Virus record (IMG/VR): IMGVR_UViG_3300022868_000009 | Span: 124,001 to 188,000 of that record | DNA: 64,000 nucleotides | Reading direction: 5' to 3' (one strand) | In this document: positions 1-64,000 of the stretch, piece by piece | Layout of the letters: every line of letters starts with the position of its first letter | How positions within the stretch are numbered: position 1 is the first letter of the stretch | Position numbers and translations under genes: made by a program | Notes under the pieces: model-generated | What the model was told of the DNA's origin: nothing | The model's database searches: none | The model's input: only the letters and a program-made list of their open reading frames with translations

Positions 1-400
1 CTTCCGTAGTTAATTTATATCTACCACCACATTTAGAACAACCATGTCCACTTAGATGATTTGAAGGTGTTTGCCAAAATTCACCATGTTTAAGACATAT
101 TATTCTCACTTTAGTTTTACTATTTACATAATTAACAAAACTATAATCATATTTATCATCATGAACTATATTTGATTTATTAATAAATGATTCTGTATCA
201 TCTTTCATATTATTAGTTGCACAAACAGGACAACCTTGTCCTTCTAAATGTTTAGAAGGACTTTGCCAAAATTCACCATGTTCAAAACATATTATTCTCA
301 CTTTAGTTTTACTATTTACATAATTAACAAAACTATAATCATATTTATCATCATGAACTATATTTGATTTATTAATAAATTCAATTAATTTAATTTTCAT
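1..400 (-). CDS. Partial homing-endonuclease-like protein with tandem zinc-binding repeats (runs off window start)
   Basis: ATG at 400; repeats of FINKSNIVHDDKYDYSFVNYVNSKTKVRIICxxHGEFWQTPSxHLxGxGCxxC, the same repeat type as 36758..37681; about 189-bp DNA repeat period. Confidence 0.75.
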   Translation of the reverse strand, partial: MKIKLIEFINKSNIVHDDKYDYSFVNYVNSKTKVRIICFEHGEFWQSPSKHLEGQGCPVCATNNMKDDTESFINKSNIVHDDKYDYSFVNYVNSKTKVRIICLKHGEFWQTPSNHLSGHGCSKCGGRYKLTTE

Positions 401-506
401 AATCTTATATATCTATTGTATAGTGTCCTCCTAAACCAGTGAAGTATTGTATAATCAACACTTTTTCAATTTTTATTATTAATATATAAAAAGAAAACAT
501 AAAATT

Positions 507-1739
507 ATGAAACAACAAAAAAATGTAAAAGGTATAATGTCATCAAACAGCTTGACTAATTATCCATACTATAGAATAGATGGTGGGTCAATGAGTGGTG
601 AAACATATCTTTTAACATATACACACGCAACAGGTTCTACAATAGGTAGTACTGCTATTGTATCTTATCCAACAGGGGTAACTTCAAGTGCAACTGTAGT
701 AAATGATGGTGATACTGCAACAGTTACTACTGATACTTACTTATTAGTGAAATTAGTGCCTGGTCAAACAGCTACGATCAACGGATATGTAGTTGCAAAT
801 ATTGGTGGTGACTTCTATTTTAATGGAACAAAATATGATATCGGAGACACATTTGATTATGATGGATTAACATTCACATTCATTGGATTTGGTAGCTTCT
901 TATTAGGAGTTGTTGATACAGATTCTTCAGCAGTAACTAGCTTTACAATGGTACCTTCATCAGCTGCAACACATACAGTAGGTGACTCTATAACATTAGT
1001 AATGTATGACCAAAATAGTGTTGATATAACAGGATTAATTGCACTTTCAGGTGATACAACAACATCAACTTATACTGATTCTTGGACACCAACAACAGGT
1101 GAACTAGTATTATCCAATGTAACTGGTAATACTGTATCTATTTATTTCTATTATATAACAGATGCTACTATCAATGATAAATACGTGATCAATTTTATTG
1201 ATCCTGTAGTATCAAGTATGACACTTGTACCAACAAGTGGATCTTATGAATCAGGTACAACTGAAACACTAGTATTTACAAATCAATCTGGTATTGATAT
1301 AACTACAAATGTTTCTCTATCAAGTGATACATATTCTTCTGCATATGTAACTGACTTCTCAGCTTCAACAGGAGCTATTTATTTCGGAGACAAGTTCGGT
1401 ATTGATGTACCATTAACATTCTATTACAATGGTGATGATTCATTAACTAGCACATTCACAGCAGGTATATCTGGATTAACAAGTATTACAGTTACTCCGA
1501 CTGGTGGAACTTCACATGTAACTGGAACAACGACAGTATTAGCATTCACCGACCAAAACGGTAACGCAGTAGATTCATTAGATATTACTTTATCTGGTGA
1601 TACATCAGCATATGGTGTTTACGTACCTTCAACTAGTACAATTAGATACGATAAAGAAGGTGTGATGATAGACTTTGTATTCTACCACAACTCTGATGAT
1701 ACAATAACTAGTACATACACAGTAGATATCTTTTTTTAA
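507..1739 (+). CDS. Thr/Ser-rich beta-sandwich (Ig-like repeat) virion structural or decoration protein
   Basis: Three roughly 90-aa repeats (vTSxTxxP..G...T.xLxFxDQxGxD...LSGDT); composition like the sheath insertion domain. Confidence 0.55.
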   Translation: MKQQKNVKGIMSSNSLTNYPYYRIDGGSMSGETYLLTYTHATGSTIGSTAIVSYPTGVTSSATVVNDGDTATVTTDTYLLVKLVPGQTATINGYVVANIGGDFYFNGTKYDIGDTFDYDGLTFTFIGFGSFLLGVVDTDSSAVTSFTMVPSSAATHTVGDSITLVMYDQNSVDITGLIALSGDTTTSTYTDSWTPTTGELVLSNVTGNTVSIYFYYITDATINDKYVINFIDPVVSSMTLVPTSGSYESGTTETLVFTNQSGIDITTNVSLSSDTYSSAYVTDFSASTGAIYFGDKFGIDVPLTFYYNGDDSLTSTFTAGISGLTSITVTPTGGTSHVTGTTTVLAFTDQNGNAVDSLDITLSGDTSAYGVYVPSTSTIRYDKEGVMIDFVFYHNSDDTITSTYTVDIFF

Positions 1740-1797
1740 TACGGCTTCGCCTCCCTCAGTTATAACTAACAGTTAATCACATTCTTTAATATTTTAG

Positions 1798-1826
1798 AAA
1801 ATCCCATCAATTTGATGGGATTTTTT
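1798..1826 (+). terminator. Intrinsic terminator
   Basis: aaaatcccatcaa-t-ttgatgggatttttt hairpin plus U tract. Confidence 0.8.
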
Positions 1827-1839
1827 AATATATACAATT

Positions 1840-2253
1840 ATGATAACAAAATTTAAAATATACGAAAAAGTGAATTTAAAAGATATTGAAGTCAAAATCA
1901 CGAATATTAATCAAAAACTAATAGATATTCTCATATCAGATTTATCATTAGTTGTGAAGAAAAAAAAGAAAAAATCAATTAGACCAGAATCTATTACAGG
2001 GTACTTTAAAAAAGAAGAAGGTACTGGAAAAGATTTAAAAATAAAAACAAAATTAATAATATTAATGTCAAATACTGATCTTATTGAAGCAACACATTCA
2101 ATAGAAGGAAACGAAAATAATATTAATATTGAAGTAAATGAAGTTTCACATTATAATTTAAACAACCAAATATACACCGATGATATTCTTATAGAAAAAA
2201 TATCAGAATATTATAAAGAACATTTAAAATTAAAGAATTGGAAATTAAAATGA
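1840..2253 (+). CDS. Hypothetical protein, capsid-targeting-like N-terminus
   Basis: MITKFKIYE start; preceded by TAATATATA. Confidence 0.6.
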   Translation: MITKFKIYEKVNLKDIEVKITNINQKLIDILISDLSLVVKKKKKKSIRPESITGYFKKEEGTGKDLKIKTKLIILMSNTDLIEATHSIEGNENNINIEVNEVSHYNLNNQIYTDDILIEKISEYYKEHLKLKNWKLK

Positions 2254-2657
2254 AATACTTAAAACAATACGAAAAAAACACAATTAAAAAAGTTTATACC
2301 AGTAAACTAGAAGATAAAGATATTTATATTTTTAATTATAATTCAGATTTAATAAATGGTATAACATGTGAACAGTGTTTTATAAAATGGTCTTCAGATA
2401 TCATAGAAAATGATGAAGGAATAGAAAAAATTAATGTGAAAATAGAAAATGTTGAATTAAAATTAGATGTTGATAAATTTACACATTTAGATGTTGAAAA
2501 CTTTGAAACCAAAAATGAAATAGAAAATCACATTATCACCAAAAAGAAAGAAATAAAATTTGAATTCGAATATGAAAATATGATTTCATTTCCTTTAAAA
2601 CCAAAAGGATTAGAAATAGATTATAGAAATATGACTGTTTTAGTAGAATTTGATTAA
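2238..2657 (+). CDS. Hypothetical protein, capsid-targeting-like N-terminus (probable start 2250, MKYLKQYE)
   Basis: ATGA overlap with the previous stop codon; motif match. Confidence 0.6.
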   Translation: MEIKMKYLKQYEKNTIKKVYTSKLEDKDIYIFNYNSDLINGITCEQCFIKWSSDIIENDEGIEKINVKIENVELKLDVDKFTHLDVENFETKNEIENHIITKKKEIKFEFEYENMISFPLKPKGLEIDYRNMTVLVEFD

Positions 2658-3088
2658 CTAACCCAATCAGCAATCGAATGACTCATAGCACCCATTTCTA
2701 AACCAATCAAAGAAGTTATAATATAAAACTTAAATTGTATTATCAAAAATAATACAGGAATTTTAAAGAAAAATACTATTAATATTGGTATAATCAATAT
2801 CCATATTAATCTTATTAATGTACCAATTAAAAATCCATGTGTATATTTAGATCTATGTTTAAATATTCGTTGATATGGTATCCAAATAAATCTTAAAAAG
2901 CCCCATCTTGTATAAGGTTTGCTATGTATATCTAAATCACCATTAAACATATAACCAGCAAAAAGATAAAATAATAACCATATTATTGAATATATTATTG
3001 GTACAAACATTAAACTTGTACAAAAAATAATGATAGAGGTCATAAAAGTAATACTATCATGAGATTTTGAATTTGGCATCTTCTTCAT
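2654..3088 (-). CDS. DUF2227-like metal-binding membrane protein
   Basis: MPxxxxHD, GDLD, RWG, HRSxxTHG and HxxAD motifs; hydrophobic helices. Confidence 0.7.
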   Translation of the reverse strand: MKKMPNSKSHDSITFMTSIIIFCTSLMFVPIIYSIIWLLFYLFAGYMFNGDLDIHSKPYTRWGFLRFIWIPYQRIFKHRSKYTHGFLIGTLIRLIWILIIPILIVFFFKIPVLFLIIQFKFYIITSLIGLEMGAMSHSIADWVS

Positions 3089-3311
3089 TATTTAATTTTA
3101 TATCAAATAAATCTCTAATAACAGGTTCTGTAATTAAAAGATATATTTTATTATAATTTAATGTACTTGGAAATCTTTCTTCAACTTTAAGAAGATTTTC
3201 TTCAGTTGCATTTGTAAAAAATTCACTTAAATCAAGTGTTGATAATGGAACATTATTCATTTCATTCATAAAATCTAATGTATCGAAATACTTTTCTCTT
3301 TCTATTTTCAT
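3057..3311 (-). CDS. Hypothetical protein
   Basis: ORF in tightly packed operon. Confidence 0.6.
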   Translation of the reverse strand: MKIEREKYFDTLDFMNEMNNVPLSTLDLSEFFTNATEENLLKVEERFPSTLNYNKIYLLITEPVIRDLFDIKLNNEEDAKFKIS

Positions 3312-3562
3312 TTTGTATAATTTAATTTTTCAATTTTAATGACGTATATTTCTTCACCCAATTCTCTTTTTTCTCTTTCTTCAGCATTATTAATAGCAAA
3401 TTTTAAAGTTTTTCCATCTTCAGATGATATTATTTGTGTAGGTTTTAACTTTTCATCTTTAAATATTTTTTGAAGTTTTTCTGTTATCTCATAATGAAAA
3501 TCTTCAAATTCCTGCTCTATCACAGAAAAATCTTTTTCTCTAACATAATTAATTTTTTTCAT
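3308..3562 (-). CDS. Hypothetical protein
   Basis: ORF in tightly packed operon. Confidence 0.6.
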   Translation of the reverse strand: MKKINYVREKDFSVIEQEFEDFHYEITEKLQKIFKDEKLKPTQIISSEDGKTLKFAINNAEEREKRELGEEIYVIKIEKLNYTK

Positions 3563-3580
3563 TCGTTTTTTCTTATTTTT

Positions 3581-4636
3581 TTAAAATCCCCAATCATCAA
3601 AGTTTTCAAACTCATCTTTATTTTTTTGAATTGTCTGTTGTATTGAACCACTAAATAAACTATTTAATACCGATAATCTTTTATTAATATCTGGTAAACC
3701 TACTGGTTCTAAAAACCTATTAGCAATTGCCAAAAATGTTTTTTCAAATTGAGTATCATAATCTATCAATACTCTTTCTTTTTCAGTTATTTCATACGGA
3801 TGAAAACTTCTCATATAAGCAAACCTCTCTCCAAGAGTATGGTTACAAAAATACCATTTAACTCGACCACCTTTTAACAAATCATATTTAGTTTTAAACT
3901 CGCTATTTTTATTTAAAAGAAAATTATGTAAAGCGGCGGCTTTAACTGAAAAATGAGCACCTTTAACACAATTAACACCAATTTGATCATCAACTACTTT
4001 ATCTCTATAATTTGATAAAGAAGTCGTCATACTAATATCTTCAATATCAGAGGCTTTAAATTGATTTTTAAGATCTTTCATAATTTTTAAAACCTCACGT
4101 ATATTTAACGTATCAGGATTTTTAAATAAATAATTAATAAATTCCCAAACACCACCTTTCTGCTTTTGACCTCTAACAAATATTGGTGTTGAAGACCTTA
4201 CAATATCTACACCTTTTGGAAAAAAATGTTCCATATCTTCATAAAAAATACCATCTTCCCAAACCACATTATTAATATAATGTTTCTTTTCAAGATGCAT
4301 GGCAGATTTATTAACAGTTTCTAATTCAAAATCATGAATATTTTTAACACCATACTTTTTAGCATATTGGTCTAAATATTTAACAAATGTGTCTTTTACA
4401 TACAATCTATCAAGGGTTAATATAAATTCAAGAGGATCACCTTCATAATCACAAGAGTCCATTATTGGTTGAAACGACAAATATAAACTATTATGAACTA
4501 ATAAATTATTAGCAATAAAGGTGTGAGTTTCATCATCAACTTCTATATCATAAACATATTCTTCTTCTCCAAAATTACCTACACATTCAATTTCTGAAAT
4601 TTCAACCAATTCATAATTATAACATATATTTTCCAT
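3581..4636 (-). CDS. Family B DNA polymerase C-terminal fragment fused to C-intein (49 aa, 4490..4636)
   Basis: YVYDIEV...FIANNLLVHN/SLY intein C-terminus, then KKHY and KGVDIVRSSTP PolB motifs. Confidence 0.9.
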   Translation of the reverse strand: MENICYNYELVEISEIECVGNFGEEEYVYDIEVDDETHTFIANNLLVHNSLYLSFQPIMDSCDYEGDPLEFILTLDRLYVKDTFVKYLDQYAKKYGVKNIHDFELETVNKSAMHLEKKHYINNVVWEDGIFYEDMEHFFPKGVDIVRSSTPIFVRGQKQKGGVWEFINYLFKNPDTLNIREVLKIMKDLKNQFKASDIEDISMTTSLSNYRDKVVDDQIGVNCVKGAHFSVKAAALHNFLLNKNSEFKTKYDLLKGGRVKWYFCNHTLGERFAYMRSFHPYEITEKERVLIDYDTQFEKTFLAIANRFLEPVGLPDINKRLSVLNSLFSGSIQQTIQKNKDEFENFDDWGF

Positions 4637-5789
4637 ATATTTCTTTTATTAATTTTTTAATACTCGGCAAATCACTTTCCCAAATAACAATGATATCTAT
4701 ATCATGATCCTTTTTTAGAAGTGATAATTTTTCTTCATCTTTTTTCCATATATCAGATGATAATTCATTACTAAACGGATTAGGTTTATCATCATGTTTA
4801 AATTTTTTAGGATTAGCATGAAAAACATCACCATTATATTCTATACCTAAATTTAATTCTTTTATATAATAATCTATAAAAACATATCGACCAGTAGATA
4901 ACATCTTACCATATTCTTTATTATTACATTTTTCATAAAAATATGTTTTAAAATCTTTTGATATTTCTTTATCTAATTTCCACAAATAATCCTGTGAAGA
5001 TTTTGATGCTGGATAATTCCTTATCTTAGAATAAAATTGTTGTAATTTAATTAAAGCGTCATTTTTACCGTATATTCTTATATAATTAGATAAATTGTGT
5101 GCTTTTTGTTTACACAATTCATCCCATTTTAATTTACCATGTTTTAACACATAATATTCTTTACTTTTTGTTTCAATTTGTTTTTTAACATAATTTTCAT
5201 ATTTTATTTTACCGAATTTTTTGCCATGTTTTTTTATCAAATTTTCTAATGTAACAGATCTTGATTTATTATAATTATCAAAATCATCTTTATTCCAACC
5301 ATGTTTTTCTTTTTTATATTCAAATAAATTTGATTTTCGTTGTTTATCACAATAGATTTCCCATCTTTCAACTCCTTCATTTACACCATATTTTAAAATA
5401 TAATTTTCCTTTGTTCTAACGTAGTTTAAATTCTTCCATATTTCAGATTCTTTTTCTGGTATATTAAATGCATATGTTGTTATCTTATTTACCATGTTAA
5501 ATATTCTAGCCCTATTCTTATTTTTATACTCAGGATATTTTTCTATCAAACAATCTTCACAAACACTTAAATTATAAATTTTACCATTCACCGATTTAAA
5601 TGTTTTATAAGATTTGCCTTTGTATCCAAATTTTCTTACAGTAAATACAGAATTATAATAAAATATTGGACCATTACAAATTAAACACTTAACAGAATTT
5701 TTATCATAAAAATCTTGAATTTCCTCATAATCATCTTTATTGATATTAAATTTAAATTTTTGTAATTTATTTTTCATATGGTGACACAT
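4617..5789 (-). CDS. Free-standing endonuclease (Vsr/PD-(D/E)XK-like C-terminal domain) between split-intein halves
   Basis: CxxC, KYG/KHG repeats, FIDYY..IEYNGDVFHANP..IVIWES. Confidence 0.8.
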   Translation of the reverse strand: MCHHMKNKLQKFKFNINKDDYEEIQDFYDKNSVKCLICNGPIFYYNSVFTVRKFGYKGKSYKTFKSVNGKIYNLSVCEDCLIEKYPEYKNKNRARIFNMVNKITTYAFNIPEKESEIWKNLNYVRTKENYILKYGVNEGVERWEIYCDKQRKSNLFEYKKEKHGWNKDDFDNYNKSRSVTLENLIKKHGKKFGKIKYENYVKKQIETKSKEYYVLKHGKLKWDELCKQKAHNLSNYIRIYGKNDALIKLQQFYSKIRNYPASKSSQDYLWKLDKEISKDFKTYFYEKCNNKEYGKMLSTGRYVFIDYYIKELNLGIEYNGDVFHANPKKFKHDDKPNPFSNELSSDIWKKDEEKLSLLKKDHDIDIIVIWESDLPSIKKLIKEIYGKYML

Positions 5790-6780
5790 CTTTATCTCTA
5801 TATATCCTTAAAATTTTATCAGTTATTTTCATTTCAGAAGGTTTTACTTCAAATTGTTCACCGTCTCTAAAAACTATCATAGAATGATCATTTGTTACGA
5901 AAATTTCCTCACCTGTTTTTATTTTAATTTTCCATTTTTGTTTAATAACCTTATGTCTTATAACTCTTTTTACTGGTGCATAATATAGCTTTTTTTCAGA
6001 ACACCAATTTAAGATTTTTTCACCAGTTTTAACACTCTCATGTCCCTTCAACGTACTCTCACCCACATTTAATGTATTTTCGTTGTAAAATTCTTCTATT
6101 GTCTTTTCACCATTATTTGTGATAATTACACTATCCTTGTCAACCGAATCCGTATCACCATAAACACACAATTCATCTTTATGAAATTTCGTACTATAAG
6201 TTTCTTTATCATCTTTTGTCATTTCTGTAAAACCTGGCATTTCTTCTCTTTCAGAAATCACAGAACCATCAATTTGTTCAACATTATCTACAAAATTATG
6301 AAGATGTCTCTTATATTTAATATTATAAATTTTATCTTCAATTTTAATAGAATCTTTGTGTTCTTCTAATTTATCAATATCAACATTCCATTCTATTAGT
6401 AAATCATGTAAAGTATTATTACCCCTTCCAATTATTCTATTTCTATTATTCATCATATACCAAACATCACTATCATCAGTTACAATATACGTAAATTCTA
6501 ATAACTTATGAACTTCAATATCATGATACCATTCTTCATAAAAATATTTTTCTATTTTATTTAACATAAATAAAATTACATCTCTACCATGTGCTGTAAT
6601 AGCATTTGCAATATCTTTATTAGATACTACAAATTTAGGGTGAGCAAAAGCACCATAAGTTCCGTTAATCACTAATTTTAGTGCCAATTGCATTGCTTTA
6701 TTGTAGTTATATTCTGATTCTACTTTTGCGATTTTCTTTTTAAGATTCTCGATTTTTTTCTTTTTCTCGGCGAACGTCAT
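5767..6780 (-). CDS. Family B DNA polymerase middle fragment (motif B to YGDTD) fused to N-intein (126 aa, 5770..6147)
   Basis: KLVINGTYGAF (motif B), YGDTD/SVDKDS intein start, VTNDH block B. Confidence 0.9.
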   Translation of the reverse strand: MTFAEKKKKIENLKKKIAKVESEYNYNKAMQLALKLVINGTYGAFAHPKFVVSNKDIANAITAHGRDVILFMLNKIEKYFYEEWYHDIEVHKLLEFTYIVTDDSDVWYMMNNRNRIIGRGNNTLHDLLIEWNVDIDKLEEHKDSIKIEDKIYNIKYKRHLHNFVDNVEQIDGSVISEREEMPGFTEMTKDDKETYSTKFHKDELCVYGDTDSVDKDSVIITNNGEKTIEEFYNENTLNVGESTLKGHESVKTGEKILNWCSEKKLYYAPVKRVIRHKVIKQKWKIKIKTGEEIFVTNDHSMIVFRDGEQFEVKPSEMKITDKILRIYRDKDVSPYEK

Positions 6781-6816
6781 ATTATTAGATAATTTTTAAT
6801 TTTAAAAATAAATACA

Positions 6817-8418
6817 TTAAAAGTTTAATGAATATTTTATATTACCACTGTTATATATTCTATAAATACCTCTTTCTAACATTATTTCGTGTTCACTTTT
6901 ATTAGGATCATAACCTTCTCTAACTAAAACATCTTTTCTAAAATTATACCTATATAATCGTTTTAAATTTTTACCATCAAAATAATGATAATTCGGTTTT
7001 GTGTTATGAACGAATTTAAATTCCAATTTTTCATATAGATTTCCTTTACTCCAGCTTCTATCAGCATAAGTAATTATTTCACCCGGATTATAATTTCTGA
7101 TAAAATATTTAAATAATTTTGATGCACCACCAACAACATTAATATTTAATTTGTTACAAAACCTTAACAATTCATACTCTCCTTCTATACTTTTAGACCC
7201 CATTAATTTTCTTTTTTTACCAAAGGTCATTAGAGATACTAATTCATCTTCATAATAAAGACCTATTTTAACAAAAGAACCAACAAAACCTTGAAGATGA
7301 TTATCATTTAAAAAATTTCTAATCAATTTATTATCTATTATCTCTTTAATTATAGTTTTTCTAGCATATATTTTATCAGACTTTCCAATCATATTTAATA
7401 TTCTAGACTTGACAATTTCTTTTTGGTTAAACCATTCATCTTCCCAAATATGTATTAATTGAACACCTTTTTTTAAACAATTGTTTGTTTTATTTAAATG
7501 ATAATCCTTATCCTTATAAAGTTCTGAATGCCAATACAAACCATTAAATTCAAAAGCTAGATTTAAATCTGGTAAATAAATATCTAATTCTTTTCCATCC
7601 AAGATCTCTTTATCACTTGTTATTATTTCATAATTATAGTTTTCTTTAATAAAATTCACGATTTCTAATTCTTTACCTGAAATCTTATAATCTAATGTAT
7701 TACAAACTGTGCATAATATTGTTTTTTGTATTTTATATCTTTGATATAAATTTTTGCTATTAATATTAAAATAATGATCTTTACCACAATCACATTTAAC
7801 ATCTATCGTTCGATCAGTATTTAAAATATAATCTGTTATATTATATTCCGATAATTTAAATAATATATCTTTTTCCCACCTTTTATATGTTAACAAATAA
7901 TATGATTCTGTTTGTGTATACCATTCTTTTCCATATTTTTCAAGATTAGTTTTCTTTATTTTCTCTCTAATTTCATATGAAGAAAGTATCTCTTCCACGC
8001 CATATTTTTCAAGATTTGTTTTTTTAATTTTTTCTTTGACATCTTTATCTAATAATGTACAAGTAACGCCATATTTCTTGAGGTTTGTTTGTTTTGTTTT
8101 ATCTTTTATTTCTTTTATGTGTTGTGGATTTTCAACGCCATATTTTTCTAACATTGTATTTTTTCTTTTAATAGAAGAACATTTTTTACAACTATAAAAA
8201 CCTTGTCTTTTTTTATTTTCTAAATATTTATGATATCTTAGTTGTTTTTCATCTGAACATATCTCACAAACAGCAATTACTTTAACATGTGAATTTTGTG
8301 GCAAATCATTAACATCAATGTCCAATGTTTCACCATTATTACAAACATAATTTTTAGATCTATAATATGTTACATTACGATATGTTATATTAACATCAAT
8401 TCTACTATTTTTAATCAT
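6817..8418 (-). CDS. Putative homing endonuclease (KYG repeats plus Vsr-like domain)
   Basis: TNLEKYG repeats, ELDIYLPDLNLAFEFNGLYWHSE, IHIWEDEW; paralog of 57954..59675. Confidence 0.75.
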   Translation of the reverse strand: MIKNSRIDVNITYRNVTYYRSKNYVCNNGETLDIDVNDLPQNSHVKVIAVCEICSDEKQLRYHKYLENKKRQGFYSCKKCSSIKRKNTMLEKYGVENPQHIKEIKDKTKQTNLKKYGVTCTLLDKDVKEKIKKTNLEKYGVEEILSSYEIREKIKKTNLEKYGKEWYTQTESYYLLTYKRWEKDILFKLSEYNITDYILNTDRTIDVKCDCGKDHYFNINSKNLYQRYKIQKTILCTVCNTLDYKISGKELEIVNFIKENYNYEIITSDKEILDGKELDIYLPDLNLAFEFNGLYWHSELYKDKDYHLNKTNNCLKKGVQLIHIWEDEWFNQKEIVKSRILNMIGKSDKIYARKTIIKEIIDNKLIRNFLNDNHLQGFVGSFVKIGLYYEDELVSLMTFGKKRKLMGSKSIEGEYELLRFCNKLNINVVGGASKLFKYFIRNYNPGEIITYADRSWSKGNLYEKLEFKFVHNTKPNYHYFDGKNLKRLYRYNFRKDVLVREGYDPNKSEHEIMLERGIYRIYNSGNIKYSLNF

Positions 8419-8522
8419 TTTACAAAAGTCCCATTTTTACCATTGCTTATTATATATTAAAAAACACAAGTGAAAAATAAATTTATATATATAATAATGA
8501 ATAAAAATCATTTAGTTTAAAA

Positions 8523-9356
8523 ATGCCTTATAGAGACGAATTATCAGTTAAAAGAGAAATAGTTATGTCAATCAATAATATGATTGATAAATATGTTAAT
8601 CAAGGGATTAGTTTCACTGATCTTAGCAAACATTTAAGGAAAGATTCTGCTCTAACAAATTTAATGAATGATTTAAAAGGTAAAAACTCAAATTTAAGAA
8701 ATCCTGGTATTGAATTCTTTAATTCTAATCTAGAATACAAAAATAAAGTTAGACAGTATCTGAACGAAGTTATTAAAGATAGAATAGCTTTTGAAAAAGA
8801 TAAAAGCATTCAAAATTTTGAGTCTTTCACTAAAAATGAACCAAATGATATTATGAAACCTAAAAATTTTAAAGATTATTTACATATAAATGAAATTAAA
8901 CTTCCTGTAATGAGATTAGATGAAATACTTGATGATATTGGTAACGCAGGAAATACACATAAAAAAGTTATAGCAACATTTTTCAAAACCTACGTTGACT
9001 ATATAGATCTTGTTGATAACAAGAAACATCATTTTAAAATCAATGATATGTCAGGTGATATAATGGGTAATAATAGAGTGACATTTGATGCTATTATTTT
9101 TAAAAATAATGAAATACAATCAATAGAAAATAATATTATAAAATACGCTTTAGGTGAATTCTACTCACAAATTCCAGACACATTAAATATATTTGATATT
9201 CAATTAAAACCTATGTCTTTTATTAATAAAACTGATTTGATGGAAGTATTTAAAAATATGTTAACATTCGAACAAACTATTAATATTATTACTAATATTA
9301 CTGGTTTTAATTATGATGGTGAAATGGGTGATTTTTTTATTTGGAGTAAAAAATAA
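8523..9356 (+). CDS. Hypothetical protein
   Basis: Long ORF with internal KNFKDYLHINE motif. Confidence 0.6.
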   Translation: MPYRDELSVKREIVMSINNMIDKYVNQGISFTDLSKHLRKDSALTNLMNDLKGKNSNLRNPGIEFFNSNLEYKNKVRQYLNEVIKDRIAFEKDKSIQNFESFTKNEPNDIMKPKNFKDYLHINEIKLPVMRLDEILDDIGNAGNTHKKVIATFFKTYVDYIDLVDNKKHHFKINDMSGDIMGNNRVTFDAIIFKNNEIQSIENNIIKYALGEFYSQIPDTLNIFDIQLKPMSFINKTDLMEVFKNMLTFEQTINIITNITGFNYDGEMGDFFIWSKK

Positions 9357-9357
9357 A

Positions 9358-9696
9358 TTATAAAACAAACTCTTTCCAAATCTCTTCTCTTGGTGGTAAC
9401 ACAATTTTATCAATATGTGCAATTATATCTGGAAAATATTTATATTTATAAATATCAGTAATTTTATATTTTTCTAAAAAATCATCTTGAATAACAAATC
9501 TATAATCACCTTTTTTATTAAACCAATATATAATTTCATATAATTCGTTTCGTAAATTCAAAGATAATATAACTCCGACGCCATTTTCCATTGGGCCTAT
9601 CCAATCTGTAACACTAAAAGAAATATTATTCATTATAGAATATCTTTTTTTAATATATATAGTTACATTATAAATCAAAATGAAGAAAAATGGCAT
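9358..9696 (-). CDS. Hypothetical protein (probable start near 9633)
   Basis: ORF; the upstream extension overlaps a promoter motif. Confidence 0.55.
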   Translation of the reverse strand: MPFFFILIYNVTIYIKKRYSIMNNISFSVTDWIGPMENGVGVILSLNLRNELYEIIYWFNKKGDYRFVIQDDFLEKYKITDIYKYKYFPDIIAHIDKIVLPPREEIWKEFVL

Positions 9697-10067
9697 ATAA
9701 ACCTGTACAAGATTTTAAAGATATCTATATTAGATATAAAGGACACCCAAGTTATAATTCAAAAAAAATTATACAAGATGACTTAGTTGAAGTTATAGTC
9801 CAAAAATTAGAAATGATTTTATTCACAAACAAAGGTGAAGTTATGGGAGATCCAGACATGGGTTGTGATCTTGAATATTATTTATGGGAAACAAATCTAT
9901 CAAACACAAATTTAGAACAAAAAGTTAATGAACAAATTGCAGAATATGTACCAGAATTAGAAGTTATAGGATATGAATTTAATTTAGAATTAGAAGAAGG
10001 TGCAGTGCAAGATATATTGTATCTAAATTTTAAAATAAGAGGTTATAATGTAACATATATAATATAA
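9690..10067 (+). CDS. Baseplate wedge gp25-like protein
   Basis: LFTNKGEVMGDPDMGCDLEYYLWE...EQIAEYVP, matching the gp25/GPW pattern. Confidence 0.75.
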   Translation: MAYKPVQDFKDIYIRYKGHPSYNSKKIIQDDLVEVIVQKLEMILFTNKGEVMGDPDMGCDLEYYLWETNLSNTNLEQKVNEQIAEYVPELEVIGYEFNLELEEGAVQDILYLNFKIRGYNVTYII

Positions 10068-10076
10068 TAAAATTTT

Positions 10077-10601
10077 ATGGCTGGAAAAAAAACTACACTA
10101 GGTGATCGAGTATTCACTACTGAAAGAGTTAAAGAAATTGAAGAAAAAGAAAATTTAGGACAACTTTTAAAACAACACGAAAAAATATGGTTTAAGAATA
10201 ATCCAGGAGTTAGAAAATCAAATGTAACATTTGCTATGACTAATGAAGAAATTAGTGAATATGCAAAATGTAAACTCTCTGTACATTACTTCGCAGAAAA
10301 ATATTGTAAAATTAAATTAGAAGACAGTACAATAGGTTCAATGAAACTTAGAGACTATCAAAAAAAGATAATTGATTTATACACTAGAAACAGATTCTCT
10401 ATTTTAATGGCCAGTAGACAAACTGGTAAGTGCAATTCTTTTAATACTAAAATATTAATTTTAAATGAAGAAACAAAAGATATATATTCTATCCCTTTTT
10501 ACGAACTTTATTATGATATTATTAGTCAACAAAGAAAATTGTCATTCTTAGAGAAAACAAAAATATATTTATATAGATTATATAATAAAATTGATAATTA
10601 A
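10077..10601 (+). CDS. Terminase large subunit N-terminal fragment plus short N-intein (56 aa from Cys at 10431)
   Basis: YFAEKYCKI, LRDYQ, ASRQTGK/CNSFNTKI; Walker A interrupted. Confidence 0.9.
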   Translation: MAGKKTTLGDRVFTTERVKEIEEKENLGQLLKQHEKIWFKNNPGVRKSNVTFAMTNEEISEYAKCKLSVHYFAEKYCKIKLEDSTIGSMKLRDYQKKIIDLYTRNRFSILMASRQTGKCNSFNTKILILNEETKDIYSIPFYELYYDIISQQRKLSFLEKTKIYLYRLYNKIDN

Positions 10602-10668
10602 TCACATTACCGATTTGTCTAAAAGCCATTAAAATTTATCTATATATAAATGAAAACAATATATAACA

Positions 10669-11655
10669 ATGAAAAAAGAAATATCTGATTATATTATATG
10701 TAAAGTATGTGGTGAAAAAGTAAGAAGAATTTATGGTGCACATTTAAAGAAACATGGATTAACAAGCAAAGAATATAAAGAAATGTTTCCAGATGAACCA
10801 TTAACAACAAAAAATGATAATTTAAAAACAAGTAAAAATTCAGGATTGCATATGAAACAAGAAAAATATAAGAAAATGTTTTCTGAAAAAATAAAAGGAG
10901 AAAAAAATCCAAATCATAAAACAAAAACTACTGAAAAAGACAGGAAATCAAGAAGTCCATTTTCAAAAGATTTTAAAAAATATAAAAATGAACAAGAATT
11001 AATAGAATTTAGAGAAGAAGCATTAAAAGATAGAAAACACACAACTAGATTAGATTATTATTTAAAACAAGGGCTTGATATGGAAACATCCAAAAAAATG
11101 TTGAAAAAAAGACAAACAACATTTACTTTAGATATTTGTGTAGAAAAATATGGCAAAGAAAAAGGTATAGTAATTTGGAAAAATAGACAAGTAAAATGGC
11201 AAGAAAATTTATTATCTAATGGTAATTTAAAATGTGGATATTCTAAAATAAGTCAAGAACTGTTCTATGGTATATTAGAATATTATGATTATGAAAATAA
11301 AAAAGATATTTATTTTGCTACAAAAAATCAAGAATTTTTCATATCCAAAAAAGGAACAGACACAGATCCACGAATTTTTTTACAATACGATTTTTGTGAC
11401 ATGAAATCAAAAAAGATAATAGAATATAACGGTGATAGATATCATGCAAATCCGAAGATATATGAATCAAAAGACAATCCACATCCATTTAGAAAAAATA
11501 TAACATCACAAGAAATTTGGAATAAAGATAAAGAGAAAACAAGGATAGCGCAACAGGAAGGTTTTGATGTTTTAACTATATGGGATAGTGATTATAAAAA
11601 AGAAAAAGAAAAAATTATTCAGAAATGTCTGAATTTTTTAAATTTAAAAATATGA
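10669..11655 (+). CDS. Free-standing endonuclease between split-intein halves
   Basis: CKVC..HLKKHG zinc finger; YDFCD..IIEYNGDRYHANP..LTIWDS; paralog of 4617..5789. Confidence 0.8.
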   Translation: MKKEISDYIICKVCGEKVRRIYGAHLKKHGLTSKEYKEMFPDEPLTTKNDNLKTSKNSGLHMKQEKYKKMFSEKIKGEKNPNHKTKTTEKDRKSRSPFSKDFKKYKNEQELIEFREEALKDRKHTTRLDYYLKQGLDMETSKKMLKKRQTTFTLDICVEKYGKEKGIVIWKNRQVKWQENLLSNGNLKCGYSKISQELFYGILEYYDYENKKDIYFATKNQEFFISKKGTDTDPRIFLQYDFCDMKSKKIIEYNGDRYHANPKIYESKDNPHPFRKNITSQEIWNKDKEKTRIAQQEGFDVLTIWDSDYKKEKEKIIQKCLNFLNLKI

Positions 11656-13952
11656 AAGTAACAATTAAACATATTATTATATTTCTCATTCAATTAATTG
11701 AATATTATGAATTTAGAAATATTGATAAAGATGAAAATAAACCAAATAAAAAGATAGTAGATATTATACCAATAAATAAATATGTAAAAACTGACTATGG
11801 TAATACACCTGTTTCTGAAATAGTTAGAACAATACCATTACAGAGATATGAATTATTATTAGAAAATGATGATAAAATTGAATGCGCAGACACACATATA
11901 ATATATTGTAAAAATCATACTCCAAAATTAGTTTTAGATTTAACCGAAAATGATGAAGTTATTACAATATCTGGACTATCAAAAATCAAACATTTTAAAA
12001 AACTAAGAGGAAAATTATCAATGTTTGATTTAACTATTGATGGACCAGAACCAAGTTATTACACAAATAATATATTATCACATAATACAGTATCAGCTGC
12101 AATTGTTATTCTTCATTTTGTATTATTTAATAATGATAAAGGTTGTATGGTTGTTGCAAATAAAGGAACTACAGTTATAGAAATTATTGATAAAATAAAA
12201 TCTATTTATAAACATTTACCATTCTTCTTAAAAAGAGGTGTAATTAACTGGAATCAAAAATCTATAACATTTGATAATGGTTGTAGAATAAAATCAGAAA
12301 ATAGAACTAAAGAACCTGCTATTGGTTTTACAATCGACCTTTTGTATTTTGATGAGTTTGCAAAAGTACCATCTAACATAATTAGACCCTATTATGGATC
12401 CGCTGTTCCAACAGTATCATCAATCAAAAATTCAAAAATTATAATAACATCTACCCCAGATGGTTATAATTTATTCTACGAATTATTAACTGGTGCAGAA
12501 AAAGCCGAAGGAGATAAAGATAAGAACACATATGAATCCATGAGAGTATATTGGTGGCAAGTTAAAGGTAGAAGAGATACTAAACTTTATTTTAATAAAA
12601 AAATGTTATCTAAATATGGTGTTAAGGAAAGAGAAATTCTTCAAGAACTAGAATTATATGGATACACAATAACAAAAAGAAAAGAGGGTGAAAAATTAGT
12701 TCATATCATAGCATTTGATGAAGATAACGAAAAAACACACTTAGAAAAAATAAGATCAATAAGATTATTTGATAAATTACCTTTGGTTGAAATATGTAAT
12801 GTTACTAATTGGCAAGAAGAAGAAACTAAATTAGTTGGTGGTGAATCAATCTTCAAACAAGAATATGATATTCAATTTATAACAGGTGATAAGTTATTAT
12901 TTGATAGTATAACATTAGAAAGAATACAGAATGCTACAGAAAAATTTGAACATATTCCAATTCCTAATTTTGATAAAAGATTAGCCTTACCTTATGATAA
13001 ATTAGAATTTATTAAAGATAGACCAGATTTATTTGAGATAGAAGAAGTTAAAAAATATCATATGATGTTTTCTATTGATTTAGCTGAAGGTTTAGGTAGT
13101 GATTACACAGTTTTAAATATATTTAGATTATTACCAAAAGACAAAGTTATAATAGAAAAGAACAAACAGAAATTTACAAACATTTATGACTATTTCAAAC
13201 TAGAACAAGTTGGATTTTTTCATTGTAATTACTATTCAGTTAAAGAATTTGCACATTTATTGTATATGATTGCATATGAAATGTTTGATCCTGAAAAATG
13301 TAAAATATCTTTAGAATATAATACTTATGGTGGAGAATTATTAGCACATTTACCAAATGTATTTGAAGGTGATAATGATTATTTTGATGCCACATTTATT
13401 AGAACAAAACACAACCAAAATGATAAATATAGAAAAAAAGGTTTAAAAATAACAAAAGGCAATAAAGTTAAACTTGTTATAAAAGATTATCAAGATGCTA
13501 TTAAAAAACATAGTATAATAGTACATAATGCATTAAATATACTTGAAATGAAAGTTTTTAGTAAAAGAGAAACACCTTCTGGTGATTTTACATACCAATC
13601 AGAAACAGGAAATGATGATACCGTAATGTCATTAGTTAATTTAAGTGCTAGTTTAACATCAGTCCAATTCAAAGATATTGTTGATGATTATATTGCAACA
13701 GTACTAAATGATGAAGATAGAAGAATGATTGAAACAAATGTATCAGAATTTAGTGATGAAACTGTAGATTATAGTTCAGCTATATCAAGTTACAAAAAAG
13801 TATATCTAGATAAATCTAAAAAACCTGGAGTTGGAAATAGTTTTAAATCAAGTCCGTTCGAACAACCAAATCCTTACCAAAAAAAAGGAAATCCATTTGA
13901 AAATAATCCATTTGGTAAAGGTACAACTGGTGTTAGTCCTTTCGGAAAATAA
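11625..13952 (+). CDS. Terminase large subunit C-terminal fragment fused to long C-intein (probable start 11652; intein ends 12086)
   Basis: CADTH block B, YYTNNILSHN/TVSAA; Walker B LLYFDEFA, ITSTPDG, nuclease DLAEGLGSD and NDD. Confidence 0.9.
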   Translation: MSEFFKFKNMKVTIKHIIIFLIQLIEYYEFRNIDKDENKPNKKIVDIIPINKYVKTDYGNTPVSEIVRTIPLQRYELLLENDDKIECADTHIIYCKNHTPKLVLDLTENDEVITISGLSKIKHFKKLRGKLSMFDLTIDGPEPSYYTNNILSHNTVSAAIVILHFVLFNNDKGCMVVANKGTTVIEIIDKIKSIYKHLPFFLKRGVINWNQKSITFDNGCRIKSENRTKEPAIGFTIDLLYFDEFAKVPSNIIRPYYGSAVPTVSSIKNSKIIITSTPDGYNLFYELLTGAEKAEGDKDKNTYESMRVYWWQVKGRRDTKLYFNKKMLSKYGVKEREILQELELYGYTITKRKEGEKLVHIIAFDEDNEKTHLEKIRSIRLFDKLPLVEICNVTNWQEEETKLVGGESIFKQEYDIQFITGDKLLFDSITLERIQNATEKFEHIPIPNFDKRLALPYDKLEFIKDRPDLFEIEEVKKYHMMFSIDLAEGLGSDYTVLNIFRLLPKDKVIIEKNKQKFTNIYDYFKLEQVGFFHCNYYSVKEFAHLLYMIAYEMFDPEKCKISLEYNTYGGELLAHLPNVFEGDNDYFDATFIRTKHNQNDKYRKKGLKITKGNKVKLVIKDYQDAIKKHSIIVHNALNILEMKVFSKRETPSGDFTYQSETGNDDTVMSLVNLSASLTSVQFKDIVDDYIATVLNDEDRRMIETNVSEFSDETVDYSSAISSYKKVYLDKSKKPGVGNSFKSSPFEQPNPYQKKGNPFENNPFGKGTTGVSPFGK

Positions 13953-14000
13953 ACTTTTCAATTTTTCGGAAATATATGTTTAAAATATAGAATTTTATAA

Positions 14001-14789
14001 ATGGCTAAAAGGATTGTAACAAAAAACAATGTTTTTAAAATGAATGTTAATGAACAATTACCACTCTTTTTAAAAATGATTCAAGATTTAACTCAAATAG
14101 ATGATAGAATCTTATTTAAATTTAATAATGATAAATTATTAATATATAGCATGGTTGGTCAAGATACTAATATACATGCATTTAAATCACATATTATAGA
14201 TATGTGTGAAATATTTTCACTTGTTAAAAATGAATTTGAAACAGATATTAAATATACTGTAAAAAATGCCAAGAAATTTTTCAAAAGTATCCAAGGGTTA
14301 ATAAATTACAAAGAAGATATTGATTTAAAATTAGTTTATAATGAAGATAATTTTGGAGAAAAATTAATGATTAAAAATAGTATTTATAAAAGAGAATTTG
14401 CTGGAGATGATCCAACAGTTTTCAAAAAAGATATTAATATTGAAGCCATTAATGATGCCATGGATACAGATTTATCATCATTTTCTTTTAAATTAACAAA
14501 AGATAAATATGACCATATTAAAAAGGAATCTGGAATTGATACAGAAAATGAAATTTATTTCTTAAATGTTCGTGACGGTGCCGTTTCATTAGGAGAAAAT
14601 TCATGGGAATTAAAGGTGGATGAAGGAGTAGAAACAATAGATAGTACAATAAGTTTTCCTAAAAAATACTTTAATAGTATTAATTTTGATAAAGATATAG
14701 ATGAATTAACTATATGGGTTTTTGATATGTTTATATTAGTAATAGGAGAAAACACAAATTTAATGATATCAATAGAATTAACAATTTAA
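14001..14789 (+). CDS. Probable sliding clamp (gp45/PCNA-like)
   Basis: 262 aa, acidic, alternating beta/alpha pattern, T4-like context; no diagnostic motif recognised. Confidence 0.45.
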   Translation: MAKRIVTKNNVFKMNVNEQLPLFLKMIQDLTQIDDRILFKFNNDKLLIYSMVGQDTNIHAFKSHIIDMCEIFSLVKNEFETDIKYTVKNAKKFFKSIQGLINYKEDIDLKLVYNEDNFGEKLMIKNSIYKREFAGDDPTVFKKDINIEAINDAMDTDLSSFSFKLTKDKYDHIKKESGIDTENEIYFLNVRDGAVSLGENSWELKVDEGVETIDSTISFPKKYFNSINFDKDIDELTIWVFDMFILVIGENTNLMISIELTI

Positions 14790-14885
14790 AGTAAAAATTA
14801 ATAATAAATTTTAATCTTTTAGAAAAATTCCATATATTTGTATTAGTTAAAATTAATATATAAATAAAAATAAAAAATAGAAATT

Positions 14886-15233
14886 ATGACGTAGAACAAA
14901 AAACTTTATGTAATTACAAGAAATGACTTACCATCCGGTACAAAAGCCGTTCAGGCAGGTCACAGTTTAGCTCAGTTCATCCTCGAACACTTAGAAATAT
15001 CACAACTGTGGCACAAAGAATCCCAGTATTTAATTTATTTATCAATAATTGATGAAAATGCTTTATTGCGTTTAATTGAAAAATGCAATAAATGTAATCT
15101 TAATATATCCGTATTTAAAGAACCAGATATAAATAATGAGATAACATCTATTACAATTGAGCCAGGAAAAAAATCTAAGCGATTAGTTGGTCATTTACCA
15201 TTATTATTTAAAAAAGAAAGGATAACAGTATGA
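14886..15233 (+). CDS. Pth2-family peptidyl-tRNA hydrolase-like protein with in-frame TAG at codon 3 (absent from ORF track)
   Basis: MT*NKKLYVITRNDLPSGTKAVQAGHSLAQF...FKEPDINNEITSITIEP...HLPLL; TGA overlaps the next ATG. Confidence 0.75.
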
Positions 15234-15646
15234 AAACATTAGAAAAAGAAGAATACACAGCAATATTTAATGGATATGAAACATTATTATTTAAATTAGG
15301 AAAGTTAACAAGTATCTTACATGAAACAGATCCTGAAAATTATGTAGAAATGACAAATATATCAGATATTGATTATTATACTAGAAAAAATGATATTAGA
15401 TACATAGAATTGACTGGAGAAGAATATCATGTTGGTTGTGGTGATTATGAAAATGATTATTGTGAGTTTCCTGAAGAATGGATCTGGACAGACCAAGATG
15501 ATGTGGTGAAAATTGTAATAGAAAAAAGAATTGAAAGAGAAGAATTGAAAAAAAGGGAAAAAGAATCACACGAAGAAAAGAAACAAATAGAATTAGAAAA
15601 CAAAGAACTAGAATTATTAAAAAAATTAAAAACAAAATATGAATAA
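15230..15646 (+). CDS. Hypothetical protein
   Basis: ATGA-coupled to the Pth2-like ORF. Confidence 0.65.
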   Translation: MKTLEKEEYTAIFNGYETLLFKLGKLTSILHETDPENYVEMTNISDIDYYTRKNDIRYIELTGEEYHVGCGDYENDYCEFPEEWIWTDQDDVVKIVIEKRIEREELKKREKESHEEKKQIELENKELELLKKLKTKYE

Positions 15647-16010
15647 CTTTAAAAATAAATATGAACGATTACAATTCAACCTTGAAAACCAAGGCTGGGG
15701 TAAAATGAAATGTTTTGGGAACTCAATGTTACCAAAATTAGATAACCCAACAATGAATACATATATTCCACAAGATGATTATGAAGTTGGTGATATAGTA
15801 TTCTGTAAAGTAAAAGGGAAATTTATAGATTCTCATTTAATTACACAGATAAATGATAAAAAAGGCTATATGATTAGTAATAACAAAGGACATCAAAATG
15901 GATGGAGTAAACGAATTTTTGGTCGTGTAGTTAGAGCCGTTAATGAAAGTAAAGATGAGAAATGGTTTAATTTCACAGAAGAAAAATTAAATAACATAAC
16001 TAAAAAATAA
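15639..16010 (+). CDS. S24/S26 peptidase-like protein
   Basis: GNSMLPKL, GDIVFCKV, SHLI (Ser/His arrangement of S26-type peptidases). Confidence 0.6.
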   Translation: MNNFKNKYERLQFNLENQGWGKMKCFGNSMLPKLDNPTMNTYIPQDDYEVGDIVFCKVKGKFIDSHLITQINDKKGYMISNNKGHQNGWSKRIFGRVVRAVNESKDEKWFNFTEEKLNNITKK

Positions 16011-16051
16011 AAGGAGATAATATGAAATAGATTATTAGAGGACCCACGTAA
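16011..16051 (+). other. SD-led minigene MK*IIRGPT* with TAG at codon 3
   Basis: AAGGAG (16011-16016) ataat ATG AAA TAG ATT ATT AGA GGA CCC ACG TAA. Confidence 0.55.
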
Positions 16052-16103
16052 GTTGTTGTCAACACAAAAATTTAGTAAAACTAACAAAAATTAATTAATA
16101 ACA

Positions 16104-16598
16104 ATGTTTAAAAAAATAAAAAATATTATGAAAACAGAAACAATGACAACAACAGAAATTAACAAAGATTCACATCATGCAACAGATTTACAAACTAGAT
16201 TTGAAGTATTATTAGAAGAAATTAAAGATTTTCTTAATAAAACACATATTGAAAAAAATGATAAACCAATAATTAACACAGTTTATCAATTTACAGGTGA
16301 TCTTTCAAAATTAAAACCAAAAGTACAACACTTAAATAATGCAGGTATTTGTAGAAGAAGAGTTTTGAAAAGAATGTTAAGAAAAGTTGAACATAAAATG
16401 TCTTTAATAAACATTAATAGATTATTTCACTTTATTGAAGTTTATATTATAGAAAAGAAATCTACTGTAAAAGTAACTTGTGAAAAAGATAGAAAAATTC
16501 AAATGTTAAGAAAAGAATGGAAAAAATTACAATCTAAATCAGATTTAGCTTTAAAAGAGTATAAAGAAGAAAAAGGTGATTTCTACAAACAAATATAA
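16104..16598 (+). CDS. Hypothetical basic protein
   Basis: ORF ending KEEKGDFYK. Confidence 0.65.
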   Translation: MFKKIKNIMKTETMTTTEINKDSHHATDLQTRFEVLLEEIKDFLNKTHIEKNDKPIINTVYQFTGDLSKLKPKVQHLNNAGICRRRVLKRMLRKVEHKMSLININRLFHFIEVYIIEKKSTVKVTCEKDRKIQMLRKEWKKLQSKSDLALKEYKEEKGDFYKQI

Positions 16599-16628
16599 AC
16601 AAAAATAGTGCTGTTTTCAGCACTAATT

Positions 16629-16700
16629 GGTCCCGTAGCTCAGTGGAAGAGCAGAAGCTTCTAACCCTTTGTGTCGCTGGTTCAAATCCAGCCGGGACCG
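16629..16700 (+). tRNA. tRNA with CUA anticodon in canonical register (putative amber suppressor; Arg-TCT only if read out of register)
   Basis: GGTCCCG/CGGGACC, GCTC/GAGC, A26, GAAGC-TTCTAAC-CCTTT, GTGTC, GCTGG-TTCAAAT-CCAGC, G73. Confidence 0.75.
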
Positions 16701-17003
16701 CTATAACCTCATTATATTGGTTGTTCTATTATACTTAATAGTTTCTTTTTGTCTATTTACCCAATTAATTAATTCAGACTTAATTTCTTTATATCTTTCT
16801 TCTGTCATTTTATCATCATAAAACTCACCTTGTTCAATTTGATGATCATCAGATAACCAAAAATCGGAAACTAACTCATTTAATGTCTCCTCTAATTGTC
16901 TAAAATTAGTTTCAACACCATTCAAATAATATTTCTTTTGATTTACAGCCCATTCTTCATCTTCTTGAGTTACATTTTCATTATATTTCTTTAAATGTCT
17001 CAT
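16701..17003 (-). CDS. Putative capsid-internal protein
   Basis: MRHLKKYNE N-terminus. Confidence 0.6.
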   Translation of the reverse strand: MRHLKKYNENVTQEDEEWAVNQKKYYLNGVETNFRQLEETLNELVSDFWLSDDHQIEQGEFYDDKMTEERYKEIKSELINWVNRQKETIKYNRTTNIMRL

Positions 17004-17305
17004 TAAAAAGTATTTTTTATTACTCTACCAAATGGTTCTTTTTTATCAGTTGAATTGTACCAATTAAATAGATCACTCATATATTGAATAGTAAATTGAT
17101 TGATCAAATCAGCCCACTTTATACCTATATCAAATCCTTTTAAAAAACCATATTTCTTTTTAAGTTCTTGTAATTCAAAAAAAATATCATCAAAATCCAT
17201 ATTATCAGATAACATTTTAGAGATTATATCTAATTTTTCTTCTACTTTTTTCTCACTCTTTTCATCAAGATCAAAATTTTCTTTAAATGTTTTTAAATGT
17301 TTCAT
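17003..17305 (-). CDS. Putative capsid-internal protein
   Basis: MKHLKTFKE N-terminus. Confidence 0.6.
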   Translation of the reverse strand: MKHLKTFKENFDLDEKSEKKVEEKLDIISKMLSDNMDFDDIFFELQELKKKYGFLKGFDIGIKWADLINQFTIQYMSDLFNWYNSTDKKEPFGRVIKNTF

Positions 17306-17320
17306 TATTTTTCATTATTT

Positions 17321-17560
17321 TTATAGAGTTGTACCTATTAACAATCCGCTTAGAAATATTAATATATTAGTAAGACCTAGATTATTATTATTTGTATCAA
17401 ATATAGATCGACTTTTACTATAAATAGTTATTCTACCGTCATGTCCTTGAGTCGCACCAATCGTTAAATCATAACCTCTATCATTTAACACTTTAAGTAT
17501 TAATGATATCTTTGGTTTGTCACCGTTACCATTCTCATTATATTTCTTAAGATGATTCAT
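17321..17560 (-). CDS. Putative capsid-internal protein
   Basis: MNHLKKYNE N-terminus. Confidence 0.55.
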   Translation of the reverse strand: MNHLKKYNENGNGDKPKISLILKVLNDRGYDLTIGATQGHDGRITIYSKSRSIFDTNNNNLGLTNILIFLSGLLIGTTL

Positions 17561-17561
17561 A

Positions 17562-18002
17562 TTAAATAACTTTTAACCAGTAATGTCCATTTTTAGTTGT
17601 AAGTTCACTATCAGGATATCTTTTTTGGATATTTTTAATATCAATATCTGAAACTTCTTCAAGCTCACCTAAGTCTAGTAAATCTTTGGTAGATTTAACT
17701 TTAAGTTTAGAATACTCGTTATCGATCTTTAAAACGTATTCAGTATCCTCTTCGTTTTTCTCATTCACTTTTTTTTTAAAAAGATCTTTGCCATATTGAG
17801 TTGTACCATTTCCCTTAGACCAACCCTTTTCGATGTCTTTGTAAAACTTCTTAGCTTTGGCTTTGTCCTTACCAAAAGATCTAGGACTTTTTACGCCATA
17901 AAGGTCAAGTAAATTAGAGAAAAATTCTCTATATTCTTTTTGAAGAGGAGATTCTTTTCTCTTTTCGTTTAAGAATGATTCATATTGTTTTAAATGTTTC
18001 AT
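17562..18002 (-). CDS. Putative capsid-internal protein
   Basis: MKHLKQYESFLNE N-terminus. Confidence 0.6.
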   Translation of the reverse strand: MKHLKQYESFLNEKRKESPLQKEYREFFSNLLDLYGVKSPRSFGKDKAKAKKFYKDIEKGWSKGNGTTQYGKDLFKKKVNEKNEEDTEYVLKIDNEYSKLKVKSTKDLLDLGELEEVSDIDIKNIQKRYPDSELTTKNGHYWLKVI

Positions 18003-18021
18003 TTCAATATATTAGTTTTTA

Positions 18022-18354
18022 TTATTCTACTGTTAAATAATCAATTAATTCATCAAATAATTCTGCTTTATCTGGAAATAGTCCTTTATATAGATCACTA
18101 TCGGGAACATCAAATGAATATTCTCCACCCTCATCATTTATAATGATTGGGTCATAATCATCATCTTCTAAAGTATACTTAATTACACCATCACTTTTAT
18201 TAATATCACCAACTGTAAAATGAGTTAATTCTTCTAATTCATTAGAGAATTGTAATTCTTGTGGTGTTAAAGAATCACCCCTGTCTTGTAACATATCATT
18301 AGAATAGTCAGATAATCCAGGATGAAAATCTTCAAAAGTTTTTAAAAACCTCAT
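18022..18354 (-). CDS. Putative capsid-internal acidic protein
   Basis: MRFLKTFEDF N-terminus. Confidence 0.6.
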   Translation of the reverse strand: MRFLKTFEDFHPGLSDYSNDMLQDRGDSLTPQELQFSNELEELTHFTVGDINKSDGVIKYTLEDDDYDPIIINDEGGEYSFDVPDSDLYKGLFPDKAELFDELIDYLTVE

Positions 18355-18359
18355 AATTA

Positions 18360-18896
18360 TTAATCTTTTTTATATTTCAAAATATAAGTACATTCACCAT
18401 CACTACAACTCATAAATGCTAGTAAGTTTGGATATTCTTTACTTATTTTTGTCATAACTGCTCTATCAGAATCACATTCTTTACTATAAGGAACTGTTAT
18501 TGTATAAGCAATAACCTTATCAGTCATAATTTGTTGTCTATTAGGTATTATTCTTTTACCATTTTCATCAGTTTGATTTAAACCTTTTAATTGGTCTTGA
18601 TTTTTCTTAATAATTTCTTTTAACACAGGAATACCAAATGTTTTTCTTCTTGAAAGAACTTTCGGTTTATTTGCTCTTTCCTCTTTGGCTCTAATCTTAT
18701 CAGCAGCTCTATCTTTTACTTCTTGAAAATATGCATTTTGAGCATCACCTGGTTCTTCTTTACCAAAAAGTTCTTCTTGTTGTGAACCGTATTTATAAAC
18801 CTTACCGTCTTCACCAACCCATTTAGCTTTCTTATTCCAACCTCTTGGACCAGTTGCCATTTCATTAAATTGTTCCCAGTTTTTTAATGTTTTCAT
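18360..18896 (-). CDS. Putative capsid-internal protein
   Basis: MKTLKNWEQFNE N-terminus. Confidence 0.6.
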   Translation of the reverse strand: MKTLKNWEQFNEMATGPRGWNKKAKWVGEDGKVYKYGSQQEELFGKEEPGDAQNAYFQEVKDRAADKIRAKEERANKPKVLSRRKTFGIPVLKEIIKKNQDQLKGLNQTDENGKRIIPNRQQIMTDKVIAYTITVPYSKECDSDRAVMTKISKEYPNLLAFMSCSDGECTYILKYKKD

Positions 18897-18915
18897 TGTT
18901 TAATTTTTTAATTTT

Positions 18916-19506
18916 TTAATAGCCATATTCTAACTTCATTTTCGTTAATACATATTCAGTAATCAAATCCCAAGTCTTAATTTCATCTAAATCTCCAATA
19001 CTAACTTTAATAGTTCTTGACAATTTTTCAGCCTTTGAACCATCAGTTGGTGGTTTAGTTGTTTTATAATCACCCGTATTTAATTCCAATATACAAATAT
19101 GATATCTTGATAAATTTCCTTTATCTACATGTAAAGATTTATCAATATCTAACTGTTTAACATTCGATAAAACTACACCAGCTTCTTCATATAATTCTCT
19201 TCTTATACAATTACCCACATTTTCATTAGATTCCATTGTACCTGAAATACAAGTTAAAAAATTAGTAACATTACTAAATCCCTTAACATCTTTATATTTT
19301 AATTGATAAGTTGGTATATATTCACTTCTTAATAATATAAAACCTTCATCTTTAAGTATAGGTAAAACTATGACTTTATCTGGTTCATCTTTTATATCCC
19401 AACCATCATGTTGAATAATACTTAACATTTTACCTTCATAAGGCTTAATCTGCTCCTCTTTTTCTTCTTTCTGTACTTGTTTACTATAACTGGTAAATTT
19501 TTGCAT
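18916..19506 (-). CDS. Nudix hydrolase (ADP-ribose pyrophosphatase-like)
   Basis: SGTMESNENVGNCIRRELYEEAG Nudix box. Confidence 0.85.
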   Translation of the reverse strand: MQKFTSYSKQVQKEEKEEQIKPYEGKMLSIIQHDGWDIKDEPDKVIVLPILKDEGFILLRSEYIPTYQLKYKDVKGFSNVTNFLTCISGTMESNENVGNCIRRELYEEAGVVLSNVKQLDIDKSLHVDKGNLSRYHICILELNTGDYKTTKPPTDGSKAEKLSRTIKVSIGDLDEIKTWDLITEYVLTKMKLEYGY

Positions 19507-19524
19507 TAATTTTAGACTTTCAGT

Positions 19525-20517
19525 TTGAAACTATATATTAATATAAAATATCATAAATTTAAATTTAACAAAATGAAAAGTATTACAAAACAAGAACTAT
19601 TAGTAATTCTAAAAGAAATTATTACAAAACTCGAAAAAGAAGAAATACCTTACGAAATACCACTTTGTCATATTGATAAAAATACTTTCAATTATATAGA
19701 CTTTATAGTACCAGACAATATAGATGCTGTTACATTTGCAAATATATTAGATTTAACAATATATAAAAATGAAAAAGATAGAATTCAATTTGAATATAAA
19801 GATTTAAGAGTTAATTTTATTAAAAGTAATTTAACTGAATTAAAACCAACATATCATTATTATTCATGGAACATCTTATATCCAATATTAAATATTATGT
19901 TAGAAAAATTAAATCTAAGTTATACTACTCACGGTTTGAAATACATATTTGAAACTAAATCAATATTCATAAATAAAAATCTCCAGAAAATATTTGATTT
20001 CATGGAGATTAGCTTTAAAAATATTTATGGTATTAATATACCAACATTAAATCAAATATTTAATGAAATTATAAAATCCTCATATTTCAATTATAATTTA
20101 TTTACAAAAAAATCTTTTGAAAAACATGATCCAATGTATAAATATAATAAAGATTATTACGACAAGTTTTTAAAATATATCAAAGTTATGAAGAATAGTG
20201 AATTAAACTTTGATTTTGATTCATTTGATGATTCTACTAAATTTGAAAATATACATTCATTCTTTCCTGAAAGTAAATTTCTAACTAGAATGTATAAAAT
20301 ATATGCAGAAAAACAAATACCAACGAAAATTTTAGAAAAAATAATGTCTAACAAACAAACACTAGAAGAAAAATTTGCAACAACTCCAAATATAGGGCAA
20401 TTAATTAAAAGTAAAGAAAAAGAAATTCAAGATAATAAAATTAAAATGAAAAAACCTTCCTTACGTGATATCAAAGATATCAAAGAGGAAGGTGATAACA
20501 TTTTTTGGGAAGATTAA
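19525..20517 (+). CDS. Hypothetical protein, possibly degenerate nucleotidyltransferase fold
   Basis: FNYIDFIV resembles an eroded FGDxD motif; weak. Confidence 0.45.
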   Translation: MKLYINIKYHKFKFNKMKSITKQELLVILKEIITKLEKEEIPYEIPLCHIDKNTFNYIDFIVPDNIDAVTFANILDLTIYKNEKDRIQFEYKDLRVNFIKSNLTELKPTYHYYSWNILYPILNIMLEKLNLSYTTHGLKYIFETKSIFINKNLQKIFDFMEISFKNIYGINIPTLNQIFNEIIKSSYFNYNLFTKKSFEKHDPMYKYNKDYYDKFLKYIKVMKNSELNFDFDSFDDSTKFENIHSFFPESKFLTRMYKIYAEKQIPTKILEKIMSNKQTLEEKFATTPNIGQLIKSKEKEIQDNKIKMKKPSLRDIKDIKEEGDNIFWED

Positions 20518-20553
20518 AGTTCATAATCTAATTCAGAACCATTAGGAGAAATA

Positions 20554-20802
20554 TTAACCATTCTCATCTTTATCTATTTTAATTTTTCCTTCACTCACAT
20601 CTTTAAAAACTTTTGGGTGATAATCTTTAAACAATTGTAATCTGGTCGTTTCCCATCCAATTGGTGGTAATGTAAAATCTTCAAAATATGTGTAGCGAAT
20701 CATACCACATAAATTAGATCCTGCTTTTTTAATAGAGTTATCTTTCAGAGTAACTTCAAATTCTCCATCACCTATATGTTTTATTTTGTAATCGTAATCC
20801 AT
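20554..20802 (-). CDS. Hypothetical protein
   Basis: ORF. Confidence 0.55.
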   Translation of the reverse strand: MDYDYKIKHIGDGEFEVTLKDNSIKKAGSNLCGMIRYTYFEDFTLPPIGWETTRLQLFKDYHPKVFKDVSEGKIKIDKDENG

Positions 20803-20872
20803 TATTTTATTTTTGACATTTTATAAAATGAATCATTTTTCAATGCCTTTTGTATATCTTTTTATTATTTTT

Positions 20873-21904
20873 TTAAAAATCCCAGAAATCGTCTTTTTCT
20901 TCTTCAGATTTGAATTCTGGAAGTCTCATTTTCATTTTTTCAAGTAATATTTCTGGTAAAACCCATTCATCTAAATATACAAGTTGAATATTCATTGTAA
21001 TATTTTCTGTTACTTTATTAGAAACTTCTTGATTTGTGATCTTTTTATAATATATAGCAACATCTTTACATCTTTCAACAAATTGTTTTGATTTAAAATC
21101 TATATTATCAGGATACATTTCTTTATAAATATCATAACATTTTTCAGCACCTATATCTCCAATTCCTCTACCATTCTCATCATCCCAAACACCATTTTTA
21201 ACTTTCATCACTCCTTTAACATTATCTCCAGAATCTCCAGAAACTATTTTACAAAATAATGATTTCTCATCATTCACTTCTTTAAGTTTAGTATTCATTA
21301 TCAATTGTTCTAGATAGTTAACAAATTCATCTTCATTTGACAAACTAAATATATCATTTGAATCACCATTAAGACCATCTAAGAATATTTTATAATTTTC
21401 TGGAACATAAACACGTTGATCATTAAATTTATAATTCCACATAACATTAATATAATTTTTTTCAATATCATAATGAATTAATTGTTGAATATCAGCATCA
21501 CTAGATACTATCATATTTGTATAGCCTTGTTTGTTTGATTGTTTAACAATATATGCTAATATATCATCACCTTCAAGTCCATCTACTTCTATTAAGTTAC
21601 ATCTAGGATTATTTGAAATTGATTGTTTGAAATCGTCATATTCTTTAAACACGAAATCCCAATCAATTGTCTCGTCTTTTTTTCTTGTGCCTTTATATTC
21701 TATATCTAAAAATTCTTTTCTCCAAGACTTTCCTCTATCAGAAACAAAATATATTTTATCAAAAGGGTAGGATTTTGTTATTTTGTCATAATCTCTTGAC
21801 ATCAATGCTATTAAATCTTCATTAATAGACCTTGATTTTTTTAGTATGAAAACATCTTTATATAAAAGATAGTTTCCATCTATAATACAACAAGTTTTTA
21901 TCAT
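20873..21904 (-). CDS. rnh: T4 RNase H-like 5'-3' exonuclease (flap endonuclease family)
   Basis: IIDGN, SWRK..YKGTRK, EGDD, SSDADIQQL, GDSGDNV. Confidence 0.9.
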   Translation of the reverse strand: MIKTCCIIDGNYLLYKDVFILKKSRSINEDLIALMSRDYDKITKSYPFDKIYFVSDRGKSWRKEFLDIEYKGTRKKDETIDWDFVFKEYDDFKQSISNNPRCNLIEVDGLEGDDILAYIVKQSNKQGYTNMIVSSDADIQQLIHYDIEKNYINVMWNYKFNDQRVYVPENYKIFLDGLNGDSNDIFSLSNEDEFVNYLEQLIMNTKLKEVNDEKSLFCKIVSGDSGDNVKGVMKVKNGVWDDENGRGIGDIGAEKCYDIYKEMYPDNIDFKSKQFVERCKDVAIYYKKITNQEVSNKVTENITMNIQLVYLDEWVLPEILLEKMKMRLPEFKSEEEKDDFWDF

Positions 21905-21920
21905 TCATAGTTTTTAATTT

Positions 21921-22544
21921 TTAATAGTGAAAACACACTCTAGTTTCAAATTTAACATTATGACCACCAAACGGACGGTTCATACTATTTGGATTTTGTA
22001 TTTCTATAATATGGCCCAATTGCATTATAAAAAATATACTTGCATTGAGTAACTTTTTATTTAATATTTGTGCCATTTCTTTTATTAAAATATCTTTATA
22101 AATTTTATTATTATGTATTTCAATTATAGATCCATGATCAATTTTTTTAATATGTTGATATGGGTCATAACAACAACTTGTTGAATAAGTTTCAATAGTA
22201 AATGTTTTACAGTAGTTTGAATAATCAGGAACATTTAATAAAAAATCATTTTCAAAAGACTGATTAATTTTTTCTTCAATAGGAAACTTATAATGAAAAT
22301 AAGGTGCATCTATATTAACAACTTTCATATCTTCTATGTTAATTAAAGAGGCTAACTGTATCATAGATTTAACAGTTTCAATTTTAGTCTCATTTCTATC
22401 AGTTATACTATAATATGATGACGGACTCATATTATGAAAATCCATATTTATATATTTATTAATTGATTCAATTAACCAAGGTATTTTATGGTCTTCAATT
22501 TTCAATTTCTTTATATAATCTTTAATTGATTGTAAATCATTCAT
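21921..22544 (-). CDS. Hypothetical protein
   Basis: ORF; loose resemblance to 23588..24124. Confidence 0.55.
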   Translation of the reverse strand: MNDLQSIKDYIKKLKIEDHKIPWLIESINKYINMDFHNMSPSSYYSITDRNETKIETVKSMIQLASLINIEDMKVVNIDAPYFHYKFPIEEKINQSFENDFLLNVPDYSNYCKTFTIETYSTSCCYDPYQHIKKIDHGSIIEIHNNKIYKDILIKEMAQILNKKLLNASIFFIMQLGHIIEIQNPNSMNRPFGGHNVKFETRVCFHY

Positions 22545-22554
22545 ATTATTTTGT

Positions 22555-22860
22555 TTATCCTAATACATACTTTTCAGTAATTGGAACAGGAATTTCAATT
22601 GTACCACCTTGATTATCAGAAACTGTTTTAATAATTGTGAAAATTATATCTATACTTTCTAATTTCTCTAATTTTTTTGAAGTTTGACCATCTTCGACGA
22701 GCATTTCTTCAACAACGTAATTAAGTTTTATGCCAGGTTCTTCACCAAGACTTTGGTGTAAATCTTTCTTAATTTGTTCTACATCAATATCACTATTTAA
22801 ATCTAATGAATTAATATAATTGTTAATTTGTTTCTTTTTGTGTAATTGCATATTATCCAT
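22555..22860 (-). CDS. Hypothetical protein
   Basis: ORF. Confidence 0.6.
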   Translation of the reverse strand: MDNMQLHKKKQINNYINSLDLNSDIDVEQIKKDLHQSLGEEPGIKLNYVVEEMLVEDGQTSKKLEKLESIDIIFTIIKTVSDNQGGTIEIPVPITEKYVLG

Positions 22861-22868
22861 AACACTTT

Positions 22869-23414
22869 TTATTTTTTAGGTTTAAAAATCATTGTCATTC
22901 TTCTTCCTACTAATTTAGGCATCATTTCCACGATTGAATCATTTTCTAATTCACTAGCTAATCTTAATAATAAAATTTCGCCTTTTTCTTTAAAAGTAAT
23001 TTCTCTGCCTTTAAAAAACACATATGCCTTAACTTTATTGTTTTTTTGAAGAAAATTTCTAATATGATTCAATTTAAATTGAAAATCATGATTATCAGTA
23101 TTTGGGCCAAATCTCACTTCTTTCAAACCCATTTGATTTTCTTTTTGTTTTTGTTCAATATCTTTTTGTTTCTTTTTTATTTCATAAAGAAACTTGTTAT
23201 AATCAACCAATTTACATACAGGAGGTTTTGCATTTGGACTTATCTCTACTAAATCTACACCATACTCATCAGCTAAACTTATAGCTTCTTCTAATGTGTA
23301 TATTCCTTTTTCTATCTCCTCTATATCACCTATTATTCTTACTTCAGTAATTTTACCCCATTGAGATATTTTAATATTAATTCTGTGTTGTTCTTTTTTA
23401 TTTTGTCTCACCAT
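22869..23414 (-). CDS. infC: Translation initiation factor IF-3
   Basis: DLVEISPNAKPPVCKLVDYNKFLYE, KEVRFGPNTDNHDFQFK, KVKAYVFFKGRE. Confidence 0.95.
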   Translation of the reverse strand: MVRQNKKEQHRINIKISQWGKITEVRIIGDIEEIEKGIYTLEEAISLADEYGVDLVEISPNAKPPVCKLVDYNKFLYEIKKKQKDIEQKQKENQMGLKEVRFGPNTDNHDFQFKLNHIRNFLQKNNKVKAYVFFKGREITFKEKGEILLLRLASELENDSIVEMMPKLVGRRMTMIFKPKK

Positions 23415-23598
23415 ATATTTTTCTAATTCTATTAATTATATTTTTTTCTATTTTTTGTATATCATAATCTAGTGGTATACCTAAGTTACCATAAAGACTG
23501 TTTTTAATTATTTTAAGAGGTGCACCTAAATTACCAATCATTCTTCCTTTATATATTATCAAAGGCGCGCCCAAATTACCCAAAACTTTATTCTGCAT
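23398..23598 (-). CDS. Small protein with three GNLG(A/I)PL repeats
   Basis: Repeats visible in the translation. Confidence 0.6.
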   Translation of the reverse strand: MQNKVLGNLGAPLIIYKGRMIGNLGAPLKIIKNSLYGNLGIPLDYDIQKIEKNIINRIRKIYGETK

Positions 23599-24124
23599 AA
23601 AATCTACTCCTCAAAATCATTTTAGAATTATTAATATCTACTAAATCTAACGCTATACTTGACACTATTGCATAAGGTTTAAATAATTTCATATTAATAA
23701 GTTTCTCATTAATTTTTTCTACAGTTTCCTCAATTAATAAATTTTCTAAATCTGCAATAATATCTATTCCAACGTGTCTTAAATCTTCTACCTCATTCAT
23801 TGGTATTATAATAGAAAATTGATATGTCTCTGTCATATGTTTCATATCAACTGCTCTCTGCATAGGTTCTACTTTAATACCATCTAAATTTAATTTAGAA
23901 AGTATCTTTATGGATATTGGTAATGTGTTATCTATTTCAGTCACATATTTATTATAAATAGGATTTTCAATATCTCTTGATATATAGGAATTTTTATTCA
24001 TATCTCTCATTGCATGATATTCAGCATATATAGACATCCATTCCAAATCTTTCTCTTTTATATCTAAATTTTCAAGTACTGGTTTCCATTTATTAATTGA
24101 TCTTACTTTATCAATATGTTCCAT
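23588..24124 (-). CDS. Hypothetical protein with major-capsid-like N-terminal segment
   Basis: KWKPVLE...WMSIYAEYH resembles the gp23 N-terminal KWxPxLE. Confidence 0.45.
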   Translation of the reverse strand: MEHIDKVRSINKWKPVLENLDIKEKDLEWMSIYAEYHAMRDMNKNSYISRDIENPIYNKYVTEIDNTLPISIKILSKLNLDGIKVEPMQRAVDMKHMTETYQFSIIIPMNEVEDLRHVGIDIIADLENLLIEETVEKINEKLINMKLFKPYAIVSSIALDLVDINNSKMILRSRFYAE

Positions 24125-25101
24125 TAATTATTCATTATATTTTTAAGTTCAGTAATAAAAGATACTAAATGTATTTCAGGATCTAAAGTTTGATCATATT
24201 CAGCATTATACTCTTTACACAATTTAATAAATTCCTGTCCTTTTTTAATAGCCAATGTACTATCTTTCTCTAAAAGATATTTAAAAAATGGTCTACCTAA
24301 CAATTTAAGTAAAACATCCGTTTTATCTCTATAATTATCTAATACAAGATAATAATTCTGACCTACATTATTATCATTATCCAATATATAGTCATAAAGT
24401 TCTAAATTAGTTGAATTTTTTTGTTCTTTTAATATTTCATAATCTCCAATTATTGATACTTCCTGTAAGTCTTGAATTGAGGATCTAAAATCTGGAAAAT
24501 TACTATTGATAATATTCTCTAATATCTGATCATTAATCTCTATTTTTTCAGATTTAGCAACAGTCTTCAAAAAACTTAATTGTGATTTTCTAATAAACTG
24601 TGATTCATCACTATTTAAAGGTTCAAAATTAATAACATTAAATCTTGATAAAATCGCCATACCTGTTTCATCTCTTTGAAATTTAGACATACTATTCGCA
24701 GTCGCAACAAATCTAACATTATCAGAATGTTCTTCAATAAAACCTCTTAACCCTTCTCTAAATTGTCTAGTTGTACCATCAAATTCTTCTAACCACACAG
24801 TTTTCATACCTTTATTACCCAGTAAACCATATGTTGTACAGTGATCATCTATCTTTTTTCTAACTGTATCAATACCATTTTCAAGTGAACAGTTAATTTT
24901 TAAACAATTTGTTCCTTCTGTTAATATTTTTGCGAGTGTAGTTTTACCTATACCAGCACTTCCATAAAATATCATATTTGTTTTAATACCATCTTTAATA
25001 AATTTTTCAATTCGTGGTAATAAAAACATTTTTATTTTACCAGATTCTTTAATTAGTGTATTGGGTCTATATTTTTCCCAAAATAATTTGTCTTTAATCA
25101 T
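24124..25101 (-). CDS. Clamp loader ATPase subunit (gp44/RFC-like)
   Basis: WEKYRP, GSAGIGKTT, EEFD, LRGFIE, SRF, FPDFR. Confidence 0.9.
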   Translation of the reverse strand: MIKDKLFWEKYRPNTLIKESGKIKMFLLPRIEKFIKDGIKTNMIFYGSAGIGKTTLAKILTEGTNCLKINCSLENGIDTVRKKIDDHCTTYGLLGNKGMKTVWLEEFDGTTRQFREGLRGFIEEHSDNVRFVATANSMSKFQRDETGMAILSRFNVINFEPLNSDESQFIRKSQLSFLKTVAKSEKIEINDQILENIINSNFPDFRSSIQDLQEVSIIGDYEILKEQKNSTNLELYDYILDNDNNVGQNYYLVLDNYRDKTDVLLKLLGRPFFKYLLEKDSTLAIKKGQEFIKLCKEYNAEYDQTLDPEIHLVSFITELKNIMNN

Positions 25102-25159
25102 AATTCATAAATTTAAAATTCTGGATATTATACTTAATAATAAAAAGTTAGTTTAAATT

Positions 25160-25188
25160 AAAAAAGCACCATATTTCATGGTGCTTTT
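25160..25188 (-). terminator. Intrinsic terminator
   Basis: aaaagcaccat-atttc-atggtgctttt hairpin with U tract. Confidence 0.7.
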
Positions 25189-25210
25189 AAGATTATTTAA
25201 TATTTAATTT

Positions 25211-25840
25211 CTATGAAATAGGTCCATTTTGATTTTGTGATTGATCTGTAGGGAAATTATATTGATTTTTTTCAGGTATAAAAGTATCATTTGGAGTTAC
25301 ATCATCTATTTTTTCTTCTGTTTTTATTTCCCAATCTTTTTCTAAATGAAATTCTGATTCATCAACATAAATTAAATCATCTAATAATTCATCTGATTTA
25401 ATACTCATATCTTCTTCTAAGTTAACAACTTTTTCAATTTTATCAAAATTATCAAAATTTTCAAAACCACATTTAAATGCAATATATTCACAGTAATTTA
25501 TATTTCTATTTAATTGATCGGCTATATATTCACTATAATCAACTGTTTTATTTAATTGTTCATCTATTTTATCTTTTTCAAGAATATTAGAAACATCATT
25601 TTTATATCCATGATCTTCTAACTCGACCCATTTTTCTAACGGAGAATCTTCTATAGAATTTAGTATTTCAATTCTTGATTCAAATTCTGTAGGTAAATAA
25701 TAATTATAAATCGTAGTAGTACCTTTTTGTTGTGTTTTTGGCACAAAATTGATATAATTATTTATTATAATATCAATTTCAGATTTACTTCTTCCTTGTC
25801 CAACTTGTATATAATGTACTAGAATTAATTCTTTCTTCAT
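25211..25840 (-). CDS. Hypothetical acidic protein
   Basis: Contains YSEYIAD/YCEYIA repeat. Confidence 0.6.
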   Translation of the reverse strand: MKKELILVHYIQVGQGRSKSEIDIIINNYINFVPKTQQKGTTTIYNYYLPTEFESRIEILNSIEDSPLEKWVELEDHGYKNDVSNILEKDKIDEQLNKTVDYSEYIADQLNRNINYCEYIAFKCGFENFDNFDKIEKVVNLEEDMSIKSDELLDDLIYVDESEFHLEKDWEIKTEEKIDDVTPNDTFIPEKNQYNFPTDQSQNQNGPIS

Positions 25841-25894
25841 AATAATTTTTTTATTTTAATTATATATTATGAAAAATTGGTCCATATCGAAAAT

Positions 25895-26281
25895 TTATTC
25901 AGGCAAAGAATTTAAAGTGTTAGGAATATTATCAGATTTTAATATAATATCTGTTACTTTATTAATATATTCTTCTTGTTTTACAGATTCTAATTTTCTA
26001 AGGTATTCCTTCTCTTTTTCTTTATCTTTTAGATGTTCTTTATATTTATCCCAATTACTTTTTGTAATTTTGGAAAGCACATCTTCAGCTCTTAATATTA
26101 TATTTTGTAGTCTTATTTGAGCTTTTTCAGGATTTTTAGCTAGTTTAGATAAACTATCCATTTCAAGTAGTAAATCATCACACTCTTTTACAGTATCTTC
26201 AGAACCACCAAAAATCATGAATAGACGCTTAGCGGCGTCTATTCTATTATACATTATATTAACTCTTTTTCTAACTGACAT
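25895..26281 (-). CDS. Hypothetical protein
   Basis: ORF in operon. Confidence 0.6.
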   Translation of the reverse strand: MSVRKRVNIMYNRIDAAKRLFMIFGGSEDTVKECDDLLLEMDSLSKLAKNPEKAQIRLQNIILRAEDVLSKITKSNWDKYKEHLKDKEKEKEYLRKLESVKQEEYINKVTDIILKSDNIPNTLNSLPE

Positions 26282-26943
26282 TAAATCATCTTATCTATAT
26301 TTTCTATTCTAATTTTACCTTTACCAACTAAACTTTCACAACTTCTACTAAAATCTGCTAAAAAATCATTATTTTCTTTAACAAATAATTTATAATCTAT
26401 TTGTTTATCTTCATTAATATACTCAGTTGAAGGTAAATAATTAACATTCCAACCTTCATCTAATTTAGTAATAAGTATTTTACTTTCTGATACAAAAAAG
26501 TTTTTAATATCTTTTTCAGACAAATATTCTAAAAAATAATCTTCTGGAATATTTTTCAAATCATTAAGTTGAATAGTTGATTCTTTAATAACATAGTCTT
26601 CATAACTAAATACCTCTTTAGGTTCAGGAATCATATTAAGAGAATCTAATTCATCATATAAAGTATTAACCATATTATTTAAAACAGGTAAACTATACAT
26701 ATGAATAGATGAATGTATAGTTGATTCTAATAAAAGATCACTAGTATTTTTAGTATGTTCTTTAATATAATTTTCAATTTTATCAATCAATTCTTCTTTA
26801 CCTTTTAAAGTTAAATTTGAAGGTTCATTATCATATTGAATAACAATTTTTTCTTCTATTAATCTACCAATAGTTTTTCTTAATTGAGAAGGATATTTCT
26901 TAGTATATTCTTCTTTTTTATCGTAATTACTAAATTTTTTCAT
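26281..26943 (-). CDS. Hypothetical protein, capsid-targeting-like N-terminus
   Basis: MKKFSNYD start. Confidence 0.6.
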   Translation of the reverse strand: MKKFSNYDKKEEYTKKYPSQLRKTIGRLIEEKIVIQYDNEPSNLTLKGKEELIDKIENYIKEHTKNTSDLLLESTIHSSIHMYSLPVLNNMVNTLYDELDSLNMIPEPKEVFSYEDYVIKESTIQLNDLKNIPEDYFLEYLSEKDIKNFFVSESKILITKLDEGWNVNYLPSTEYINEDKQIDYKLFVKENNDFLADFSRSCESLVGKGKIRIENIDKMI

Positions 26944-26945
26944 AA

Positions 26946-27266
26946 TTATTTCTTAATTTTTTTACTTTCTACGATTAATTCACCATCTTTCCCAACTATT
27001 GTTTCATATATTTCAACATCTTTTTCAACTTTTCTTTGAAGTCTTGTTGGATTAGATTTAATTGATTCTAATGTGAGTATCTTATTTTGAATTTCTTCTC
27101 TTTTAATTAAAACAGATAAAGAATTAACTAAATCTTCTTTTCCCTTAATTTCTCCTTCATCTATTTTCAAAGATTGTTCTATTATATCATAAACATCATA
27201 CCTAACTTTATCATTTCCTGTATATGGATTATTATTTTCATTTAAAGAATTACTAAAAGTTTTCAT
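26946..27266 (-). CDS. Hypothetical protein, capsid-targeting-like N-terminus
   Basis: MKTFSNSLNE start. Confidence 0.6.
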   Translation of the reverse strand: MKTFSNSLNENNNPYTGNDKVRYDVYDIIEQSLKIDEGEIKGKEDLVNSLSVLIKREEIQNKILTLESIKSNPTRLQRKVEKDVEIYETIVGKDGELIVESKKIKK

Positions 27267-27410
27267 AGTTCTATTTTAATTTATTTGTATATATAAATTT
27301 TTAAAACTCATTCAAGAATCAAAATTTTTCATTTTTTTATTCTGAAAATTTTGATATATTTATATCAAATTACAAAACAAAAAATATTACATATATAAAC
27401 TAAATAAACA

Positions 27411-29567
27411 ATGGAAGAAAATACAGAAAATACAAATCAACCAAAATACCCTTGGTTAGCAAAATTTGCAATAAATTTAAATGATTATGCATCTAAAGGT
27501 AAATTAAAACCAGTAATAGGTAGAGACGAAGAAATTCGTAGAATATTACAAATACTTTCCAGAAAAACTAAAAATAATCCAATAGTTATAGGTGAATCAG
27601 GTGTTGGAAAAACATCTGTTGTTGAAGCATTAGCCCAAAGAATAGTTGATGGTGATGTACCTGAAAATCTTAAAGATAAAGTAATAGCATCTTTAGATTT
27701 AGCTACATTAGTTGCTGGTGCAAAATATAAAGGTGAATTCGAAGAAAGAATACAAACCATTGTAAAAGAAATAATTGAATCTAATGGTCAAATTATACTT
27801 TTTATTGATGAAATTCACACATTAGTTGGTACAGGTGGTGGAAATGGTGCAATGGATGCTGCAGGTATTTTAAAACCTATATTATCAAGAGGTGAAATTA
27901 GAGCAATTGGTGCAACAACTATTGATGAATATAAAAAATCAATTGAGCAAGATAGAGCATTAGATAGAAGATTTCAAACAGTTATGATTGATGAGCCTGA
28001 TAAATTTCAATCAATTTCAATTTTAAGAGGTATTAAAGATAGTTTTGAAAAACATCATGATGTTAGAATAGTAGATAGTGCTATTATAAGTGCTGTAGAA
28101 TTATCAATAAGATATGTATCTGATAGATTTTTACCAGATAAGGCTATTGATTTATTAGATGAAGCTTGTTCTAAATTAAGATTAGAAATAAATTCTGTAC
28201 CAGGTGAAATTGATGAAATATCTAGAAGAATTCAACAATTAGAAATTGAAAGAGAAGGTTTAAGAATGGAAGGAAACAATAAAAAAGTTTCAAAAATTAC
28301 ATCTGAAATAGATTCATTAACTGAAAGCTTAAAAACTTTTAATTTACAATGGAACAAAGAAATAGAACTTGTTGATAATATTAAAATATTAAAAAAAGAT
28401 TTAGCTGGATATAATAATGATATCGAAAAATTTAGAAATGAAGCATATTACGAACATGTAGCAAAATTACAATATGGTATAATACCAAAAGTAGAACTAG
28501 AAATAAAAGAACTAGAAGATAAACTTAAAGAAATACAAAAAGGTGTCCAACTTGTTGATGAAGAAGTTGATGGTGAAGATATAGCAGAAATTGTAGCAAA
28601 ATGGACTGGTATACCAGTTTCAAAAATGTTAAAATCTGAAAAAATAAAATTAGTAAATCTTGAAGATGAATTACATAAAAGAATTATTGGCCAAAATGAA
28701 GCTGTAACAGAATTATCAAACGCAGTAAGAAGAAGTAGATCCGGATTACAAGATACAAAAAAACCAATTGGTTCTTTTATTTTCTTAGGAACCACCGGAG
28801 TTGGTAAAACAGAAACAGCAAAAGCACTAGCTGAATATTTGTTTGATGATGAAAATGCAATGGTAAGAATTGATATGAGTGAATATATGGAAAGACATGC
28901 CGTAGCTAAATTAATCGGTCCCCCTCCAGGTTATATTGGTTATGAAGAAGGTGGTCAATTAACAGACCAGGTAAGAAGAAAACCTTATTCAGTAATTTTA
29001 TTTGATGAAATTGAAAAAGCTCACCCTGATACATTTAATACCTTATTACAAGTATTAGATGATGGTAGATTAACTGATAATAAAGGTAGAACTGTTGATT
29101 TTAAGAACACTATTATTATTATGACTTCTAATATTGGTTCTCATATTATTAGAGAAAATTTTGAAAAATTAACTGATGAAAATAGAGAAGAAGTTATTAA
29201 AAAAACCAATGATGAAGTAATGGAAGTTTTAAAAAATACTGTAAGACCAGAATTTTTAAATAGAATTGATGAAATTGTGACATTTCAACCATTAACAAGA
29301 GAAGAAATTAAAAAAATTGTAGTATTACAATTTAACTCAATCAAGAAAAGATTACCAGACGTTGAATTAGAATTAACAGAAAAAGCTCTTGATTATTTAA
29401 CATTAAAATCATATGATCCTCAATTTGGAGCTAGACCAGTTAAGAGAACATTACAAGATACAATTTTAGATGATTTATCAATGTCAATTTTAAAAGATGA
29501 AGTTAAAAAAGATGATGCTATTTTAATTGACTATGATGGTGAGAAAATAACATTTGACAATAAATAG
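27411..29567 (+). CDS. clpB: ClpB disaggregase lacking the N-terminal domain
   Basis: Two AAA+ modules (GESGVGKT, IDEIH; GTTGVGKT, FDEIEKAH), coiled-coil M domain, PPGYIGYEEGG. Confidence 0.92.
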   Translation: MEENTENTNQPKYPWLAKFAINLNDYASKGKLKPVIGRDEEIRRILQILSRKTKNNPIVIGESGVGKTSVVEALAQRIVDGDVPENLKDKVIASLDLATLVAGAKYKGEFEERIQTIVKEIIESNGQIILFIDEIHTLVGTGGGNGAMDAAGILKPILSRGEIRAIGATTIDEYKKSIEQDRALDRRFQTVMIDEPDKFQSISILRGIKDSFEKHHDVRIVDSAIISAVELSIRYVSDRFLPDKAIDLLDEACSKLRLEINSVPGEIDEISRRIQQLEIEREGLRMEGNNKKVSKITSEIDSLTESLKTFNLQWNKEIELVDNIKILKKDLAGYNNDIEKFRNEAYYEHVAKLQYGIIPKVELEIKELEDKLKEIQKGVQLVDEEVDGEDIAEIVAKWTGIPVSKMLKSEKIKLVNLEDELHKRIIGQNEAVTELSNAVRRSRSGLQDTKKPIGSFIFLGTTGVGKTETAKALAEYLFDDENAMVRIDMSEYMERHAVAKLIGPPPGYIGYEEGGQLTDQVRRKPYSVILFDEIEKAHPDTFNTLLQVLDDGRLTDNKGRTVDFKNTIIIMTSNIGSHIIRENFEKLTDENREEVIKKTNDEVMEVLKNTVRPEFLNRIDEIVTFQPLTREEIKKIVVLQFNSIKKRLPDVELELTEKALDYLTLKSYDPQFGARPVKRTLQDTILDDLSMSILKDEVKKDDAILIDYDGEKITFDNK

Positions 29568-29602
29568 TAGTTTATATATTTGTAGAGAAATTAATTTTTT
29601 GG

Positions 29603-30653
29603 ATGGCTTTTTTAATATATACAGATATGAAATATTTAAAAAAATATGAATCTTGGCAGAGTATGGTTGGCACTAAGTTAAATGTCGGTCTTAAAAAGCA
29701 TGTAGGTTTATATGATAAAGATCCAGAAACAGTAAAAGAATATTTTACAGAATTAAAAAATGATGAAAATTATAAAATACTAGACAAGAAGAGTAAAAAT
29801 GAATATTTAGAACAATATATGAAATACTTTTTGAGACATTTTAAAGAAAATTCTGAATATTCTGAATTAATAAAAGATGAAGTGTTTAAAGATATCTATC
29901 CTTCAATAATACGTAATGAAGTTGGTTACAATTACAAAAATCTAGATGAAGAAACATTGAAATACTTTATAGGATTTTCTGGTAAGAAAAATAAAGGTAT
30001 GTACTATTCACTAGAAAAATTAGCAAAAATTTTAAATACAAATCAATATAATGATGAAAGACAAAATTTTTTCATAGAACTGTATATAGATCAGTTAGTC
30101 TTATTTAAAAATGCAAATAAAAGTAAAGATTTATCTAGAATTATATACTCAAAAATATTTCAATTATTTACAGCAGGTAAAACAGGAAAAAACATGATTA
30201 AAATCACAGAAATGTTAGAAAAAAAAAGGAATTCTTACGAAAGAAATATCAAATTATGTTTTTAATTTAAATGGTAATTTGCGTTCAGATCCATTAGGAA
30301 TAACAGATTTTATCACGAGACCTGAATTTCTATCAAAGTTATCTGAATATTATGATGGTGATATAAATAATATCATAACTAAAAATATCTTACAAAGAAT
30401 CGGTTTTTATAATGCTAGTTTAAACTTCTCAAAAGGCACTTCATATGCTACTACAGGTCCTAATTACTATGATGTAGAAAAACTCGTTTCTGGTTTTTTG
30501 AAACAACCAGATTTTTCTCTAGAAGATTATATTGAAAAATTCATTGATGCTGACGAAGATAGATGGCGAAGTATAAGGAAAACGTATAAAACAGATAAAT
30601 TAAAAGAAAAATATAAATACTTTAGCGAAGCTGGTAAACTCGGATTATTTTAA
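29603..30653 (+). CDS. Probable single protein split by a frameshift in an A9 run (ORFs 29603..30265 and 30279..30653; probable start 29627)
   Basis: Skipping one A at 30219-30227 gives an open frame ...MLEKKGILTKEISNYVFNLNGNLRSDP... Confidence 0.65.
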
Positions 30654-31384
30654 GTATTTATATTATCAAGAAGTTCCTTTAAATATTTTTTCTTATTCGA
30701 TTTATATTCTTCTTCAATTATTCTAATTAATTTAATATTATTATCTAGACAATATTCATCTAACAATTTATCTAGATGAACAACCTTTTCATATTTTTCT
30801 GGTGTGCCTAATTTTTCATATAATTCTTTTGATCTATGCCAAATACCATCATATTCAATAAATAATTTCCTGTCAGAAAAAGTTATATCAACAGATTTAC
30901 TATCAATTTTATTAAATGTTATTATCCTATGTGATTTAACATTATGTTCACCATATATTTTTTTGAGATACTTTCTTATTTCACGTTCACCCTTCGAAGA
31001 ACATCTACTATTATTTGGTCCTCTTAAATTTTGAATACATTTTTCTCTATATTCTAAATCATTATTTAATTTATAAATAATTGATTTACTTATTTTATCT
31101 TTAGTTTCTTTACTATGTTCTCTCGTATTTGCACATGATCGACTACAAAAATATTTTTCTTTAATTGGAAATTTTTTAGATGGTTCTTTTACATTAAATT
31201 TAACACCACAATTATTACATATTACTTCATAATCAGTTACAACTCCTTGCTCATTTATCATTCTTTTGTGTCTGGCTTTAATAAGATTATCCTTTGAAGG
31301 TTTTTTATGTTTCCATCTTATGTGATTGGCTTTAATTTTAGCATTATCAAATTCTTCATCACAATATTCACAAGTATATTTCAT
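30650..31384 (-). CDS. Putative homing endonuclease (zinc finger plus Vsr-like domain)
   Basis: CEYC..H..H, FCSRSCAN, VDI..FIEYDGIWH. Confidence 0.75.
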   Translation of the reverse strand: MKYTCEYCDEEFDNAKIKANHIRWKHKKPSKDNLIKARHKRMINEQGVVTDYEVICNNCGVKFNVKEPSKKFPIKEKYFCSRSCANTREHSKETKDKISKSIIYKLNNDLEYREKCIQNLRGPNNSRCSSKGEREIRKYLKKIYGEHNVKSHRIITFNKIDSKSVDITFSDRKLFIEYDGIWHRSKELYEKLGTPEKYEKVVHLDKLLDEYCLDNNIKLIRIIEEEYKSNKKKYLKELLDNINT

Positions 31385-31455
31385 TTTTCATATTATTTTT
31401 AACTATATATTAAAACTACGAGGTTCAATTCAATACTATTCCAAATACATAAAAC

Positions 31456-31483
31456 AAAAAAGCCACATAATGTGGCTTTTTTT
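31456..31483 (-). terminator. Terminator downstream of tmRNA
   Basis: aaaaaagccaca-taa-tgtggctttttt. Confidence 0.8.
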
Positions 31484-31485
31484 AG

Positions 31486-32062
31486 TGGAGCATTCGGGAT
31501 TCGCTTTTTTATCCAAAAATTTCTTAATGGCGTGGACTATATCATCAACCTAATTAGGTTGCCGGGCGCTCTAGGATGTATGTCATCTAGTCTCTGAACC
31601 TTCCATTTCTAAATTAATAGCTTGGCTGCTGATTGCCGTATCTTTTTTTAAAAGACTTAGGGTTCCAGCAATTCACCCAGTTTTTTCATTATATGTTACC
31701 ATATAAGGGGTCCGAATTTAAACCCGAGTTCACAACAAGTTCCAGTTCGCTTTCTACAGATATATTTTATTTTTTCACAAACAAACAAAATATTCAATCT
31801 TTTTTATTTCAGGAAAATTGAAAAATCCCTATTCTATTTTATTTAAATACGATTAGACGTGTCGTACTTGTTGATTTGTCTAGGCAACCACTTCCAGAGC
31901 AGATTCAACAACTGCTTCTTGTGAAGTTACAATATCAAAGATATCATCGGCTATTTCTATATTGCCATTTAAAATTGTTTATCTCCGTATTTTACTTGAA
32001 CTGAGATTTGACAAGATCTGCTTACTAACCTTCATCGAGAGTGTCTAAAGCCTGTATGCCCC
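31486..32062 (-). ncRNA. ssrA: tmRNA interrupted by a group I intron
   Basis: GGGGCAT/ATGCTCC-A acceptor stem with G3:U; T-arm TCGGG-TT^CGAAT-CCCGA after splicing; tag ORF GNIEIADDIFDIVTSQEAVVESALEVVA*. Confidence 0.9.
31504..31720 (-). mobile_element. ORF-less group I intron (217 nt) in the tmRNA T-loop
   Basis: P (AATTGCTGGAA), Q (AATCAGCAG), R (GTTCAGAGACTA), S (GATATAGTCC); internal guide ATTCG-GACCC; terminal G. Confidence 0.9.
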
Positions 32063-32069
32063 ATATTTT

Positions 32070-32222
32070 TTAAGAACGTTGTCTACCTTGACCTCTACCT
32101 ACACCTCTACCATTTCTTTGTCCATTATTAGAATTATTTTCTTCTGATGGTTTACATTTACCTAAACCTCTTCCTGTTCTAGGTCCGTTTTCATTTGGGC
32201 CTTTTCCATTTTGATTTGCCAT
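32070..32222 (-). CDS. Small Gly/Arg-rich DUF5320-like protein (absent from ORF track)
   Basis: MANQNGKGPNENGPRTGRGLGKCKP...GRGVGRGQGRQRS; preceded by TAATATATA. Confidence 0.65.
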   Translation of the reverse strand: MANQNGKGPNENGPRTGRGLGKCKPSEENNSNNGQRNGRGVGRGQGRQRS

Positions 32223-32278
32223 ATTTACTTTTTTATTTTATATATTATTCTATTTATACTGAATTTTTCTAAAAAAGT

Positions 32279-32671
32279 TTATTCTTTATCTAAAAGTGGT
32301 ATAATTTGATCTTGTATTTCTTCTTGTGTAATACCAGGATATTTTTCTAAAATATTATTATATAATGTAGTACTCTCTTCTTTTAAAGATTCAATTTTTT
32401 CAAAATTAGGTTGTAATTCTTTTTGTGTCTGTAACATAACTCTTTCAATATCATTCAACTTAGAATTTAACTCTTTTTGAAATGGTTCATCAGTTTCAAC
32501 TATACCATTATAATCTTTAACCATCCCCTCTAACAGAGAATAAATATTATTTATTTCTCCTTTATATTGATTTAGAATTTTTTCTTTTTCTTTTATTTTT
32601 TCTAATTCAATAAAATACTCTTTTCGTATCCTAATAGCAGAATAAATATATTGTTTATTAATTTTCGACAT
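32279..32671 (-). CDS. Hypothetical coiled-coil protein
   Basis: ORF. Confidence 0.6.
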   Translation of the reverse strand: MSKINKQYIYSAIRIRKEYFIELEKIKEKEKILNQYKGEINNIYSLLEGMVKDYNGIVETDEPFQKELNSKLNDIERVMLQTQKELQPNFEKIESLKEESTTLYNNILEKYPGITQEEIQDQIIPLLDKE

Positions 32672-34046
32672 GCGCTTTATAACCTTTTTTCTTTGCTGTT
32701 TCTGGTAAACAATCTATAACTTTACCTTTTTCATTTACAAATTTATATTGTTGTTTACCTGTTTTAGTTATTTTACCTGGTATCAACTTTTTTTCTTGTG
32801 TAACAATAATAGATTCTGTTTTAACAAGATTATTATTTTCTTTAACTGATTCAATAACTTCTTCAATTTCTTCATCTTTTTTAGAATTATCAATCATTTC
32901 ATCAAACAATTCTTTATGTTCACCATAAACCTCTGACTTAATTTTATTATAGATTTTCTTTTTCAATCCTGGTATATCTCCTAACAAATCTTTTAACATT
33001 TGTTGAGCATAATAATCAATAACATCACCTTTTAGATTCTTTGCAAACATTCTAATAAATGCTGGTTCGGCTATTTTTTCTTTTATACTTATATCAATAG
33101 AAATATTATATACTTTTTCCAACATATCAAACATACTATTAGCCATATTATTTACAGCATTATTTTGTATAGGTTGTTCTATTGTTTGTTCAACTGGTTG
33201 TTTCATAACATCTGTATTAATTTTATTAAGAACTTCATCAGTATTAACAATAGGAGCTTCAATTGCTTTTTGAGCCTGCCATTCCATCACTCTTTGTGAG
33301 TATGGATCACCTTGACCTGCATCAATTTGTTGTTTTCTTATAAGTTCTTCTCTTGGTGTTAACCCAGTTTCAGGATTAACTTTAGATTTAGGTTTTTGTG
33401 GAACATTTTGTTTAATTTGTAAAACTACATTTGGATCATCTTCATCCACTTGTTTAAATTTAGACAAATCTTCTTCATTCAATCTAGTTGTCATTTTTAG
33501 TTCGCCTCTTTGTTCTGCTGTAGTATTCCACTCTCTCCTTACTAAATCAGCCCTTTGTTCAAGTGATAATCCATCTTCTTGTTTAACATTATTCTCATTC
33601 ATTTTAACCTCTGTTTTCATACTTTCAGGAACATCAGCAACTTTTGTTGTATCTACATTTTTAAGTTGATTTGAAACTTCCATTATAGAATTATTATTAC
33701 CATATAAAAAATCTATAGCATCTACTACTTCTATATTTTGAGGTGGTAATTGCCCAGTATTTTGTAAAAATTTTGTACTTTCTTGTATTTTCTTTTTGTT
33801 ATTAGCAATATCAGCTTGCATTTTTTGTTCTGGTGTCATAGGTTTTTCAACTTTTATTTGTGTCTTTTGATTCATAAAAGATTCAGGGTCGACAGTTTCT
33901 AAATAATCATAATACGGAGTAAACATATTAACAAACAAATCTCTTTTTATTTGTACTCCATTACTCAATTCAATAAACATATCATTAGTATTATCAACTA
34001 TATGTACTATTTCTTTAGTCTTATTATTTTTAAACTTCTCTGTCAT
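32658..34046 (-). CDS. Hypothetical protein
   Basis: Long ORF with low-complexity Q/N/P region. Confidence 0.65.
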   Translation of the reverse strand: MTEKFKNNKTKEIVHIVDNTNDMFIELSNGVQIKRDLFVNMFTPYYDYLETVDPESFMNQKTQIKVEKPMTPEQKMQADIANNKKKIQESTKFLQNTGQLPPQNIEVVDAIDFLYGNNNSIMEVSNQLKNVDTTKVADVPESMKTEVKMNENNVKQEDGLSLEQRADLVRREWNTTAEQRGELKMTTRLNEEDLSKFKQVDEDDPNVVLQIKQNVPQKPKSKVNPETGLTPREELIRKQQIDAGQGDPYSQRVMEWQAQKAIEAPIVNTDEVLNKINTDVMKQPVEQTIEQPIQNNAVNNMANSMFDMLEKVYNISIDISIKEKIAEPAFIRMFAKNLKGDVIDYYAQQMLKDLLGDIPGLKKKIYNKIKSEVYGEHKELFDEMIDNSKKDEEIEEVIESVKENNNLVKTESIIVTQEKKLIPGKITKTGKQQYKFVNEKGKVIDCLPETAKKKGYKAHVEN

Positions 34047-34183
34047 TTTATATTTTATATTTTTTTGTTATACTTTATATTTGATTTTTAGTTTTTAAAA
34101 TTCTTTAATTTTATATATAGATGATAATGAAACTCAAATTAAATTAAATTTTAAACCGATTTTAAATTAAAATATATATCATT

Positions 34184-34663
34184 ATGAGATACAAATCATT
34201 AACATATAAAGGTGAAACCTATACAGAACAATACAAAATAGACGATATATTAATATCAGAAAATTTTAGTTGGATTTTAGATGCTGAAATTGAAAATGCA
34301 GACATTGAAATATCTAAAGAAACATTAATTTGGAACAATGGATTATGGTATAATGGTGCTTGGACTTATGGTGTTTTTAGAAATGGTGAATGGAGATATG
34401 GTGTTTGGAAAGGTGGTGTTTGGTATAACGGCACATGGAAAAATGGAAGATTTGAATCTGGTATAATTTTTGGTGGTAAATTTATAAATGGTATTATATT
34501 AGGACAAGAAATAAGGGGTGGTGAATTTATAAATGTTGATATTTCTGACCAAGTAAAACGAAGTGATATTGGTGATTCCAATAATGATAATATACCTGCT
34601 CAAGGTGAGTCAATTTTAGAAAATGTCCTAAGTTTTAAACTATTTATTAATCTTAAAAATTAG
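34184..34663 (+). CDS. GxWxx pentapeptide-repeat protein
   Basis: WNNGLWYNGAWTYGVFRNGEWRYGVWKGGVWYNGTWKNGRF. Confidence 0.7.
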   Translation: MRYKSLTYKGETYTEQYKIDDILISENFSWILDAEIENADIEISKETLIWNNGLWYNGAWTYGVFRNGEWRYGVWKGGVWYNGTWKNGRFESGIIFGGKFINGIILGQEIRGGEFINVDISDQVKRSDIGDSNNDNIPAQGESILENVLSFKLFINLKN

Positions 34664-34681
34664 TCATTTAATATCCTTCTA

Positions 34682-34775
34682 GGGACATCCTTCGCTTAGT
34701 TCCCGTTCAAGACCTTAAATAGGTAGATGATTGGAGGAAGGTGGGTTACTGAATGTTCGAGTCATTCGTGTCTAA
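34682..34775 (+). ncRNA. Candidate tRNA-like ncRNA
   Basis: Perfect T-arm GAATG-TTCGAGT-CATTC, acceptor-like GGACAT/GTGTCT, CCTTC/GAAGG stem; locally GC-rich. Confidence 0.4.
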
Positions 34776-35043
34776 TCTTTTCATTAAATCCTTAATTAAT
34801 TTTTCAATTATTTTAATAGAATTTTGTAAATAAATACATTCAACACATCTTTTCGACATACCATGACTGGTCATGAGATCTGTTCTAATACTTTCTAAAA
34901 GTTTTTTACTATTATTTAATTTACTAATTATTTCAGTTTTTTCCATAATTGAATATAACCATTAATATCTAAAATAAAAAATAAACAAAATTTTTATTTA
35001 AACATATAAAATGATGTAAAACTAAAAAACAATAAACAAAAAA

Positions 35044-36111
35044 TTGATTAGTTACTTCGGAGGAAAAGCAAAAATGGGTGAGTGGATATATCCATTTATT
35101 CCAAAAAACATTAAAACATACGTAGAACCTTTTTCAGGTGCTTTTTGGATTTATTTTAATACAAAAAATGATTTCACACATTGTGATAAAGTTGTATATA
35201 ACGATATTAACAAATATATGTTAAATCTTATGTATTGTGCTAAAGATCATCAAAAATTACTTGCAAAAATTGAAAGTGAGTTAAAACCAGGTGGATTTTT
35301 ATACAATCCACACAAATTTAAAACACCAGAATATAAACAAGTTTATAAAGATTTGTATTATGAATATAAACATTGTAGAGATAAAAATAAATTCTTAGAA
35401 GATCCTATTTTTGAAATAGGTGACTATGATGCAGCAGTTAAATATGCATTTTTAATAACTTCAGCGTTTAATGGTTGTTTTCCTAAAGCTGCAGGTTTTT
35501 CAGGTATTGCAACCAATGGAAAATATAAATTACAAACATTTATTAATAAACTAAATAAAAAAGCAATTCAAGAAAAACTTGAAAGTATCACAGACTTTGA
35601 ATTATTTGATTTTGAAGATTTAATTAAAAAATATGATAGTGAAGAAACTTACTTCTATTTAGATCCACCTTATTTCGATCCAAAAGGTAAAAGACTTGAT
35701 TGGTATGGTGTTAAAGATGATAGTATGTTTGGTGTTGGTGGTCATGAAAGATTAGCTAATTTATTACAAAATACTAAAGCAAAATGGTCTCTATCTTACT
35801 ATAATTATCCACAATTAGAAAAATGGTATCCAAATACAAAATACAATTGGGAATCTAAAGATTTCTTTAGAAGTTCTGCTTCTTTTTCAGACAACAAAGA
35901 TGTGAAAGGAACTGAAATATTGATAATGAATTATAACTTTGAAGAGGAAGAGTATAAAAATAAGATGAAAAAATCTATACCTACAATAAAAGAAAAATTT
36001 AAAGATTGTACTGAAGAAGAATTTCCAAATAGAGAAAACGATAAAATATTACTCAACAAATTAAAAGATATTGGTGATAAAATGAACGAAAACGATGACT
36101 TCTGGAACTAA
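35044..36111 (+). CDS. Dam-like (D12 class) N6-adenine DNA methyltransferase
   Basis: YFGGK, YVEPFSGA, VYNDIN, YLDPPY. Confidence 0.9.
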   Translation: MISYFGGKAKMGEWIYPFIPKNIKTYVEPFSGAFWIYFNTKNDFTHCDKVVYNDINKYMLNLMYCAKDHQKLLAKIESELKPGGFLYNPHKFKTPEYKQVYKDLYYEYKHCRDKNKFLEDPIFEIGDYDAAVKYAFLITSAFNGCFPKAAGFSGIATNGKYKLQTFINKLNKKAIQEKLESITDFELFDFEDLIKKYDSEETYFYLDPPYFDPKGKRLDWYGVKDDSMFGVGGHERLANLLQNTKAKWSLSYYNYPQLEKWYPNTKYNWESKDFFRSSASFSDNKDVKGTEILIMNYNFEEEEYKNKMKKSIPTIKEKFKDCTEEEFPNRENDKILLNKLKDIGDKMNENDDFWN

Positions 36112-36535
36112 TATTTATAAATCAGCTGGTTTAGCTTTAATTAAAGATAATAAATTATTATTAGGACATCCCGCTAATAGTAAAAGACAAAATTTTTATA
36201 GCATTCCAAAAGGACAAATACACGAAGGAGAATCTAAAATTGATGCTGCAATTCGTGAAACTAAAGAAGAAATCGGAATAGATATACCAATATCTATGAT
36301 AAATACTGAACCAGAATATAAAATAGAATATAAAAATAAAAAAGGCGAACATTATAAAACAGTATATTATTATATTGTATATTTACCAAATAATTTTATA
36401 AGTGATATTATATCCATAGAACAATTACAACCAGAAGAAATAGATTATGCTGAATTCTTAACACATAAAGAAGCAGAATCTAAAATATTCTGGAGATTTA
36501 AACCAATTTTAAAACATATTGAAAATGAAATTTGA
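36095..36535 (+). CDS. Nudix hydrolase
   Basis: PKGQIHEGESKIDAAIRETKEEIG. Confidence 0.9.
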   Translation: MTSGTNIYKSAGLALIKDNKLLLGHPANSKRQNFYSIPKGQIHEGESKIDAAIRETKEEIGIDIPISMINTEPEYKIEYKNKKGEHYKTVYYYIVYLPNNFISDIISIEQLQPEEIDYAEFLTHKEAESKIFWRFKPILKHIENEI

Positions 36536-36757
36536 TTTCATTCTTCGATAAATGCAATGTCTGCATTATGTGAAAAAACTCTTTTTCTAAATTTTATTAC
36601 GAAAAAAGAGATAAAGTTTATAAAACACAAAAATTACCTATAACATCAAAATTATCAAAATTTACCACATTTGATTTAAATTCAATATTAGAAAGATCTA
36701 AGGAAATTTCTAAATATGGTATTAAAGAATGGTTAATTGGTGATCAACTTGATAACA

Positions 36758-37681
36758 TCATATTATAAAGAATGATTCTAATATTTGTATAACATTTTCA
36801 TCATAACGTATTCTTATCAAATCGATATTGTTTTCTTTACAATATCGATTTTTTATTTCGTCATTGTTTTGTGTTTCTTTTAATTTTTTCCAAATTTTAT
36901 TTTCTCTAAAATGTTGTTCACCATCATATTCAATACACAAATTATGTTTTGGTAAATAAAAATCAAAAGGTAATGGTAACTTATTTCTACAATCTTTAAA
37001 TCTAAATTGAATTTCAAAGTCAATATTTCTATCTGATAGATAATTTCTTATTTGTGTTTCACCATGAGACATTCTACATATTGGACAACCTTTACCAGAT
37101 AGGTGGTTGTTCGGTGTTTGATTAAATGTACCATGTTTATCACATATAATTTCAACTTTTGAAATTGCATTTACATATTTAACATCACAATAATCATACA
37201 TATCACCGTGTTTTAATTTTGATTTTTTAATAAATTCTTTCGTATTAGATCTATATGTACCATCACACTTTGGACATCCAGAAACATAATGAGATCTTGG
37301 TTCTTGTTCAAAAACACCGTGTTCTGGACACACAATTTTAACCTTGGTTTTATTATTTTCATATTCAACTAAATCATAAATATATTTATCACCGTGTTTT
37401 AATTTTGATTTTCTAATAAAATCATCGTTTTTAAGAGAAAACAATTCGTTTTTATGTTCTGATGAACATTTTGTACAACCACCACCTCTCATATGGACAT
37501 CTGGTCTTTGTTTAAAAATTCCATGTTTATTGCAAATGATATTAACACATAAACTATTTTTAATATAATTCACTAAAGAATAATCATATCTAAGTCCATG
37601 TTTTTTGATAGATTTTTCAACAAAAATCATAGTATTATACTTTACAGGCATATTTTTAATAATTTTTAAGTAATGATTCAA
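36758..37681 (-). CDS. Putative homing endonuclease (three zinc repeats plus Vsr-like domain)
   Basis: Three KHGxxYDY..ICxxHGxFxQxP..H..GCxxC repeats; PFDFYLP..IEYDGEQH. Confidence 0.8.
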   Translation of the reverse strand: MNHYLKIIKNMPVKYNTMIFVEKSIKKHGLRYDYSLVNYIKNSLCVNIICNKHGIFKQRPDVHMRGGGCTKCSSEHKNELFSLKNDDFIRKSKLKHGDKYIYDLVEYENNKTKVKIVCPEHGVFEQEPRSHYVSGCPKCDGTYRSNTKEFIKKSKLKHGDMYDYCDVKYVNAISKVEIICDKHGTFNQTPNNHLSGKGCPICRMSHGETQIRNYLSDRNIDFEIQFRFKDCRNKLPLPFDFYLPKHNLCIEYDGEQHFRENKIWKKLKETQNNDEIKNRYCKENNIDLIRIRYDENVIQILESFFII

Positions 37682-37718
37682 ACATTATCTAATATATTTT
37701 ATATATAAAAGTAAAAAT

Positions 37719-38822
37719 ATGAAATTTGATTTTGACGACATTTTAATACAACCATCTACAATAACTGACATAGTAAGTAGAGATAATATTCCCGTATATG
37801 ATGAAAATGGTATGTTACCATTATTCACAGCACCAATGGACACGGTAGTGAATTTAACAAATTATAAAATATTTTTAGAAAATGGTATACGTGTTGTTTT
37901 ACCAAGGACAATAAATGATATTTATGATTTGCCTTATGATGAAAATTCAGAATATTTATGGTTTTCTTATGGTTTAAATGATATTGATAATTTATTTTTA
38001 TCTGATATAACTGGCACGAAAGTTGATTCAAGATCATATCTTATCCAAGATTATTTGAAAAATAATAGATTATTTATTTTAATTGACATAGCTAATGCTC
38101 ATATGACCAAATTACACAACCAAATCAAATCATTAAAAGATAAATATAATGATATGTTAGAAATAATGGTTGGTAATATAGCAAATCCAGAAACTTACAA
38201 AATATTATCTGATTTAGGTGTCTGGGGAGTTAGATGTACTATAGGAAACGGTTCAGGTTGCCTTACAACAGAAAAACTAGGTTTAGGTTACCCATCAGCA
38301 TCTTTAATAAATGAATGTTATGACATATCACTAACATTAAATAAACCGGCTAATATTATAATGGATGGTGGTTTAAAAGAAGATCGAGATTTTATTAAAA
38401 GTTTTGCACTAGGTGCAGATTTCTGTATGAGTGGTGGAGTCTTCAACAAAGCATTAGAAAGTTGTGCTGATACATACACACAAAATGTTAAACATGACTG
38501 GGGAACAGAACCTGGATCTTTAATTGATCAATATCATGAAGATACAGTTAAAATGTTTAAAAATGGTACAAAATTCTTTAAAAAATTTAGAGGAATGAGT
38601 ACTAAAGAAGTTCAAAAATCTTTAGGAAATAAAGTATTGAAAACATCCGAGGGTATAACTAAAATGAACCCTGTAGAATATACATTAGAAGGCTGGGTAG
38701 ATAACTTTAAACATTATTTAAGTTCTGCTATGTCATATACAAATAGTAATAATTTACAAGAATTTAAAGGTGTTAAATATAACATGATTACTCAAAACTC
38801 ATTTAAAAGATATAATAAATAA
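37719..38822 (+). CDS. IMP dehydrogenase / GMP reductase family protein
   Basis: FDDILIQP, APMDTV, IDIANAH, VGNIA, GNGSGCLT (catalytic Cys), DGG, FRGMS. Confidence 0.9.
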   Translation: MKFDFDDILIQPSTITDIVSRDNIPVYDENGMLPLFTAPMDTVVNLTNYKIFLENGIRVVLPRTINDIYDLPYDENSEYLWFSYGLNDIDNLFLSDITGTKVDSRSYLIQDYLKNNRLFILIDIANAHMTKLHNQIKSLKDKYNDMLEIMVGNIANPETYKILSDLGVWGVRCTIGNGSGCLTTEKLGLGYPSASLINECYDISLTLNKPANIIMDGGLKEDRDFIKSFALGADFCMSGGVFNKALESCADTYTQNVKHDWGTEPGSLIDQYHEDTVKMFKNGTKFFKKFRGMSTKEVQKSLGNKVLKTSEGITKMNPVEYTLEGWVDNFKHYLSSAMSYTNSNNLQEFKGVKYNMITQNSFKRYNK

Positions 38823-38936
38823 TATGATTAAACCAGGTGATATAGTAACGAAGTAAAAAATGGAAATTTTAAAGAATTTTTTATTTAATAGTATTTTATT
38901 AAATTTATAAGAATTTTTATCGAAAAACAGAGAAAC

Positions 38937-39446
38937 ATGAAAAACAGAGAAATCGAAAGAAAATGGTTAATAAATAAAAAAGATTTACCAGAACTAACAA
39001 AAATGCCTTATATTAATATAACACAAGGTTATATGAAAAGTGATGGTGAGCTTACAATAAGATTGAGACAATCTCTTTATATGAGATATTCAAATGATTT
39101 AATTGGTGAAGAATATACAATGACAATAAAAGGCGCTGGACTAAAAGATAGAGAAGAAAGAGAATCTGTTATTTGGAAGCCTCAATTTTCTACATTTTGG
39201 CCACTATGTCGAGAATACACAATACACAAACATAGATATGAATATACTGGCGTAAATAATAATATAATACAAATAGACATATTTAAAAATGAATTTAAAG
39301 ATCTTTATATGTTAGAAATAGAATTCAACACATTAAAAGAATGTGATGAATATGTATCAGAAGATTGGTTTGGTAAAGAAGTAACAGAAGACTTCAAATA
39401 TTCAAACTTTTATATGGCAGTAAACAAAAAACCTATTTTAATATAA
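38937..39446 (+). CDS. CYTH-domain triphosphatase
   Basis: EIERKW, QGY, KHRY, EIEF, WFGKEVTED..YSN. Confidence 0.88.
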   Translation: MKNREIERKWLINKKDLPELTKMPYINITQGYMKSDGELTIRLRQSLYMRYSNDLIGEEYTMTIKGAGLKDREERESVIWKPQFSTFWPLCREYTIHKHRYEYTGVNNNIIQIDIFKNEFKDLYMLEIEFNTLKECDEYVSEDWFGKEVTEDFKYSNFYMAVNKKPILI

Positions 39447-39460
39447 TTAATATACTTTTT

Positions 39461-39805
39461 ATGATTAAAAATTTTAAAATGTTTGATAATATTGATAAAT
39501 TCACAGAAATTATCAAATCAGAAATTAAATTAAGTGAAGAAAAATTCAAACTTAAAATTGAACCAGAAGATCAAGAAAAAGAAATAGATATTATAATTAA
39601 AACTTTTGGTGAATATGATTTCAGTAATGGTATTTCAAGTGAAATATATCAAAAATTGTTTAATGAAATAGTTACAAAAGTAAATAAATTATTAGATAAA
39701 CAATTAAATTATTATTTTTGCAATACTCCTGAAGGAGAAACAAAAACTAGGTATAATTGTCATTTACACAGTGTAATATTTAGATTATTTATCTTGCTTC
39801 AATAA
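39461..39805 (+). CDS. Hypothetical protein, capsid-targeting-like N-terminus
   Basis: MIKNFKMFD start. Confidence 0.55.
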   Translation: MIKNFKMFDNIDKFTEIIKSEIKLSEEKFKLKIEPEDQEKEIDIIIKTFGEYDFSNGISSEIYQKLFNEIVTKVNKLLDKQLNYYFCNTPEGETKTRYNCHLHSVIFRLFILLQ

Positions 39806-39814
39806 AATTAAAAA

Positions 39815-40081
39815 TTAAAAATCTCGTTCATATCTCCTAATTTTTTCTTTCCCAATTCTAATATCAAACTCTTTAAGAAATGAATTTGGTATTTTAATGT
39901 CATACTCTTCAAAATTTTTAAGTATCTCTAATCTCGTAAAATCACACTCTGAAATTCCTATACTCCACTCTTTTACCCAAAGTCCCCAACTCTTTTTACT
40001 TTTAATAACTCCATTTAATATGTTTGGATGTTTAGTATAAATTGGTTTATCTTTATATAAACCATTATCAAATTCTTTCAT
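39815..40081 (-). CDS. Hypothetical protein (frame stays open upstream to an ATA at 40291)
   Basis: 70 extra sense codons upstream without ATG/GTG/TTG. Confidence 0.5.
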   Translation of the reverse strand: MKEFDNGLYKDKPIYTKHPNILNGVIKSKKSWGLWVKEWSIGISECDFTRLEILKNFEEYDIKIPNSFLKEFDIRIGKEKIRRYERDF

Positions 40082-40297
40082 ACAGATTTTACAATTTTTA
40101 CCATTAATATCAAATATAATTTCAGGATTATACGTTCCAGAAAAGGAAAGTATATTGCATCGGTAAGATTTAAGAAAGAAACAAAATATTTCATTAAAAC
40201 TATTTGAATGTTTTTGTTTCTTCTTATTTTTTCTTGTTAGGCCTTTCTTATAAAGACCATCATTGCTTCCAGCATTTTCATAATCTTTTATTTATTT

Positions 40298-40528
40298 TTA
40301 GGTTGATATTTCAAACGTAGACCATGAAATTTTTCCAACATTTGAATATAAATTGTCTAATTTTTCAGCAAAATATTCAAACCATTGTTTATCTTCTTTT
40401 GTTAAAGTATATCCATTTTCTAATTTACTTTTATAATCTTTAATAACATTTAAGTCATTAAGAAATAAATAAAATGTTTCAGAATCAAGATTTTCTACTA
40501 TTTTATTAATATTATCTAAATCTTTCAT
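40298..40528 (-). CDS. Hypothetical protein
   Basis: ORF immediately after the tRNA array. Confidence 0.55.
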   Translation of the reverse strand: MKDLDNINKIVENLDSETFYLFLNDLNVIKDYKSKLENGYTLTKEDKQWFEYFAEKLDNLYSNVGKISWSTFEIST

Positions 40529-40529
40529 G

Positions 40530-40601
40530 TGGAGCCTACGGGAATCGAACCCGTGTCTTCTGAGTGCAAGTCAGAAATAATAGCCTCTATACGAAGGTCC
40601 C
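40530..40601 (-). tRNA. tRNA-Ala(TGC)
   Basis: TCTGA-CTTGCAC-TCAGA; G3:U70; T-arm ACGGG-TTCGATT-CCCGT. Confidence 0.85.
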
Positions 40602-40608
40602 ATTTTTG

Positions 40609-40682
40609 TACTCCCGATTGGACTCGAACCAACAACTTCTGCCATGTAACGGCAGCACTCTACGCAATTGAGCTACAGGAGC
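40609..40682 (-). tRNA. tRNA-Val(TAC)
   Basis: CTGCC-GTTACAT-GGCAG; full cloverleaf. Confidence 0.85.
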
Positions 40683-40687
40683 GTTTG

Positions 40688-40761
40688 TAGTCTCGATGAG
40701 ATTCGAACTCATGACCTCTTGCACGTCAAGCAAACACTCTAACCAACTGAGCTACGAAACT
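40688..40761 (-). tRNA. tRNA-Val(GAC)
   Basis: TTTGC-TTGACGT-GCAAG; full cloverleaf. Confidence 0.85.
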
Positions 40762-40765
40762 ATAG

Positions 40766-40836
40766 TACTCTCGAAGGGACTCGAACCCCCACTAAGGGTT
40801 TAGAAGACCCTTGTGCATCCATTACACCACGAAAGC
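40766..40836 (-). tRNA. tRNA-Arg(TCT)
   Basis: AGGGT-CTTCTAA-ACCCT; full cloverleaf. Confidence 0.85.
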
Positions 40837-40837
40837 A

Positions 40838-41575
40838 TTAACACATTTTCAATTTTTTAATTATATCACTAATAGTGCCTTTTGAAGCACAAAAATATTC
40901 AGCAATTTTAACTTGTTTAATATTTTGATTAAAATACATATCATAAACTTTTTCTCTATCAATTTTTGGTTGTTTATATTTCAAATTATTAGATTTTTCT
41001 ATAATTTCATCAAGATTTTCGTAGAAAAATTTTGAATCTGTATGTTTTATTGTGTGACAATTTCTACATATTATTTTACATTTATCTAATTCATTTTGTA
41101 CTTTTTCACTCAAATCTTTTATACTATCAAATCTACTAGTTATATCACTTAAAATAAAATCCTTATTTCTTTCATGATGAAAATTTAATGACGAATTACA
41201 TTTATTATATCCACATATATAACATTTATCATCACCTAAATATTTTAAATAAATGTGTTTGTTGTGTCTCTTATTAGAAACTTTGCCAATTTTTTCATGT
41301 AATTCTTGATGACAATTTTGACAATATAATTCACACTTTTTTAACTCTTTCTCTATTATATTCCAGCTATAATTTCTTAAAACATTTAATGATTCTTTTT
41401 TATCATCTATATGATGAAAACACAATTTTAATATATTATCTTCACCACACATTTTACAAGAACCACCAAGTAATTTAACTGCTTTGTACTTTTTAGCAAA
41501 AACTAATATTTTTGTTGATAATTTTTTCATGTTCGAGGTTTTAATTTTATATATTAAAATTAAAACCTCGAACAT
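40838..41575 (-). CDS. Tandem-HNH endonuclease with C-terminal HTH, inserted in the tRNA array (probable start 41530)
   Basis: Two CxxCG..LxFHH..CxxxCxNCH units. Confidence 0.8.
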   Translation of the reverse strand: MFEVLILIYKIKTSNMKKLSTKILVFAKKYKAVKLLGGSCKMCGEDNILKLCFHHIDDKKESLNVLRNYSWNIIEKELKKCELYCQNCHQELHEKIGKVSNKRHNKHIYLKYLGDDKCYICGYNKCNSSLNFHHERNKDFILSDITSRFDSIKDLSEKVQNELDKCKIICRNCHTIKHTDSKFFYENLDEIIEKSNNLKYKQPKIDREKVYDMYFNQNIKQVKIAEYFCASKGTISDIIKKLKMC

Positions 41576-41579
41576 GAAA
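41525..41579. repeat. Perfect 25-bp inverted repeat covering the HNH start codon and promoter motif
   Basis: tttcatgttcgaggttttaatttta-tatat-taaaattaaaacctcgaacatgaaa. Confidence 0.9.
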
Positions 41580-41583
41580 TTTG

Positions 41584-41657
41584 AGCGAATGAACGGATTC
41601 GAACCGTCACCTCAACTTTGGAAGAGTTATATGCTAACCATTAAACACCACATTCGC
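41584..41657 (-). tRNA. tRNA-Gly(TCC)
   Basis: GCGAATG/CATTCGC, U73, TAACT-CTTCCAA-AGTTG. Confidence 0.85.
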
Positions 41658-41667
41658 TTATTTCTTG

Positions 41668-41740
41668 ATCCCCCTGTCGGAATCGAGCCGACTTCCCCGA
41701 TTTACAAGACCGGACATAATCCATTAAATGCTTAGGAGGA
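41668..41740 (-). tRNA. tRNA-Thr(TGT)
   Basis: CCGGT-CTTGTAA-ATCGG; TCCTCCT/AGGGGGA acceptor stem. Confidence 0.8.
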
Positions 41741-41748
41741 ATATATAG

Positions 41749-41828
41749 AACCCCAAGTGGGACTCGAACCCACATTTTCAATTCCAATTACCGATAACTG
41801 TTTCGAAGACAGAACGGATTACTGAGGT
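41749..41828 (-). tRNA. Atypical D-armless tRNA-like RNA, TCG (Arg) anticodon loop
   Basis: ACCTCAG/TTGGGGT acceptor, CTGT-CTTCGAA-ACAG, long variable region, GTGGG-TTCGAGT-CCCAC. Confidence 0.65.
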
Positions 41829-41837
41829 ATTTATTTG

Positions 41838-41911
41838 TATAAGCGGTGAGAGTCGAACTCACAATAATCCTCAGTCCAAGTGAGGCAACCACGCCAATGG
41901 ATCGCGCCTAT
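41838..41911 (-). tRNA. tRNA-Pro(TGG), atypical acceptor stem
   Basis: CCTCA-CTTGGAC-TGAGG; ATAGGCG/CGCTTAT; GTGAG-TTCGACT-CTCAC. Confidence 0.75.
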
Positions 41912-41943
41912 ATTATTACAAAAAATCAAAGAACTTACTCCAG

Positions 41944-41988
41944 AAAACAAAAAACCTCAACCAATGGTTTGAAACACTGGTCGAGGTT
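41944..41988 (-). terminator. Attenuator terminator upstream of the tRNA array
   Basis: AACCTCGACCAGTG/CATTGGTTGAGGTT stem followed by TTTTGTTTT. Confidence 0.8.
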
Positions 41989-42013
41989 GTGGTTTGATAT
42001 ATGGAGGATTAAA

Positions 42014-42121
42014 TTACAAATCCTCAAACTCTAACAGTGTAGGTATAACGGTGCCGGCCACGGGTCTCGTCGGAGTCCCTGTGCGTACTACTACTGCCAT
42101 TATGTTAAAGTTTAAATTCAT
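42014..42121 (-). promoter_or_regulatory. Putative attenuator leader peptide MNLNFNIMAVVVRTGTPTRPVAGTVIPTLLEFEDL
   Basis: 35-codon ORF with GC-rich core restricted to A/V/R/T/G/P; 3' end complementary to the terminator 5' arm. Confidence 0.75.
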
Positions 42122-42219
42122 TTTTATATCAATTTTTTCGTATTATTATATATTGACCGTAAAAAGTCAAATTTTTCTATTTTTATATTTATCACAAAAG
42201 TAGTTAAAAGTTTTTAAAA

Positions 42220-43050
42220 TTAAAAATTTTTTGTCATTTTATTTTCAAAAAAGGAAAACAACTTTGATATATATCGAGAATAATTTTTTATTTGATTGTT
42301 GTAGATTTTTAAAAAGTTATCTATAAATAATTTTTGTTCTTTTTTAGAAGAATTATTTATAAATAATTCTTCTTCTTCACCATGTTTTAATTTTTTTAAT
42401 AATTCAAACGCTGATAAAAATTTGTTCAATTTAAGTTCTGATAAATCATTAAAAAGTTGCAATAAATTTATATCCTTTAAATAATAAAAATTTTGATAAA
42501 AATCGCTTTTTTTAACTAAATTATCAATTGTTTCATTTTCATTTAATTCATAATTTTTTATTTCGTAAACAATTTTACTAAAATCCGCTTTTACTTCAGC
42601 TGACGATAAAGAATAAAACACATCTATGATTGTAGATATTTGTTTATCATTTTTAAAAAAATCATACATTGAAATTATTGACATTTCATCAACACTTGTT
42701 AATTCTTTGCCTTTATTTTTCACCCAATCATAAGCATGAAACAATTCGTGATTTAATAATCCATGAGTTGTCTTATATGAATCTAAAACCAAATATATAA
42801 TCGAACCATTTGGAATATATTCTGATTTATGTTGATCAAATGATGAAAATCTATTATTCAATTTTGCATAATCTTCTTTGAATTCTATAATTATTTTGGA
42901 TATACCTATATTAAGTATTTTAACATCTATTTCTTCAATATTTTTTAAATCCTCTTTATTTTCAACATAATTTATTATATAAGTAGTTAATTCTTCAACT
43001 TCTGTTGAATATCCTGATCTTTCTATAATAAAATTACCAAAATTTAACAT
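42220..43050 (-). CDS. Zincin-like protein with capsid-targeting-like N-terminus
   Basis: MLNFGNFIIE; HELFHAY (HExxH) plus downstream Glu. Confidence 0.6.
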   Translation of the reverse strand: MLNFGNFIIERSGYSTEVEELTTYIINYVENKEDLKNIEEIDVKILNIGISKIIIEFKEDYAKLNNRFSSFDQHKSEYIPNGSIIYLVLDSYKTTHGLLNHELFHAYDWVKNKGKELTSVDEMSIISMYDFFKNDKQISTIIDVFYSLSSAEVKADFSKIVYEIKNYELNENETIDNLVKKSDFYQNFYYLKDINLLQLFNDLSELKLNKFLSAFELLKKLKHGEEEELFINNSSKKEQKLFIDNFLKIYNNQIKNYSRYISKLFSFFENKMTKNF

Positions 43051-43080
43051 ATGTTTATATATTAAAAATTTTTTGTCATT

Positions 43081-43416
43081 TTATTTTCTTTCTTCTGGGT
43101 CACCACAAAAAACACAACATTCATCACTATAATATCCATTCACATAAACATATACACATTTATCAATAGGATTATCTATATGATTACAATCCCATCCCCA
43201 ATAAGCGCCATAATATGGATCTCCTATATCTTCTAATTTAATAGATTCATCATCTCTTTCTTTTAAAACATATTCTTTAATCCATTCTGATTTCTCTTTA
43301 AGGATTTTTTCTCTTTCTACTTTTTTCTTAGTTTCAGTGTCATGTTTAATTGCTTCTTTTTCTTCAAGAAATAATTGACCATCTTCTGTTTGCCATGCAT
43401 CTACTTTATTTATCAT
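43081..43416 (-). CDS. Hypothetical protein with Cys-rich C-terminus
   Basis: WDC..C..CCVFCGDPEERK. Confidence 0.6.
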   Translation of the reverse strand: MINKVDAWQTEDGQLFLEEKEAIKHDTETKKKVEREKILKEKSEWIKEYVLKERDDESIKLEDIGDPYYGAYWGWDCNHIDNPIDKCVYVYVNGYYSDECCVFCGDPEERK

Positions 43417-44192
43417 TTTATTAATTCTTTAATATTAACATTTTCATCTTGTAAATTAAACCAATTTCTTAATTTCTTTCTTAAAAATAATTCATCCTTA
43501 GATCTTTCAATATCTTCTTCGGCTTTCTGTATCTCAACTTTATGTTTATCTACATCTGTATTATACAAACCAAGTAATTGATTACTAATAGAAATTATTT
43601 TTTTCTCATTACCAACTTGATCTTCAGAATCAACTAAACATTTACTTATAATTTCATTATCTTTCCACCAATCCTTACTCTTAATCTTTTCAATCTCATC
43701 ATCGTTGAAGGATATATCATTAACATACAAATTATCAAGTTTTAACATAACTTCCAATTCACCAGAATTTCTCTTCAACCATTTTGAATAATCTTTCATA
43801 AGTTTAGGATTCCTAATTATATTCAAATCAGAAGGACTAATAAACTTTTCTAAGTTCTCTCTATCATCATCAATATCATGTTTTTCTAAAATACCCAAAT
43901 ATAATCTTACAAAATGTAAATATATTCCTTTATGTTTGTGATATTCACCATCAGTACCTTCATCTTCCCAGACATTATATCCTTTTGTTGGCATGTAAAA
44001 GCAATTTGATTCTGGATGCCCTATAGAACCACCAGTATGACATCTTTTAACAAGTCCTTCCTCGATCAATTCATCTATGTATAAAGCATATTCACTAGAT
44101 TTTACTTTTACAATTCCTGACAATCCTTGACCACTTTGAACTTGTACGTCAATAATAGTTTTATAGACATCTGATTTAGTTATTTTACCCAT
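43413..44192 (-). CDS. Hypothetical protein
   Basis: ORF in operon. Confidence 0.6.
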   Translation of the reverse strand: MGKITKSDVYKTIIDVQVQSGQGLSGIVKVKSSEYALYIDELIEEGLVKRCHTGGSIGHPESNCFYMPTKGYNVWEDEGTDGEYHKHKGIYLHFVRLYLGILEKHDIDDDRENLEKFISPSDLNIIRNPKLMKDYSKWLKRNSGELEVMLKLDNLYVNDISFNDDEIEKIKSKDWWKDNEIISKCLVDSEDQVGNEKKIISISNQLLGLYNTDVDKHKVEIQKAEEDIERSKDELFLRKKLRNWFNLQDENVNIKELIK

Positions 44193-44193
44193 A

Positions 44194-45258
44194 TTATACC
44201 TCCAAATAATTAAAAGGTCCTTTAATACCTTTATTTAACAATACTTTATACAATAATTTTATTGCATCTTTTACGTCTTTTTTATGAACAGTTTCTACTG
44301 TTGTGTGCATATATCTCATACCCATTTTCAATAATCCTGTTGGAATACCATGAGGATAAGAATAAGAATCTGCATTTGTTCCTGAACTTCGTCCCATCGC
44401 AATTAATTGATAGGGTAATTTCTCATCATTGCAAACATCTTTCAAAAGTTTTAAAACATTCTTGTGAATAGATGGAGCATTAGCCAAAACAATACCTTCA
44501 CCAGCAGTTATAGATCCTAATTTAGCAGCATCATATGCTGGACTTGTAGTGTCATGTGTCACATCAATTGCAATCGCAACATTAGGTTCTATTTTATTTG
44601 AAGCCATTTTAGCGCCATATAAACCTACTTCTTCTTGAACTGCATTAACAATAACTAATTTATAGTCAAGTTTTATTTTCTTTTTACTCAATTTCTTTAG
44701 AACTTGTGATGTAATATAACCACCGATTTTATCATCTAATGATCTACCACAATGATATTCTCCTAAATCCATATAACCATCTGTCATTGTAATAGGAGTT
44801 CCAACCTCAATTCCTTTATCTAAAACTTCTTTTTTACTTGAAACACCAATATCAATAAAACACTTACTTATTTCTACTTTAAATGTCTTATCTTGAACGT
44901 GAATGGCTGGATGACCAAAAACACCATTAACTTTACCTTTTTCACTCCAAATATCAACCCTAGATGAAGGAGTAATATGCACATCAGAACCTCCAAGTCT
45001 ACCAACTTTGATAAAGCCTTTATCAGTTATATCATGTACAAAAAATCCAATTTCGTCAGCATGAGCATCAATTAAAACAGTATAATCGCTGTTTAAGTCA
45101 CCAAAATATGCATATGCGTTACCATAATCATCAACATCTACTTTTTTAGCATATTGTTTAATATAGTTAACCCACACCATTTGACCACCAAGTAAAACTT
45201 CATACCCACTAGGTGATGGTGTATTAACGTATTTTTTCAAAAATTCTTTTTTATTCAT
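44194..45258 (-). CDS. M42 family aminopeptidase
   Basis: PSGYE, AHADEIG, LDDKIG, QEEVGLYGA, IDVTH, GTNAD, YMHT. Confidence 0.92.
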   Translation of the reverse strand: MNKKEFLKKYVNTPSPSGYEVLLGGQMVWVNYIKQYAKKVDVDDYGNAYAYFGDLNSDYTVLIDAHADEIGFFVHDITDKGFIKVGRLGGSDVHITPSSRVDIWSEKGKVNGVFGHPAIHVQDKTFKVEISKCFIDIGVSSKKEVLDKGIEVGTPITMTDGYMDLGEYHCGRSLDDKIGGYITSQVLKKLSKKKIKLDYKLVIVNAVQEEVGLYGAKMASNKIEPNVAIAIDVTHDTTSPAYDAAKLGSITAGEGIVLANAPSIHKNVLKLLKDVCNDEKLPYQLIAMGRSSGTNADSYSYPHGIPTGLLKMGMRYMHTTVETVHKKDVKDAIKLLYKVLLNKGIKGPFNYLEV

Positions 45259-45319
45259 ATTTATGATTTTAATTATTAATTGAGAAATTTAAGGAAATTT
45301 TTAGAATAAAAAAATATTA

Positions 45320-46009
45320 TTAATAATTCATTATTAATAGTTCTTCGTGATAAGAATATTTTTTCTTAACGATGTTACAGAATTTAGAGTATTCTGGTAC
45401 TAGATAAAAATCATAACAAGATAACATGAACTTACCTTTAATGTTTTTTAATAAGAAAAATAAATCTTCATGTGATTCCTTTGTAAAATCATGATTATCG
45501 TATCTATGTTCAAAACCATAATACGGTGGGTCAATATAGAAAAATGTATTTCTATAATCGAATTTATTTATCACATATTTATAATCTTCGTTTAATACGT
45601 AATTTACATATTGATATTTATCTTTAAAATCTGATATATTACCCCAAGACATTTTATCACTATAACCAGATCCAATATCTCCAACCGCATTACAATGACA
45701 TAATAAATATAAATATTTCAAAGATTTTTCTTGTTGAGTTCCTTCATTAATAGTGTCTTTAAATTCAAGATATTTTTCTTCACTTGATTCTATATTCTCA
45801 ATTAGATTTGTAAAATGTGGGTTTTTTAAGTGTCGAAATAAATAATAATTATCTTTATTAATATCATTATATACACTAATAAGAGGATTGTTAATTGACA
45901 ATCCTATTCCATACATACCACCAAAAGGTTCAACATAACATGTAAAGTTAGGTGTGTAAGGCAAAATGAATTTTTTAAATTTGGATTTTTCTCCAAGATA
46001 GGGTATCAT
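45320..46009 (-). CDS. Second Dam-like DNA adenine methyltransferase
   Basis: YLGEKS, YVEPFGG, YNDIN, YIDPPY. Confidence 0.85.
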   Translation of the reverse strand: MIPYLGEKSKFKKFILPYTPNFTCYVEPFGGMYGIGLSINNPLISVYNDINKDNYYLFRHLKNPHFTNLIENIESSEEKYLEFKDTINEGTQQEKSLKYLYLLCHCNAVGDIGSGYSDKMSWGNISDFKDKYQYVNYVLNEDYKYVINKFDYRNTFFYIDPPYYGFEHRYDNHDFTKESHEDLFFLLKNIKGKFMLSCYDFYLVPEYSKFCNIVKKKYSYHEELLIMNY

Positions 46010-46701
46010 AATATTCCAAGTTTAGCTGCTTGTATTTCTGCTTTATATTTTTCTTTTTGTTTCTTTGTTAATAAAGTTTTAATATTATTAATAGCAAAAG
46101 GATAATTCTTTAGTATTACATTTATTATATTAGATTTTTCAAGATGAACATTTAGATCTCTGAAAATCCAACTATTTTCTGGTAATTTCGATATTCTAAT
46201 AGCAATCGCTTTTTCTAATTCTTCTGTTGTTTTATAACTCTGTTCTACCCACATCCTACCATATTTTGAATCTAAATAACCATAGCCATATTTTATAATA
46301 ACATCTTCGATAGGAAGATTATCAAATCTATAATCATCGCCACCCAAATTAGTTTGACCATCTGTGAGTTTATATAAAAACATATCCATAGATCCATCAC
46401 TTTGAAGAAAACCTTTTATATGTGTAGTAGATTGCAGATCTTGTAATAATACTTTTTTTCTAAATATATCTTCAAATTCAATTGGTGTTATTCCTAAACC
46501 CTCAGCAACAAAACTCACAACATTATCATAAAGTTCATCAGCATCTGGTAATCTATCATATGTAACAAAAGAAGAGGCAGAATAATAATAATTATTATCT
46601 TCGTTAAATTTATCGACTTGTTCTTTTATAAGATGAAGAAATTCATCTACATCCATGTTTTTGTGTGTTCGTAATATAGTATGTTTATCGTAATTTTTCA
46701 T
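46006..46701 (-). CDS. Hypothetical protein, paralog of 46701..47432
   Basis: Shared DxFxYK..LGG..IIxYGYGY..xYGxxW; C-terminus AAKLGIL. Confidence 0.65.
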   Translation of the reverse strand: MKNYDKHTILRTHKNMDVDEFLHLIKEQVDKFNEDNNYYYSASSFVTYDRLPDADELYDNVVSFVAEGLGITPIEFEDIFRKKVLLQDLQSTTHIKGFLQSDGSMDMFLYKLTDGQTNLGGDDYRFDNLPIEDVIIKYGYGYLDSKYGRMWVEQSYKTTEELEKAIAIRISKLPENSWIFRDLNVHLEKSNIINVILKNYPFAINNIKTLLTKKQKEKYKAEIQAAKLGIL

Positions 46702-47432
46702 TATAGTATTCCCATGTTTCTTGCTTCTATAAAACCATGTTGATCTTTTAGTAAAGGTTTTATTTCATCTGACTCACTTGATCTTCCATCAATAATATCT
46801 ATTACATTTTTAGGTATAATAGTTGTTGATGTTGTGTTTTTTAGAATCTTAATCAAATTCTTTAAACTACACATTTTAAGTGAATTATTTAAATGTTCAT
46901 CAACCTCAGGATAATCTTCATTATTTAAACATCTTATAATTTTATTAGTTGCATCATCTTCAAAACTTTTAAAAGTATAATTGGAGTTAGTTATCCATAA
47001 TTTACCGTATTCTGTTTTTGTGTAACCATATCCATATCTAATTATATTATCATATTCGCCGCCTGTATCTTTTAAGTTAAAACCACCTAATTCTACATCT
47101 TTATTATCGCCAAGTATTTTATAAAAGAAATAATCGACTTCTCCGTCCATCGCATAAAAACTATAAGTATTATCGTGGAATTGTTCAATAGTCATATGTT
47201 TTTTAATATGTTCAATGAGTTCGAATTTACTACCACTCCATTGACCATGTTCGTGAAAATATTCATATATATGTTCTACAACGCCATCATATATATATTT
47301 TAAAGTATCACCTCTAGAAGCTAAATTTGTACCACTAAAACCACCATTAATACTCAAACATTCTTTTAAATCCCATATAAACTTTTCCCATACAGATTTT
47401 TTTTCTAAAAAATTATCATAATTAGTTAACAT
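46701..47432 (-). CDS. Hypothetical protein, capsid-targeting-like N-terminus
   Basis: MLTNYDNFLE; C-terminus ARNMGIL. Confidence 0.65.
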   Translation of the reverse strand: MLTNYDNFLEKKSVWEKFIWDLKECLSINGGFSGTNLASRGDTLKYIYDGVVEHIYEYFHEHGQWSGSKFELIEHIKKHMTIEQFHDNTYSFYAMDGEVDYFFYKILGDNKDVELGGFNLKDTGGEYDNIIRYGYGYTKTEYGKLWITNSNYTFKSFEDDATNKIIRCLNNEDYPEVDEHLNNSLKMCSLKNLIKILKNTTSTTIIPKNVIDIIDGRSSESDEIKPLLKDQHGFIEARNMGIL

Positions 47433-47449
47433 AATACTATATATTAAAA

Positions 47450-48427
47450 TTAAAATTTTCTATTTTTAATATAGTTGGTGAAATTGAAAGATTGATCTTC
47501 TTTATCATCTATCATCTCTTTGGTGATATCAATTTCATTTACTTTATCAAATTCTAATTTCTCTTGAAAAAAATGTTCTGACGCATCTTTACATTCACTA
47601 GAAATGTAAGTCATTGATGGTATAGACCTCATCAAGAAGAATTTTTGTAACATTCTACCAGTTTTTAAACCAACTTTATCATCATCACAAAAAATATTTA
47701 TTTTAGAAGGTTCCAATAATAATAATTTATATAATTGTAAACCTGACCACATAGCAGAAGACACTGACACTGATTTTAAATCCTGTTCAGATAATGCATA
47801 CATATCAAATATTCCTTCAGTTATCCATATCTCGTCACCTTTATTAATTTTATCAGAATTATAAACATCTAATTCAGGACAAGATTGAGTATATTTCAAT
47901 TTACCAATATCTGATATTTTTCTAGTTGTTATATTTTTAAGAATACCATTTTCATATAAGGGAATAACAATACCTCCACCTTCTAAACCATCATCTAAGA
48001 TTGGTTTTAATAATGGATGACATGTTGCACCAATTTTAATAAGCGCATCTTCGTCTTTTATGTGTGATAGGGAGGATAATTTATATTTTTTGATAAGATT
48101 TTCATTGATACCACGGTCAATTAACCATTGATATTCAAAATTCTTTGATAATAAGTGTTGGTGAGATTCTTCTACAAGTTCTGTGTATTTTTGTAGGTCT
48201 TGGATGGAATAATTTATGTCTTCTGCTTGTAAATTCAATTCATCTGAATTCACTTCAATTGTTTTATGTTCGTCGAATTGACTTTTAATAAAACTAAATT
48301 GTTTTTCTATTTCTATTAATTCAGGACTATATTCTGTCCAATCAACAAAGTTGAGTAGAACACCTTCTAGTGACCTATTATTGAATAGTATAAAGTGTAA
48401 TTCTTCTACACTATATTTATTTTTCAA
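47450..48427 (-). CDS. DnaG-type primase (Toprim)
   Basis: WLIDRGI, IVIP, ITEGIFD, CDDDKVG, KDASE. Confidence 0.8.
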   Translation of the reverse strand: MKNKYSVEELHFILFNNRSLEGVLLNFVDWTEYSPELIEIEKQFSFIKSQFDEHKTIEVNSDELNLQAEDINYSIQDLQKYTELVEESHQHLLSKNFEYQWLIDRGINENLIKKYKLSSLSHIKDEDALIKIGATCHPLLKPILDDGLEGGGIVIPLYENGILKNITTRKISDIGKLKYTQSCPELDVYNSDKINKGDEIWITEGIFDMYALSEQDLKSVSVSSAMWSGLQLYKLLLLEPSKINIFCDDDKVGLKTGRMLQKFFLMRSIPSMTYISSECKDASEHFFQEKLEFDKVNEIDITKEMIDDKEDQSFNFTNYIKNRKF

Positions 48428-48560
48428 CGCCTTTTCTTATTTTTATTATCATATTCTTTTAAATACAATTCTTCCTCTTCTGTTGCTCTTTTTGAACTAT
48501 ATTTAATCGTTAATATGAATGATAATGTAGAAATAACAATAAACCCTATAATTACGTACA

Positions 48561-48845
48561 TCATTTGCTTTCTTCGTTAATTTTAGATAATAATATTTCT
48601 AGTTTAGTTAATACATTATTAACTTCTTTGAGTTTTTCTTTTGATGATTCGTCATCATTCATGTAATATTCTTCTACGAAAACTTGCAATTTTGTAGATA
48701 TATCGTACATTTCTTGAACGTTTTCAATCAATATTGCTTCATCTTTTTCTAGGTTAGTTGCAATATCTCTACCAGTTTCTTTTTCAATAATTGAATAAAC
48801 TGCTTCATATCCTTCCGGGCTCTCATTTACTTTAATCCATTTCAT
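48561..48845 (-). CDS. Hypothetical protein
   Basis: ORF. Confidence 0.55.
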   Translation of the reverse strand: MKWIKVNESPEGYEAVYSIIEKETGRDIATNLEKDEAILIENVQEMYDISTKLQVFVEEYYMNDDESSKEKLKEVNNVLTKLEILLSKINEESK

Positions 48846-49008
48846 TTTTCAATTCCTTTTCTTCTTTTTAATAAAACTGTTATTTTATATTCAGCGCCTT
48901 GATATTTCTCAGTATATGTGACAATTTCCCAATTTTCTTTACCGAGTTTATTTATTTTATCAGTGTTTGGATACCTCAACCAGTAACATACACGTTTATA
49001 TTCCCACA

Positions 49009-49368
49009 TTAATCTTTGGTTTTAGGTGTTAATCCTTTTTTATCTCCTGTTTCTGCTAACAAAGTTACTTCTTTACCATCTTCAGTAATAAAAATATATC
49101 TTTTATTTCCTTTTTTGGTTGGTTCTCCTTCGATCCAACCTTTTGTATCAATTACTTTTTTCTTTTTTCTTTTTGTGTATGGTTTTGAAATTGTTCCTTC
49201 CGGTTCTTTTTCTAGACATTTTTCACATCTTAATCCCCAATGGGGTATAATACCATCAATAAAGATCCAGAACACGTCAACATCTATAAAAAGACCATAA
49301 CAACCTGAACAGACTTTCCTATTATCTTTCTTTTTCTCTTTCTTCTTCCAATATTGATTATTAGCCAT
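49009..49368 (-). CDS. Hypothetical basic zinc-binding protein
   Basis: CSGC...CEKC. Confidence 0.55.
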   Translation of the reverse strand: MANNQYWKKKEKKKDNRKVCSGCYGLFIDVDVFWIFIDGIIPHWGLRCEKCLEKEPEGTISKPYTKRKKKKVIDTKGWIEGEPTKKGNKRYIFITEDGKEVTLLAETGDKKGLTPKTKD

Positions 49369-49451
49369 AATTATTTATTTTTAAGTTTCAATTAGCAATA
49401 TAATAAAAATTTTCTTGATAAAAAAAGCCGTTCACAGAACGACTTTACTAT

Positions 49452-49892
49452 TTATTCATAAACTGTTATAGTTTTTTCCTTAGGGAATACCTGCAATACT
49501 TTTTCATATGATGTTGTTTCATCATCAAAATCGCCTTGTCCATATTTATGATAGTTCCAAGAATAATAATTTTCACCTACTTTTATAATGTACTCATTTG
49601 TCCAAGCACCATGATCCATATCTGTATCTACAAATGTGTTATGTTGAATTATACTAATATTATATTTTTTACACAAATCTATAACATCTTCGTATCTACT
49701 CCAATTCACCTTGTGTATGAATTCATAAGCATCACTTACATCTTTAAAATATTTATCTATTAGTCCCATTTTATGAGCCTCTTCCAATTCTGTTTTTGAC
49801 ATACCATCAGAAAATATATTATTTAAAAATTCAGTTAAATCAGTATATTCTTGTTTCTCATTTTCGTTTAAAAAGCTATCAAATTTCTTCAT
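49452..49892 (-). CDS. Putative capsid-internal protein
   Basis: MKKFDSFLNE N-terminus. Confidence 0.6.
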   Translation of the reverse strand: MKKFDSFLNENEKQEYTDLTEFLNNIFSDGMSKTELEEAHKMGLIDKYFKDVSDAYEFIHKVNWSRYEDVIDLCKKYNISIIQHNTFVDTDMDHGAWTNEYIIKVGENYYSWNYHKYGQGDFDDETTSYEKVLQVFPKEKTITVYE

Positions 49893-49893
49893 A

Positions 49894-50226
49894 TTATTGG
49901 GGATTAATTCCTTTGCCTTGTTTCCAATTAAGTATACTTTGTATATCTTCTAGTGAATAATTATCATATAAATCTTTTACCAACTCATATTTATCCATAT
50001 CACTTAAAGTATTTACTTCTAGTATTTCACCTTCAATTTCGTCATGTTCACTAAGATAATCTCTTAATTCTTCCAATTCTTCATCGTCACAATCATTAAT
50101 ATATTCTTTGATGTCACCAGAATCTATTTCTACATCAACATACTCATCGAATTCAACACTTATTCTTTTATTTATCCACATTTTCTTCTTCTTCTTTTTT
50201 AAGGTTATTAAATTTATTATATGCAC
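49894..50226 (-). CDS. Hypothetical acidic protein (probable start 50181)
   Basis: D/E-rich ORF. Confidence 0.55.
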   Translation of the reverse strand: MHIINLITLKKKKKKMWINKRISVEFDEYVDVEIDSGDIKEYINDCDDEELEELRDYLSEHDEIEGEILEVNTLSDMDKYELVKDLYDNYSLEDIQSILNWKQGKGINPQ

Positions 50227-50506
50227 GACTTAACGCGTCTTCTGTATCTGTACCACAAAATGTAGAATAGCACCAAGCATACTTACCAAAATCTTCATTT
50301 GACGGAAAAACTTCACCACCTTCAATAAAATTACCTTTTATTTTTCGGTCTTTTCTTGATCTAATTATGAAAACTTCATATGCAATCGTCATTTCACATT
50401 CTTCTTTATAAGAGTCTATTTGTCTATAGATAGCAAATTTTTCATCTCTTTCAATTAATTCGTAATCATACCCATTCTTTCTTTGGTGTTGTTGTAATTT
50501 TCTCAT
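50168..50506 (-). CDS. Hypothetical protein
   Basis: YEVF..EVFPSNEDFGKYAW. Confidence 0.6.
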   Translation of the reverse strand: MRKLQQHQRKNGYDYELIERDEKFAIYRQIDSYKEECEMTIAYEVFIIRSRKDRKIKGNFIEGGEVFPSNEDFGKYAWCYSTFCGTDTEDALSRAYNKFNNLKKEEEENVDK

Positions 50507-50587
50507 TTAATAAAAATTATTTTTTCTTATATATAAGAACATTCATGGGTCAAAAAACTTATTACAGAAATATAAGATAAATTAAAA

Positions 50588-51922
50588 TTAAAATCCAATT
50601 TTATTTGAATTTGATGAAATAGCATGTTCTAGAATTTCATTATCCTTCTTTAAAGCATAAATATCAGCCAATGACAATTTCTTATCTTTACTCTTATTTA
50701 TCATACTAATGATGTCTTTCTCTTCAATTTCAATATTCTTAGCCAATATCAAAGATTCTTCTAAATCCAATTTAGCAAACTCTTTACGAGCAAGAAGTCT
50801 TTCTGGTCTCATTAAAGCACCATCAATATTCTTTACATCTGTATTAAATGTTGCTATAATTTGAACACCCAAAATATCATTTAATAAACCATCTGTTAAA
50901 TTTAATAAATTAGTTATACCTATATTCCTTCCTGTTTGTCTAGATTCTAATAGTGGTTCAGCATCTTCTATTAAAATAATACCTTTCTTATTATCAAATG
51001 AATTAGCCCAATCAGCTATAAAATTAATAAAACTTGGATCTGTTATAGAATCAACCATAGCTGGCGAAAAATATAGTATATTTGCATCTGATTTTGTTAA
51101 TTCTTTTAAAAGTTGTCTTATATAAAAGGTTTTTCCTGTACCAGGCAAACCATGTAATAAAACTAATCCTTTAGTATCTTTTTTCAGTTTACTAACTAAT
51201 TTTTCATGAAATATGTCAAATCCAACACCATAATGTAAATCTGGAAAAGTCATATCTTGTATTTTATCATCTAAATAAAAATCTTTAATAAAAAGTTCAT
51301 TATTCTCCATTGAAACCATACTTATTGATATTCTTTCATCTTTATAATCAACTTTAACATTTTTAAAAATATCAATTATCTTTTGATCTATTTCTTTTGA
51401 TCTATTAGTTGAATTAAATGAAGGTTTTAAAATTTCATGATATTCAACTAATTTATCTCTCTTATTTTCAACACCTATATCAATTTTAGGATTATCAAAA
51501 AAATTAGAAGCAAAATCACTTTCTAATAAAAGTAAATACCCTTCATCAAGGTAAAATATTTCTTTTCTATCAATTGTTTTATTATATTTATAATAATGTG
51601 TACTATCTTCAAACAACTTTTCACATTTTGGAAATTTTTTCTCTATTTCAATCATAAGTTTATCATAAAAATAAAAATCAGCATCATGATTAAAATTTCT
51701 TATAAGTGAAGGTTTTTCTTTAAATCTTTCTAGATATTCTTGTAGAATATTAAATTCATCTGGATTCTTATTTCTACCACTAGAAGTAGTAGATATTATT
51801 AAATCTGAATTCATTTTCTCCCAATCAATGAGATTATTTCCCATATATAATTCTTTATTTTTTCCGTAAAATATATTAAATAATACTTCAATTGTTTGTT
51901 TTTTTTTACAAATCCTGTTCAT
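50588..51922 (-). CDS. AAA+ ATPase
   Basis: GLPGTGKT, LIEDAE, LLNLTDGLL, ALMRPER. Confidence 0.88.
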   Translation of the reverse strand: MNRICKKKQTIEVLFNIFYGKNKELYMGNNLIDWEKMNSDLIISTTSSGRNKNPDEFNILQEYLERFKEKPSLIRNFNHDADFYFYDKLMIEIEKKFPKCEKLFEDSTHYYKYNKTIDRKEIFYLDEGYLLLLESDFASNFFDNPKIDIGVENKRDKLVEYHEILKPSFNSTNRSKEIDQKIIDIFKNVKVDYKDERISISMVSMENNELFIKDFYLDDKIQDMTFPDLHYGVGFDIFHEKLVSKLKKDTKGLVLLHGLPGTGKTFYIRQLLKELTKSDANILYFSPAMVDSITDPSFINFIADWANSFDNKKGIILIEDAEPLLESRQTGRNIGITNLLNLTDGLLNDILGVQIIATFNTDVKNIDGALMRPERLLARKEFAKLDLEESLILAKNIEIEEKDIISMINKSKDKKLSLADIYALKKDNEILEHAISSNSNKIGF

Positions 51923-54900
51923 CTTGAACTGTTTGCCCCCTAATTAACCACTCATAATTTTGTGGTGATTTTGGTGAAAAAGAAAATCCTTTACCATTTT
52001 CTCTTGCAGCATTAAATTCTTCTGCTGTAGCATCAATAGACATTTTCAAAGGGCAAATACTTTGTAATCCTGGTATAGGTATAGGAAGTGATGATGTTAT
52101 CAATTCCAACACAAAACAAAATAATTCCATAACTACATTAAGATGCAATTTTGGTAAACCTATCATTGCAATTAATTCCATTCTGTCCATAAGAGCCATT
52201 AAACCAGAACATTGAGATATTTGAAATTTTGACAAACCTTCTAATTTACTCATAGGCAAATTTACATTTGGTAATTTTGCTTGTATCTTACCAAGATCAA
52301 ACTTAGGAAATGAAGGTGTTGGTGGAGTTATATCAGATAATTCGAATATAATACTATTAATTTTGATACTTGGTAATTTTAATTTAGTCAAAACCTGTGC
52401 CAAATCAACAGGTGATATTTGGAAATTAGGTGCATTAATACTTGGCAAGTTTAATGAATCAAGTGCTATATTAAATTCTGGTATTGAAACATCTGGTAAT
52501 TTTAGAGAAGAAAACGCGGCAGATAATTTCCCAATATTTAAAGGAATAGATTGTGGTAAATTTACATTAAGATTAGGTATATCAACATTTTTTAAATTAA
52601 ATTTAGGATTATTTCTTGCTGTATCTAACATCTCATCATTAGTATCATCTATTCTCTTTTTAGTTTTATCCGCAAAAGGTTTCATCAAAGGCGATAAAAT
52701 TTTCATTATCAAATCCCCAAAAAAATCTAAAGAAGGCATCAACATTTTAACAAGTTCTCCTATTTTCTTAATTGCTCCAGGGATATTGAGCATTAATACT
52801 TTTTTTACTATATCTAAAATTGTCATTACAATATTAATCATAAAATTTAAAGGGAACATAATTAAATTTCTAACTAAATCAATTGATGTAAATATAAACG
52901 AGGCTATCGGTGGTATACAAGGCATATCTTTAATAATATCATTTAATTTTGCAAAACTAGATGCTTTAAAATTAGGCATACCTGTATCAGGATCTCTAAA
53001 ACCAGCCAATGGATCAGAATCACTTGATAGAGGTTTCAAACCAACATCAATTCTAAATGCATTATTTTCTAAAATACCAAAAATAGTTTCACCATTTGTT
53101 TCTCTTTCATTTGAAAGTCTTAAAATATCAGTAAAATCTACAGTTAAATTATCAACTGTTTCCATATATTCATTATAATCTAAAACATAATCTAATCTTT
53201 GATGTGAAGTAAAAAATTGAATCTTATCTTTATAATTATAAATCAATTTGAAAAAATCCATTTTAAACTTTTTATAATTATATCTAGTATACCCATCAAT
53301 TGTAATATTCTGATTTTTAGTTGGATTTCCAAGTTCATCAGTATCTTTATGATACTTTTTATCTATTTTATAATTATATCTACCACGATATGTTAAAGGA
53401 AGACCACCAGAACTTTTAATCCATGATAAATCATCTTTTATATATTTACCATTATCATCTATTCTATATTTAACAGTATTCCAAAAATTATATTCAAAGG
53501 TTTTCTTTAAAATATTATAAAATGTTATTCTATCATTTCCTAATAAACCTTCAGCGCCACGCCACGCAGAAAAACTTTTAGGTTCATTTTTTATAATATT
53601 ACCACTACTACCTTTTACTGGATATTTTTTCTTCATTATTCTTTGTGCTTCTTCAGGTAATTTATCCCAATTAGCCCAATCAAAACTTTCCAATAAAAAA
53701 TATACTTTACTTCTAAAACCGTTATCATTATCCAATTGTGCATCAGTTATACTATTCCATAATCCATGTATTTCATAAATATCACCTTCAATATTTTCTT
53801 CCTTTGTATCTAATTCAAAATTTTTAAAAAAATCCCAAGAATAATACCATTTAAAACCATTGACATCTAAACCATTTTCTCTATAAAAATATGGTAAATA
53901 TGGTTTACCATTTGGATCAGTATAATTTGCAATTTTCATAATATATTCAAATTGAGCAATAGGATCCTTAGTTATATTTTCAATCCAGTCAAATTCACTT
54001 ATATCAATTTCTGGTAAATCACCTAAAACATTATTATCATCATTTGCAAAATATTCAGCAAGTTTATCTAATAATTCTTGTGGCACAGGTAAATCACCTC
54101 TACCTAGAAATTTTTGAATCACTTCGAATGGTTTTGTTATTAAATCACCAATGTTTAAATCTATAAAATTAATATCAAAATTAACATCAAGATCAGATGT
54201 TGGTAATTGAATTTCAGGTATTTTTAAACCAGGTAACTTAATTCCAAATTTTTCTAAAGACAAAGCATTAACACCTTTAAATAATTCAAACTTATCAAAA
54301 CTTGGAAATTCAATTCCTGCAAACCCTAAAGGAAAAGAAGGTATAGGTAAAGATAAATAATTAAGAGGTTTTGCTAATAAATCTATAATAAATCCTTTAA
54401 TGTCTGTTACTATTTTAATAAGAGGTTTTAAAACATCTATGATAATATTTTTAATTTTAATTATAATTTCTTGAGCAAATTTTATACCGTTTTTAATTCC
54501 TAATGATATTGTTGATGGTTTACTTAATTGTAATGCAATCCACGCAATATTTGGTATTTGTAGAGGATTTCCATAGAGATTCGCATCACCAAATTCCATA
54601 TTAGCAAATAATCCAGATGATAAAAATGCAAAAGGTTCTAATAACTTAAGAAAATTTTCAATTGGAATACCAATTAACTTGTACAAAAATCTAATATAAA
54701 TATCAAGTAAATTTCTAATACCGCCGCTTTGTTTAGGTAATTTATTTTTATCATCTCTAGTTAAATAACCATCAATATCAGGAATCACATCATCAAGATT
54801 TTCAATAGGCATTGAAGTAATTTTAGTAATATTACATTCACTATCTTTCTCAATACTTGCAAAAACCAACGAAAGAAATTCATCTTTAATTCTTTCTAAT

Positions 54901-54965
54901 TTAATAGGGAGTATTGTACTAGCACCAAATTCTACATTTACTGGCACATATGGAGGTCCTGACAT
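51906..54965 (-). CDS. Large hypothetical protein in the tail/baseplate module with Pro-rich amphipathic repeats
   Basis: 1019 aa; LPxIxLP repeats and hydrophobic helices. Confidence 0.55.
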   Translation of the reverse strand: MSGPPYVPVNVEFGASTILPIKLERIKDEFLSLVFASIEKDSECNITKITSMPIENLDDVIPDIDGYLTRDDKNKLPKQSGGIRNLLDIYIRFLYKLIGIPIENFLKLLEPFAFLSSGLFANMEFGDANLYGNPLQIPNIAWIALQLSKPSTISLGIKNGIKFAQEIIIKIKNIIIDVLKPLIKIVTDIKGFIIDLLAKPLNYLSLPIPSFPLGFAGIEFPSFDKFELFKGVNALSLEKFGIKLPGLKIPEIQLPTSDLDVNFDINFIDLNIGDLITKPFEVIQKFLGRGDLPVPQELLDKLAEYFANDDNNVLGDLPEIDISEFDWIENITKDPIAQFEYIMKIANYTDPNGKPYLPYFYRENGLDVNGFKWYYSWDFFKNFELDTKEENIEGDIYEIHGLWNSITDAQLDNDNGFRSKVYFLLESFDWANWDKLPEEAQRIMKKKYPVKGSSGNIIKNEPKSFSAWRGAEGLLGNDRITFYNILKKTFEYNFWNTVKYRIDDNGKYIKDDLSWIKSSGGLPLTYRGRYNYKIDKKYHKDTDELGNPTKNQNITIDGYTRYNYKKFKMDFFKLIYNYKDKIQFFTSHQRLDYVLDYNEYMETVDNLTVDFTDILRLSNERETNGETIFGILENNAFRIDVGLKPLSSDSDPLAGFRDPDTGMPNFKASSFAKLNDIIKDMPCIPPIASFIFTSIDLVRNLIMFPLNFMINIVMTILDIVKKVLMLNIPGAIKKIGELVKMLMPSLDFFGDLIMKILSPLMKPFADKTKKRIDDTNDEMLDTARNNPKFNLKNVDIPNLNVNLPQSIPLNIGKLSAAFSSLKLPDVSIPEFNIALDSLNLPSINAPNFQISPVDLAQVLTKLKLPSIKINSIIFELSDITPPTPSFPKFDLGKIQAKLPNVNLPMSKLEGLSKFQISQCSGLMALMDRMELIAMIGLPKLHLNVVMELFCFVLELITSSLPIPIPGLQSICPLKMSIDATAEEFNAARENGKGFSFSPKSPQNYEWLIRGQTVQDEQDL

Positions 54966-55002
54966 TTATTAAATATATTTTAAATTATATATTATTTAAT
55001 CT

Positions 55003-55884
55003 CTATCCTTTAATGAAATTATTAAAAGTTTTTAAAAATTTACTTTCCAATTTAATTGGGAATTTTACTGGTTCTTGTAAAGTTGTTTGAGTAGTTTTAA
55101 ATCTATTTAAACTATTACTTGTTACTAAATGTGTAAATAAACTCAATGTACTATTATTAATAGATTGAATAGCTAAATCAAATAATTCATCATTAGTATT
55201 TCTAAGAATTCTATCAAAAACCATTTGAATATCATTAGCATAATAAATATTTTCTTGTTCATCATCATAAAAATGAACTGTATTATATTGATCTTGTTTC
55301 AAAGGAATAAATTTTTCATTATCAATTTTCATACCAATTAAATGTTCTAATAATATTTCAGTTTTCTTTAAACTAGTGAGACTTGAATGTCTTGATTCTA
55401 ATCTATCACCAACAAAATATATTTTAAATATACTAAGATCTATATCTTTTAAATATTTTCTTAAATCATTTAAAAGTTTTTGATAATGTTCTCTGTTATT
55501 TCTACCAGTTAATATTGCTATATCTACATTTTCATTGTCTTGTAAATGTCTAATATTATTAACTAAAAATTTAATAGGAGTTTCATTTAATCTTTCTTCA
55601 TCAAAAGTTTCAACAAATGAAACACCAAGATTTTCAATGGAAATAGTTCTTTTCTTTAGAATTTTATCAAAAAGTTTTCTACTTATATAATAATCATCAT
55701 TATTATAACTTATACACAAATTATCATTTTTATATAGACCATTCTGAATCATAAACATATCATGTTTAGATAATTTAATAATTGGTATATTTGGTTTTCT
55801 TTTATCAATTATCCAAATCTTATTATCTAAATACCATAGAGTATTATCAAGGTCAAAAAAATGTATTTCTCTGTTTTCCATCAA
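55003..55884 (-). CDS. HAD-superfamily protein
   Basis: FFDLDNTL, ILTGR, FYDD. Confidence 0.75.
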   Translation of the reverse strand: MMENREIHFFDLDNTLWYLDNKIWIIDKRKPNIPIIKLSKHDMFMIQNGLYKNDNLCISYNNDDYYISRKLFDKILKKRTISIENLGVSFVETFDEERLNETPIKFLVNNIRHLQDNENVDIAILTGRNNREHYQKLLNDLRKYLKDIDLSIFKIYFVGDRLESRHSSLTSLKKTEILLEHLIGMKIDNEKFIPLKQDQYNTVHFYDDEQENIYYANDIQMVFDRILRNTNDELFDLAIQSINNSTLSLFTHLVTSNSLNRFKTTQTTLQEPVKFPIKLESKFLKTFNNFIKG

Positions 55885-55914
55885 TTATTTTGAGAATATT
55901 TTCTTTTATATATT

Positions 55915-55946
55915 AAAAAACCCATTTCATTTTGAAATGGGTTTTT
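55915..55946 (-). terminator. Intrinsic terminator
   Basis: aaaaacccatttca-ttt-tgaaatgggttttt. Confidence 0.75.
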
Positions 55947-55948
55947 AT

Positions 55949-56191
55949 TTAAAATTTAGGAACATTGAAATTTGGAGTTTTAAAATTACCAGGATTAAAA
56001 TTATTCATATTCGGAACTCTACTGGTTTGTTCTTTCTCAGATTTTCTTTGTCTCTCATTTTCTTCTTTATTTCTCTCATTCATGAGTTTGATAATTTCTT
56101 CAAACTCCCAATATGGCATATCATCCCATTTACTAAATGGTATATTTTTTTGCCACAAGAATTCAAATTTATTCTGAATCAAAGTTCTCAA
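55949..56191 (-). CDS. Small baseplate hub assembly-like protein
   Basis: WDDMPYWEFE..L..RNKEENE pattern; follows the gp26-like gene. Confidence 0.5.
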   Translation of the reverse strand: MRTLIQNKFEFLWQKNIPFSKWDDMPYWEFEEIIKLMNERNKEENERQRKSEKEQTSRVPNMNNFNPGNFKTPNFNVPKF

Positions 56192-57140
56192 AGAAATCTG
56201 GAATAACGAAAAGACTTGATGCGCCGTCGGGAAACGTCATTTCCGTGTGGACCTCCTCTCCACACGATGGACATTTCATTTTCAATCCTTTAAGACCAAA
56301 CTCCATTAAATTTACTGCTTGATTTAAGATTTGAAATGTTTTCATATTCATTCGCTTAAACTCTTGTTCTTTTTCTTTAATACCATCATCTGAAATAGAA
56401 GATCTATCCCACAACATATATGGTATAATTTTCATAAAAGATACATTTGGATTTTGTTCACGTTGAACTTTACCTTTAATATTATCAAAAAATATTTCTT
56501 GTATTCCAATAGTTGGTGGAGCTAATCTATATTTTGCATCTTCAACATCAAATTCAAAGGCTCTAATATTTTGATTATAATATTTTCCAAGTTTTTCAGA
56601 CATTTCATGTTTCTCAAATGTACCATCTATTGTTTGTGATGATGTTGCTCGAAAAGGTATTTTAAAATCATGCGTACAATATTTACATGTTACTTCTTTA
56701 GCAATTGAATTACCTTGTTGGAATGTTAATTCTCTGATCATAAAAATTAAAAACATTCTATCACCATCTTTAATATCTTTATAAGAACCCATTGACCCAT
56801 TTGGAAATAAAACTTTAATACAACCAGATAATAATTGGTTCATTTTTTCAGTAACATCCATTATATTTCTATCATCCACAACTGAATATGCCTGTACTTC
56901 AGACACTGAAGCTGCTCTAATTTTAATTAGTGTTCCCGGTTTATAAAATATACCTAACGGTAAACTTGATATATCAACATTTAAATAACCTAATTCAGCG
57001 TTATCATTTTGTTTATTCATATTGGTAATTTCTTTTTTAATATCACCAATATCACTTTGTAATGAATCTTTTTCATCACTATCAAGATAATTATTTAAAT
57101 AATCCATTTCGTTTTTTTCTTTATCTTTATCATTTATCAT
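56169..57140 (-). CDS. Baseplate hub subunit (gp26-like)
   Basis: LPLGIFY, GDRMFLIFMIR, CxxC pairs; position after tail tube. Confidence 0.65.
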   Translation of the reverse strand: MINDKDKEKNEMDYLNNYLDSDEKDSLQSDIGDIKKEITNMNKQNDNAELGYLNVDISSLPLGIFYKPGTLIKIRAASVSEVQAYSVVDDRNIMDVTEKMNQLLSGCIKVLFPNGSMGSYKDIKDGDRMFLIFMIRELTFQQGNSIAKEVTCKYCTHDFKIPFRATSSQTIDGTFEKHEMSEKLGKYYNQNIRAFEFDVEDAKYRLAPPTIGIQEIFFDNIKGKVQREQNPNVSFMKIIPYMLWDRSSISDDGIKEKEQEFKRMNMKTFQILNQAVNLMEFGLKGLKMKCPSCGEEVHTEMTFPDGASSLFVIPDFFENFDSE

Positions 57141-57209
57141 TAAAAAATATTTATTTTTAATTATATATCCACCATATTCAATCCATCCATTAAAAAAAAA
57201 TTTTAAATA

Positions 57210-57238
57210 TAAAAAATCCTCAATTTATTGAGGATTTT
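57210..57238 (-). terminator. Terminator after tail tube gene
   Basis: aaaatcctcaat-tt-attgaggatttt. Confidence 0.75.
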
Positions 57239-57260
57239 AAAAATATTATTTAAGTATTTA

Positions 57261-57887
57261 TTAATAGTAATAATCTTGCCAATAATCTACGACAAACTTA
57301 GCAGCAAAGTCATCAACAATTTCAGCTGAAGCCCAATCTAAAGCACCACCTTTAAAACCTTCAAAGCCTGTTAATTGAGCATTATAATAAACAACTCTTC
57401 TTATAATATGACCTTCTCTGTCATGTACGTGAACTACAATTTGGCCAACCATGTTTCTCTTATAATGTAAAGAACCATCTTCATTATTCCATGCTAAATC
57501 ATACCAATCTTTTACAATTCTCCATGTAGGTATTTGAAATGGACCAGCACTTTGAGGTGAAGATGCCCATGATGGCATGTTCGTTGAATCACCCATTGAT
57601 TGTTGATTCAAATTAAATTTAATACTAATATCTTTCAAAGACGTTTCGTTTGGCATACCCATATACTCACGAGTACTATATTTATAACGTTGTTGTTTAG
57701 TTTCAATATCTGGATAACTAGGTAATGTCGCCGTAACAGCTTGTTGTGTTAAAAAGGCTACAGTTTCGCCTCCCCACAAGTTCTGTAATGGTACAGGTAA
57801 TACAAAAGTCACTTCAAATAGATTTTTATATACTGGTTCCCATAGCTCTCTTGCTGTTGTAATGTTATTAAAATGTGGTAATGGCAT
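57261..57887 (-). CDS. Tail tube protein (gp19-like)
   Basis: MPLPHF..EPVYKNLFEV, W..L..N..G, LDW..F..DYW; follows sheath. Confidence 0.8.
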   Translation of the reverse strand: MPLPHFNNITTARELWEPVYKNLFEVTFVLPVPLQNLWGGETVAFLTQQAVTATLPSYPDIETKQQRYKYSTREYMGMPNETSLKDISIKFNLNQQSMGDSTNMPSWASSPQSAGPFQIPTWRIVKDWYDLAWNNEDGSLHYKRNMVGQIVVHVHDREGHIIRRVVYYNAQLTGFEGFKGGALDWASAEIVDDFAAKFVVDYWQDYYY

Positions 57888-57953
57888 AATTTCATATTTA
57901 TTTTTTATAAGTTCTTATTCCTATATATTAAATTTTCTTTCACAATTATATAT

Positions 57954-59675
57954 TTAATTCAAAAAACCATTTTTTAAAATACCCCACTCAAAACATATAT
58001 GACCAGAATTATTTATTCTGTAAATACCCCTTTCTAACATTATATCATGCTCTGTTCTATTTGCATCATAACCATCTTTAACCAATGTTTGTTTTCTATA
58101 ATTATATCTATGCCTTCTAACACCATCAACTATGTAATGATAACCTGGTTTTGTTGTGTGACTCCTATTAAAATTTAAATTATCATAAAGATTGCCTTTA
58201 CTCCAACTTCTATCAGCATAAGAAACTATTTTTTTCGGATCATAATTTTTAATAAAATATTTAAACAATTTACTAGCACCACCAACAATATTTGTGTTTA
58301 ATTTGTTGCAAAACCTTAATAACTCAAAATCATATTTTTTAATAACACCTATACCCAATCTATTCTTACCAAACGTCATTAAAGAAACTAATTCATTTTC
58401 ATAATATAATCCTAATTTAACACTAGATCCAACAAAACCTTGTATATGATTATTATCTAAAAATTCTCTTATTAGTTTATTATCGTTAATTTCCTTTATT
58501 TGTGTTTTTCTAGCATAAATTTTATTTGGTGTTTTACCTAATTTATTTAATATCATTGATTTAACTATATTTTGTTTATATTTCCAATCATCTTCATAAA
58601 TATGGATTAATTGAATATCCTTTTCTTCACATTTTTCTGTTTTATTTAAATGATATCTATCAGATTTATATAATTCATTATGCCAATATAAACCATTAAA
58701 TTCAAAAGCTAATTTTAAATCTGGTAAATAAATGTCTAATTCTAATGGCTTTATTATATTTCTTTTATTATTTAAAATTGTTTTGTCATAATTCGATTTA
58801 ATATAATTTAAGAAATCAATTTCAAGTCCAGAAACTGATTTTAAAATAGGATTGCATTTAGTACATAACAAAGTATTAGATCTTCGTCTACTATTCAAAA
58901 GAACATAACTTATTTCAAATTCGTGTCCTTTTTCACACATCATTAAATATTTTTTTTCTTCTAAATTTAAACTTATTACATCATAATCTTCATAATATTT
59001 TAAATATTTATTCATGATTGTTTTTCTTAAACTTTTAATCATTCTGTCTTTTAAATCAATATTATGTAATGGTACAATCACACCATATTTTTCTTTCATT
59101 GTTCTTTGTCTTTTAATTTTAACTAAATCCAATTTTGAAACATTATCAACTCCATATTTACTCAAACACGTTTCTTTATATCTATTATAAATTTCAACTG
59201 ATTTTAATGGACTACTGACATTATAATTATCCTTTAGTGTTTTTAAAGATTTTTTATGAATTTCTTCATTTTGAATAGGTGAATTATAACCATATTTTTT
59301 AATATTAGTTTTGATAATCTTTTCTTTTACTAAAATATTTTCTGATGGTGTTTTTGTACCAAATTTATCTAAACATGTTTGCATTCTTTTATTTTTAACA
59401 TGATTACTTTTATTCATGCATTTCTTAGAACAAAAAGTATAATATCCAATATTAGAATTCTTAAATTTGACAAAATTACCACATTCACATATTACAATAT
59501 TTTTAATATCATTATACCAATGATAAACTTGTTGCTTAAATGGTAAATCATCTAAACCATTTTCAATTACATATTTTTGTATTTCTTCTAGTATACTAGT
59601 AAAATACTTTTCGAGATAATTCTTTCTGAACATTTTACCAGATGAATCTAGATTTTCACTAAAAATACTTTTCAT
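57954..59675 (-). CDS. Putative homing endonuclease between sheath and tube
   Basis: KYG repeats, ELDIYLPDLKLAFEFNGLYWH; paralog of 6817..8418. Confidence 0.75.
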   Translation of the reverse strand: MKSIFSENLDSSGKMFRKNYLEKYFTSILEEIQKYVIENGLDDLPFKQQVYHWYNDIKNIVICECGNFVKFKNSNIGYYTFCSKKCMNKSNHVKNKRMQTCLDKFGTKTPSENILVKEKIIKTNIKKYGYNSPIQNEEIHKKSLKTLKDNYNVSSPLKSVEIYNRYKETCLSKYGVDNVSKLDLVKIKRQRTMKEKYGVIVPLHNIDLKDRMIKSLRKTIMNKYLKYYEDYDVISLNLEEKKYLMMCEKGHEFEISYVLLNSRRRSNTLLCTKCNPILKSVSGLEIDFLNYIKSNYDKTILNNKRNIIKPLELDIYLPDLKLAFEFNGLYWHNELYKSDRYHLNKTEKCEEKDIQLIHIYEDDWKYKQNIVKSMILNKLGKTPNKIYARKTQIKEINDNKLIREFLDNNHIQGFVGSSVKLGLYYENELVSLMTFGKNRLGIGVIKKYDFELLRFCNKLNTNIVGGASKLFKYFIKNYDPKKIVSYADRSWSKGNLYDNLNFNRSHTTKPGYHYIVDGVRRHRYNYRKQTLVKDGYDANRTEHDIMLERGIYRINNSGHICFEWGILKNGFLN

Positions 59676-59704
59676 AATAGGTTTCTTTTATTCCTATATA
59701 TAAA

Positions 59705-59741
59705 AAATTAAGAGTTAAATGTATAATTTAACTCTTAATTT
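59705..59741 (-). terminator. Hairpin or terminator after sheath gene
   Basis: aaattaagagttaaat-gtata-atttaactcttaattt. Confidence 0.6.
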
Positions 59742-59759
59742 ATTTTTATTTATTTGATT

Positions 59760-62700
59760 TTATAAAAATCCACCGGATTCTATATCACCTTTTTTCAGAA
59801 TTGTAATGTTATTAACAATTATACCCATTCCTTTAATGATTTCAATATATGTATCTAATACACCCATTTGAAGATCAATTATGTAATTTGTATTATTTGT
59901 TATATCCATTACATTTTTGTAATCGTATAATGCATCTGAATCTTGTAATGATTTGCAAATCTCATCAGCTCTGAACTTAATTTCAGCTCTAATTTCAGGA
60001 GTATTAAATCTCCATTGGTATCTTAGTAACATATCATATAACTGATTCTCTAGTTCAATTAACACTTCTCTTGAGTGAATAACACTTAGTGAACTGTAAG
60101 GGAATACTTGAGCAGTATTTTCAGAATTAATGCAGTAACCTGCATTTCTCTTATATGTTATTGGATTTGCACCCATTTGGAACATGTTTTCTAAATCAGT
60201 ATTACTGAAGTCCATTTCTGTTCCACCGATACCGTTAACTCTACCATTAGTTACACCAGCCATAATTGTCCAAGGTTGTAATCCTGGACCACCAGTAAAC
60301 TTCTGCATATAAGTTGTAGCAGCGTATGATGAAGGTGGTACATATTTAGGTACACCATTATCACTTACTCTAACATATGGGAAGAAATATCCAACACATG
60401 TTGCACCAACTCCACCAGCGAAGTCATATAAGTAAGGAGGACTAAGGTCTTCATTACCACCTTTCATTATGAAATATGTACTAACTGCACCTGTTTGTTC
60501 ACCAGCAGCATCAACTTCCATGAAGTTAGGATTTACAGACTTTTTGAAGTCTCTAAGACTTGGCATATTTATGAAGCCTAAGCAGTTTAATTTTTCACCA
60601 CATAAGTCAACTAATTGTTGTTTTGGAATGACATTAGATGAAACACCACCTACACTAACACTATAAGGAGCTAAACCTAAACCAAATGAATCAACTAAAT
60701 ATCTCCATGTGATTTTATTTTTATTTACTAAAGCTTTAGATAAATTTGTTGTACTATCTAATACTGTTAAAATTGTATTTTGTCTAGCGTCAGTGCCATC
60801 AGGCATTGATAAACTACTAATCTTAAATGGTCTTATATCAATTCCTTTATATGTTGAAACGTAACTATCAATACTTGAATATTGAGTTGTCATCCAATCT
60901 GCTGTTGTTGCTGTAGCACTTGGTATGGCATCATTATCAGTTATCTTTATTGAAGCATCTGTTTCAATTATTTTCAATGTACTATCACTAGGATCTACTG
61001 TTGTATTTAAAATTCTAGTTAACCTTTTAGGTACTCTACCATTTGAATATAAACCAGTACTTGAATTATAAGTAGCATCTGGATCTGTAGGATCAGTTGT
61101 TGGAATATAAGCTTCTAACATATCACCACGTTTTAGTTCAGCATATCTTGTTCTATCTACTTTAATAGTTAAAACATTTGCTGGATAATTACTAGTAACA
61201 AAACTTTCAATTTCTACTGTTTGTCTATAACTTCCAATATCTGATACAACTGATAAAGCATAAGCATATATTGTACTCCAATTATAAACTGGATCTGGAT
61301 CACTTGAACCAGCAGAACTTGCATTTTCTACGAAATCAACTGTTAAGTTATCAGATGAATCAATCCACATCTTAAGATAAATCTTATTAGTCGAAGCATT
61401 TGCATCTACAAAGTAATCATCGTTAGCTATTTCACCGCTATAGAAATCTAAATACATTGTTGAGTATTTAGCTACGACACCTGCTGCATTCTCACCTGTT
61501 ATACCAGAAGTACTTAAAGTTTCAAGTGGTGCGTCTATTGTAATCATTCTATCTGTGGAATTTGTAGCGTGCATTACGAACTCGTCATCTGTATAGAATA
61601 TTAATATCTCACTACCATTATAAAATTCGGCAGGATTTGTAATATTTGTTAATGTTATTGTATAAGGATCATCAGTTATCACGTAATTTGTACTAATTTG
61701 ATGTTTGTATCCTGTTCCACTATTAATAATAACTGCTTTATTATTTGCTAGAGTAGTTGATAATTCATCATGATATTGTAATTCTCTTACTGAATTATAA
61801 CTTGTTCCTGTCGCATTAGGGAATGTTAATGTTAATGTGCTATTTGGAGTACTATGTTCGATAGTTAATCCCATTGTTTGATAAACATTACTTAAAACTA
61901 TTGGATTATAAGTTGATGTTGTGGTACCACTAACATATAGAAGTTCTACATATCCTAAAACAATAGCAGAAGTGTTACTAAATGTTGGTTGTGCAAGAGC
62001 ACCTGGTGTGCTTTCTGTACCTTCATATGTTAATATATCTTCTGAACCTTTCAACATATAAACTACATCAACTCTACCTACTGTAGAACCTGTAGTAACC
62101 AATGTTAATGGCTCGAATTGAACTGTTGTTGTACCCGTGTCTAATGTTTGTTTTGTGTCTGCAACAAAATATGGATCAGCACCAAATGAAAAGGCTTGAT
62201 TATTTATTGTTGCTAAAACATCTGTTGTTATAGTTATTCCAGAAACTGCAGTTCCATTAGGATCTAATAATGTGAAATTATTAATACCAGGAGCAGAAAC
62301 TGAAGGATATACTACTGTATATTCTAAAGTAGAATCAACACCAGTGAATGATTTATTGAATGTTATGGTTGCACCATTTATACTTGTGATAGCACTTACT
62401 ACTGTAGAAGATGCCAATGTATCACCACTTACAATACTCGTAATGTAAAGATTTTCAAATGATGTATCACCTGTGACAACATCATTAACATACCAGTTTG
62501 TGAATCCACCTGTTGTTCTACCGTAACTAGCATTCCATGCAGCTGTTAAATCTGCATCATAATTAGCAAAAACGTTTGATTCTGCATCTAAGAACTTATT
62601 AGCCAATGATACAGTTTCTGTAACTGATTGGTTATATGACATAAAATTAATACTATCTAATTGAGTACCAACTAATCCGTCACCAATTATATCAATTTTA

Positions 62701-63638
62701 CCGTTTGGATAATCTGCACTCATTAATAAATCTTCATTATATGAGCAGAAAATACCTGTTTTATCTGTGTCTGCATTAATATTACTCTTAATGTAAAGAT
62801 CTCTATTATTTAAATCTCTAAAGTAAGGTAATAGTGATGTATCATAATATCCTAATATTGTTATGTTAGTTTCAGATATGAAATCACTAACTGTTCCTTT
62901 AATTAAACCTGTAGTATCAAAATAAGAACTCCATGTTGTATCAACTGATAATGAATTATAATCTGTCCAATCACCTTCAACTATAATAACTGTAACTAAA
63001 TAATCTGAAATCCAGTCAGTTGGATTAATATAAGTAGGAACTTTAGTTCTACCACCATACCACCATTCGGCAGTAACATCAAATCCTGTTAAACTTGATT
63101 TAAACATAAATACTGTAACAGCCTTGTTGTTAAGGTTTGTAAAATTAAGTAATCTATCATCTGACCATGTTGTTAGACTCTTAAGATAATCTTGGAATGC
63201 AATATCATCTCTTTCCCAGAAATCTTGTCTATTGAATATCTTACTATATGGTATAGTAACTTTTGTACCTTGTGAAGTTGGATAGTTTGCATATTGAGAT
63301 GCAACTGACATTGAATCATATTCAATTAGATCTCTCGTATCATTAGTTGACAGTAAATTAAGTGCCCAAATCGGACCACTCTGTAACATTTTTAAACATG
63401 TTCTGTGGAAATAAGAACCTTTGTTTTCTAATTGTCTATCTAAATCACCGAACACAGTTGCAAACGTAGTTGGATTGTCTATATAAACTGGCTTATTGAT
63501 AGGCCCTTTCTTTGAAAAACCTGGTACTAGATTTATAAGAATATCTTGTACTGGTAACTCAATAGGTGACTGATTTATTTCTTCTATGAAAATGTCAGGT
63601 CTTTTATATTTTCCTAAATCTTTTTGTTGAATTGGCAT
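59760..63638 (-). CDS. Contractile tail sheath protein (gp18-like) with large insertion
   Basis: RPDIFIEE..GFSKKGP N-terminus; VPPS, GANPI, SSLS, FNTPEIR C-terminus. Confidence 0.9.
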   Translation of the reverse strand: MPIQQKDLGKYKRPDIFIEEINQSPIELPVQDILINLVPGFSKKGPINKPVYIDNPTTFATVFGDLDRQLENKGSYFHRTCLKMLQSGPIWALNLLSTNDTRDLIEYDSMSVASQYANYPTSQGTKVTIPYSKIFNRQDFWERDDIAFQDYLKSLTTWSDDRLLNFTNLNNKAVTVFMFKSSLTGFDVTAEWWYGGRTKVPTYINPTDWISDYLVTVIIVEGDWTDYNSLSVDTTWSSYFDTTGLIKGTVSDFISETNITILGYYDTSLLPYFRDLNNRDLYIKSNINADTDKTGIFCSYNEDLLMSADYPNGKIDIIGDGLVGTQLDSINFMSYNQSVTETVSLANKFLDAESNVFANYDADLTAAWNASYGRTTGGFTNWYVNDVVTGDTSFENLYITSIVSGDTLASSTVVSAITSINGATITFNKSFTGVDSTLEYTVVYPSVSAPGINNFTLLDPNGTAVSGITITTDVLATINNQAFSFGADPYFVADTKQTLDTGTTTVQFEPLTLVTTGSTVGRVDVVYMLKGSEDILTYEGTESTPGALAQPTFSNTSAIVLGYVELLYVSGTTTSTYNPIVLSNVYQTMGLTIEHSTPNSTLTLTFPNATGTSYNSVRELQYHDELSTTLANNKAVIINSGTGYKHQISTNYVITDDPYTITLTNITNPAEFYNGSEILIFYTDDEFVMHATNSTDRMITIDAPLETLSTSGITGENAAGVVAKYSTMYLDFYSGEIANDDYFVDANASTNKIYLKMWIDSSDNLTVDFVENASSAGSSDPDPVYNWSTIYAYALSVVSDIGSYRQTVEIESFVTSNYPANVLTIKVDRTRYAELKRGDMLEAYIPTTDPTDPDATYNSSTGLYSNGRVPKRLTRILNTTVDPSDSTLKIIETDASIKITDNDAIPSATATTADWMTTQYSSIDSYVSTYKGIDIRPFKISSLSMPDGTDARQNTILTVLDSTTNLSKALVNKNKITWRYLVDSFGLGLAPYSVSVGGVSSNVIPKQQLVDLCGEKLNCLGFINMPSLRDFKKSVNPNFMEVDAAGEQTGAVSTYFIMKGGNEDLSPPYLYDFAGGVGATCVGYFFPYVRVSDNGVPKYVPPSSYAATTYMQKFTGGPGLQPWTIMAGVTNGRVNGIGGTEMDFSNTDLENMFQMGANPITYKRNAGYCINSENTAQVFPYSSLSVIHSREVLIELENQLYDMLLRYQWRFNTPEIRAEIKFRADEICKSLQDSDALYDYKNVMDITNNTNYIIDLQMGVLDTYIEIIKGMGIIVNNITILKKGDIESGGFL

Positions 63639-63781
63639 AGTTAATACTTTATTTTTTACCTATATATTAAATATATTTTTCGAATTATCTTCAACTATTA
63701 TATATAAAGTTGAAAATGTAACAAATTTCGTAAAATAAAATAGGTAGGATTTTCATTACCATCCGTATTTTTAATTATATA

Positions 63782-64000
63782 TTAAATTAAATTTCTCAAA
63801 TGATAATTGAAAACTAACTTAACCTCTTCTGAATATTTTTTTGGATATACTACAGAATCATGAATAGTAAAGATCTTAATGTGTGGATATTTCTTTGCAA
63901 TATCGCTCACAACCTTACCATAAATAAAATCACTTTCCATTCTCTGCAATTTATGACTCAACGATTTATAAGTATCGTCTAAACTTTTTAATTCTTTTAT
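63782..64000 (-). CDS. 3' end of a gene with family A polymerase-like palm motifs (partial)
   Basis: LQRMESDFI...IFTIHDSV; frame open from the window end. Confidence 0.45.
   Translation of the reverse strand: MKELKSLDDTYKSLSHKLQRMESDFIYGKVVSDIAKKYPHIKIFTIHDSVVYPKKYSEEVKLVFNYHLRNLI

Follow-up and report, generated by a model that had tools for sequence, protein, structure and literature searches.

The locus analyzed here raises the question of how a family-B DNA polymerase (PolB) could be made from a gene that begins just before motif B and is broken within its catalytic motif C by the two halves of an intein, with an endonuclease gene between them. It lies in a window of 64,000 nucleotides (the whole stretch of DNA that was analyzed, positions 124,001 to 188,000 of IMG/VR record IMGVR_UViG_3300022868_000009), where three overlapping minus-strand genes at 3581-6780 occupy three different frames. 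Their ORF coordinates are 5767..6780 (337 aa), 4617..5789 (390 aa) and 3581..4636 (351 aa), with overlaps of 23 and 20 nt. The parts they encode, with the neighboring upstream gene, are:

6817..8418, minus strand: second free-standing homing endonuclease gene, 533 aa (DUF7487 and phrog_3339 matches)
6148..6780, minus strand: PolB middle-piece extein, 211 aa (DNA_pol_B, phrog_262 and phrog_1918 matches)
5770..6147, minus strand: N-intein, 126 aa, with the stop codon at 5767-5769 (Intein_splicing and 9HTH matches, alignment)
4617..5789, minus strand: free-standing homing endonuclease, Vsr-like, 390 aa (phrog_22677 match, fold comparison)
4490..4636, minus strand: C-intein, 49 aa (Intein_splicing and 8CPO matches, alignment, predicted complex)
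3581..4489, minus strand: PolB C-extein, 302 aa plus stop codon (phrog_262 match, identity to LR756501)

The ORF translations bear out the first-pass annotation, which had described intein halves of 126 and 49 aa with an endonuclease gene between them. That gene is co-oriented with and overlaps both of its neighbors, which is the arrangement by which a fractured gene is recognized (Dassa 2009). The window reads cleanly in the standard genetic code; because it is open under that code, no other was assigned, and the alternative used by Lak phages (TAG=Gln) was dropped.

Very probably, the locus is such a fractured gene, belonging to a huge phage (~700 kb) whose family-B DNA polymerase was split already. 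The three genes would be co-transcribed, and the 337-aa and 351-aa products would pair via the N-intein and C-intein; trans-splicing via oxyester intermediates would then produce a C-half of 513 aa in which the YGDTDSLY active site is intact. This product is expected to assemble non-covalently with an N-half (exonuclease, motif A and first fingers helix, ~500 aa) that has a gene of its own, like gp43A/gp43B of phage 25, the one phage for which such assembly has been demonstrated. Its split 43A and 43B co-purify and polymerise according to the statement in PMC2988022 that cites Petrov 2010. The endonuclease would be of no use to the polymerase, and would instead cut intein-free alleles in co-infection and so spread the cassette. 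The N-half gene would be expected in the unassembled rest of the genome.

What this locus encodes of PolB, as a stand-alone gene, is the C-terminal half, comprising the second fingers helix with its motif B, motif C of the palm, and the thumb. The middle piece begins 34 residues ahead of motif B (KLVINGTYG), and the YGDTD of motif C ends at its residue 211; just 5 sense codons precede its ATG in an open frame of 342 aa. DNA_pol_B matches residues 5-82 (E 3.8e-8), and the piece covers phrog_262 positions 485-584 and also matches phrog_1918, a C-half-only polymerase family. The middle extein carries extra sequence inserted between motifs B and C, by which it exceeds its counterparts in LR756500, Lak-C1 and PTm1 by ~60-75 aa; a comparably long stretch is found in LR756501. 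The C-extein starts with SLYLSF, the first residue being Ser+1, and comprises the remaining palm and the thumb (phrog_262 positions 619-852, E 5.5e-24), the C piece being 54.9% identical to LR756501 over 94% of its length. In all searches the two exteins served as separate queries. By phrog_262 coverage, the C-half gene starts between motifs A and B, at the fingers tip, with the N-halves of relatives spanning ~94-505 and the AS-gz break at about position 528. A 'gp43A/gp43B-type split', with the ORF ending at 6780 starting just before motif B, had been proposed in the first-pass annotation, and the same start was found in LR756501, LR756504, LR756500 and Lak-C1, all of which carry the exonuclease and motif A on a separate gene of ~500 aa.

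A predicted class-1 intein with Ser1 and Ser+1 breaks PolB between the D and S of YGDTD/S (the slash marking the insertion site), and is itself split at the usual endonuclease-insertion point. The N-intein begins with SVDKDS directly after YGDTD, so that Ser1 is residue 212 of the middle piece, where it aligns with the Ser1 of four homologues. Block B/N3 of the N-intein reads TNDH, and the R-H of VIRHKV, which aligns with the K-H of AS-gz, corresponds to the NX motif, in which Arg or Lys comes before a His and which is specific to Ser1 inteins (PMC10189870). In the C-intein, block F reads VYDIEVDD and block G ends with LLVHN, followed by Ser+1 (C piece residues 45-50). The Intein_splicing profile matches middle piece residues 218-324 with E 4.5e-9 and 36.7 bits, above the cut-off (the Pfam gathering score, 35.8 bits), and C piece residues 13-49 (profile positions 120-155) with E 8.1e-6, below it. 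The best match of the N-intein among solved structures is 9HTH, the Aes123 PolB1 intein (E 2.7e-10 over residues 5-114), a trans-splicing intein of T4-like Aeromonas salmonicida phages (PMC11923092). The C-intein matches 8CPO (E 4.1e-6), the PolB16 intein, for which trans-splicing has been shown and which has a native N-extein ending in GDTD and two non-essential cysteines (PMC10189870).

The split inteins of AS-gz, PTm1, Lak-C1 and LR756500 align residue for residue with this one, with identical insertion and split sites, and Ser1, R-H, T-x-D-H, HN and Ser+1 are common to all four. Removal of the intein leaves YGDTD/SLYLSF, as in relatives with an empty site ('IYGDTD/SLYISFQP' at locus L130 and 'MYGDTD/SYYLSY' in LR756501). 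These comparisons support homology between the split intein at YGDTD/S and that of Aes123 PolB1. With both serines present, the catalytic residues conserved and the homology to 9HTH, the earlier proposal of a Ser1/Ser+1 split intein in the catalytic motif holds, as does, from the AS-gz layout and 9HTH, its statement that serine-dependent PolB split inteins and split gp43 occur in Aeromonas T4-like phages. Structure prediction further supports association of the intein halves on their separate polypeptides: the predicted N-intein/C-intein complex scored 0.74 versus 0.01 for the best control, a value that may partly reflect memory of solved inteins, with contacts agreeing by at least 87% between runs and a partner pLDDT of at least 69. 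Of 78 solved complexes, 51 reached the pass mark used, as did 2 of 108 mismatched pairs. The checked translation contains three non-catalytic cysteines: the N-intein has one, within NWCSEK, and the C-intein has a pair, at positions 5 and 18. The intein is therefore not a cysteine-less one, and redox insensitivity is not guaranteed.

If the intein had decayed, the pieces would stay unspliced and at most be held together by the intein halves, or the C-half would be a pseudogene with another polymerase doing the work. Some features would fit: the C-intein scores below the Pfam cut-off, splicing is deduced from sequence, and the genome is crowded with selfish endonuclease genes. However, the residues for all four splicing steps are kept and are conserved across distant alleles, neither extein is disrupted, each sharing 50-66% identity with its counterparts in relatives, and an unspliced break would leave a domain of ~175 aa within motif C, so we consider decay improbable, although the genome may also encode a second polymerase such as PolA or DnaE.

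The gene between the intein halves has the features of a free-standing homing endonuclease. Its public gene call starts from an ATG at 5777 and gives 386 aa, versus 390 aa for the ORF. An N-terminal CxxC...CxxC zinc ribbon is followed by helical repeats, and residues 259-390 (window 4620-5015) make up a Vsr-like nuclease domain. The product matches phrog_22677 (E 9e-46) and has 236 homologues, none of them named; in their alignment C35, C38, C77, D306, E317 and H324 are invariant, C80 near-invariant, and D351 and E371 nearly invariant. The Asp, Glu and His residues among these are candidates for the catalytic set, for which Vsr has D51, H69 and D97. Sequence search against solved structures gave no match, and only fold comparison succeeded. 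In the model (pLDDT 91), residues 259-390 superimpose on Vsr (1cw0_A) with Z 9.9 and an rmsd of 3.0 A over 114 aligned residues, and on I-Bth0305I (3r3p_B) with Z 9.0 over 95, so that the nuclease domain is predicted to have the Vsr / I-Bth0305I fold. Foldseek with the whole model returned weak E-values of 0.03-0.3, and Pfam DUF559 matched only the paralogue of this endonuclease in TerL (E 0.002). PTm1 and the Aes phages have homologues at the same position, annotated as 'VSR endonuclease', and Lak phages also carry one there.

A second endonuclease gene (6817..8418), unrelated to the Vsr-like endonuclease and no part of the polymerase, lies upstream of the middle piece at a distance of 36 nt. 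Its product matches DUF7487 (E 2.8e-19) and phrog_3339, 'homing endonuclease' (E 3.8e-127), and is 47% identical to the intein-resident gene of LR756500. The family has at least 7 copies in the record, and a gene of this type holds the same upstream position at loci L130, L141/L142 and L137. The same genome also carries a second split intein, in TerL, which is apparently of the Cys1 type and atypically split.

The first-pass annotation counted at least three polypeptides in this polymerase, of which the two pieces of the C-half are seen and the third, the N-half, was not found in the record or its sibling contig. Searches with Pfam PF03104 and PF00136 and with phrog_262 found no exonuclease/motif A part in the window or in the 344,634-bp record, the motif A pattern was not found in any of the six frames of the record, tblastn of the record with the LR756501 N-half gave no match, and the 348-kb sibling contig (G001) likewise yielded no N-half. 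Three scans of IMG/VR and one of a metagenome, with single or aligned N-halves, turned up no N-half tied to this phage, which is present in IMG sample 3300023257 and in ERZ27315921, ERZ27316110 and SRR7528472. Sample 3300023257 was not the source of any of the IMG/VR loci, contig names in the metagenome give no sample number that can be matched to it, and the loci that the last two scans yielded all fell short of 85% DNA identity to the record. Two candidate N-half proteins on long contigs were set aside, both being from other samples.

A look at complete relatives is informative here. In 6 of 6 checked, the N-half is a separate gene of ~500 aa, adjacent or up to ~280 kb away: it adjoins the C-half pieces in AS-gz and PTm1, lies ~10 kb off in LR756500 and ~228 kb off in Lak-C1, and is also distant in LR756501 and LR756504, which are without the intein. 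The stand-alone N-half family numbers more than 1,175 matching proteins of ~485-507 aa, and the N-half is unfused in 79 of 80 related loci. By analogy, the PolB of this phage would comprise at least three polypeptides. The first-pass annotation had suggested seeking the N-terminal gene elsewhere in the genome; because the record is only ~48% complete, the lack of a complementary gene, which was to count against the split, is neither established nor excluded.

A phage truly devoid of the canonical N-half would have to draw proofreading and the other N-terminal functions from elsewhere in trans, for example from a 226-aa stand-alone protein at the record end, which is the only exonuclease-domain match in the 344 kb (PF10108, E 3.2e-13), motif A not being found. 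As a candidate for the missing N-half this protein was rejected, since it belongs to the stand-alone exonucleases of PF10108 and lacks motif A. In family-B polymerases, motif A bears a catalytic aspartate, and the C-half could not replace it. LR756501 also has a separate, weak exonuclease-region match (in a 225-codon frame) while carrying an N-half, and with every complete genome checked encoding one and about half of this genome in hand, real absence seems very unlikely. Least credible of all is an assembly or sequencing artefact, in which an ordinary contiguous intein with a nested endonuclease was broken by frameshifts: this is an AT-rich metagenomic assembly with homopolymer runs, but the ORFs lie in three frames, overlap only briefly and have an ATG each, the independent sibling contig matches the locus at 100% identity across 12.9 kb, ENA and Logan assemblies give the same three gene calls, the cultured phages PTm1 and AS-gz share the layout, and the endonuclease has an N-terminal region of its own (~260 aa) and belongs to a free-standing family.

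Returning to the fractured gene in a split polymerase, its relatives differ widely in what they carry at the insertion site. The PolB site is empty in 54 of the 80 related loci, holds a split intein in 19 and a contiguous mini-intein (165-176 aa) in 3, and the cassette is present in one and absent from the other of a pair of close relatives (locus L117 and LR756501). Endonuclease genes inside the split intein are of at least three unrelated architectures in the lineage, namely the phrog_22677 Vsr-like, the phrog_3339 DUF7487-type and a DUF4379/DUF723 zinc-finger type, and PA5oct-like phages have an HNH gene in the homologous intein. Other loci retain a split intein in which a 95-aa remnant is all that is left of the endonuclease, or one without any endonuclease gene. 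The chances are evenly balanced that a single Ser1/Ser+1 PolB motif-C intein allele is represented at every Dassa gene-breaking stage within this huge-phage lineage. If so, the split intein may serve as a landing pad that is used again and again, one endonuclease tenant giving way to another, and in megaphages that landing pad would sit in a polymerase with its other half encoded up to hundreds of kilobases away.

For phage biology, the locus suggests that very large phages can tolerate an essential replicase made of three separately translated parts, with one joint formed by protein splicing and the other by non-covalent assembly. For the study of how mobile elements evolve, the phage and its relatives form a natural series in which the breaking of inteins and genes by free-standing endonucleases can be examined. 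Protein engineering gains another natural Ser1/Ser+1 split intein, of a kind already characterised in the Aes123/CL and PolB16 inteins, which together with the TerL intein could provide candidate orthogonal pairs.

Phages of Aeromonas, Tenacibaculum and Pseudomonas and the Lak phages already provide examples of the arrangement itself, and this locus adds another case. An N-half, an N-intein piece, an endonuclease and a C-intein piece are annotated in AS-gz and PTm1 and present without annotation in Lak megaphages and LR756500. The closest comparison is with Aes123 PolB1 / AS-gz (MF479730; 9HTH; PMC11923092), which likewise has its insertion at DTD/S with Ser1 and Ser+1. The split point is identical, with an N-intein of 120 aa versus 126 aa here and a C-intein of 39 aa versus 49 aa, and both phages have the NX K/R-H motif, the T-x-D-H block and a Vsr-like endonuclease gene between the halves. 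Full-length similarity of the two inteins is nonetheless low (tblastn aligns only N-intein residues 79-114), the middle extein is 54 aa in AS-gz versus 211 aa here, and the intein of this phage, unlike the Aes123 type, has its three non-catalytic cysteines. Moreover, AS-gz keeps all pieces in one cluster with a separate gp43A-like N-half, whereas here no N-half is present within the 344-kb record or the 348-kb sibling contig. Lak-C1 (a Prevotella phage, MK250029) and LR756500, whose records are unannotated and for which we found no paper describing the arrangement, share with this phage the stand-alone C-half from just before motif B and the Ser1/Ser+1 split intein at DTD/S. The phrog_22677-type endonuclease of Lak is ~32% identical to the one here, but Lak reads TAG as Gln whereas this window uses the standard code, and LR756500 has inside its intein a phrog_3339-type endonuclease, a family found here upstream of the gene. 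In the Pseudomonas jumbo phages MIJ3 / PA5oct (PMC6892783), PolB motif C is broken by a Ser1...HN/S split intein whose N-intein is 35% identical to this one, with an HNH endonuclease as the intervening gene, unlike here. Fractured genes as described by Dassa et al. 2009 (PMC2677866) involve eight host enzymes, PolB not among them, and have, as here, split-intein halves flanking a co-oriented free-standing Vsr-like endonuclease in a DNA-metabolism gene; what sets this phage apart from them is that its host gene was already a half-gene.

The window covers positions 124,001-188,000 of an IMG/VR virus record of 344,634 bp (CheckV completeness 48%), and its polymerase B locus is made up of three consecutive minus-strand ORFs within positions 3581-6780. 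G+C content in 500-base windows was 21-28% at the locus and 20-35% over the window's first 12 kb. The locus and the gene upstream of it are:

5767..6780, minus strand: PolB middle piece and N-intein, 337 aa
4617..5789, minus strand: ORF between the intein halves, 390 aa
3581..4636, minus strand: C-intein and PolB C-extein, 351 aa
6817..8418, minus strand: phrog_3339/DUF7487 homing endonuclease gene, 533 aa, just upstream of the middle piece

The middle piece starts 34 residues ahead of motif B (KLVINGTYG), in keeping with the polymerase gene starting shortly before this motif that the first-pass annotation had described. From YGDTD, which it attains at residue 211, it runs on for 126 more residues starting SVDKDS, while the first 49 residues of the C piece end in LLVHN and are followed by SLYLSF, the start of a C-extein of 302 residues. 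Pfam matches were DNA_pol_B (E 3.8e-8) and Intein_splicing (E 4.5e-9, over cut-off) in the middle piece and Intein_splicing (E 8.1e-6, under cut-off) in the C piece. In PHROGs, the exteins map to the T4-type polymerase family phrog_262 (856 positions) at 485-584 and 619-852, with further matches to phrog_1918, which groups C-half-only polymerases. The ORF coordinates, junction residues and family matches together showed that earlier account, with its 126 + 49 aa split and two Ser nucleophiles, to be accurate to the residue. A frameshift artefact, by which sequence errors would have broken up one gene, is a weak explanation: the ORFs occupy three different frames with overlaps of 23 and 20 nt (from the coordinates), and each has its own ATG. 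The open frame of the middle piece extends just five sense codons ahead of its ATG. The motif B-motif C stretch (extein residues about 95-205; window 6148-6500, minus strand) is ~60-75 aa longer than in the huge-phage or Lak genomes LR756500 and Lak-C1 and in Tenacibaculum phage PTm1; LR756501 and the related locus L117 have a comparably long one.

The intein was aligned with its split counterparts in Aeromonas phage AS-gz, PTm1, Lak-C1 and LR756500. All five share the insertion point DTD/S (the slash marks the junction), Ser1 and Ser+1, T-x-D-H, VYDIE and HN/S, an identical split point (N-inteins of 118-131 aa, C-inteins of 39-49 aa) and the R/K-H 'NX' motif, which is specific to Ser1 inteins (PMC10189870). 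The closest solved structures are the Aes123 PolB1 split intein 9HTH for the N-intein (E 2.7e-10) and the PolB16 intein 8CPO for the C-intein (E 4.1e-6), both Ser1/Ser+1 PolB inteins with demonstrated trans-splicing (PMC11923092 and PMC10189870, respectively); the native N-extein of PolB16 ends in ...GDTD (PMC10189870). The alignment with four homologues and the 9HTH match uphold the proposal of a Ser-dependent split intein in YGDTD/S with an endonuclease gene between its halves. A cysteine-free intein is ruled out by three cysteines outside the catalytic positions, of which the N-part has one and the C-part two. Binding of the two halves is predicted, with a complex score of 0.74 vs 0.01 for the best control, at least 87% contact agreement between runs and a partner pLDDT no lower than 69. 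Of the solved complexes, 51 of 78 cleared the pass mark, as did 2 of 108 mismatched pairs; the model may have memorised solved inteins. Removal of the intein gives YGDTD-SLYLSF, agreeing with empty-site relatives. A dead intein, unable to rejoin the exteins, is a weak alternative beside the conserved residues, even with the C piece match under the Pfam cut-off.

The 390-aa protein falls into phrog_22677, a PHROGs family of unknown function, and has 236 unnamed homologues at 39-55% identity. In its AlphaFold model (25 input sequences, pLDDT 91), residues 259-390 resemble Vsr of E. coli (1cw0_A; Z 9.9 and rmsd 3.0 A, with 114 residues aligned) and the I-Bth0305I homing endonuclease in its catalytic domain (3r3p_B; Z 9.0); for the whole model, Foldseek E-values were weak. 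Homologues with 30-32% identity occupy the same place in PTm1, several Aes phages, AS-gz and Lak phages; they are annotated as 'VSR endonuclease' in PTm1 and several Aes phages and as 'hypothetical protein' in AS-gz. A Vsr-like endonuclease family of 'fractured genes' was described by Dassa et al. (PMC2677866), and the presumed endonuclease encoded here is a member of it.

Among 80 IMG/VR loci with a related C-extein, the DTD/S site was uninterrupted in 54, carried a split intein in 19 (sibling contig IMGVR_UViG_3300023257_000007 counted) and a contiguous mini-intein of 165-176 aa without endonuclease in three, and was not classified in four. The cassette is present in L117, and the site is empty in its close relative LR756501. 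The gene between the halves differs among loci: phrog_22677-type in this window and most split loci, phrog_3339-type in LR756500, DUF4379/DUF723 zinc-finger-type in L134, L149 and L152, and HNH-type in Pseudomonas jumbo phage MIJ3 (PMC6892783). In L146 it is reduced to a 95-aa remnant, and L157 has no ORF of at least 70 codons between the halves. A truncated ORF at window 2-400 (minus strand) encodes a run of repeated DUF4379 zinc-finger modules ('KYDYS...HG.F.Q.P..HL.G.GCP.C'), and a protein of this kind is the tenant in L134, L149 and L152.

The proposal of PolB in at least three polypeptides stands for the two C-half pieces; the N-half gene, carrying the exonuclease and motif A and sought elsewhere in the genome, was not found in the 344,634-bp record, apart from one stand-alone PF10108 exonuclease, or in the sibling contig (348,222 bp), nor was it recovered from public contigs. 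The two contigs are 100% identical over 12.9 kb with an offset of ~85 kb and, if collinear as this suggests, cover ~430 kb. The PF10108 protein, a PolB-type 3'-5' exonuclease of 226 aa, is encoded in the last 2 kb of the record (L001:1255-1935, minus strand); the N-terminus of the adjoining 275-aa ORF (L001:436-1263, plus strand) resembles, by eye, a glutamyl-tRNA-synthetase-like catalytic core.

The closest relatives are huge phages and Lak phages; we take the LR7565xx records to be the huge phages of Al-Shayeb et al. The C-half is stand-alone and uninterrupted in LR756501 (566 aa) and LR756504 (408 aa), with a separate N-half (504 and 495 aa) far off in the genome. All three pieces occur in Lak-C1 and LR756500, with the N-half ~228 kb and ~10 kb away, respectively, and in AS-gz and PTm1 the three are adjacent. 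The stand-alone N-half is widespread (>1,175 matching proteins, about 485-507 aa long, at E <=1e-50) and is unfused in 79 of 80 related IMG/VR loci. The pre-motif B break is thus an old lineage trait and the intein a later addition. The sole fusion, L091 (IMGVR_UViG_3300021479_000006), is a 950-aa PolB with motifs A, B and C. In L088, L106 and L108 a 597-aa C-half ORF directly follows the N-half, with the motif C pattern unmatched in all three. A genome genuinely without an N-half would account for the negative searches; set against the distant N-halves of relatives and the 48% completeness, it is a weak reading, and we infer a third polypeptide.

The gene anatomy, the homologies and the restored site are established from the sequence. 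In the most likely mechanism, the three locus genes would be co-expressed, presumably by co-transcription, the intein halves would associate, oxyester trans-splicing would yield a 513-aa C-half, and this would join the N-half by non-covalent assembly, as gp43A and gp43B of phage 25 do (PMC2988022).

The record abounds in selfish nuclease genes. The phrog_3339/DUF7487 gene has at least seven full-length copies in 344 kb, including window 6817-8418 and 57954-59675, and in relatives whose site is empty or holds a mini-intein, the 533-aa gene is found upstream in the same place. Two phrog_22677 paralogues lie elsewhere in the record, one apparently splitting TerL in the window and one at ~86 kb:

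10077..10601, plus strand: TerL N piece, with Cys after Walker A SRQTGK, then ~56 residues
10669..11655, plus strand: phrog_22677 endonuclease, nuclease core 42% identical to that at PolB
11625..13952, plus strand: TerL C piece, ~153 residues ending SHN/T ahead of the terminase domain
~85.4-88.6 kb of the record (L114:2387-5577): third fractured gene, a 408-aa phrog_22677 endonuclease, then a 655-aa SbcC/Rad50-like protein

TerL (10077-13952, plus strand) appears to be fractured like PolB, and its split seems unusual in that block B lies within the C piece. No intein was called there by Pfam, and the top solved-structure match was weak (NrdJ-1 intein, E 0.12). The SbcC/Rad50-like protein opens with a ~121-aa intein part ending RTHN/S; its short Walker A N piece was not located.

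The arrangement is of an already known kind, since the GenBank entries of AS-gz and PTm1 annotate it, it has been published for Aes123 (PMC11923092) and MIJ3 (PMC6892783), and it conforms to the fractured-gene model of Dassa et al. (PMC2677866). Its host here is a megaphage related to LR756501. Mildly new relative to these systems are how far apart this lineage has its polymerase halves, the complete set of intein states across close relatives, and a single genome with three fractured genes sharing one endonuclease family.

Follow-up and report, generated by a model that had tools for sequence, protein, structure and literature searches.

Organization of the terL locus

In the window, i.e. the whole 64,000-nucleotide stretch of DNA analysed here, the gene for the terminase large subunit (terL) consists of two open reading frames (ORFs), 10077-10601 and 11652-13952, with the break inside the Walker A motif (SRQTGK|T). 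The following features were assigned in and between the two ORFs:

10077-10601, plus strand: TerL-N ORF, 174 aa, made up of 118 extein and 56 intein residues
10077..10430, plus strand: TerL N-extein, 118 aa, the last six being the first Walker A residues SRQTGK
10431..10598, plus strand: N-intein, 56 aa, with Cys1 at 10431-10433; its stop codon is at 10599-10601
10539..10592, plus strand: predicted C-terminal amphipathic helix of the N-intein, about Leu37 to Ile54, placed by invariant residues and model contacts
10669..11655, plus strand: free-standing homing-endonuclease-like gene, 328 aa, with a ROS/MucR-type zinc finger and a Vsr-like (EDxHD-type) nuclease
11652..12086, plus strand: C-intein, 145 aa, start chosen by homology and the ATGA overlap
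11655..11717, plus strand: predicted N-terminal amphipathic helix of the C-intein, Lys2 to Arg22, placed by a conserved motif and model contacts
11880..11897, plus strand: block B (ECADTH) with the catalytic His82; H82 is invariant, A79 and D80 nearly so
12081..12089, plus strand: C-terminal splice junction with His144, Asn145 and Thr+1; H144 and N145 are invariant, T146 nearly so
12087..13952, plus strand: TerL C-extein, 621 aa plus stop, matching Pfam Terminase_6N (E 2.4e-10)

The N-extein matched the PHROG terminase large subunit (E 3.9e-20), and the C-extein shares 51% identity with the TerL of LR756501. With the intein parts taken out, the sequence reads SRQTGK-TVSAA, and the predicted mature TerL (739 aa) is colinear with the uninterrupted TerL proteins of L003, L004 and the related huge phage L001, the last of which reads SRQSGKTVSAA at this site. 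The interruption of Walker A, proposed in a first-pass annotation of this DNA, is thus borne out by both the ORFs and the colinearity with L001 TerL. As for the start of the second piece, an earlier in-frame ATG at 11625 (ORF 11625-13952) would lengthen the C-intein by 9 aa; the second ATG, at 11652, is favoured by homologues and overlaps the stop codon of the endonuclease gene as ATGA.

We considered the possibility that terL is broken (a pseudogene) or misassembled (a chimeric contig), given that the source record is a metagenome assembly and only ~48% complete. This explanation appears practically negligible: contigs from other, independent samples span both junctions with zero differences, the three ORFs are intact, and N-fragments of 166-186 aa with the same architecture were found in 433 protein clusters, which implies that the split is not a one-off. 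The TerL C-part at 12087..13952 is the only one present in the 344-kb record, and no second, intact terL was found in this record, although its incompleteness makes such a copy elsewhere in the genome conceivable.

With regard to other signals in this region, the listed read joints had sides of ~20-37 letters in AT-rich sequence and were treated as spurious. The scan for promoters and terminators was uninformative, and the DNA has a G+C content of 23-26%.

Intein halves and their catalytic residues

Cys1 lies directly after SRQTGK and is invariant in the aligned N-parts (60/60), while H82, D126 (the block F Asp), H144 and N145 are invariant among the 66 aligned C-parts. In block B, the usual Thr is replaced by Ala across this intein family. 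The C-intein ends in ILSHN and is followed by TVSAA; HN|T was seen at 67 of the 70 junctions found among C-fragment homologues. Unusual C-termini were observed in two relatives, LN|T in LR756501 and SQ|T in LR756500, implying that the splicing chemistry is not uniform within the family. Taken together, Cys1, the block B His, the block F Asp and His-Asn followed by Thr+1 place the intein described here in class 1.

A HINT fold was obtained in the AF2 model of a contiguous (cis) homologue, P0173 (pLDDT 87), and all of its top 50 Foldseek matches in PDB were inteins or Hint/BIL domains (E down to 4.5e-10). When cis inteins were aligned jointly with both N-parts and C-parts, the N-parts were misplaced; the alignment used for the fold was the one without them. 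At the sequence level, the C-intein is homologous to gp41-1 (E 4.7e-10), CatC (6dsl_B; E 1.2e-8, profile positions 34-147) and VidaL inteins. The Pfam Intein_splicing model did not detect this intein; since the model is blind to it, the missing domain is no argument against its identity as an intein.

The first-pass annotation had described a 56-aa N-intein with Cys1, a C-intein of about 145 aa that contains block B and, accordingly, an N-proximal split. All of these agree with the present assignment, in which the C-intein has exactly 145 residues from the 11652 start. On the other hand, Thr+1 had been put forward as a distinctive point, and this did not hold, because it is the Walker A threonine, common to homologues, including the cis homologues at this site. 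In our opinion, the split intein at the TerL locus is genuine and resides in a fractured gene. It represents a variant of an already known type, is predicted from its sequence to splice in trans and probably joins the two TerL pieces.

Terminal helices and the modelled complex

The terminal helices rank among the best-conserved parts of both intein halves. The N-intein helix holds the invariant residues L37, E41, K44, L47 and Y48 (60 N-parts). In the C-intein helix I13, E17 and E20 are nearly invariant (66 C-parts), and the motif LIQLIEKYEFRN is present in nearly all of the 82 C-fragment hits. In the contiguous homologues P0173, P0177, P0189 and P0198, both helices reside on one chain as a hairpin; in the P0173 model they span H41-51, the counterpart of the N-intein helix, and H58-75. 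The hairpin is ~52 aa long and the split falls in its loop, which explains why the N-intein is longer than those of the known atypical TerL inteins.

Modelling of the window's two halves as a complex, a check that had been suggested together with the idea that these amphipathic extensions may zip the halves together, gave a HINT fold completed across the chains. The ipSAE was 0.82, against 0.38 for the best of three controls, in which the N-part was kept and the C-part replaced; this score is the model's own confidence, and for the HINT part of the interface it may reflect solved structures known to the model, among which intein complexes are well represented. Of 80 solved complexes, 58 reached the pass mark for such scores, as did 2 of 110 mismatched pairs; these figures are only a rough guide here, where our own alignments were used. 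Contacts agreed by at least 73% among three runs, with a partner pLDDT of at least 78. The lowest-error contacts were from helix to helix in antiparallel orientation, including the E17-K44 pair, and C-intein residues 2-20 contacted the N-intein helix. Thus, the conservation and the model both speak for the proposed zipper, and helix pairing may well have a part in fragment association. A search for covariation between the helices, with N- and C-fragments matched up through contigs of identical length, revealed only clade-level differences, indistinguishable from shared ancestry.

The helices had also been regarded as distinctive. This is correct in that they are extra compared with homologous inteins without them (those of Ackermannviridae and CP220-like phages have a short loop, and CatC aligns only past the helix); they are, however, not peculiar to the split form, as shown by the cis hairpin. 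In the limited set of literature searched, we found neither a helical hairpin nor a zipper described for the split site of a natural intein.

One alternative is that the TerL pieces assemble non-covalently and that the intein halves, held by their helices, serve as a dimerisation module only. The helices alone could hold the TerL halves together, and non-covalent assembly has been reported for a phage NrdA whose gene is interrupted by that of a mobile endonuclease (PMC3045599). Without splicing, however, a domain of ~200 aa would stay in the P-loop between the Walker A Lys and Thr, and the family shows no variation, or next to none in the case of T146, at the positions needed for splicing only (Cys1, the block B His, His-Asn and Thr+1). 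We therefore consider this alternative improbable and favour covalent joining of the two pieces by the split intein.

Endonuclease gene and evolution of cis and split alleles

The first-pass annotation had also noted an endonuclease gene separating the halves; this is the Vsr-like gene at 10669-11655. Its product carries a ROS/MucR zinc finger at the N-terminus (E 6.5e-6), and NUMOD-type DNA-binding repeats were not found in it. The C-terminal part has a weak DUF559/MTES_1575 match in Pfam; among seven members, MTES_1575 matched five and DUF559 three. The catalytic Glu, Asp and His (E252, D256 and H259) are invariant in six homologues. The best PDB profile match was I-Bth0305I (3r3p), with a marginal E of 0.057. 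A model of moderate quality (pLDDT 72) resembled 1vsr (Foldseek prob 0.98) and 3r3p (prob 0.97, TMt 0.61), although with E-values of only 0.04-0.13. Two paralogues are present in the same genome, each adjoining another split intein.

Such a gene arrangement might also be produced by a group I or group II intron that carries an endonuclease ORF and is removed at the RNA level. In other huge phages terL is split by small group I introns (PMC12880540), and Vsr-like endonucleases occur in group I introns too (PMC2677866). Here, however, the sequence to be removed encodes a conserved intein with invariant catalytic residues. Searching 9500-14500 on both strands with Rfam covariance models yielded no match at E up to 1, so that no ribozyme core was recognized, and the 67-nt spacer between TerL-N and the endonuclease gene had no structure beyond that of shuffled sequences (z +0.69). 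Moreover, the distance between the intein halves differs among relatives: LR756500 resembles this window in having both halves beside the endonuclease gene, and the halves are separated by 2.5 kb in L019 and, without an endonuclease gene, by 12.4 kb in LR756501, with unrelated genes in between in such distant pairs. Joining of halves with so variable a spacing makes sense only at the protein level, and intron removal appears very improbable.

The N-intein is 53-57 aa long in 118 of 120 cases among the clusters listed. The transition between cis and split forms could be followed in a closely related pair of phages, L023 (cis) and L021 (split), whose intein flanks are identical; in L021 the hairpin loop is the exact site that has received a homologous endonuclease gene, which reads on the opposite strand. 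Endonuclease genes have entered this loop at least twice, in both orientations. These near-identical alleles document a homing endonuclease gene breaking an intein gene, a step that had been proposed by Dassa et al. from metagenome fragments (PMC2677866). From the clade tree only the cis/split labels and the clade structure were used, and the automatic helix labels gave false negatives (P0165, P0173 and P0177 carry the motif). It should also be mentioned that in this clade of huge phages the marker gene terL is as a rule divided in two, in some cases with over 10 kb between the parts, which can mislead gene calling and phylogeny.

These data also bear on another view of the hairpin, namely that its role is not association: it may be a tolerated insertion in which endonuclease genes can land, may be left over from an earlier element, or may serve the intein in regulation or interactions, and the halves would meet mainly via the HINT core, as in Cat and AceL-TerL. 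The repeated entry of endonuclease genes agrees with this view. The hairpin is also present in cis-splicing homologues, in which association is unneeded, and its original role need not have been association. In addition, a split in the same loop without the hairpin works in nature (vB_VmeM-32, SCTP-2, P0199-P0201 and the 31-aa N-intein of L008). Against it, the helices of the split forms hold a disproportionate share of the invariant residues, their pairing provides the lowest-error contacts in the complex model, and the hairpin clade (~75 sampled clusters), nearly all of whose members are split, keeps the helices throughout. On balance, we regard a role other than association as rather unlikely.

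Proposed mechanism and implications

Starting from the observed gene anatomy, homology, conservation and cis/split allele pair, we consider it probable that a single explanation accounts for the locus: a fractured terL with a helix-paired split intein, trans-splicing of class 1, and a homing endonuclease gene between the halves. Two polypeptides would be made, one comprising the N-extein (118 aa) and the N-intein (56 aa), and the other the C-intein (145 aa) and the C-extein (621 aa). The helix that closes the N-intein would pair in antiparallel fashion with the one that opens the C-intein, as the arms of the hairpin do in cis. Through this pairing, the short beta-beta-alpha segment at the beginning of the N-intein would dock into the C-intein, and the HINT fold would be completed. 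The predicted splicing activity would then follow the class 1 route, in which attack by Cys1, transfer to the hydroxyl of Thr+1 and cyclisation of Asn145 join Lys118 to Thr+1 and rebuild the Walker A motif SRQTGK-T. The Vsr-like endonuclease gene would represent a selfish homing element residing in the DNA that codes for the hairpin loop.

A wider reading is offered more tentatively, as possible rather than probable. The hairpin-bearing TerL inteins may form a distinct and very abundant class of natural split inteins, in which the zipper, and not the HINT fragments, makes the first capture; Vsr-like homing endonuclease genes may land repeatedly in the hairpin-loop DNA, and the intein could then alternate between the cis and the trans state while staying functional. 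Known natural TerL split inteins have, according to a review, low affinity and assemble through an unusual threading step (PMC11766414). A natural family with one additional conserved helix per half would hint at how the problem of association was overcome in evolution. If this is true, the two-helix module might be carried over to other split inteins, where it would act as a natural affinity clamp, and the family would supply hundreds of ready-made variants from cold and saline waters for testing. Protein ligation and labelling are applications for which split inteins with a short N-fragment are much in demand as tools.

Comparison with known systems

The locus resembles the fractured genes described by Dassa et al. 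(2009; PMC2677866) in having two intein-half ORFs, a free-standing Vsr-like endonuclease gene between them and a location in phage DNA; a gp17-type terminase locus was among the original 26-27 fractured-gene loci (PMC2677866). In contrast to them, the present intein is split N-proximally, so that block B belongs to the C-intein, and the split is positioned in the loop of a helical hairpin. The endonucleases also differ, with NUMOD motifs in those genes and a ROS/MucR-type zinc finger here. I-Bth0305I, the EDxHD prototype (PMC3239194, PDB 3r3p), shares with the present endonuclease the Vsr-like catalytic domain, albeit through the marginal match given above, and the association with fractured genes. 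However, I-Bth0305I is intron-encoded and has NUMOD repeats, whereas the present gene is free-standing inside an intein gene and its product has a zinc finger.

The mini-inteins found in the TerL P-loop of Ackermannviridae and of CP220-like Campylobacter phages are likewise inserted after the Walker A lysine or its equivalent, end in an HN|T or HN|S junction and are homologous over the C-terminal two thirds. They differ in being cis-splicing and in having a loop of ~15 aa in place of the ~52-aa hairpin.

Typical natural split inteins consist of about 100 plus 35-40 aa (PMC10189870), and the characterised atypical inteins have N-inteins of 15-37 aa, shorter than the 56 aa found here. AceL-TerL, GOS-TerL and their consensus, Cat (PDB 6dsl), are similar to the present intein in their TerL host, short N-intein and long C-intein with block B. 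Like AceL-TerL, which originates from a saline lake in Antarctica (PMC11766414), the intein of this window was found in the metagenome of a salt lake. GOS-TerL has Ser1 and Cys+1 (PMC11766414), whereas Cys1 and Thr+1 are found here. The N-inteins of AceL-TerL, GOS-TerL and Cat comprise 25, 37 and 30 aa, respectively, and the Cat C-intein 104 aa (PMC11766414); compared with these, the halves of 56 and 145 aa described here carry ~25 extra residues per side, which correspond to the helices.

Organization of the fractured terL gene

According to the ORF listing of the window, 10077-13952 is filled by three ORFs on one strand, and only short AT-rich ORFs are present on the opposite (minus) strand. 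The first ORF encodes the large terminase (TerL) up to SRQTGK, then Cys and 55 further residues, and then a stop; the middle one is an endonuclease gene. The third ORF matches Pfam Terminase_6N, and its first ~145 residues are non-terminase, contain ECADTH and end in ILSHN, followed by TVSAA. We placed the start of this C-fragment at the second ATG (11652) rather than at 11625, because homologues begin there and because this codon shares nucleotides with the middle ORF's stop codon (ATGA).

Features of the terL locus (window coordinates)
10077-10601, plus strand: TerL N-fragment ORF, 174 aa; PHROG match to T4-type large terminase N-terminus (E 3.9e-20)
10077-10430, plus strand: N-extein, 118 aa
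10431-10598, plus strand: N-intein, 56 aa
10669-11655, plus strand: endonuclease gene between the terminase halves, 328 aa
11652-12086, plus strand: C-intein, 145 aa
12087-12089, plus strand: Thr+1
12087-13949, plus strand: C-extein, 621 aa

These exact coordinates confirmed what the first-pass annotation had proposed, namely an N-proximal split with a 56-aa N-intein (10431-10598) starting with Cys1, and with block B (CADTH) inside a ~145-aa C-intein ending in SHN/T. Its reading of an interrupted Walker A motif (SRQTGK, then the insert, then T) was borne out by the ORFs and by the intein-less relative LR756504 (L001), in which SRQSGKTVSAA is found where the window has SRQTGK, the insert and TVSAA. 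TerL is uninterrupted in this and two other related huge phages (L003 and L004).

Identity of the intein

In our alignments, Cys1 was invariant across 60 N-parts; the His of block B, the Asp of block F and the terminal His-Asn showed no variation across 66 C-parts, with Thr+1 nearly invariant. The C-intein profile matched gp41-1 (E 4.7e-10), CatC (E 1.2e-8) and VidaL (E 1.2e-6) in PDB; Pfam's own intein model gave no match to the TerL intein of the window. Contiguous inteins at the equivalent TerL position were identified by tblastn in Ackermannviridae and CP220-like Campylobacter phages. Judged from sequence, the TerL insert is an intein at the P-loop, and the data support a split intein in a fractured terL gene whose halves are predicted to be active in splicing. 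The C-terminal junction varies in two huge phages: LR756501 has LN/T, in which the penultimate His is absent, and LR756500 has SQ/T, with terminal Gln in place of Asn.

Distribution and arrangement of the split halves

The virus record that holds the window comprises 344,634 bp, with an estimated completeness of 48%, and the stretch is present in salt-lake and marine metagenome runs. The closest TerL sequences belong to uncultured huge phages of 460-735 kb (LR7565xx), followed by Tenacibaculum jumbo phages. Both junctions (N-fragment/endonuclease and endonuclease/C-fragment) are covered by contigs of four samples with zero differences, and an assembly artefact as the cause of the fracture could therefore be ruled out.

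Clustering at 90% identity gave 433 clusters of N-fragments that measure 166-186 aa and include an N-intein of 53-57 aa, and C-fragments with a C-intein of ~145-148 aa formed ~70 clusters within the search used. The split of the TerL intein is old, common and stable. The order N-fragment, endonuclease gene, C-fragment is shared by the window and LR756500, and two more genes precede the C-fragment in the related locus L019. At two other loci (L017 and L015) the N-fragment is accompanied by the endonuclease gene or a remnant thereof, and the C-fragment is located elsewhere. The halves of the 735-kb phage LR756501 lie 12.4 kb apart, neither being adjoined by an endonuclease gene. For these variable and sometimes very widely spaced arrangements we do not find RNA-level joining of the two terL ORFs credible, and no ribozyme was detectable when looked for in the window.

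Several related loci showed additional features. Behind the closest relative of the window's N-fragment (L015/L016), the endonuclease gene is reduced to a 50-aa zinc-finger remnant; several very short called genes in a row and a phage-encoded release-factor-like gene (PCRF/RF-1) come within 3 kb. Directly downstream of the split terL in LR756500 (L006), positions 8163-8975 encode a TerL-like ATPase paralogue of 270 aa, in which Walker A is degenerate (SRQMGIS). In the cultured Delftia phage PhiW-14 (NC_013697; L011, 976-3255), the TerL intein is divided at the same loop, where two in-frame stops follow each other with no gene between the halves, and the N-fragment (976-1446) is unannotated in the record. 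The annotated terminase genes of Vibrio phage vB_VmeM-32 and Salicola phage SCTP-2 open with a helix-less C-intein, and each contains another intein or N-intein farther downstream, near Walker B; TerL of these isolates, too, would therefore consist of two or more pieces.

A helix pair at the split site

Compared with the contiguous Ackermannviridae intein, which has a ~15-residue loop at this place, the N-intein of the window is extended at its end by ~25 residues and the C-intein at its start by ~27; CatC can be aligned to the C-intein only from residue 34 on. Within the N-intein, the extra segment ranks among the best-conserved parts (L37, E41, K44, L47 and Y48 invariant, with heptad-like spacing), and in the C-intein motif LIQLIEKYEFRN I13, E17 and E20 are nearly invariant.

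The structure of the two intein parts was predicted as a complex, and the model passed its test: its ipSAE was 0.82, and the highest-scoring of three controls had 0.38. Among solved complexes, 58 of 80 attain the pass mark, compared with 2 of 110 mismatched pairs, counts that are rough here since our own alignments were used. Three runs shared at least 73% of contacts, with a partner pLDDT of at least 78. The contacts of lowest expected error joined C-intein residues 2-20 with N-intein residues 40-55 in antiparallel register, including an E17-K44 pair, and the others were those expected for completion of the HINT fold. The model thus supports pairing of the two helices across the split halves. 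For the earlier suggestion that these helices zip the halves together, the modelled antiparallel pairing and the conserved residues are favourable, although such a model supports the pairing rather than proves it.

Contiguous homologues and origin of the split

Four clusters of TerL homologues (P0173, P0177, P0189 and P0198) are contiguous and contain the same two helices linked by a loop of 4-6 residues. In the AlphaFold2 model of the P0173 intein (pLDDT 87), helices 41-51 and 58-75 precede a beta-rich core, and solved inteins match this core, only ~0.55 of the model by TM-score. The two helices of the window are the two arms of one hairpin, cut in two by the split.

Two syntenic phages with TerL proteins 85% identical illustrate both states. 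The intein is contiguous in L023; its counterpart in L021 shows no difference up to KLYN and again from FYIKC on, and carries in the loop, on the opposite strand, a gene homologous to the window's endonuclease gene (378 aa). DNA identity between them is 92-100% over the intein versus 63-89% in the exteins, as one would expect if homing or gene conversion around a homing element had occurred recently.

In a quick tree, read without the helix/no-helix labels, which were unreliable, hairpin-bearing inteins formed one clade (SH-aLRT 99), and all cis forms fell within one seven-member subclade. Since they are interleaved there with split forms, at least two independent fractures at the hairpin loop are implied. 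Parsimony favours a split ancestor of the hairpin clade with one re-fusion, and repeated insertion would be favoured by what is known of homing.

The endonuclease gene

Residues 6-47 of the 328-aa protein make up a ROS/MucR-type zinc finger (E 6.5e-6), and its C-terminal domain has weak DUF559 and MTES_1575 matches, which were detected in 3 and 5 of 7 homologues. E252, D256 and H259 are invariant among the homologues aligned. The best PDB profile match was the I-Bth0305I catalytic domain, with a marginal E-value of 0.057, and a structural model of moderate quality (pLDDT 72) matched E. coli Vsr (prob 0.98) and I-Bth0305I (prob 0.97). We accept it as a Vsr-like homing endonuclease of the EDxHD type with predicted activity; the claim of an endonuclease gene separating the halves holds. 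The prototype I-Bth0305I has NUMOD repeats, whereas the window's enzyme has a different DNA-binding module, the zinc finger. In LR756504, a small Vsr-like ORF (156 aa, 2225-2695) ends exactly at the start of the uninterrupted, intein-less terL; it could represent a free-standing homing endonuclease gene next to an unoccupied site.

Other fractured genes in the same genome

Two paralogues of the endonuclease were found in the same genome, each adjoining another split intein. One lies in a family B DNA polymerase gene that is also fractured (window 3581-6780, minus strand).

Features of the polymerase region (window coordinates)
5767-6780, minus strand: polymerase N-part, ending in a ~126-aa N-intein that starts at the Ser of YGDTD/S
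4617-5789, minus strand: paralogous endonuclease gene, 390 aa
3581-4636, minus strand: polymerase C-part, opening with a 49-aa C-intein that ends in VHN/S
6817-8418, minus strand: 533-aa ORF beside the split polymerase gene; DUF7487 match, weak MTES_1575 nuclease match

The polymerase intein would be naturally split where inteins typically are, carrying Ser1 and Ser+1 and lacking a catalytic cysteine, and the 533-aa ORF may be another free-standing homing endonuclease. The third fractured gene encodes a Rad50/gp46-like ATPase (L008 719-3719, G000:C1:84390-88109 of the window's own genome), whose sequence breaks off after the P-loop GKNGSGK and continues as an N-intein of 31 aa; next come a paralogous endonuclease gene (408 aa) and a ~120-aa C-intein ending in THN/S. 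This is a second atypically split intein, without long helices.

Comparison with known split inteins

Our analysis confirmed the observation made in the first-pass annotation and supported its interpretation. As it had stated, fractured phage genes with Vsr-like endonucleases and atypically split TerL inteins are already known (PMC2677866; PMC11766414); the former were reported in a 2009 study, with one terminase locus among them (PMC2677866). It had also regarded Thr+1 as distinctive. A review puts the share of inteins with Cys1/Thr+1 at 12% (PMC11766414), and we did not count this pair as distinctive because it is dictated by Walker A. The locus clearly exemplifies a gene fractured by a homing endonuclease, leaves the general picture unchanged, and is of real interest for intein biochemistry and protein engineering. 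The literature searched, in which AceL, GOS and Cat were covered through secondary sources, yielded no account of conserved paired helices where an intein is naturally split.

Typical split inteins have parts of ~100 and 35-40 aa (PMC10189870). The N-intein is 25 aa in AceL-TerL, whose source is a saline lake in Antarctica, and 37 aa in GOS-TerL, which has Ser1/Cys+1; Cat, the consensus of both, has parts of 30 and 104 aa (PMC11766414). AceL, GOS and Cat are homologous to the intein of the window and split at the same structural loop, to which the latter adds a ~52-aa hairpin cut in two.

Follow-up and report, generated by a model that had tools for sequence, protein, structure and literature searches.

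Does a TAG at the third codon of an otherwise intact phage gene mark a dead gene, a recoded genome or a deliberate control point? The question was raised by a stretch of 64,000 nucleotides (positions 124,001 to 188,000 of IMG/VR record IMGVR_UViG_3300022868_000009; hereafter the window), in which two nearby ORFs have TAG as codon 3 and are followed by a tRNA gene with a CUA anticodon. The initial annotation had proposed a self-contained readthrough switch, in which competition between the suppressor tRNA and RF1 would set the output of a peptidyl-tRNA hydrolase and of ATGA-coupled downstream genes. In-frame stops near the start are termed gates below.

Features of the locus

The features of the unit, in window coordinates, were as follows:
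14833-14842 (+): TATATTTGTA box about 45 nt upstream of the gated ATG, a possible Bacteroidetes-type -7 promoter element (TAnnTTTG)
14854-14862: TAATATATA
14886-15233 (+): Pth2-like gene of 115 codons, with TAG as codon 3
14892-14894 (+): gate codon TAG, followed by A
15230-15646 (+): 138-aa ORF whose ATG overlaps the Pth2-like stop (ATGA), with no Pfam match; translational coupling is inferred only
15639-16010 (+): 123-aa ORF overlapping the previous ORF by 8 nt, with a weak, sub-threshold match to peptidase S24 (PF00717, E 0.011); a homologous start was seen in locus L148 (below)
16022-16051 (+): 9-codon gated leader mini-ORF, M-K-[TAG]-I-I-R-G-P-T-stop (TAA)
16052-16061 (+): predicted anti-start arm GTTGTTGTCA, directly after the leader's stop codon
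16143-16598 (+): partner gene of 151 aa, counted from the family-conserved ATG at 16143 (the ORF is open from 16104), with the other arm of the helix at 16144-16153
16606-16625: 8-bp hairpin between the partner gene and the tRNA
16629-16701 (+): tRNA with anticodon CUA (amber suppressor by sequence)

Every feature described in the initial annotation was present in the sequence. The first ORF read ATG (14886-14888), ACG, TAG (14892-14894) and AAC (14895), then 112 sense codons to TGA (15231-15233), and no ATG, GTG or TTG occurred for 58 codons after the TAG. The second ORF read ATG (16022), AAA, TAG (16028-16030) and ATT, behind AAGGAG. The pattern ATG-NNN-TAG-AT alone was close to chance (12 matches against 5.3 ± 2.5 expected), and the significance came from the comparison with other phages and not from the pattern. 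The TAG at 14892-14894 was identical in two assemblies from different samples.

The piece after the TAG matched Pfam PTH2 (PF01981) over profile positions 2-115 of 115 (E 1.3e-8; 35.5 bits against a cut-off of 23), and the domain therefore begins right after the stop. The AlphaFold2 model had pLDDT 96.5 and pTM 0.89, and its top 14 Foldseek PDB matches were all Pth2 structures (TM 0.59-0.78; crystal structures 0.70-0.78). The family profile matched PDB 2zv3 (E 1.7e-11). The catalytic residues of characterised Pth2 enzymes are a Lys in the GKGK loop and an Asp in the DAG motif; in the alignment to 2zv3 the GKGK loop was two residues shorter and the Lys position varied between K and Q, such that catalysis may differ, whereas acidic E76 and D78, plus Q20, H23 and T84, were invariant or nearly so.

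The tRNA scored 60.9 bits in Rfam (also detected by ARAGORN), with CUA at positions 34-36 in a 7-nt loop with U33 and A37, a short variable arm, G73 and a C31.C39 mismatch. The alternative UCU (Arg) register was rejected, as it gave only 2-3 stem pairs. Similarity to 460 other phage tRNAs placed Lys, Arg and Asn nearest and did not resolve the amino acid identity. The only Rfam family found in 14000-18000 was the tRNA, and 13 related loci contained only tRNAs and tmRNAs, with no ribozyme or riboswitch. Only on the - strand was the hairpin at 16606-16625 followed by a T-run, and it is probably the terminator of the converging - strand genes and not of this unit. The decamer at 14833-14842 also occurred at a similar distance upstream of the gated Pth2-like gene of Tenacibaculum phage pT24; its promoter role is inferred from the general features of Bacteroidetes promoters. 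A search for a -33/-7 pattern was not significant and a sigma-70 scan was at chance level.

Stop codon usage in the phage

About 83 kb of this phage, leaving out about 265 kb of the 348-kb contig, contained no other interrupted gene, and the terminase and tail-sheath genes were uninterrupted. TAG ended 5 of 75 likely ORFs in the window (27411-29567, 34184-34663, 25211-25840, 55003-55881 and 16701-17003), once as TAG TAG. ORF coverage was 0.79 under the standard code and 0.80 with TAG as sense in the window, 0.83 under both in another 13 kb of the genome (L175), and 0.77 and 0.78 in locus L174. Lak-type loci carrying a Pth2-like domain, used as a positive control, increased from 0.33 to 0.85.

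Conservation of the gate and covariation with the tRNA

A megablast of 9 kb against phage records gave one weak hit. Of the first three homologues (80%, 48% and 45% identity), two had TAG at the same place, and all related loci had a CUA tRNA. In 160 further loci, 90 distinct gated genes were found with the in-frame stop at codon 2-10 (mostly 3-5) and none elsewhere in the gene. The base after the stop was a purine in 89 of 90, against 60% purine at first codon positions of the same genes. Among long ORFs, no gated family other than Pth2-like stood out.

Of the 43 gated genes with at least 2.5 kb on both sides, 37 had a suppressor tRNA in the fetched locus, and all 117 suppressor tRNAs were on the gene's strand. 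The anticodon matched the gate in 66 of 66 homologues with a suppressor tRNA in the fetched locus: 63 TAG/CUA, 2 TAA/UUA (loci L054 and L097) and 1 TGA/UCA (locus L148), with both the TAA and TGA types nested inside the TAG-gated clade, although the TAA and TGA covariation rests on two independent lineages with a visible tRNA. The tRNA position, 30-130 nt after the partner gene, was occupied by a UUA tRNA in L054 and by a UCA tRNA in L148. In L054 the leader was also switched (gate TAA, terminal stop TAG). A sense codon in homologues with no CUA tRNA had been named beforehand as the outcome that would refute a switch, and it was not what was found.

Cultured carriers of the gate and tRNA included Acinetobacter phage ME3, Tenacibaculum phage pT24 and probably Bxz1-type mycobacteriophages (Mycobacterium smegmatis). 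The gene is called too short or from the wrong start in cultured phages, as in pT24 BPT24_235 and probably in Bxz1 gp154 and ME3 gp266.

Leader mini-ORF and partner gene

The partner family was found in 28 gated loci and in 0 of 30 ungated ones, with a conserved C-terminus EYKxEKG(D/N)FYK. The predicted structure of the partner was helical (pLDDT 74.7) with no PDB match, and no Pfam or PHROG family and no lead from the ESM Atlas were found.

A gated leader was present upstream of the partner family in 27 of 28 loci, and in many other loci, with post-gate peptides ending in RxPP, RGPT, RAPT or KPP (IRIRYPP, IIRAPP, INIRGPP, VKPP and others); exact RAPP or RGPP occurred in several. In L148 the partner gene was present without a recognisable gated leader. 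Such mini-ORFs with a TAG gate numbered 70 on the gene strand against 5 on the opposite strand. A minimal RxPP is reported to be sufficient for ribosome arrest (PMC10951233), and RAPP and RGPP to give robust arrest (PMC12992588). The leader in the window ended in IIRGPT, with Thr in place of the last Pro, and at 9 residues was shorter than characterised arrest peptides.

The 10 bases after the leader's stop (16052-16061) were a perfect complement of 16144-16153, including UG of the partner AUG (-14.8 kcal/mol; 1% of random 25-nt windows of the sequence did as well). A duplex of about -9 kcal/mol or stronger, reached by 2% or fewer of random windows, was found in 18 of 27 loci, with compensatory changes. 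Nine of 27 partner-family leaders, and most leaders in front of other downstream families, had no simple anti-start duplex. RNAalifold on a MAFFT alignment of 12 leaders found no consensus helix; the arms are out of register in a sequence alignment, and per-locus duplex energies were evaluated against random windows instead.

Interpretation

The observation that prompted this analysis is real. The interpretation given to it in the initial annotation was partly supported: the conserved stop, its same-strand linkage to a suppressor tRNA, its covariation with the anticodon and the absence of general recoding in the regions examined agreed with a readthrough switch, whereas its reading of the second ORF as a drop-off minigene of the lambda bar type was not supported. 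RF1 competition, Pth activity and dependence of the ATGA-coupled genes on the gate remain inferences.

The best explanation, considered likely but not certain, is a phage translation switch built on a private suppressor tRNA. In this view, the CUA tRNA decodes two sentinel TAG codons, and full-length Pth2-fold protein would be made only when the suppressor beats release factor 1. Without suppression of the leader, the ribosome would stop at 16028-16030, too far upstream to touch the helix 16052-16061/16144-16153, which would hide the start codon of the partner gene. With suppression, it would run six more codons through I-I-R-G-P-T to the TAA at 16049, where it would probably dwell, because the peptide resembles RxPP/RAGP arrest motifs, and would then sit on the anti-start arm and free the partner AUG. 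Both outputs would therefore follow suppressor activity, as in a feed-forward AND gate. The anatomy, the conservation, the linkage and the two covariations (gate with anticodon, arm with start region) were established by the analysis, whereas expression and charging of the tRNA, its suppression of the stop, ribosome stalling on the leader, blocking of initiation by the helix and hydrolysis of peptidyl-tRNA by the Pth2-like protein are inferred from sequence and predicted structure. The purpose of that protein may be clean-up or tuning of suppression by-products, given the tmRNA and CCA-adding-enzyme genes that neighbour related modules.

Genome-wide reassignment of TAG (code 15), as in Lak or crAss-like phages, would make the two TAGs ordinary codons in a region poor in them. 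A protein collection holds this gene translated with Q at the TAG, Lak-type relatives with a Pth2-like domain are clearly recoded, and the roughly 83 kb without another interrupted gene leave out about 265 kb of the genome. Nevertheless, use of TAG as a stop and confinement of the gate to codon 2-10 in 90 homologues, with a fixed purine context, are not what scattered sense use predicts, and most gated loci had no recoding in their flanks; reassignment is considered unlikely. A lambda bar-like function, in which dropped-off peptidyl-tRNA would sequester host tRNAs and provide the linked hydrolase with substrate, is considered equally unlikely. Without suppression both ORFs are 2-codon ORFs next to a Pth-family gene, and bar minigenes are toxic when Pth is limiting, but the sequence after the stop was conserved as a peptide, the terminal stop was almost never the gate codon, the arm after the second stop co-varied with the downstream start, and the gate tracked the anticodon, none of which is needed for a drop-off minigene.

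Restart at the codon after a tiny upstream ORF, without any suppressor, is slightly less likely still. ATT followed the stop in 56 of 84 gated genes, and in Bxz1-type phages the annotated start is the GTG right after ATG TAG. However, the window has AAC after the stop and others have GTA, GGC or ACA, none of them start codons, and restart explains neither the covariation of stop and anticodon nor the tight linkage to a suppressor tRNA. In the mycobacteriophages the start-TAG-GTG lies 6-7 nt after a -10-like hexamer, which suggests a leaderless mRNA on which an internal GTG would have no ribosome-binding site, although this is inferred. A stop at codon 3 would normally mean a dead gene, but a pseudogene or an assembly error is for practical purposes refuted by the identical TAG in two assemblies and by conservation of the stop in homologues down to about 35-40% identity, with the rest of the ORF intact and a high-confidence predicted Pth2 fold.

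Comparison with related systems

In stop-codon-recoded phages (code 15 or code 4: Lak, crAss-like, Garnet and others; bioRxiv 10.1101/2021.08.26.457843; PMC9523058), a phage suppressor tRNA also lets ribosomes read in-frame stops in phage genes while the host uses the standard code, which has been proposed as a timing device. In those phages 26-71% of genes carry in-frame stops, whereas here about 83 kb contained only two sentinel codons, both within the first few codons of their ORFs and next to the tRNA, with TAG still used as a stop. The preprint mentions no Pth-family gene or leader. As with the RAPP/RGPP/RAGP arrest peptides ApdA, ApdP and SecM (PMC10951233, PMC12992588, PMC7897499), which unmask a downstream start site when a stalled ribosome opens a helix, a short upstream ORF ends in R-x-P-P-like residues and the mRNA just after it pairs with the next gene's start region. 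The window's version, however, reads RGPT. The leaders here are 8-12 codons, too short for a secretion signal, and would be entered only after readthrough; the proposed sensor is the gate codon, and the input would be suppressor activity and not protein export.

In prfB (release factor 2), an early in-frame UGA likewise senses termination capacity, but escape is by +1 frameshifting and RF2 is sensed, whereas here escape would be by a dedicated tRNA and the regulated product is not a release factor. Engineered UAG switches and suppressor-tRNA feed-forward loops (PMC6412442, PMC7969014) place a UAG right after the start codon of a target gene, or in a leader peptide controlling a downstream gene; both synthetic designs have a counterpart here, in what appears to be a natural, widespread version with its own conserved codon context. 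Lambda bar minigenes share two-codon ORFs whose peptidyl-tRNA products are Pth substrates, but here the conserved post-stop codons and downstream pairing point to readthrough as the functional event. The fold is that of archaeal and eukaryotic Pth2 (PF01981; PDB 2zv3, 3erj, 1q7s; TM 0.75-0.78), with conserved Q, H, D/E and T positions, in a phage subfamily of about 23% identity with a shortened GKGK loop and tied to suppressor tRNAs; its activity is predicted only. No paper linking Pth-family genes, gated leaders and phage suppressor tRNAs was found in the literature searched, which lacked most subscription journals.

Implications

The authors of the XacN1 jumbo-phage genome stated that they could not identify genes targeted by its two CUA tRNAs (PMC5852040), and the unit described here would provide a concrete target for such orphan suppressor tRNAs. 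It appears to be a natural counterpart of two engineered designs (PMC6412442), with about ninety evolved codon contexts and very short RxPP leaders that could be reused as parts. Its leaders would give arrest-type peptides a new input, the decoding state of a stop codon, and may show an intermediate step between standard-code and recoded phages. A broader reading is possible but tentative: standard-code phages may carry a self-contained regulon that senses suppression, in which a private suppressor tRNA would be read out by a direct gate and by a stop-gated RxPP arrest leader, and the outputs, a Pth2-fold hydrolase and a helical partner, would feed back on termination or ribosome rescue. This would be the long-missing target of the orphan suppressor tRNAs of jumbo phages, and a plausible evolutionary seed from which genome-wide stop-codon reassignment grew.

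Composition of the window

The window had a G+C content of 25.7% and formed part of a ~348-kb phage contig which was assembled twice from different samples. It carried a terminase large subunit (11625-13952) with about 150 N-terminal residues ahead of the Pfam match (residues 156-306), a tail sheath, homing endonucleases, and a separate array of seven tRNAs. Two paralogous HNH-type homing endonuclease genes were present on the - strand (6817-8433 and 57954-59669), and further copies occurred elsewhere in the same genome.

Between 14854 and 16701, the + strand contained, in order:
A/T-rich spacer
14886-14894 (+), ATG ACG TAG, followed by 112 sense codons ending in TGA at 15231-15233, the Pth2-like gene with its stop codon near the start (the gate)
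(+), 138-aa ORF starting in the ATGA overlap
(+), 123-aa ORF
16022-16051 (+), 9-codon ORF, ATG AAA TAG ATT ATT AGA GGA CCC ACG TAA
16104-16598 (+), ORF, open over this interval
16629-16701 (+), tRNA with anticodon CUA (Rfam 60.9 bits)

No ATG, GTG or TTG followed the first TAG for 58 codons, and the piece after the TAG covered the whole Pfam PTH2 profile. The arrangement described in the initial annotation, with TAG codons early in a Pth2-like gene and in a short ORF followed by a CUA tRNA, was therefore correct as stated. On the - strand, a run of five or six small paralogous ORFs (about 80-150 aa; 16701-18354) beginning M[KR]HLK... or MRFLK... converged on the tRNA, and the first of them ended in TAG exactly at the 3' end of the tRNA.

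Sequencing error, pseudogene and general recoding

Neither an error, nor a pseudogene, nor, over the roughly 83 kb of the genome that was examined, general recoding accounted for the interrupted gene. The TAG was identical in both assemblies. ORF coverage of the window barely changed when TAG was treated as sense (0.79 against 0.80), the difference being this gene, and the same held for another 13 kb and 6 kb of the same genome retrieved through a paralogous endonuclease. In contrast, coverage of Lak-type loci used as a positive control rose from 0.33 to 0.85. No other ORF in the window was interrupted by a TAG. TAG terminated 5 of 75 likely ORFs, once as TAG TAG; this tandem (29565-29570) ended the ClpB-like ATPase gene (27411-29567), and is a plausible safeguard against read-through in a phage carrying an amber suppressor. 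In clearly TAG-recoded, Lak-like phages (loci L063-L066 and L078-L080), the Pth2-like domain lay well inside a longer open reading frame, and the nearby suppressor tRNA had anticodon UUA, not CUA.

Conservation of the gate and linkage to suppressor tRNAs

The first search found relatives at 80% and 48% identity, whose DNA read ...ATG ACG TAG ATT... and ATG AGA GAA ACT TAG ATT. All five viral loci encoding a relative carried a CUA tRNA. In the 80%-identical relative (locus L006, 663-1136), a DUF4295 (PF14128) ORF, which the window lacked, ran in frame into ATG ACG TAG and the Pth2-like ORF, and read-through there could give a fusion protein.

Profile-guided scans then gave 80 viral and 80 metagenomic loci. 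After removal of duplicates, 90 distinct genes had ATG, 0-8 sense codons (mostly 1-3), an in-frame stop, and then the conserved first strand (KLxVhTRxDL). The stop was TAG in 86, TAA in 3 and TGA in 1. The base following the stop was A in 72 and G in 17, compared to 60% purine at first codon positions of the same genes. At least one suppressor tRNA was present in the retrieved DNA of 66 of the 90 genes, and in all 66 the anticodon matched the gate. Among genes with at least 2.5 kb on both sides, 37 of 43 had such a tRNA. All 117 suppressor tRNAs lay on the strand of the gene, often 50-140 nt upstream or within 2 kb downstream. One phage (locus L013) had two gated Pth2-like paralogues (MTH#V... 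and MTH#I...) and two CUA tRNAs.

The rare gates were informative. Loci L054 and L097 read ATG ACG TAA GTA and carried a UUA tRNA, and locus L148 read ATG AAA ACA AAA CAT TGA GTT and carried a UCA tRNA; on a maximum-likelihood tree both were nested among TAG-gated genes. The tRNAs themselves were very diverse, with 55 distinct sequences in the first 80 loci, and the link is therefore functional and not a single inherited block. The tRNA of the window (16629-16701) and the Bxz1 tRNA (locus L088, 4657-4729) shared the loop UUCUAAC and a C31.C39 mismatch. Across all loci, 41 of 113 distinct suppressor tRNAs had a non-Watson-Crick 31:39 pair, against 18 of 354 other tRNAs; a paper on 4-bp anticodon stems may be relevant (PMC13092985). 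A second, "ungated" branch of the family started with a plain ATG and was followed within a few bases by a CUA tRNA.

Predicted structure of the Pth2-like protein

An alignment-based AlphaFold2 model was very confident (pLDDT 96.5), and its 14 best PDB matches were all Pth2 structures (TM up to 0.78). The family profile found M. jannaschii Pth2 (E 1.7e-11). The family was large (3601 clusters at E <= 1e-3). Q20, D78 and T84 were invariant, and R9, D11, H23, E76 and P77 nearly so, whereas the glycine-lysine loop of canonical Pth2 was two residues shorter. The fold assignment is therefore firm, but does not extend to the activity.

The gated leader and the partner gene

The neighbors of 104 modules were clustered. 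The window ORF ending at 16598 belonged to a family present in 28 gated loci and in none of 30 ungated ones. This partner gene lay 0.4-0.8 kb downstream of the Pth2-like gene and had a conserved C-terminus, EYKxEKG(D/N)FYK; the family alignment placed its start at the ATG at 16143. About 60-215 nt upstream of that start, 27 of the 28 loci had a mini-ORF built like the one in the window, i.e., ATG, 1-4 codons, the gate stop, 4-8 codons, and then a different stop. The TGA-gated module of L148 (6200-6660) had the partner gene and a UCA tRNA but no recognizable gated leader, and its S24-like ORF looked truncated.

The post-gate peptides were related: IIRGPT (window and three others), IRIRYPP, IRIRHPP, ISIRAPT, RIRPP, VKPP and VNKPP. 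In L054 and L097 the leader read ATG ACG TAA GTA AAT AAA CCA CCG TAG; the gate had switched together with the tRNA and the terminal stop had become TAG. A pattern search over all modules found 70 such mini-ORFs with a TAG gate on the gene strand against 5 on the opposite strand; the corresponding counts were 10 and 7 for TAA, and 4 and 3 for TGA. The hits included exact RAPP and RGPP (IIRAPP, ILRAPP, ARAPP, INIRGPP). Mini-ORFs also occurred in the "ungated" branch, 340-480 nt upstream of the Pth2-like gene and in front of a ~106-aa gene that abutted it, and that branch is therefore probably under the same control through its leader.

RxPP motifs are known ribosome-arrest modules. A minimal RxPP is reported to be sufficient for arrest, and such motifs are depleted from bacterial proteomes (PMC10951233). 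RAPP and RGPP give robust arrest and sit upstream of regulated genes (PMC12992588).

Predicted pairing between the leader and the partner gene start

Folding of 16005-16165 paired GUUGUUGUCA (16052-16061, directly after the TAA of the leader) with UGACAACAAC (16144-16153, which includes UG of the AUG of the partner gene). For each of the 27 loci, the 25 nt starting at the stop codon of the leader were tested against the -10..+16 region of the downstream start. Eighteen loci gave duplexes of -9 to -15 kcal/mol, matched by 2% or fewer of random windows from the same locus. Nine partner-family loci, and most leaders in front of other gene families, showed no simple duplex. Sequences differed while the pairing was kept, as in the pair of the window and in the following pairs:
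GUGCUUCCAU / AUGGAAGCA
GUUUCCAUAA / UUAUGGAAAC
GUUCCAUUUUA / UAAAAUGGAAG

The geometry fits, based on general ribosome dimensions. A ribosome with the terminal stop in its A site would cover the arm, which begins 0-3 nt after the stop, whereas a ribosome released at the gate, 21 nt further upstream, would not.

Cultured carriers

Acinetobacter phage vB_AbaM_ME3 read ATG ACT TAG ATT in front of its Pth2-like ORF, about 0.4 kb after a CUA tRNA. Tenacibaculum phage pT24 read ATG AAA TAG ATA; its annotated CDS starts, in this reading, 134 nt too late, and an annotated tRNA-Sup (CUA) lay 2.5 kb upstream. More than 200 cluster C mycobacteriophages carried the gene followed by a CUA tRNA. In Bxz1/Cane17 and in ScoobyDoobyDoo/Phabba, the annotated GTG start was preceded by ATG TAG or GTG TAG, 6-7 nt after a -10-like hexamer, which by inference would be a gate at codon 2 of a leaderless mRNA. 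Public annotations of cultured phages started the Pth2-like gene after the gate in pT24 BPT24_235, ME3 gp266 and Bxz1 gp154 (loci L190 2424-2560, L191 2453-2500 and L088 3971-3979), and probably miss its true start.

Comparison with known systems

Four known systems are nearest to this module. Recoded phages use the same tRNA logic, but genome-wide. RAPP-type arrest leaders share the logic of leader and helix, but take a different input. The prfB gene also uses an early in-frame stop as a sensor, and engineered UAG switches (PMC6412442, PMC7969014) are the fourth such system. No description of this module was found in the literature, although most subscription journals fell outside the search and prior description cannot be excluded. 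One jumbo-phage paper states explicitly that the targets of its CUA tRNAs could not be found.

Proposed mechanism

The interpretation in the initial annotation was supported in part. Its idea of a switch is largely borne out by the test proposed with it, the conservation of the early stop and its linkage to a CUA tRNA, while the short ORF that it had taken for a minigene is reinterpreted as a stop-gated leader of the arrest type. The module is directly testable.

We propose that the tRNA licenses two outputs. One would be the Pth2-like enzyme, possibly together with the two overlapping ORFs behind it, and the other would be the partner gene, controlled through the leader. The parts, their conservation, and two independent kinds of covariation are established by the present analysis, whereas suppression itself, stalling at RGPT/RxPP, occlusion of the start by the helix, and the activity and substrate of the enzyme are inferred. 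Although these data do not explain why a hydrolase is tied to a suppressor tRNA, tmRNA genes lay 3-5 kb upstream of the gated module on the same strand in five loci (L021, L028, L099, L102 and L109), and a CCA-adding tRNA nucleotidyltransferase lay 1-2 kb downstream in twelve. Together these point to ribosome rescue and tRNA recycling.

Follow-up and report, generated by a model that had tools for sequence, protein, structure and literature searches.

A stop-codon-gated leader in front of phage suppressor tRNA genes as a possible sensor of suppression

In translational attenuation, as known for the ermC, ermB, cat and cmlA leader peptides, a ribosome stalled in a short Shine-Dalgarno (SD)-led leader ORF covers one arm of a helix that masks the initiation region of the next gene, and the stall needs an antibiotic in the exit tunnel. 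In the trpL, hisL and pheL attenuators the position of a ribosome in the leader ORF reports the availability of a particular charged tRNA; these leaders sense scarcity of a tRNA at sense codons and act on a transcription terminator. In prfB (RF2) an early in-frame stop codon within CUU UGA C serves as a gauge of how that stop is being decoded, and a +1 frameshift results when release is slow. SecM, ApdA and ApdP (RAGP, RAPP) and TnaC arrest at Pro codons or at a Pro-stop junction, which remodels the downstream mRNA to switch on the next gene. The lambda bar and synthetic minigenes consist of an SD, AUG, one sense codon and a stop. In engineered switches (unnatural-amino-acid control of tna/trp leaders; reviewed in PMC6412442, section 6), a UAG placed in a leader peptide makes downstream expression depend on a tRNA(CUA), and this man-made system acts through Rho-dependent transcription termination.

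How phages that carry suppressor tRNAs time and control the change in stop-codon meaning is an open question. Genome-wide recoding of late genes was described, and suppressor tRNAs and in-frame stops were proposed as regulators of expression (Borges et al., bioRxiv 10.1101/2021.08.26.457843), but that work does not mention a leader ORF, Pth or an RF1 frameshift. In the open literature that could be searched we found no description of a stop-gated leader, a stop-gated Pth2 or an RF1 frameshift in phages, and no cis-regulatory device is named there. Here we analysed a minute ORF in a window of 64,000 nt (positions 124,001 to 188,000 of IMG/VR record IMGVR_UViG_3300022868_000009). We conclude that it is one divergent copy of a short leader that many phages place in front of their stop-codon-reading tRNA gene, apparently to turn on the next gene only once that tRNA is working.

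The leader and its genomic context

The original prediction described one of the few clear SD sites in the window, followed by a two-codon ORF that is extended to nine codons on readthrough, and the sequence confirms this description (Table 1). The SD directly follows the stop codon of an upstream ORF of 123 aa and is separated from the ATG by a 5-nt spacer. With TAG read as sense the product is MKQIIRGPT. An amber-suppressor tRNA(CUA) lies about 600 nt downstream of the leader, and 31 nt after the stop of the intervening ORF (ORF164). It was identified by ARAGORN and by Rfam (60.9 bits), whereas its amino-acid identity could not be resolved by comparison with the other tRNAs of the phage.

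Table 1. Positions of the leader, of its neighbours and of further features. Positions refer to the window unless the genome or another locus (L followed by a number) is named.
Feature	Position	Strand	Remarks
Terminase large subunit	11625-13952		
Pth2-family gene	14886-15233	+	ATG ACG TAG (14892-14894), then the full PTH2 domain; no canonical start after the TAG until codon 61
Stop of the 123-aa ORF	16008-16010	+	TAA
SD of the leader	16011-16016	+	AAGGAG
Start, codon 2 and gating amber codon	16022-16030	+	ATG 16022-24, AAA 16025-27, TAG 16028-30
Readthrough extension and terminal stop	16031-16051	+	ATT ATT AGA GGA CCC ACG 16031-48 (I-I-R-G-P-T), TAA 16049-51
5' arm of the helix	16052-16061	+	GTTGTTGTCA; starts at the first base after the terminal stop
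3' arm of the helix	16144-16153	+	TGACAACAAC; covers the UG of ATG 16143-16145 and the next 8 nt
ORF164	16104-16598	+	longest frame 164 aa from ATG 16104; homology-supported start ATG 16143 (151 aa, MTTTEINK...)
In-frame ATGs in the loop	16104, 16128	+	upstream of the masked ATG 16143
Hairpin between ORF164 stop and tRNA	16606-16625		8 bp, AGTGCTG-TTTT-CAGCACT core
tRNA(CUA)	16629-16701	+	amber suppressor
Convergent genes	17003->16701	-	
Cluster of seven tRNA genes	40529-41911	-	Ala, Val x2, Arg, Gly, Thr and Pro
RF1-type gene (outside the window)	genome 34554-35233; locus L099 755-1433	-	+1 shift site TGT CTT TAG CGG
GC-richer stretch (outside the window)	genome 112100-113300; locus L100		about 1.2 kb without ORFs
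Second tRNA(CUA) (outside the window)	genome 112614-112688		AT-rich acceptor stem
Region of SD-led genes (outside the window)	genome about 306000-322200	+	about 10 genes
ORF directly behind the leader in L082	L082 4131-4685	-	Pth2-like domain at residues 86-176
Leaders without SD	L015 2836, L038 5387, L046 5342, L049 731		TAG at codon 4

The window is part of a single contig of 344,634 bp with 25% GC and 35 tRNA genes, two of which have the anticodon CUA. The presence of a terminase large subunit identifies it as a jumbo phage. Its DNA is found in salt-lake and marine metagenomes, while no RNA run contains it. A distant DNA search of GenBank phages gave only two short hits to the 123-aa ORF in huge uncultured phages. 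General recoding of TAG was rejected: TAG ends 29 of 400 long ORFs, no long ORF has an internal TAG, and all TAGs in extended frames lie at true ends or upstream of ordinary starts, with the exception of Pth2. The genome is thus otherwise standard-code, and the TAG of the leader is not just a routine sense codon. Most relatives' 10-kb neighbourhoods also look standard-code.

Genes of this phage do not use SD sequences. Upstream regions are A-rich, and a 4-mer SD motif was found for 4.7% of 379 long ORFs compared to 3.8% of random positions. Only 3 of the 379 long ORFs have AAGGAG. The genome contains 77 AAGGAG sites on both strands, 17 of them in the window, and the site of the leader is the only intergenic one in the window with an ATG at good spacing. 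The SD of the leader is therefore exceptional. Only one part of the genome, outside the window and interspersed with tRNA genes, has genes with strong SD sites (TAAAAAAGGAG-N6-9-ATG), and it may be a module of different origin or of different expression timing.

We also searched positions 14500-17500 for known RNA families or riboswitches, but Rfam finds only the tRNA. Promoter-like sites were at the level of shuffled sequence (21 found, 18.6 expected). The only terminator-like hairpin, located between ORF164 and the tRNA, scores as an intrinsic terminator for the minus strand only, where convergent genes run; on the plus strand it could be a processing signal 5' of the tRNA.

Conservation of the leader and its association with suppressor tRNAs

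In order to find out whether the element is conserved, we collected relatives through the flanking 123-aa ORF, through the Pth2 gene (61 loci) and through a DNA pattern scan of IMG/VR (29 stretches). They carry the same small ORF in the same place, between a homolog of the 123-aa ORF or of Pth2 and a tRNA(CUA), and a GAAAGGAGG-type SD is conserved in most of them. In total, 35 distinct leaders were obtained. The TAG is at codon 3 in 30, at codon 4 in 4 and at codon 5 in 1 of them, and is followed by a purine in 33. The TAG is followed by 4-7 sense codons, never fewer than 4, and the terminal stop is TAA in 27 and TGA in 8 cases. The last codon encodes Pro in 34 of 35 leaders (CCA 13, CCT 13, CCG 4, CCC 4), the codon at -2 encodes Pro in 31, and the codon at -3 encodes Lys or Arg in 32, using AAA, AAG, AGA, AGG, CGC and CGA. 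In contrast, 19 different codons occur at position 2. Typical forms are MS-stop-IKPP-stop, MF-stop-IKPP-stop, MN-stop-RKPP-stop (in L003, the nearest relative of the window) and MP-stop-VRPP-stop. A clade of leaders lacks an SD and has the form M-x-H-TAG-I/V-x-R/L-P-P-stop, which fits hosts that initiate without SD; one of these, MEH-stop-IIRPP-stop in L038, is the closest peptide to that of the window. Amino-acid conservation with free third positions downstream of the TAG shows that these codons are translated, which means that the TAG is read through. The window's own copy, ending R-G-P-T-stop, is the only leader of 35 without a terminal Pro.

Although the pattern allowed out-of-frame spacers, all 29 hits were in frame, and 26 of these had a tRNA(CUA) 430-1600 nt downstream on the same strand. 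In the loci anchored on Pth2, which are unbiased with respect to the leader, every SD-led mini-ORF of 12 codons or fewer that ends in PP-stop contains a TAG (14 of 14), and none was found on the opposite strand. However, about 40% of the Pth2-anchored loci that have a tRNA(CUA) showed no recognisable leader. As controls, the pattern with TAA as the gate gave 0 hits in IMG/VR and the pattern with TGA gave 2. The TAG pattern gave only 4 hits in 596 Gb of bacterial and archaeal genomes; none had a tRNA nearby and one was out of frame.

The most telling result is that the gating stop tracks the anticodon of the neighbouring tRNA. L058, with a tRNA(UUA), has the leader M T [TAA] V N K P P [TAG], and its Pth2 gene has TAA at codon 3. 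L067, with a tRNA(UCA), has M L [TGA] R P R P P P F S [TAA] and an in-frame TGA at codon 11 of Pth2. L109 has M K [TGA] V H K P P [TAG] with a tRNA(UCA) 435 nt downstream. The first stop is chosen to be readable by the cassette's own tRNA, and in the two opal cases the second stop is one that this tRNA cannot read. In the ochre case the terminal stop is UAG, and since classic ochre suppressors generally also read UAG by wobble, the terminal stop may be leaky there.

The helix behind the terminal stop and a proposed mechanism

The ten bases right after the terminal stop of the window's leader are complementary to the start region of ORF164 (GUUGUUGUCA:UGACAACAAC), whose homology-supported ATG is 91 nt after the leader stop. 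RNAduplex gave -14.8 kcal/mol, and no control window of the same locus does as well. The helix is present in both the MFE and the centroid fold of positions 16008-16170, although the z-score of the whole-region fold is only -1.4. Analogous helices occur in about 20 loci, with duplex energies of -10 to -22 kcal/mol against control means of -4 to -10, better than 98% or more of same-locus controls in most loci. They start -3 to +4 nt (mostly 0 to +2) from the end of the terminal stop, but their sequences differ between lineages. The main clade has GUUUCCAU:AUGGAAAC (-11 to -15 kcal/mol, better than 98% or more of controls). In L079, L098, L084 and L080, AAUUCUCC:GGAGAAUU or a similar pairing masks the SD of the next ORF, and in L012, L052 and L090 an 18-nt helix reaches to +17 of the ORF (-18 to -22 kcal/mol). 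Compared with L003, the helix of the window shows two double compensatory changes and one single change. Within the main clade the helix is largely conserved in sequence, with mostly G-U changes, so that the covariation argument rests on comparisons between clades, made without formal pair counting because the spacers are not alignable. A few divergent leaders (L008/L069, L086) show no convincing helix to the next start.

These data, all of them computational, are best explained by a translational attenuator of the ermC type whose input is nonsense suppression, a reading that we regard as probable. The following steps are inferred from anatomy and comparison. Ribosomes load efficiently on the strong SD and translate Met-Lys. 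Without active suppressor tRNA, RF1 terminates at the UAG or the dipeptidyl-tRNA drops off; in the window this ribosome sits 23 nt upstream of the helix (15 nt or more across the leaders), which stays closed and masks the start of the next ORF. When charged tRNA(CUA) is present, the ribosome reads through to the second stop, and the purine after the UAG is a context that generally favours suppressors over RF1. In relatives the second stop is preceded by K/R-Pro-Pro, a context of slow peptide-bond formation and slow release (EF-P-dependent Pro-Pro motifs, and pausing at termination caused by C-terminal Pro-Pro; cited in PMC6412442, refs 79-81). The ribosome would pause with the stop in its A site and cover the roughly 10 nt that form the 5' arm, which frees the AUG region of ORF164 for initiation. 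ORF164 would therefore become a suppression-dependent product, as would Pth2, which uses the simpler device of the same stop codon at its codon 3. Stalling at the R-G-P-T-stop of the window's copy is unproven and its pause is probably weaker. In addition, the two in-frame ATGs in the loop could, in a genome that initiates without SD, allow helix-independent translation of a longer form.

In the erm/cat leaders an antibiotic triggers the stall, while here the ribosome must first decode a stop codon with a suppressor tRNA, and the design is a single two-arm helix with a 60-150-nt loop, not a four-segment structure. Compared to trpL, hisL and pheL, the leader senses the presence of a tRNA that reads a stop codon and appears to act on translation initiation. 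Compared to prfB, the outcome is in-frame readthrough by a dedicated tRNA. Some members of the leader family read R-K-P-P, V-R-P-P or T-R-P-P, but the literal RAGP/RAPP motif of SecM, ApdA and ApdP is absent, the leaders of 7-13 residues are too short to fill the exit tunnel, and the trigger is suppression rather than force or a ligand. The element appears to be a natural counterpart in phages of the engineered amber-codon leader switches.

The original prediction had proposed a sensor uORF controlling the ORF at 16104 or the downstream tRNA, and this is supported by the comparative evidence. Its suggestion of an arrest-like motif resembling RAGP/RAPP was a good guess for the family, whose consensus K/R-Pro-Pro-stop is of a polyproline and termination stall type, but it does not hold literally. 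Its alternative, a deliberate generator of peptidyl-tRNA, is not supported.

Alternative readings and neighbouring genes

It is possible, although we consider it unlikely, that the window's element is a relic that descends from the conserved leader but no longer works as a switch. The loss of the terminal Pro and the unmasked upstream ATGs of ORF164 support this view. On the other hand, the SD, ATG-NNN-TAG, the purine after TAG, six codons of spacing and a 10-bp helix with compensatory changes relative to L003 are all retained, and the leader is invariant in contigs from four metagenomes that contain the phage.

Somewhat more doubtful is a transcriptional output, in which a ribosome reaching or pausing at the terminal stop, or the resulting translation of ORF164, prevents Rho-type polarity and thereby controls synthesis of the co-transcribed tRNA(CUA), giving positive feedback on the suppressor. 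The order leader-ORF-tRNA and the roughly 600-nt spacing are conserved, no intrinsic terminator was found on the plus strand between the leader and the tRNA, and tnaC and the engineered amber-leader switch work this way (PMC6412442, section 6). However, there is no rut-like or terminator evidence, and the conserved helix specifically targets the start codon or the SD of the next ORF, which argues for translational control. The two outputs are not mutually exclusive, and a transcriptional output cannot be excluded.

A minigene of the bar type, generating peptidyl-tRNA by drop-off to deplete a host tRNA or to overload host Pth with the phage Pth2 as the antidote, is very unlikely. The element has the shape of the toxic minigenes and a Pth2-family gene is in the same cassette, but codon 2 is not conserved, while the 4-7 codons after the stop are conserved as amino acids, the terminal stop is fixed and the downstream helix is conserved, none of which would matter for a two-codon minigene; moreover, the sensor stop tracks the tRNA anticodon. 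Chance co-occurrence is refuted: random frames stop within about 8 codons in 25% GC DNA and several cases of AAGGAG, ATG and short ORF exist elsewhere in the genome, but the element is conserved in position, the pattern is at least 7 times more frequent in IMG/VR than in 596 Gb of prokaryote genomes, and 26 of 29 hits are associated with a tRNA(CUA).

ORF164 belongs to a family of basic, predicted helical proteins of about 140 aa with the conserved C-terminal motif YKxEKGDFYK. The start at 16143 is supported by an alignment of 17 homologs, which begin MET(T). No Pfam, PHROG or Atlas hit was obtained. The AF2 model (pLDDT 75) gave no match by Foldseek against the PDB at E<=0.001, and the best VIA-align score was Z 5.6, to generic helical bundles. 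In other lineages the leader is followed by other small ORFs and by Pth2 itself: in some (L082, L079, L091, L092, L098) the ORF directly behind the leader is, or is followed within about 300 nt by, the Pth2-like gene, and here the leader may control Pth2 directly.

The Pth2-family gene of the window matches Pfam PF01981 over profile positions 2-115/115 from residue 6 (E=1.4e-8, 35.4 bits against a gathering cutoff of 23). It can only be translated by reading the TAG at codon 3; the next canonical start is 57 codons further on, and a standard gene call gives a 55-aa fragment from TTG 15066. About 45 of about 53 distinct phage homologs (35-50% identity) have the layout M-x(0-9)-stop-x(4-11)-domain, mostly with the stop at codon 3, and the type of the stop follows the neighbouring suppressor tRNA (TAG/CUA, TAA/UUA, TGA/UCA). 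Nearly all of them lie within a few kb of a suppressor tRNA. Pth2 genes of this type are missed or truncated by standard gene callers.

Outside the window, the phage encodes a truncated RF1-type release factor with PPT and GGQ motifs, whose two parts join only by a +1 shift at CUU UAG C, the prfB-type shift site with UAG in place of UGA. This junction is conserved in four relatives (L101, L102, L103 and L105) at 49-60% identity, while L104, L106 and L107 instead have in-frame TGA codons. A 2016 review states that a UAG/RF1 counterpart of the prfB device was unknown (PMC5009743). It is about as likely as not that the stop-gated leader, the Pth2 gene gated by the same stop codon and, in this phage, the RF1 gene form a dedicated circuit that measures and sets how a stop codon is decoded in the infected cell, as the control logic of a genetic-code switch. 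As a compact natural sensor of suppression, the leader would also explain why a standard-code jumbo phage keeps suppressor tRNAs. The second tRNA(CUA) of this phage sits inside a GC-richer stretch without ORFs that looks structured, where Rfam finds only the tRNAs at gathering threshold, and a further cluster of seven tRNA genes is present within the window.
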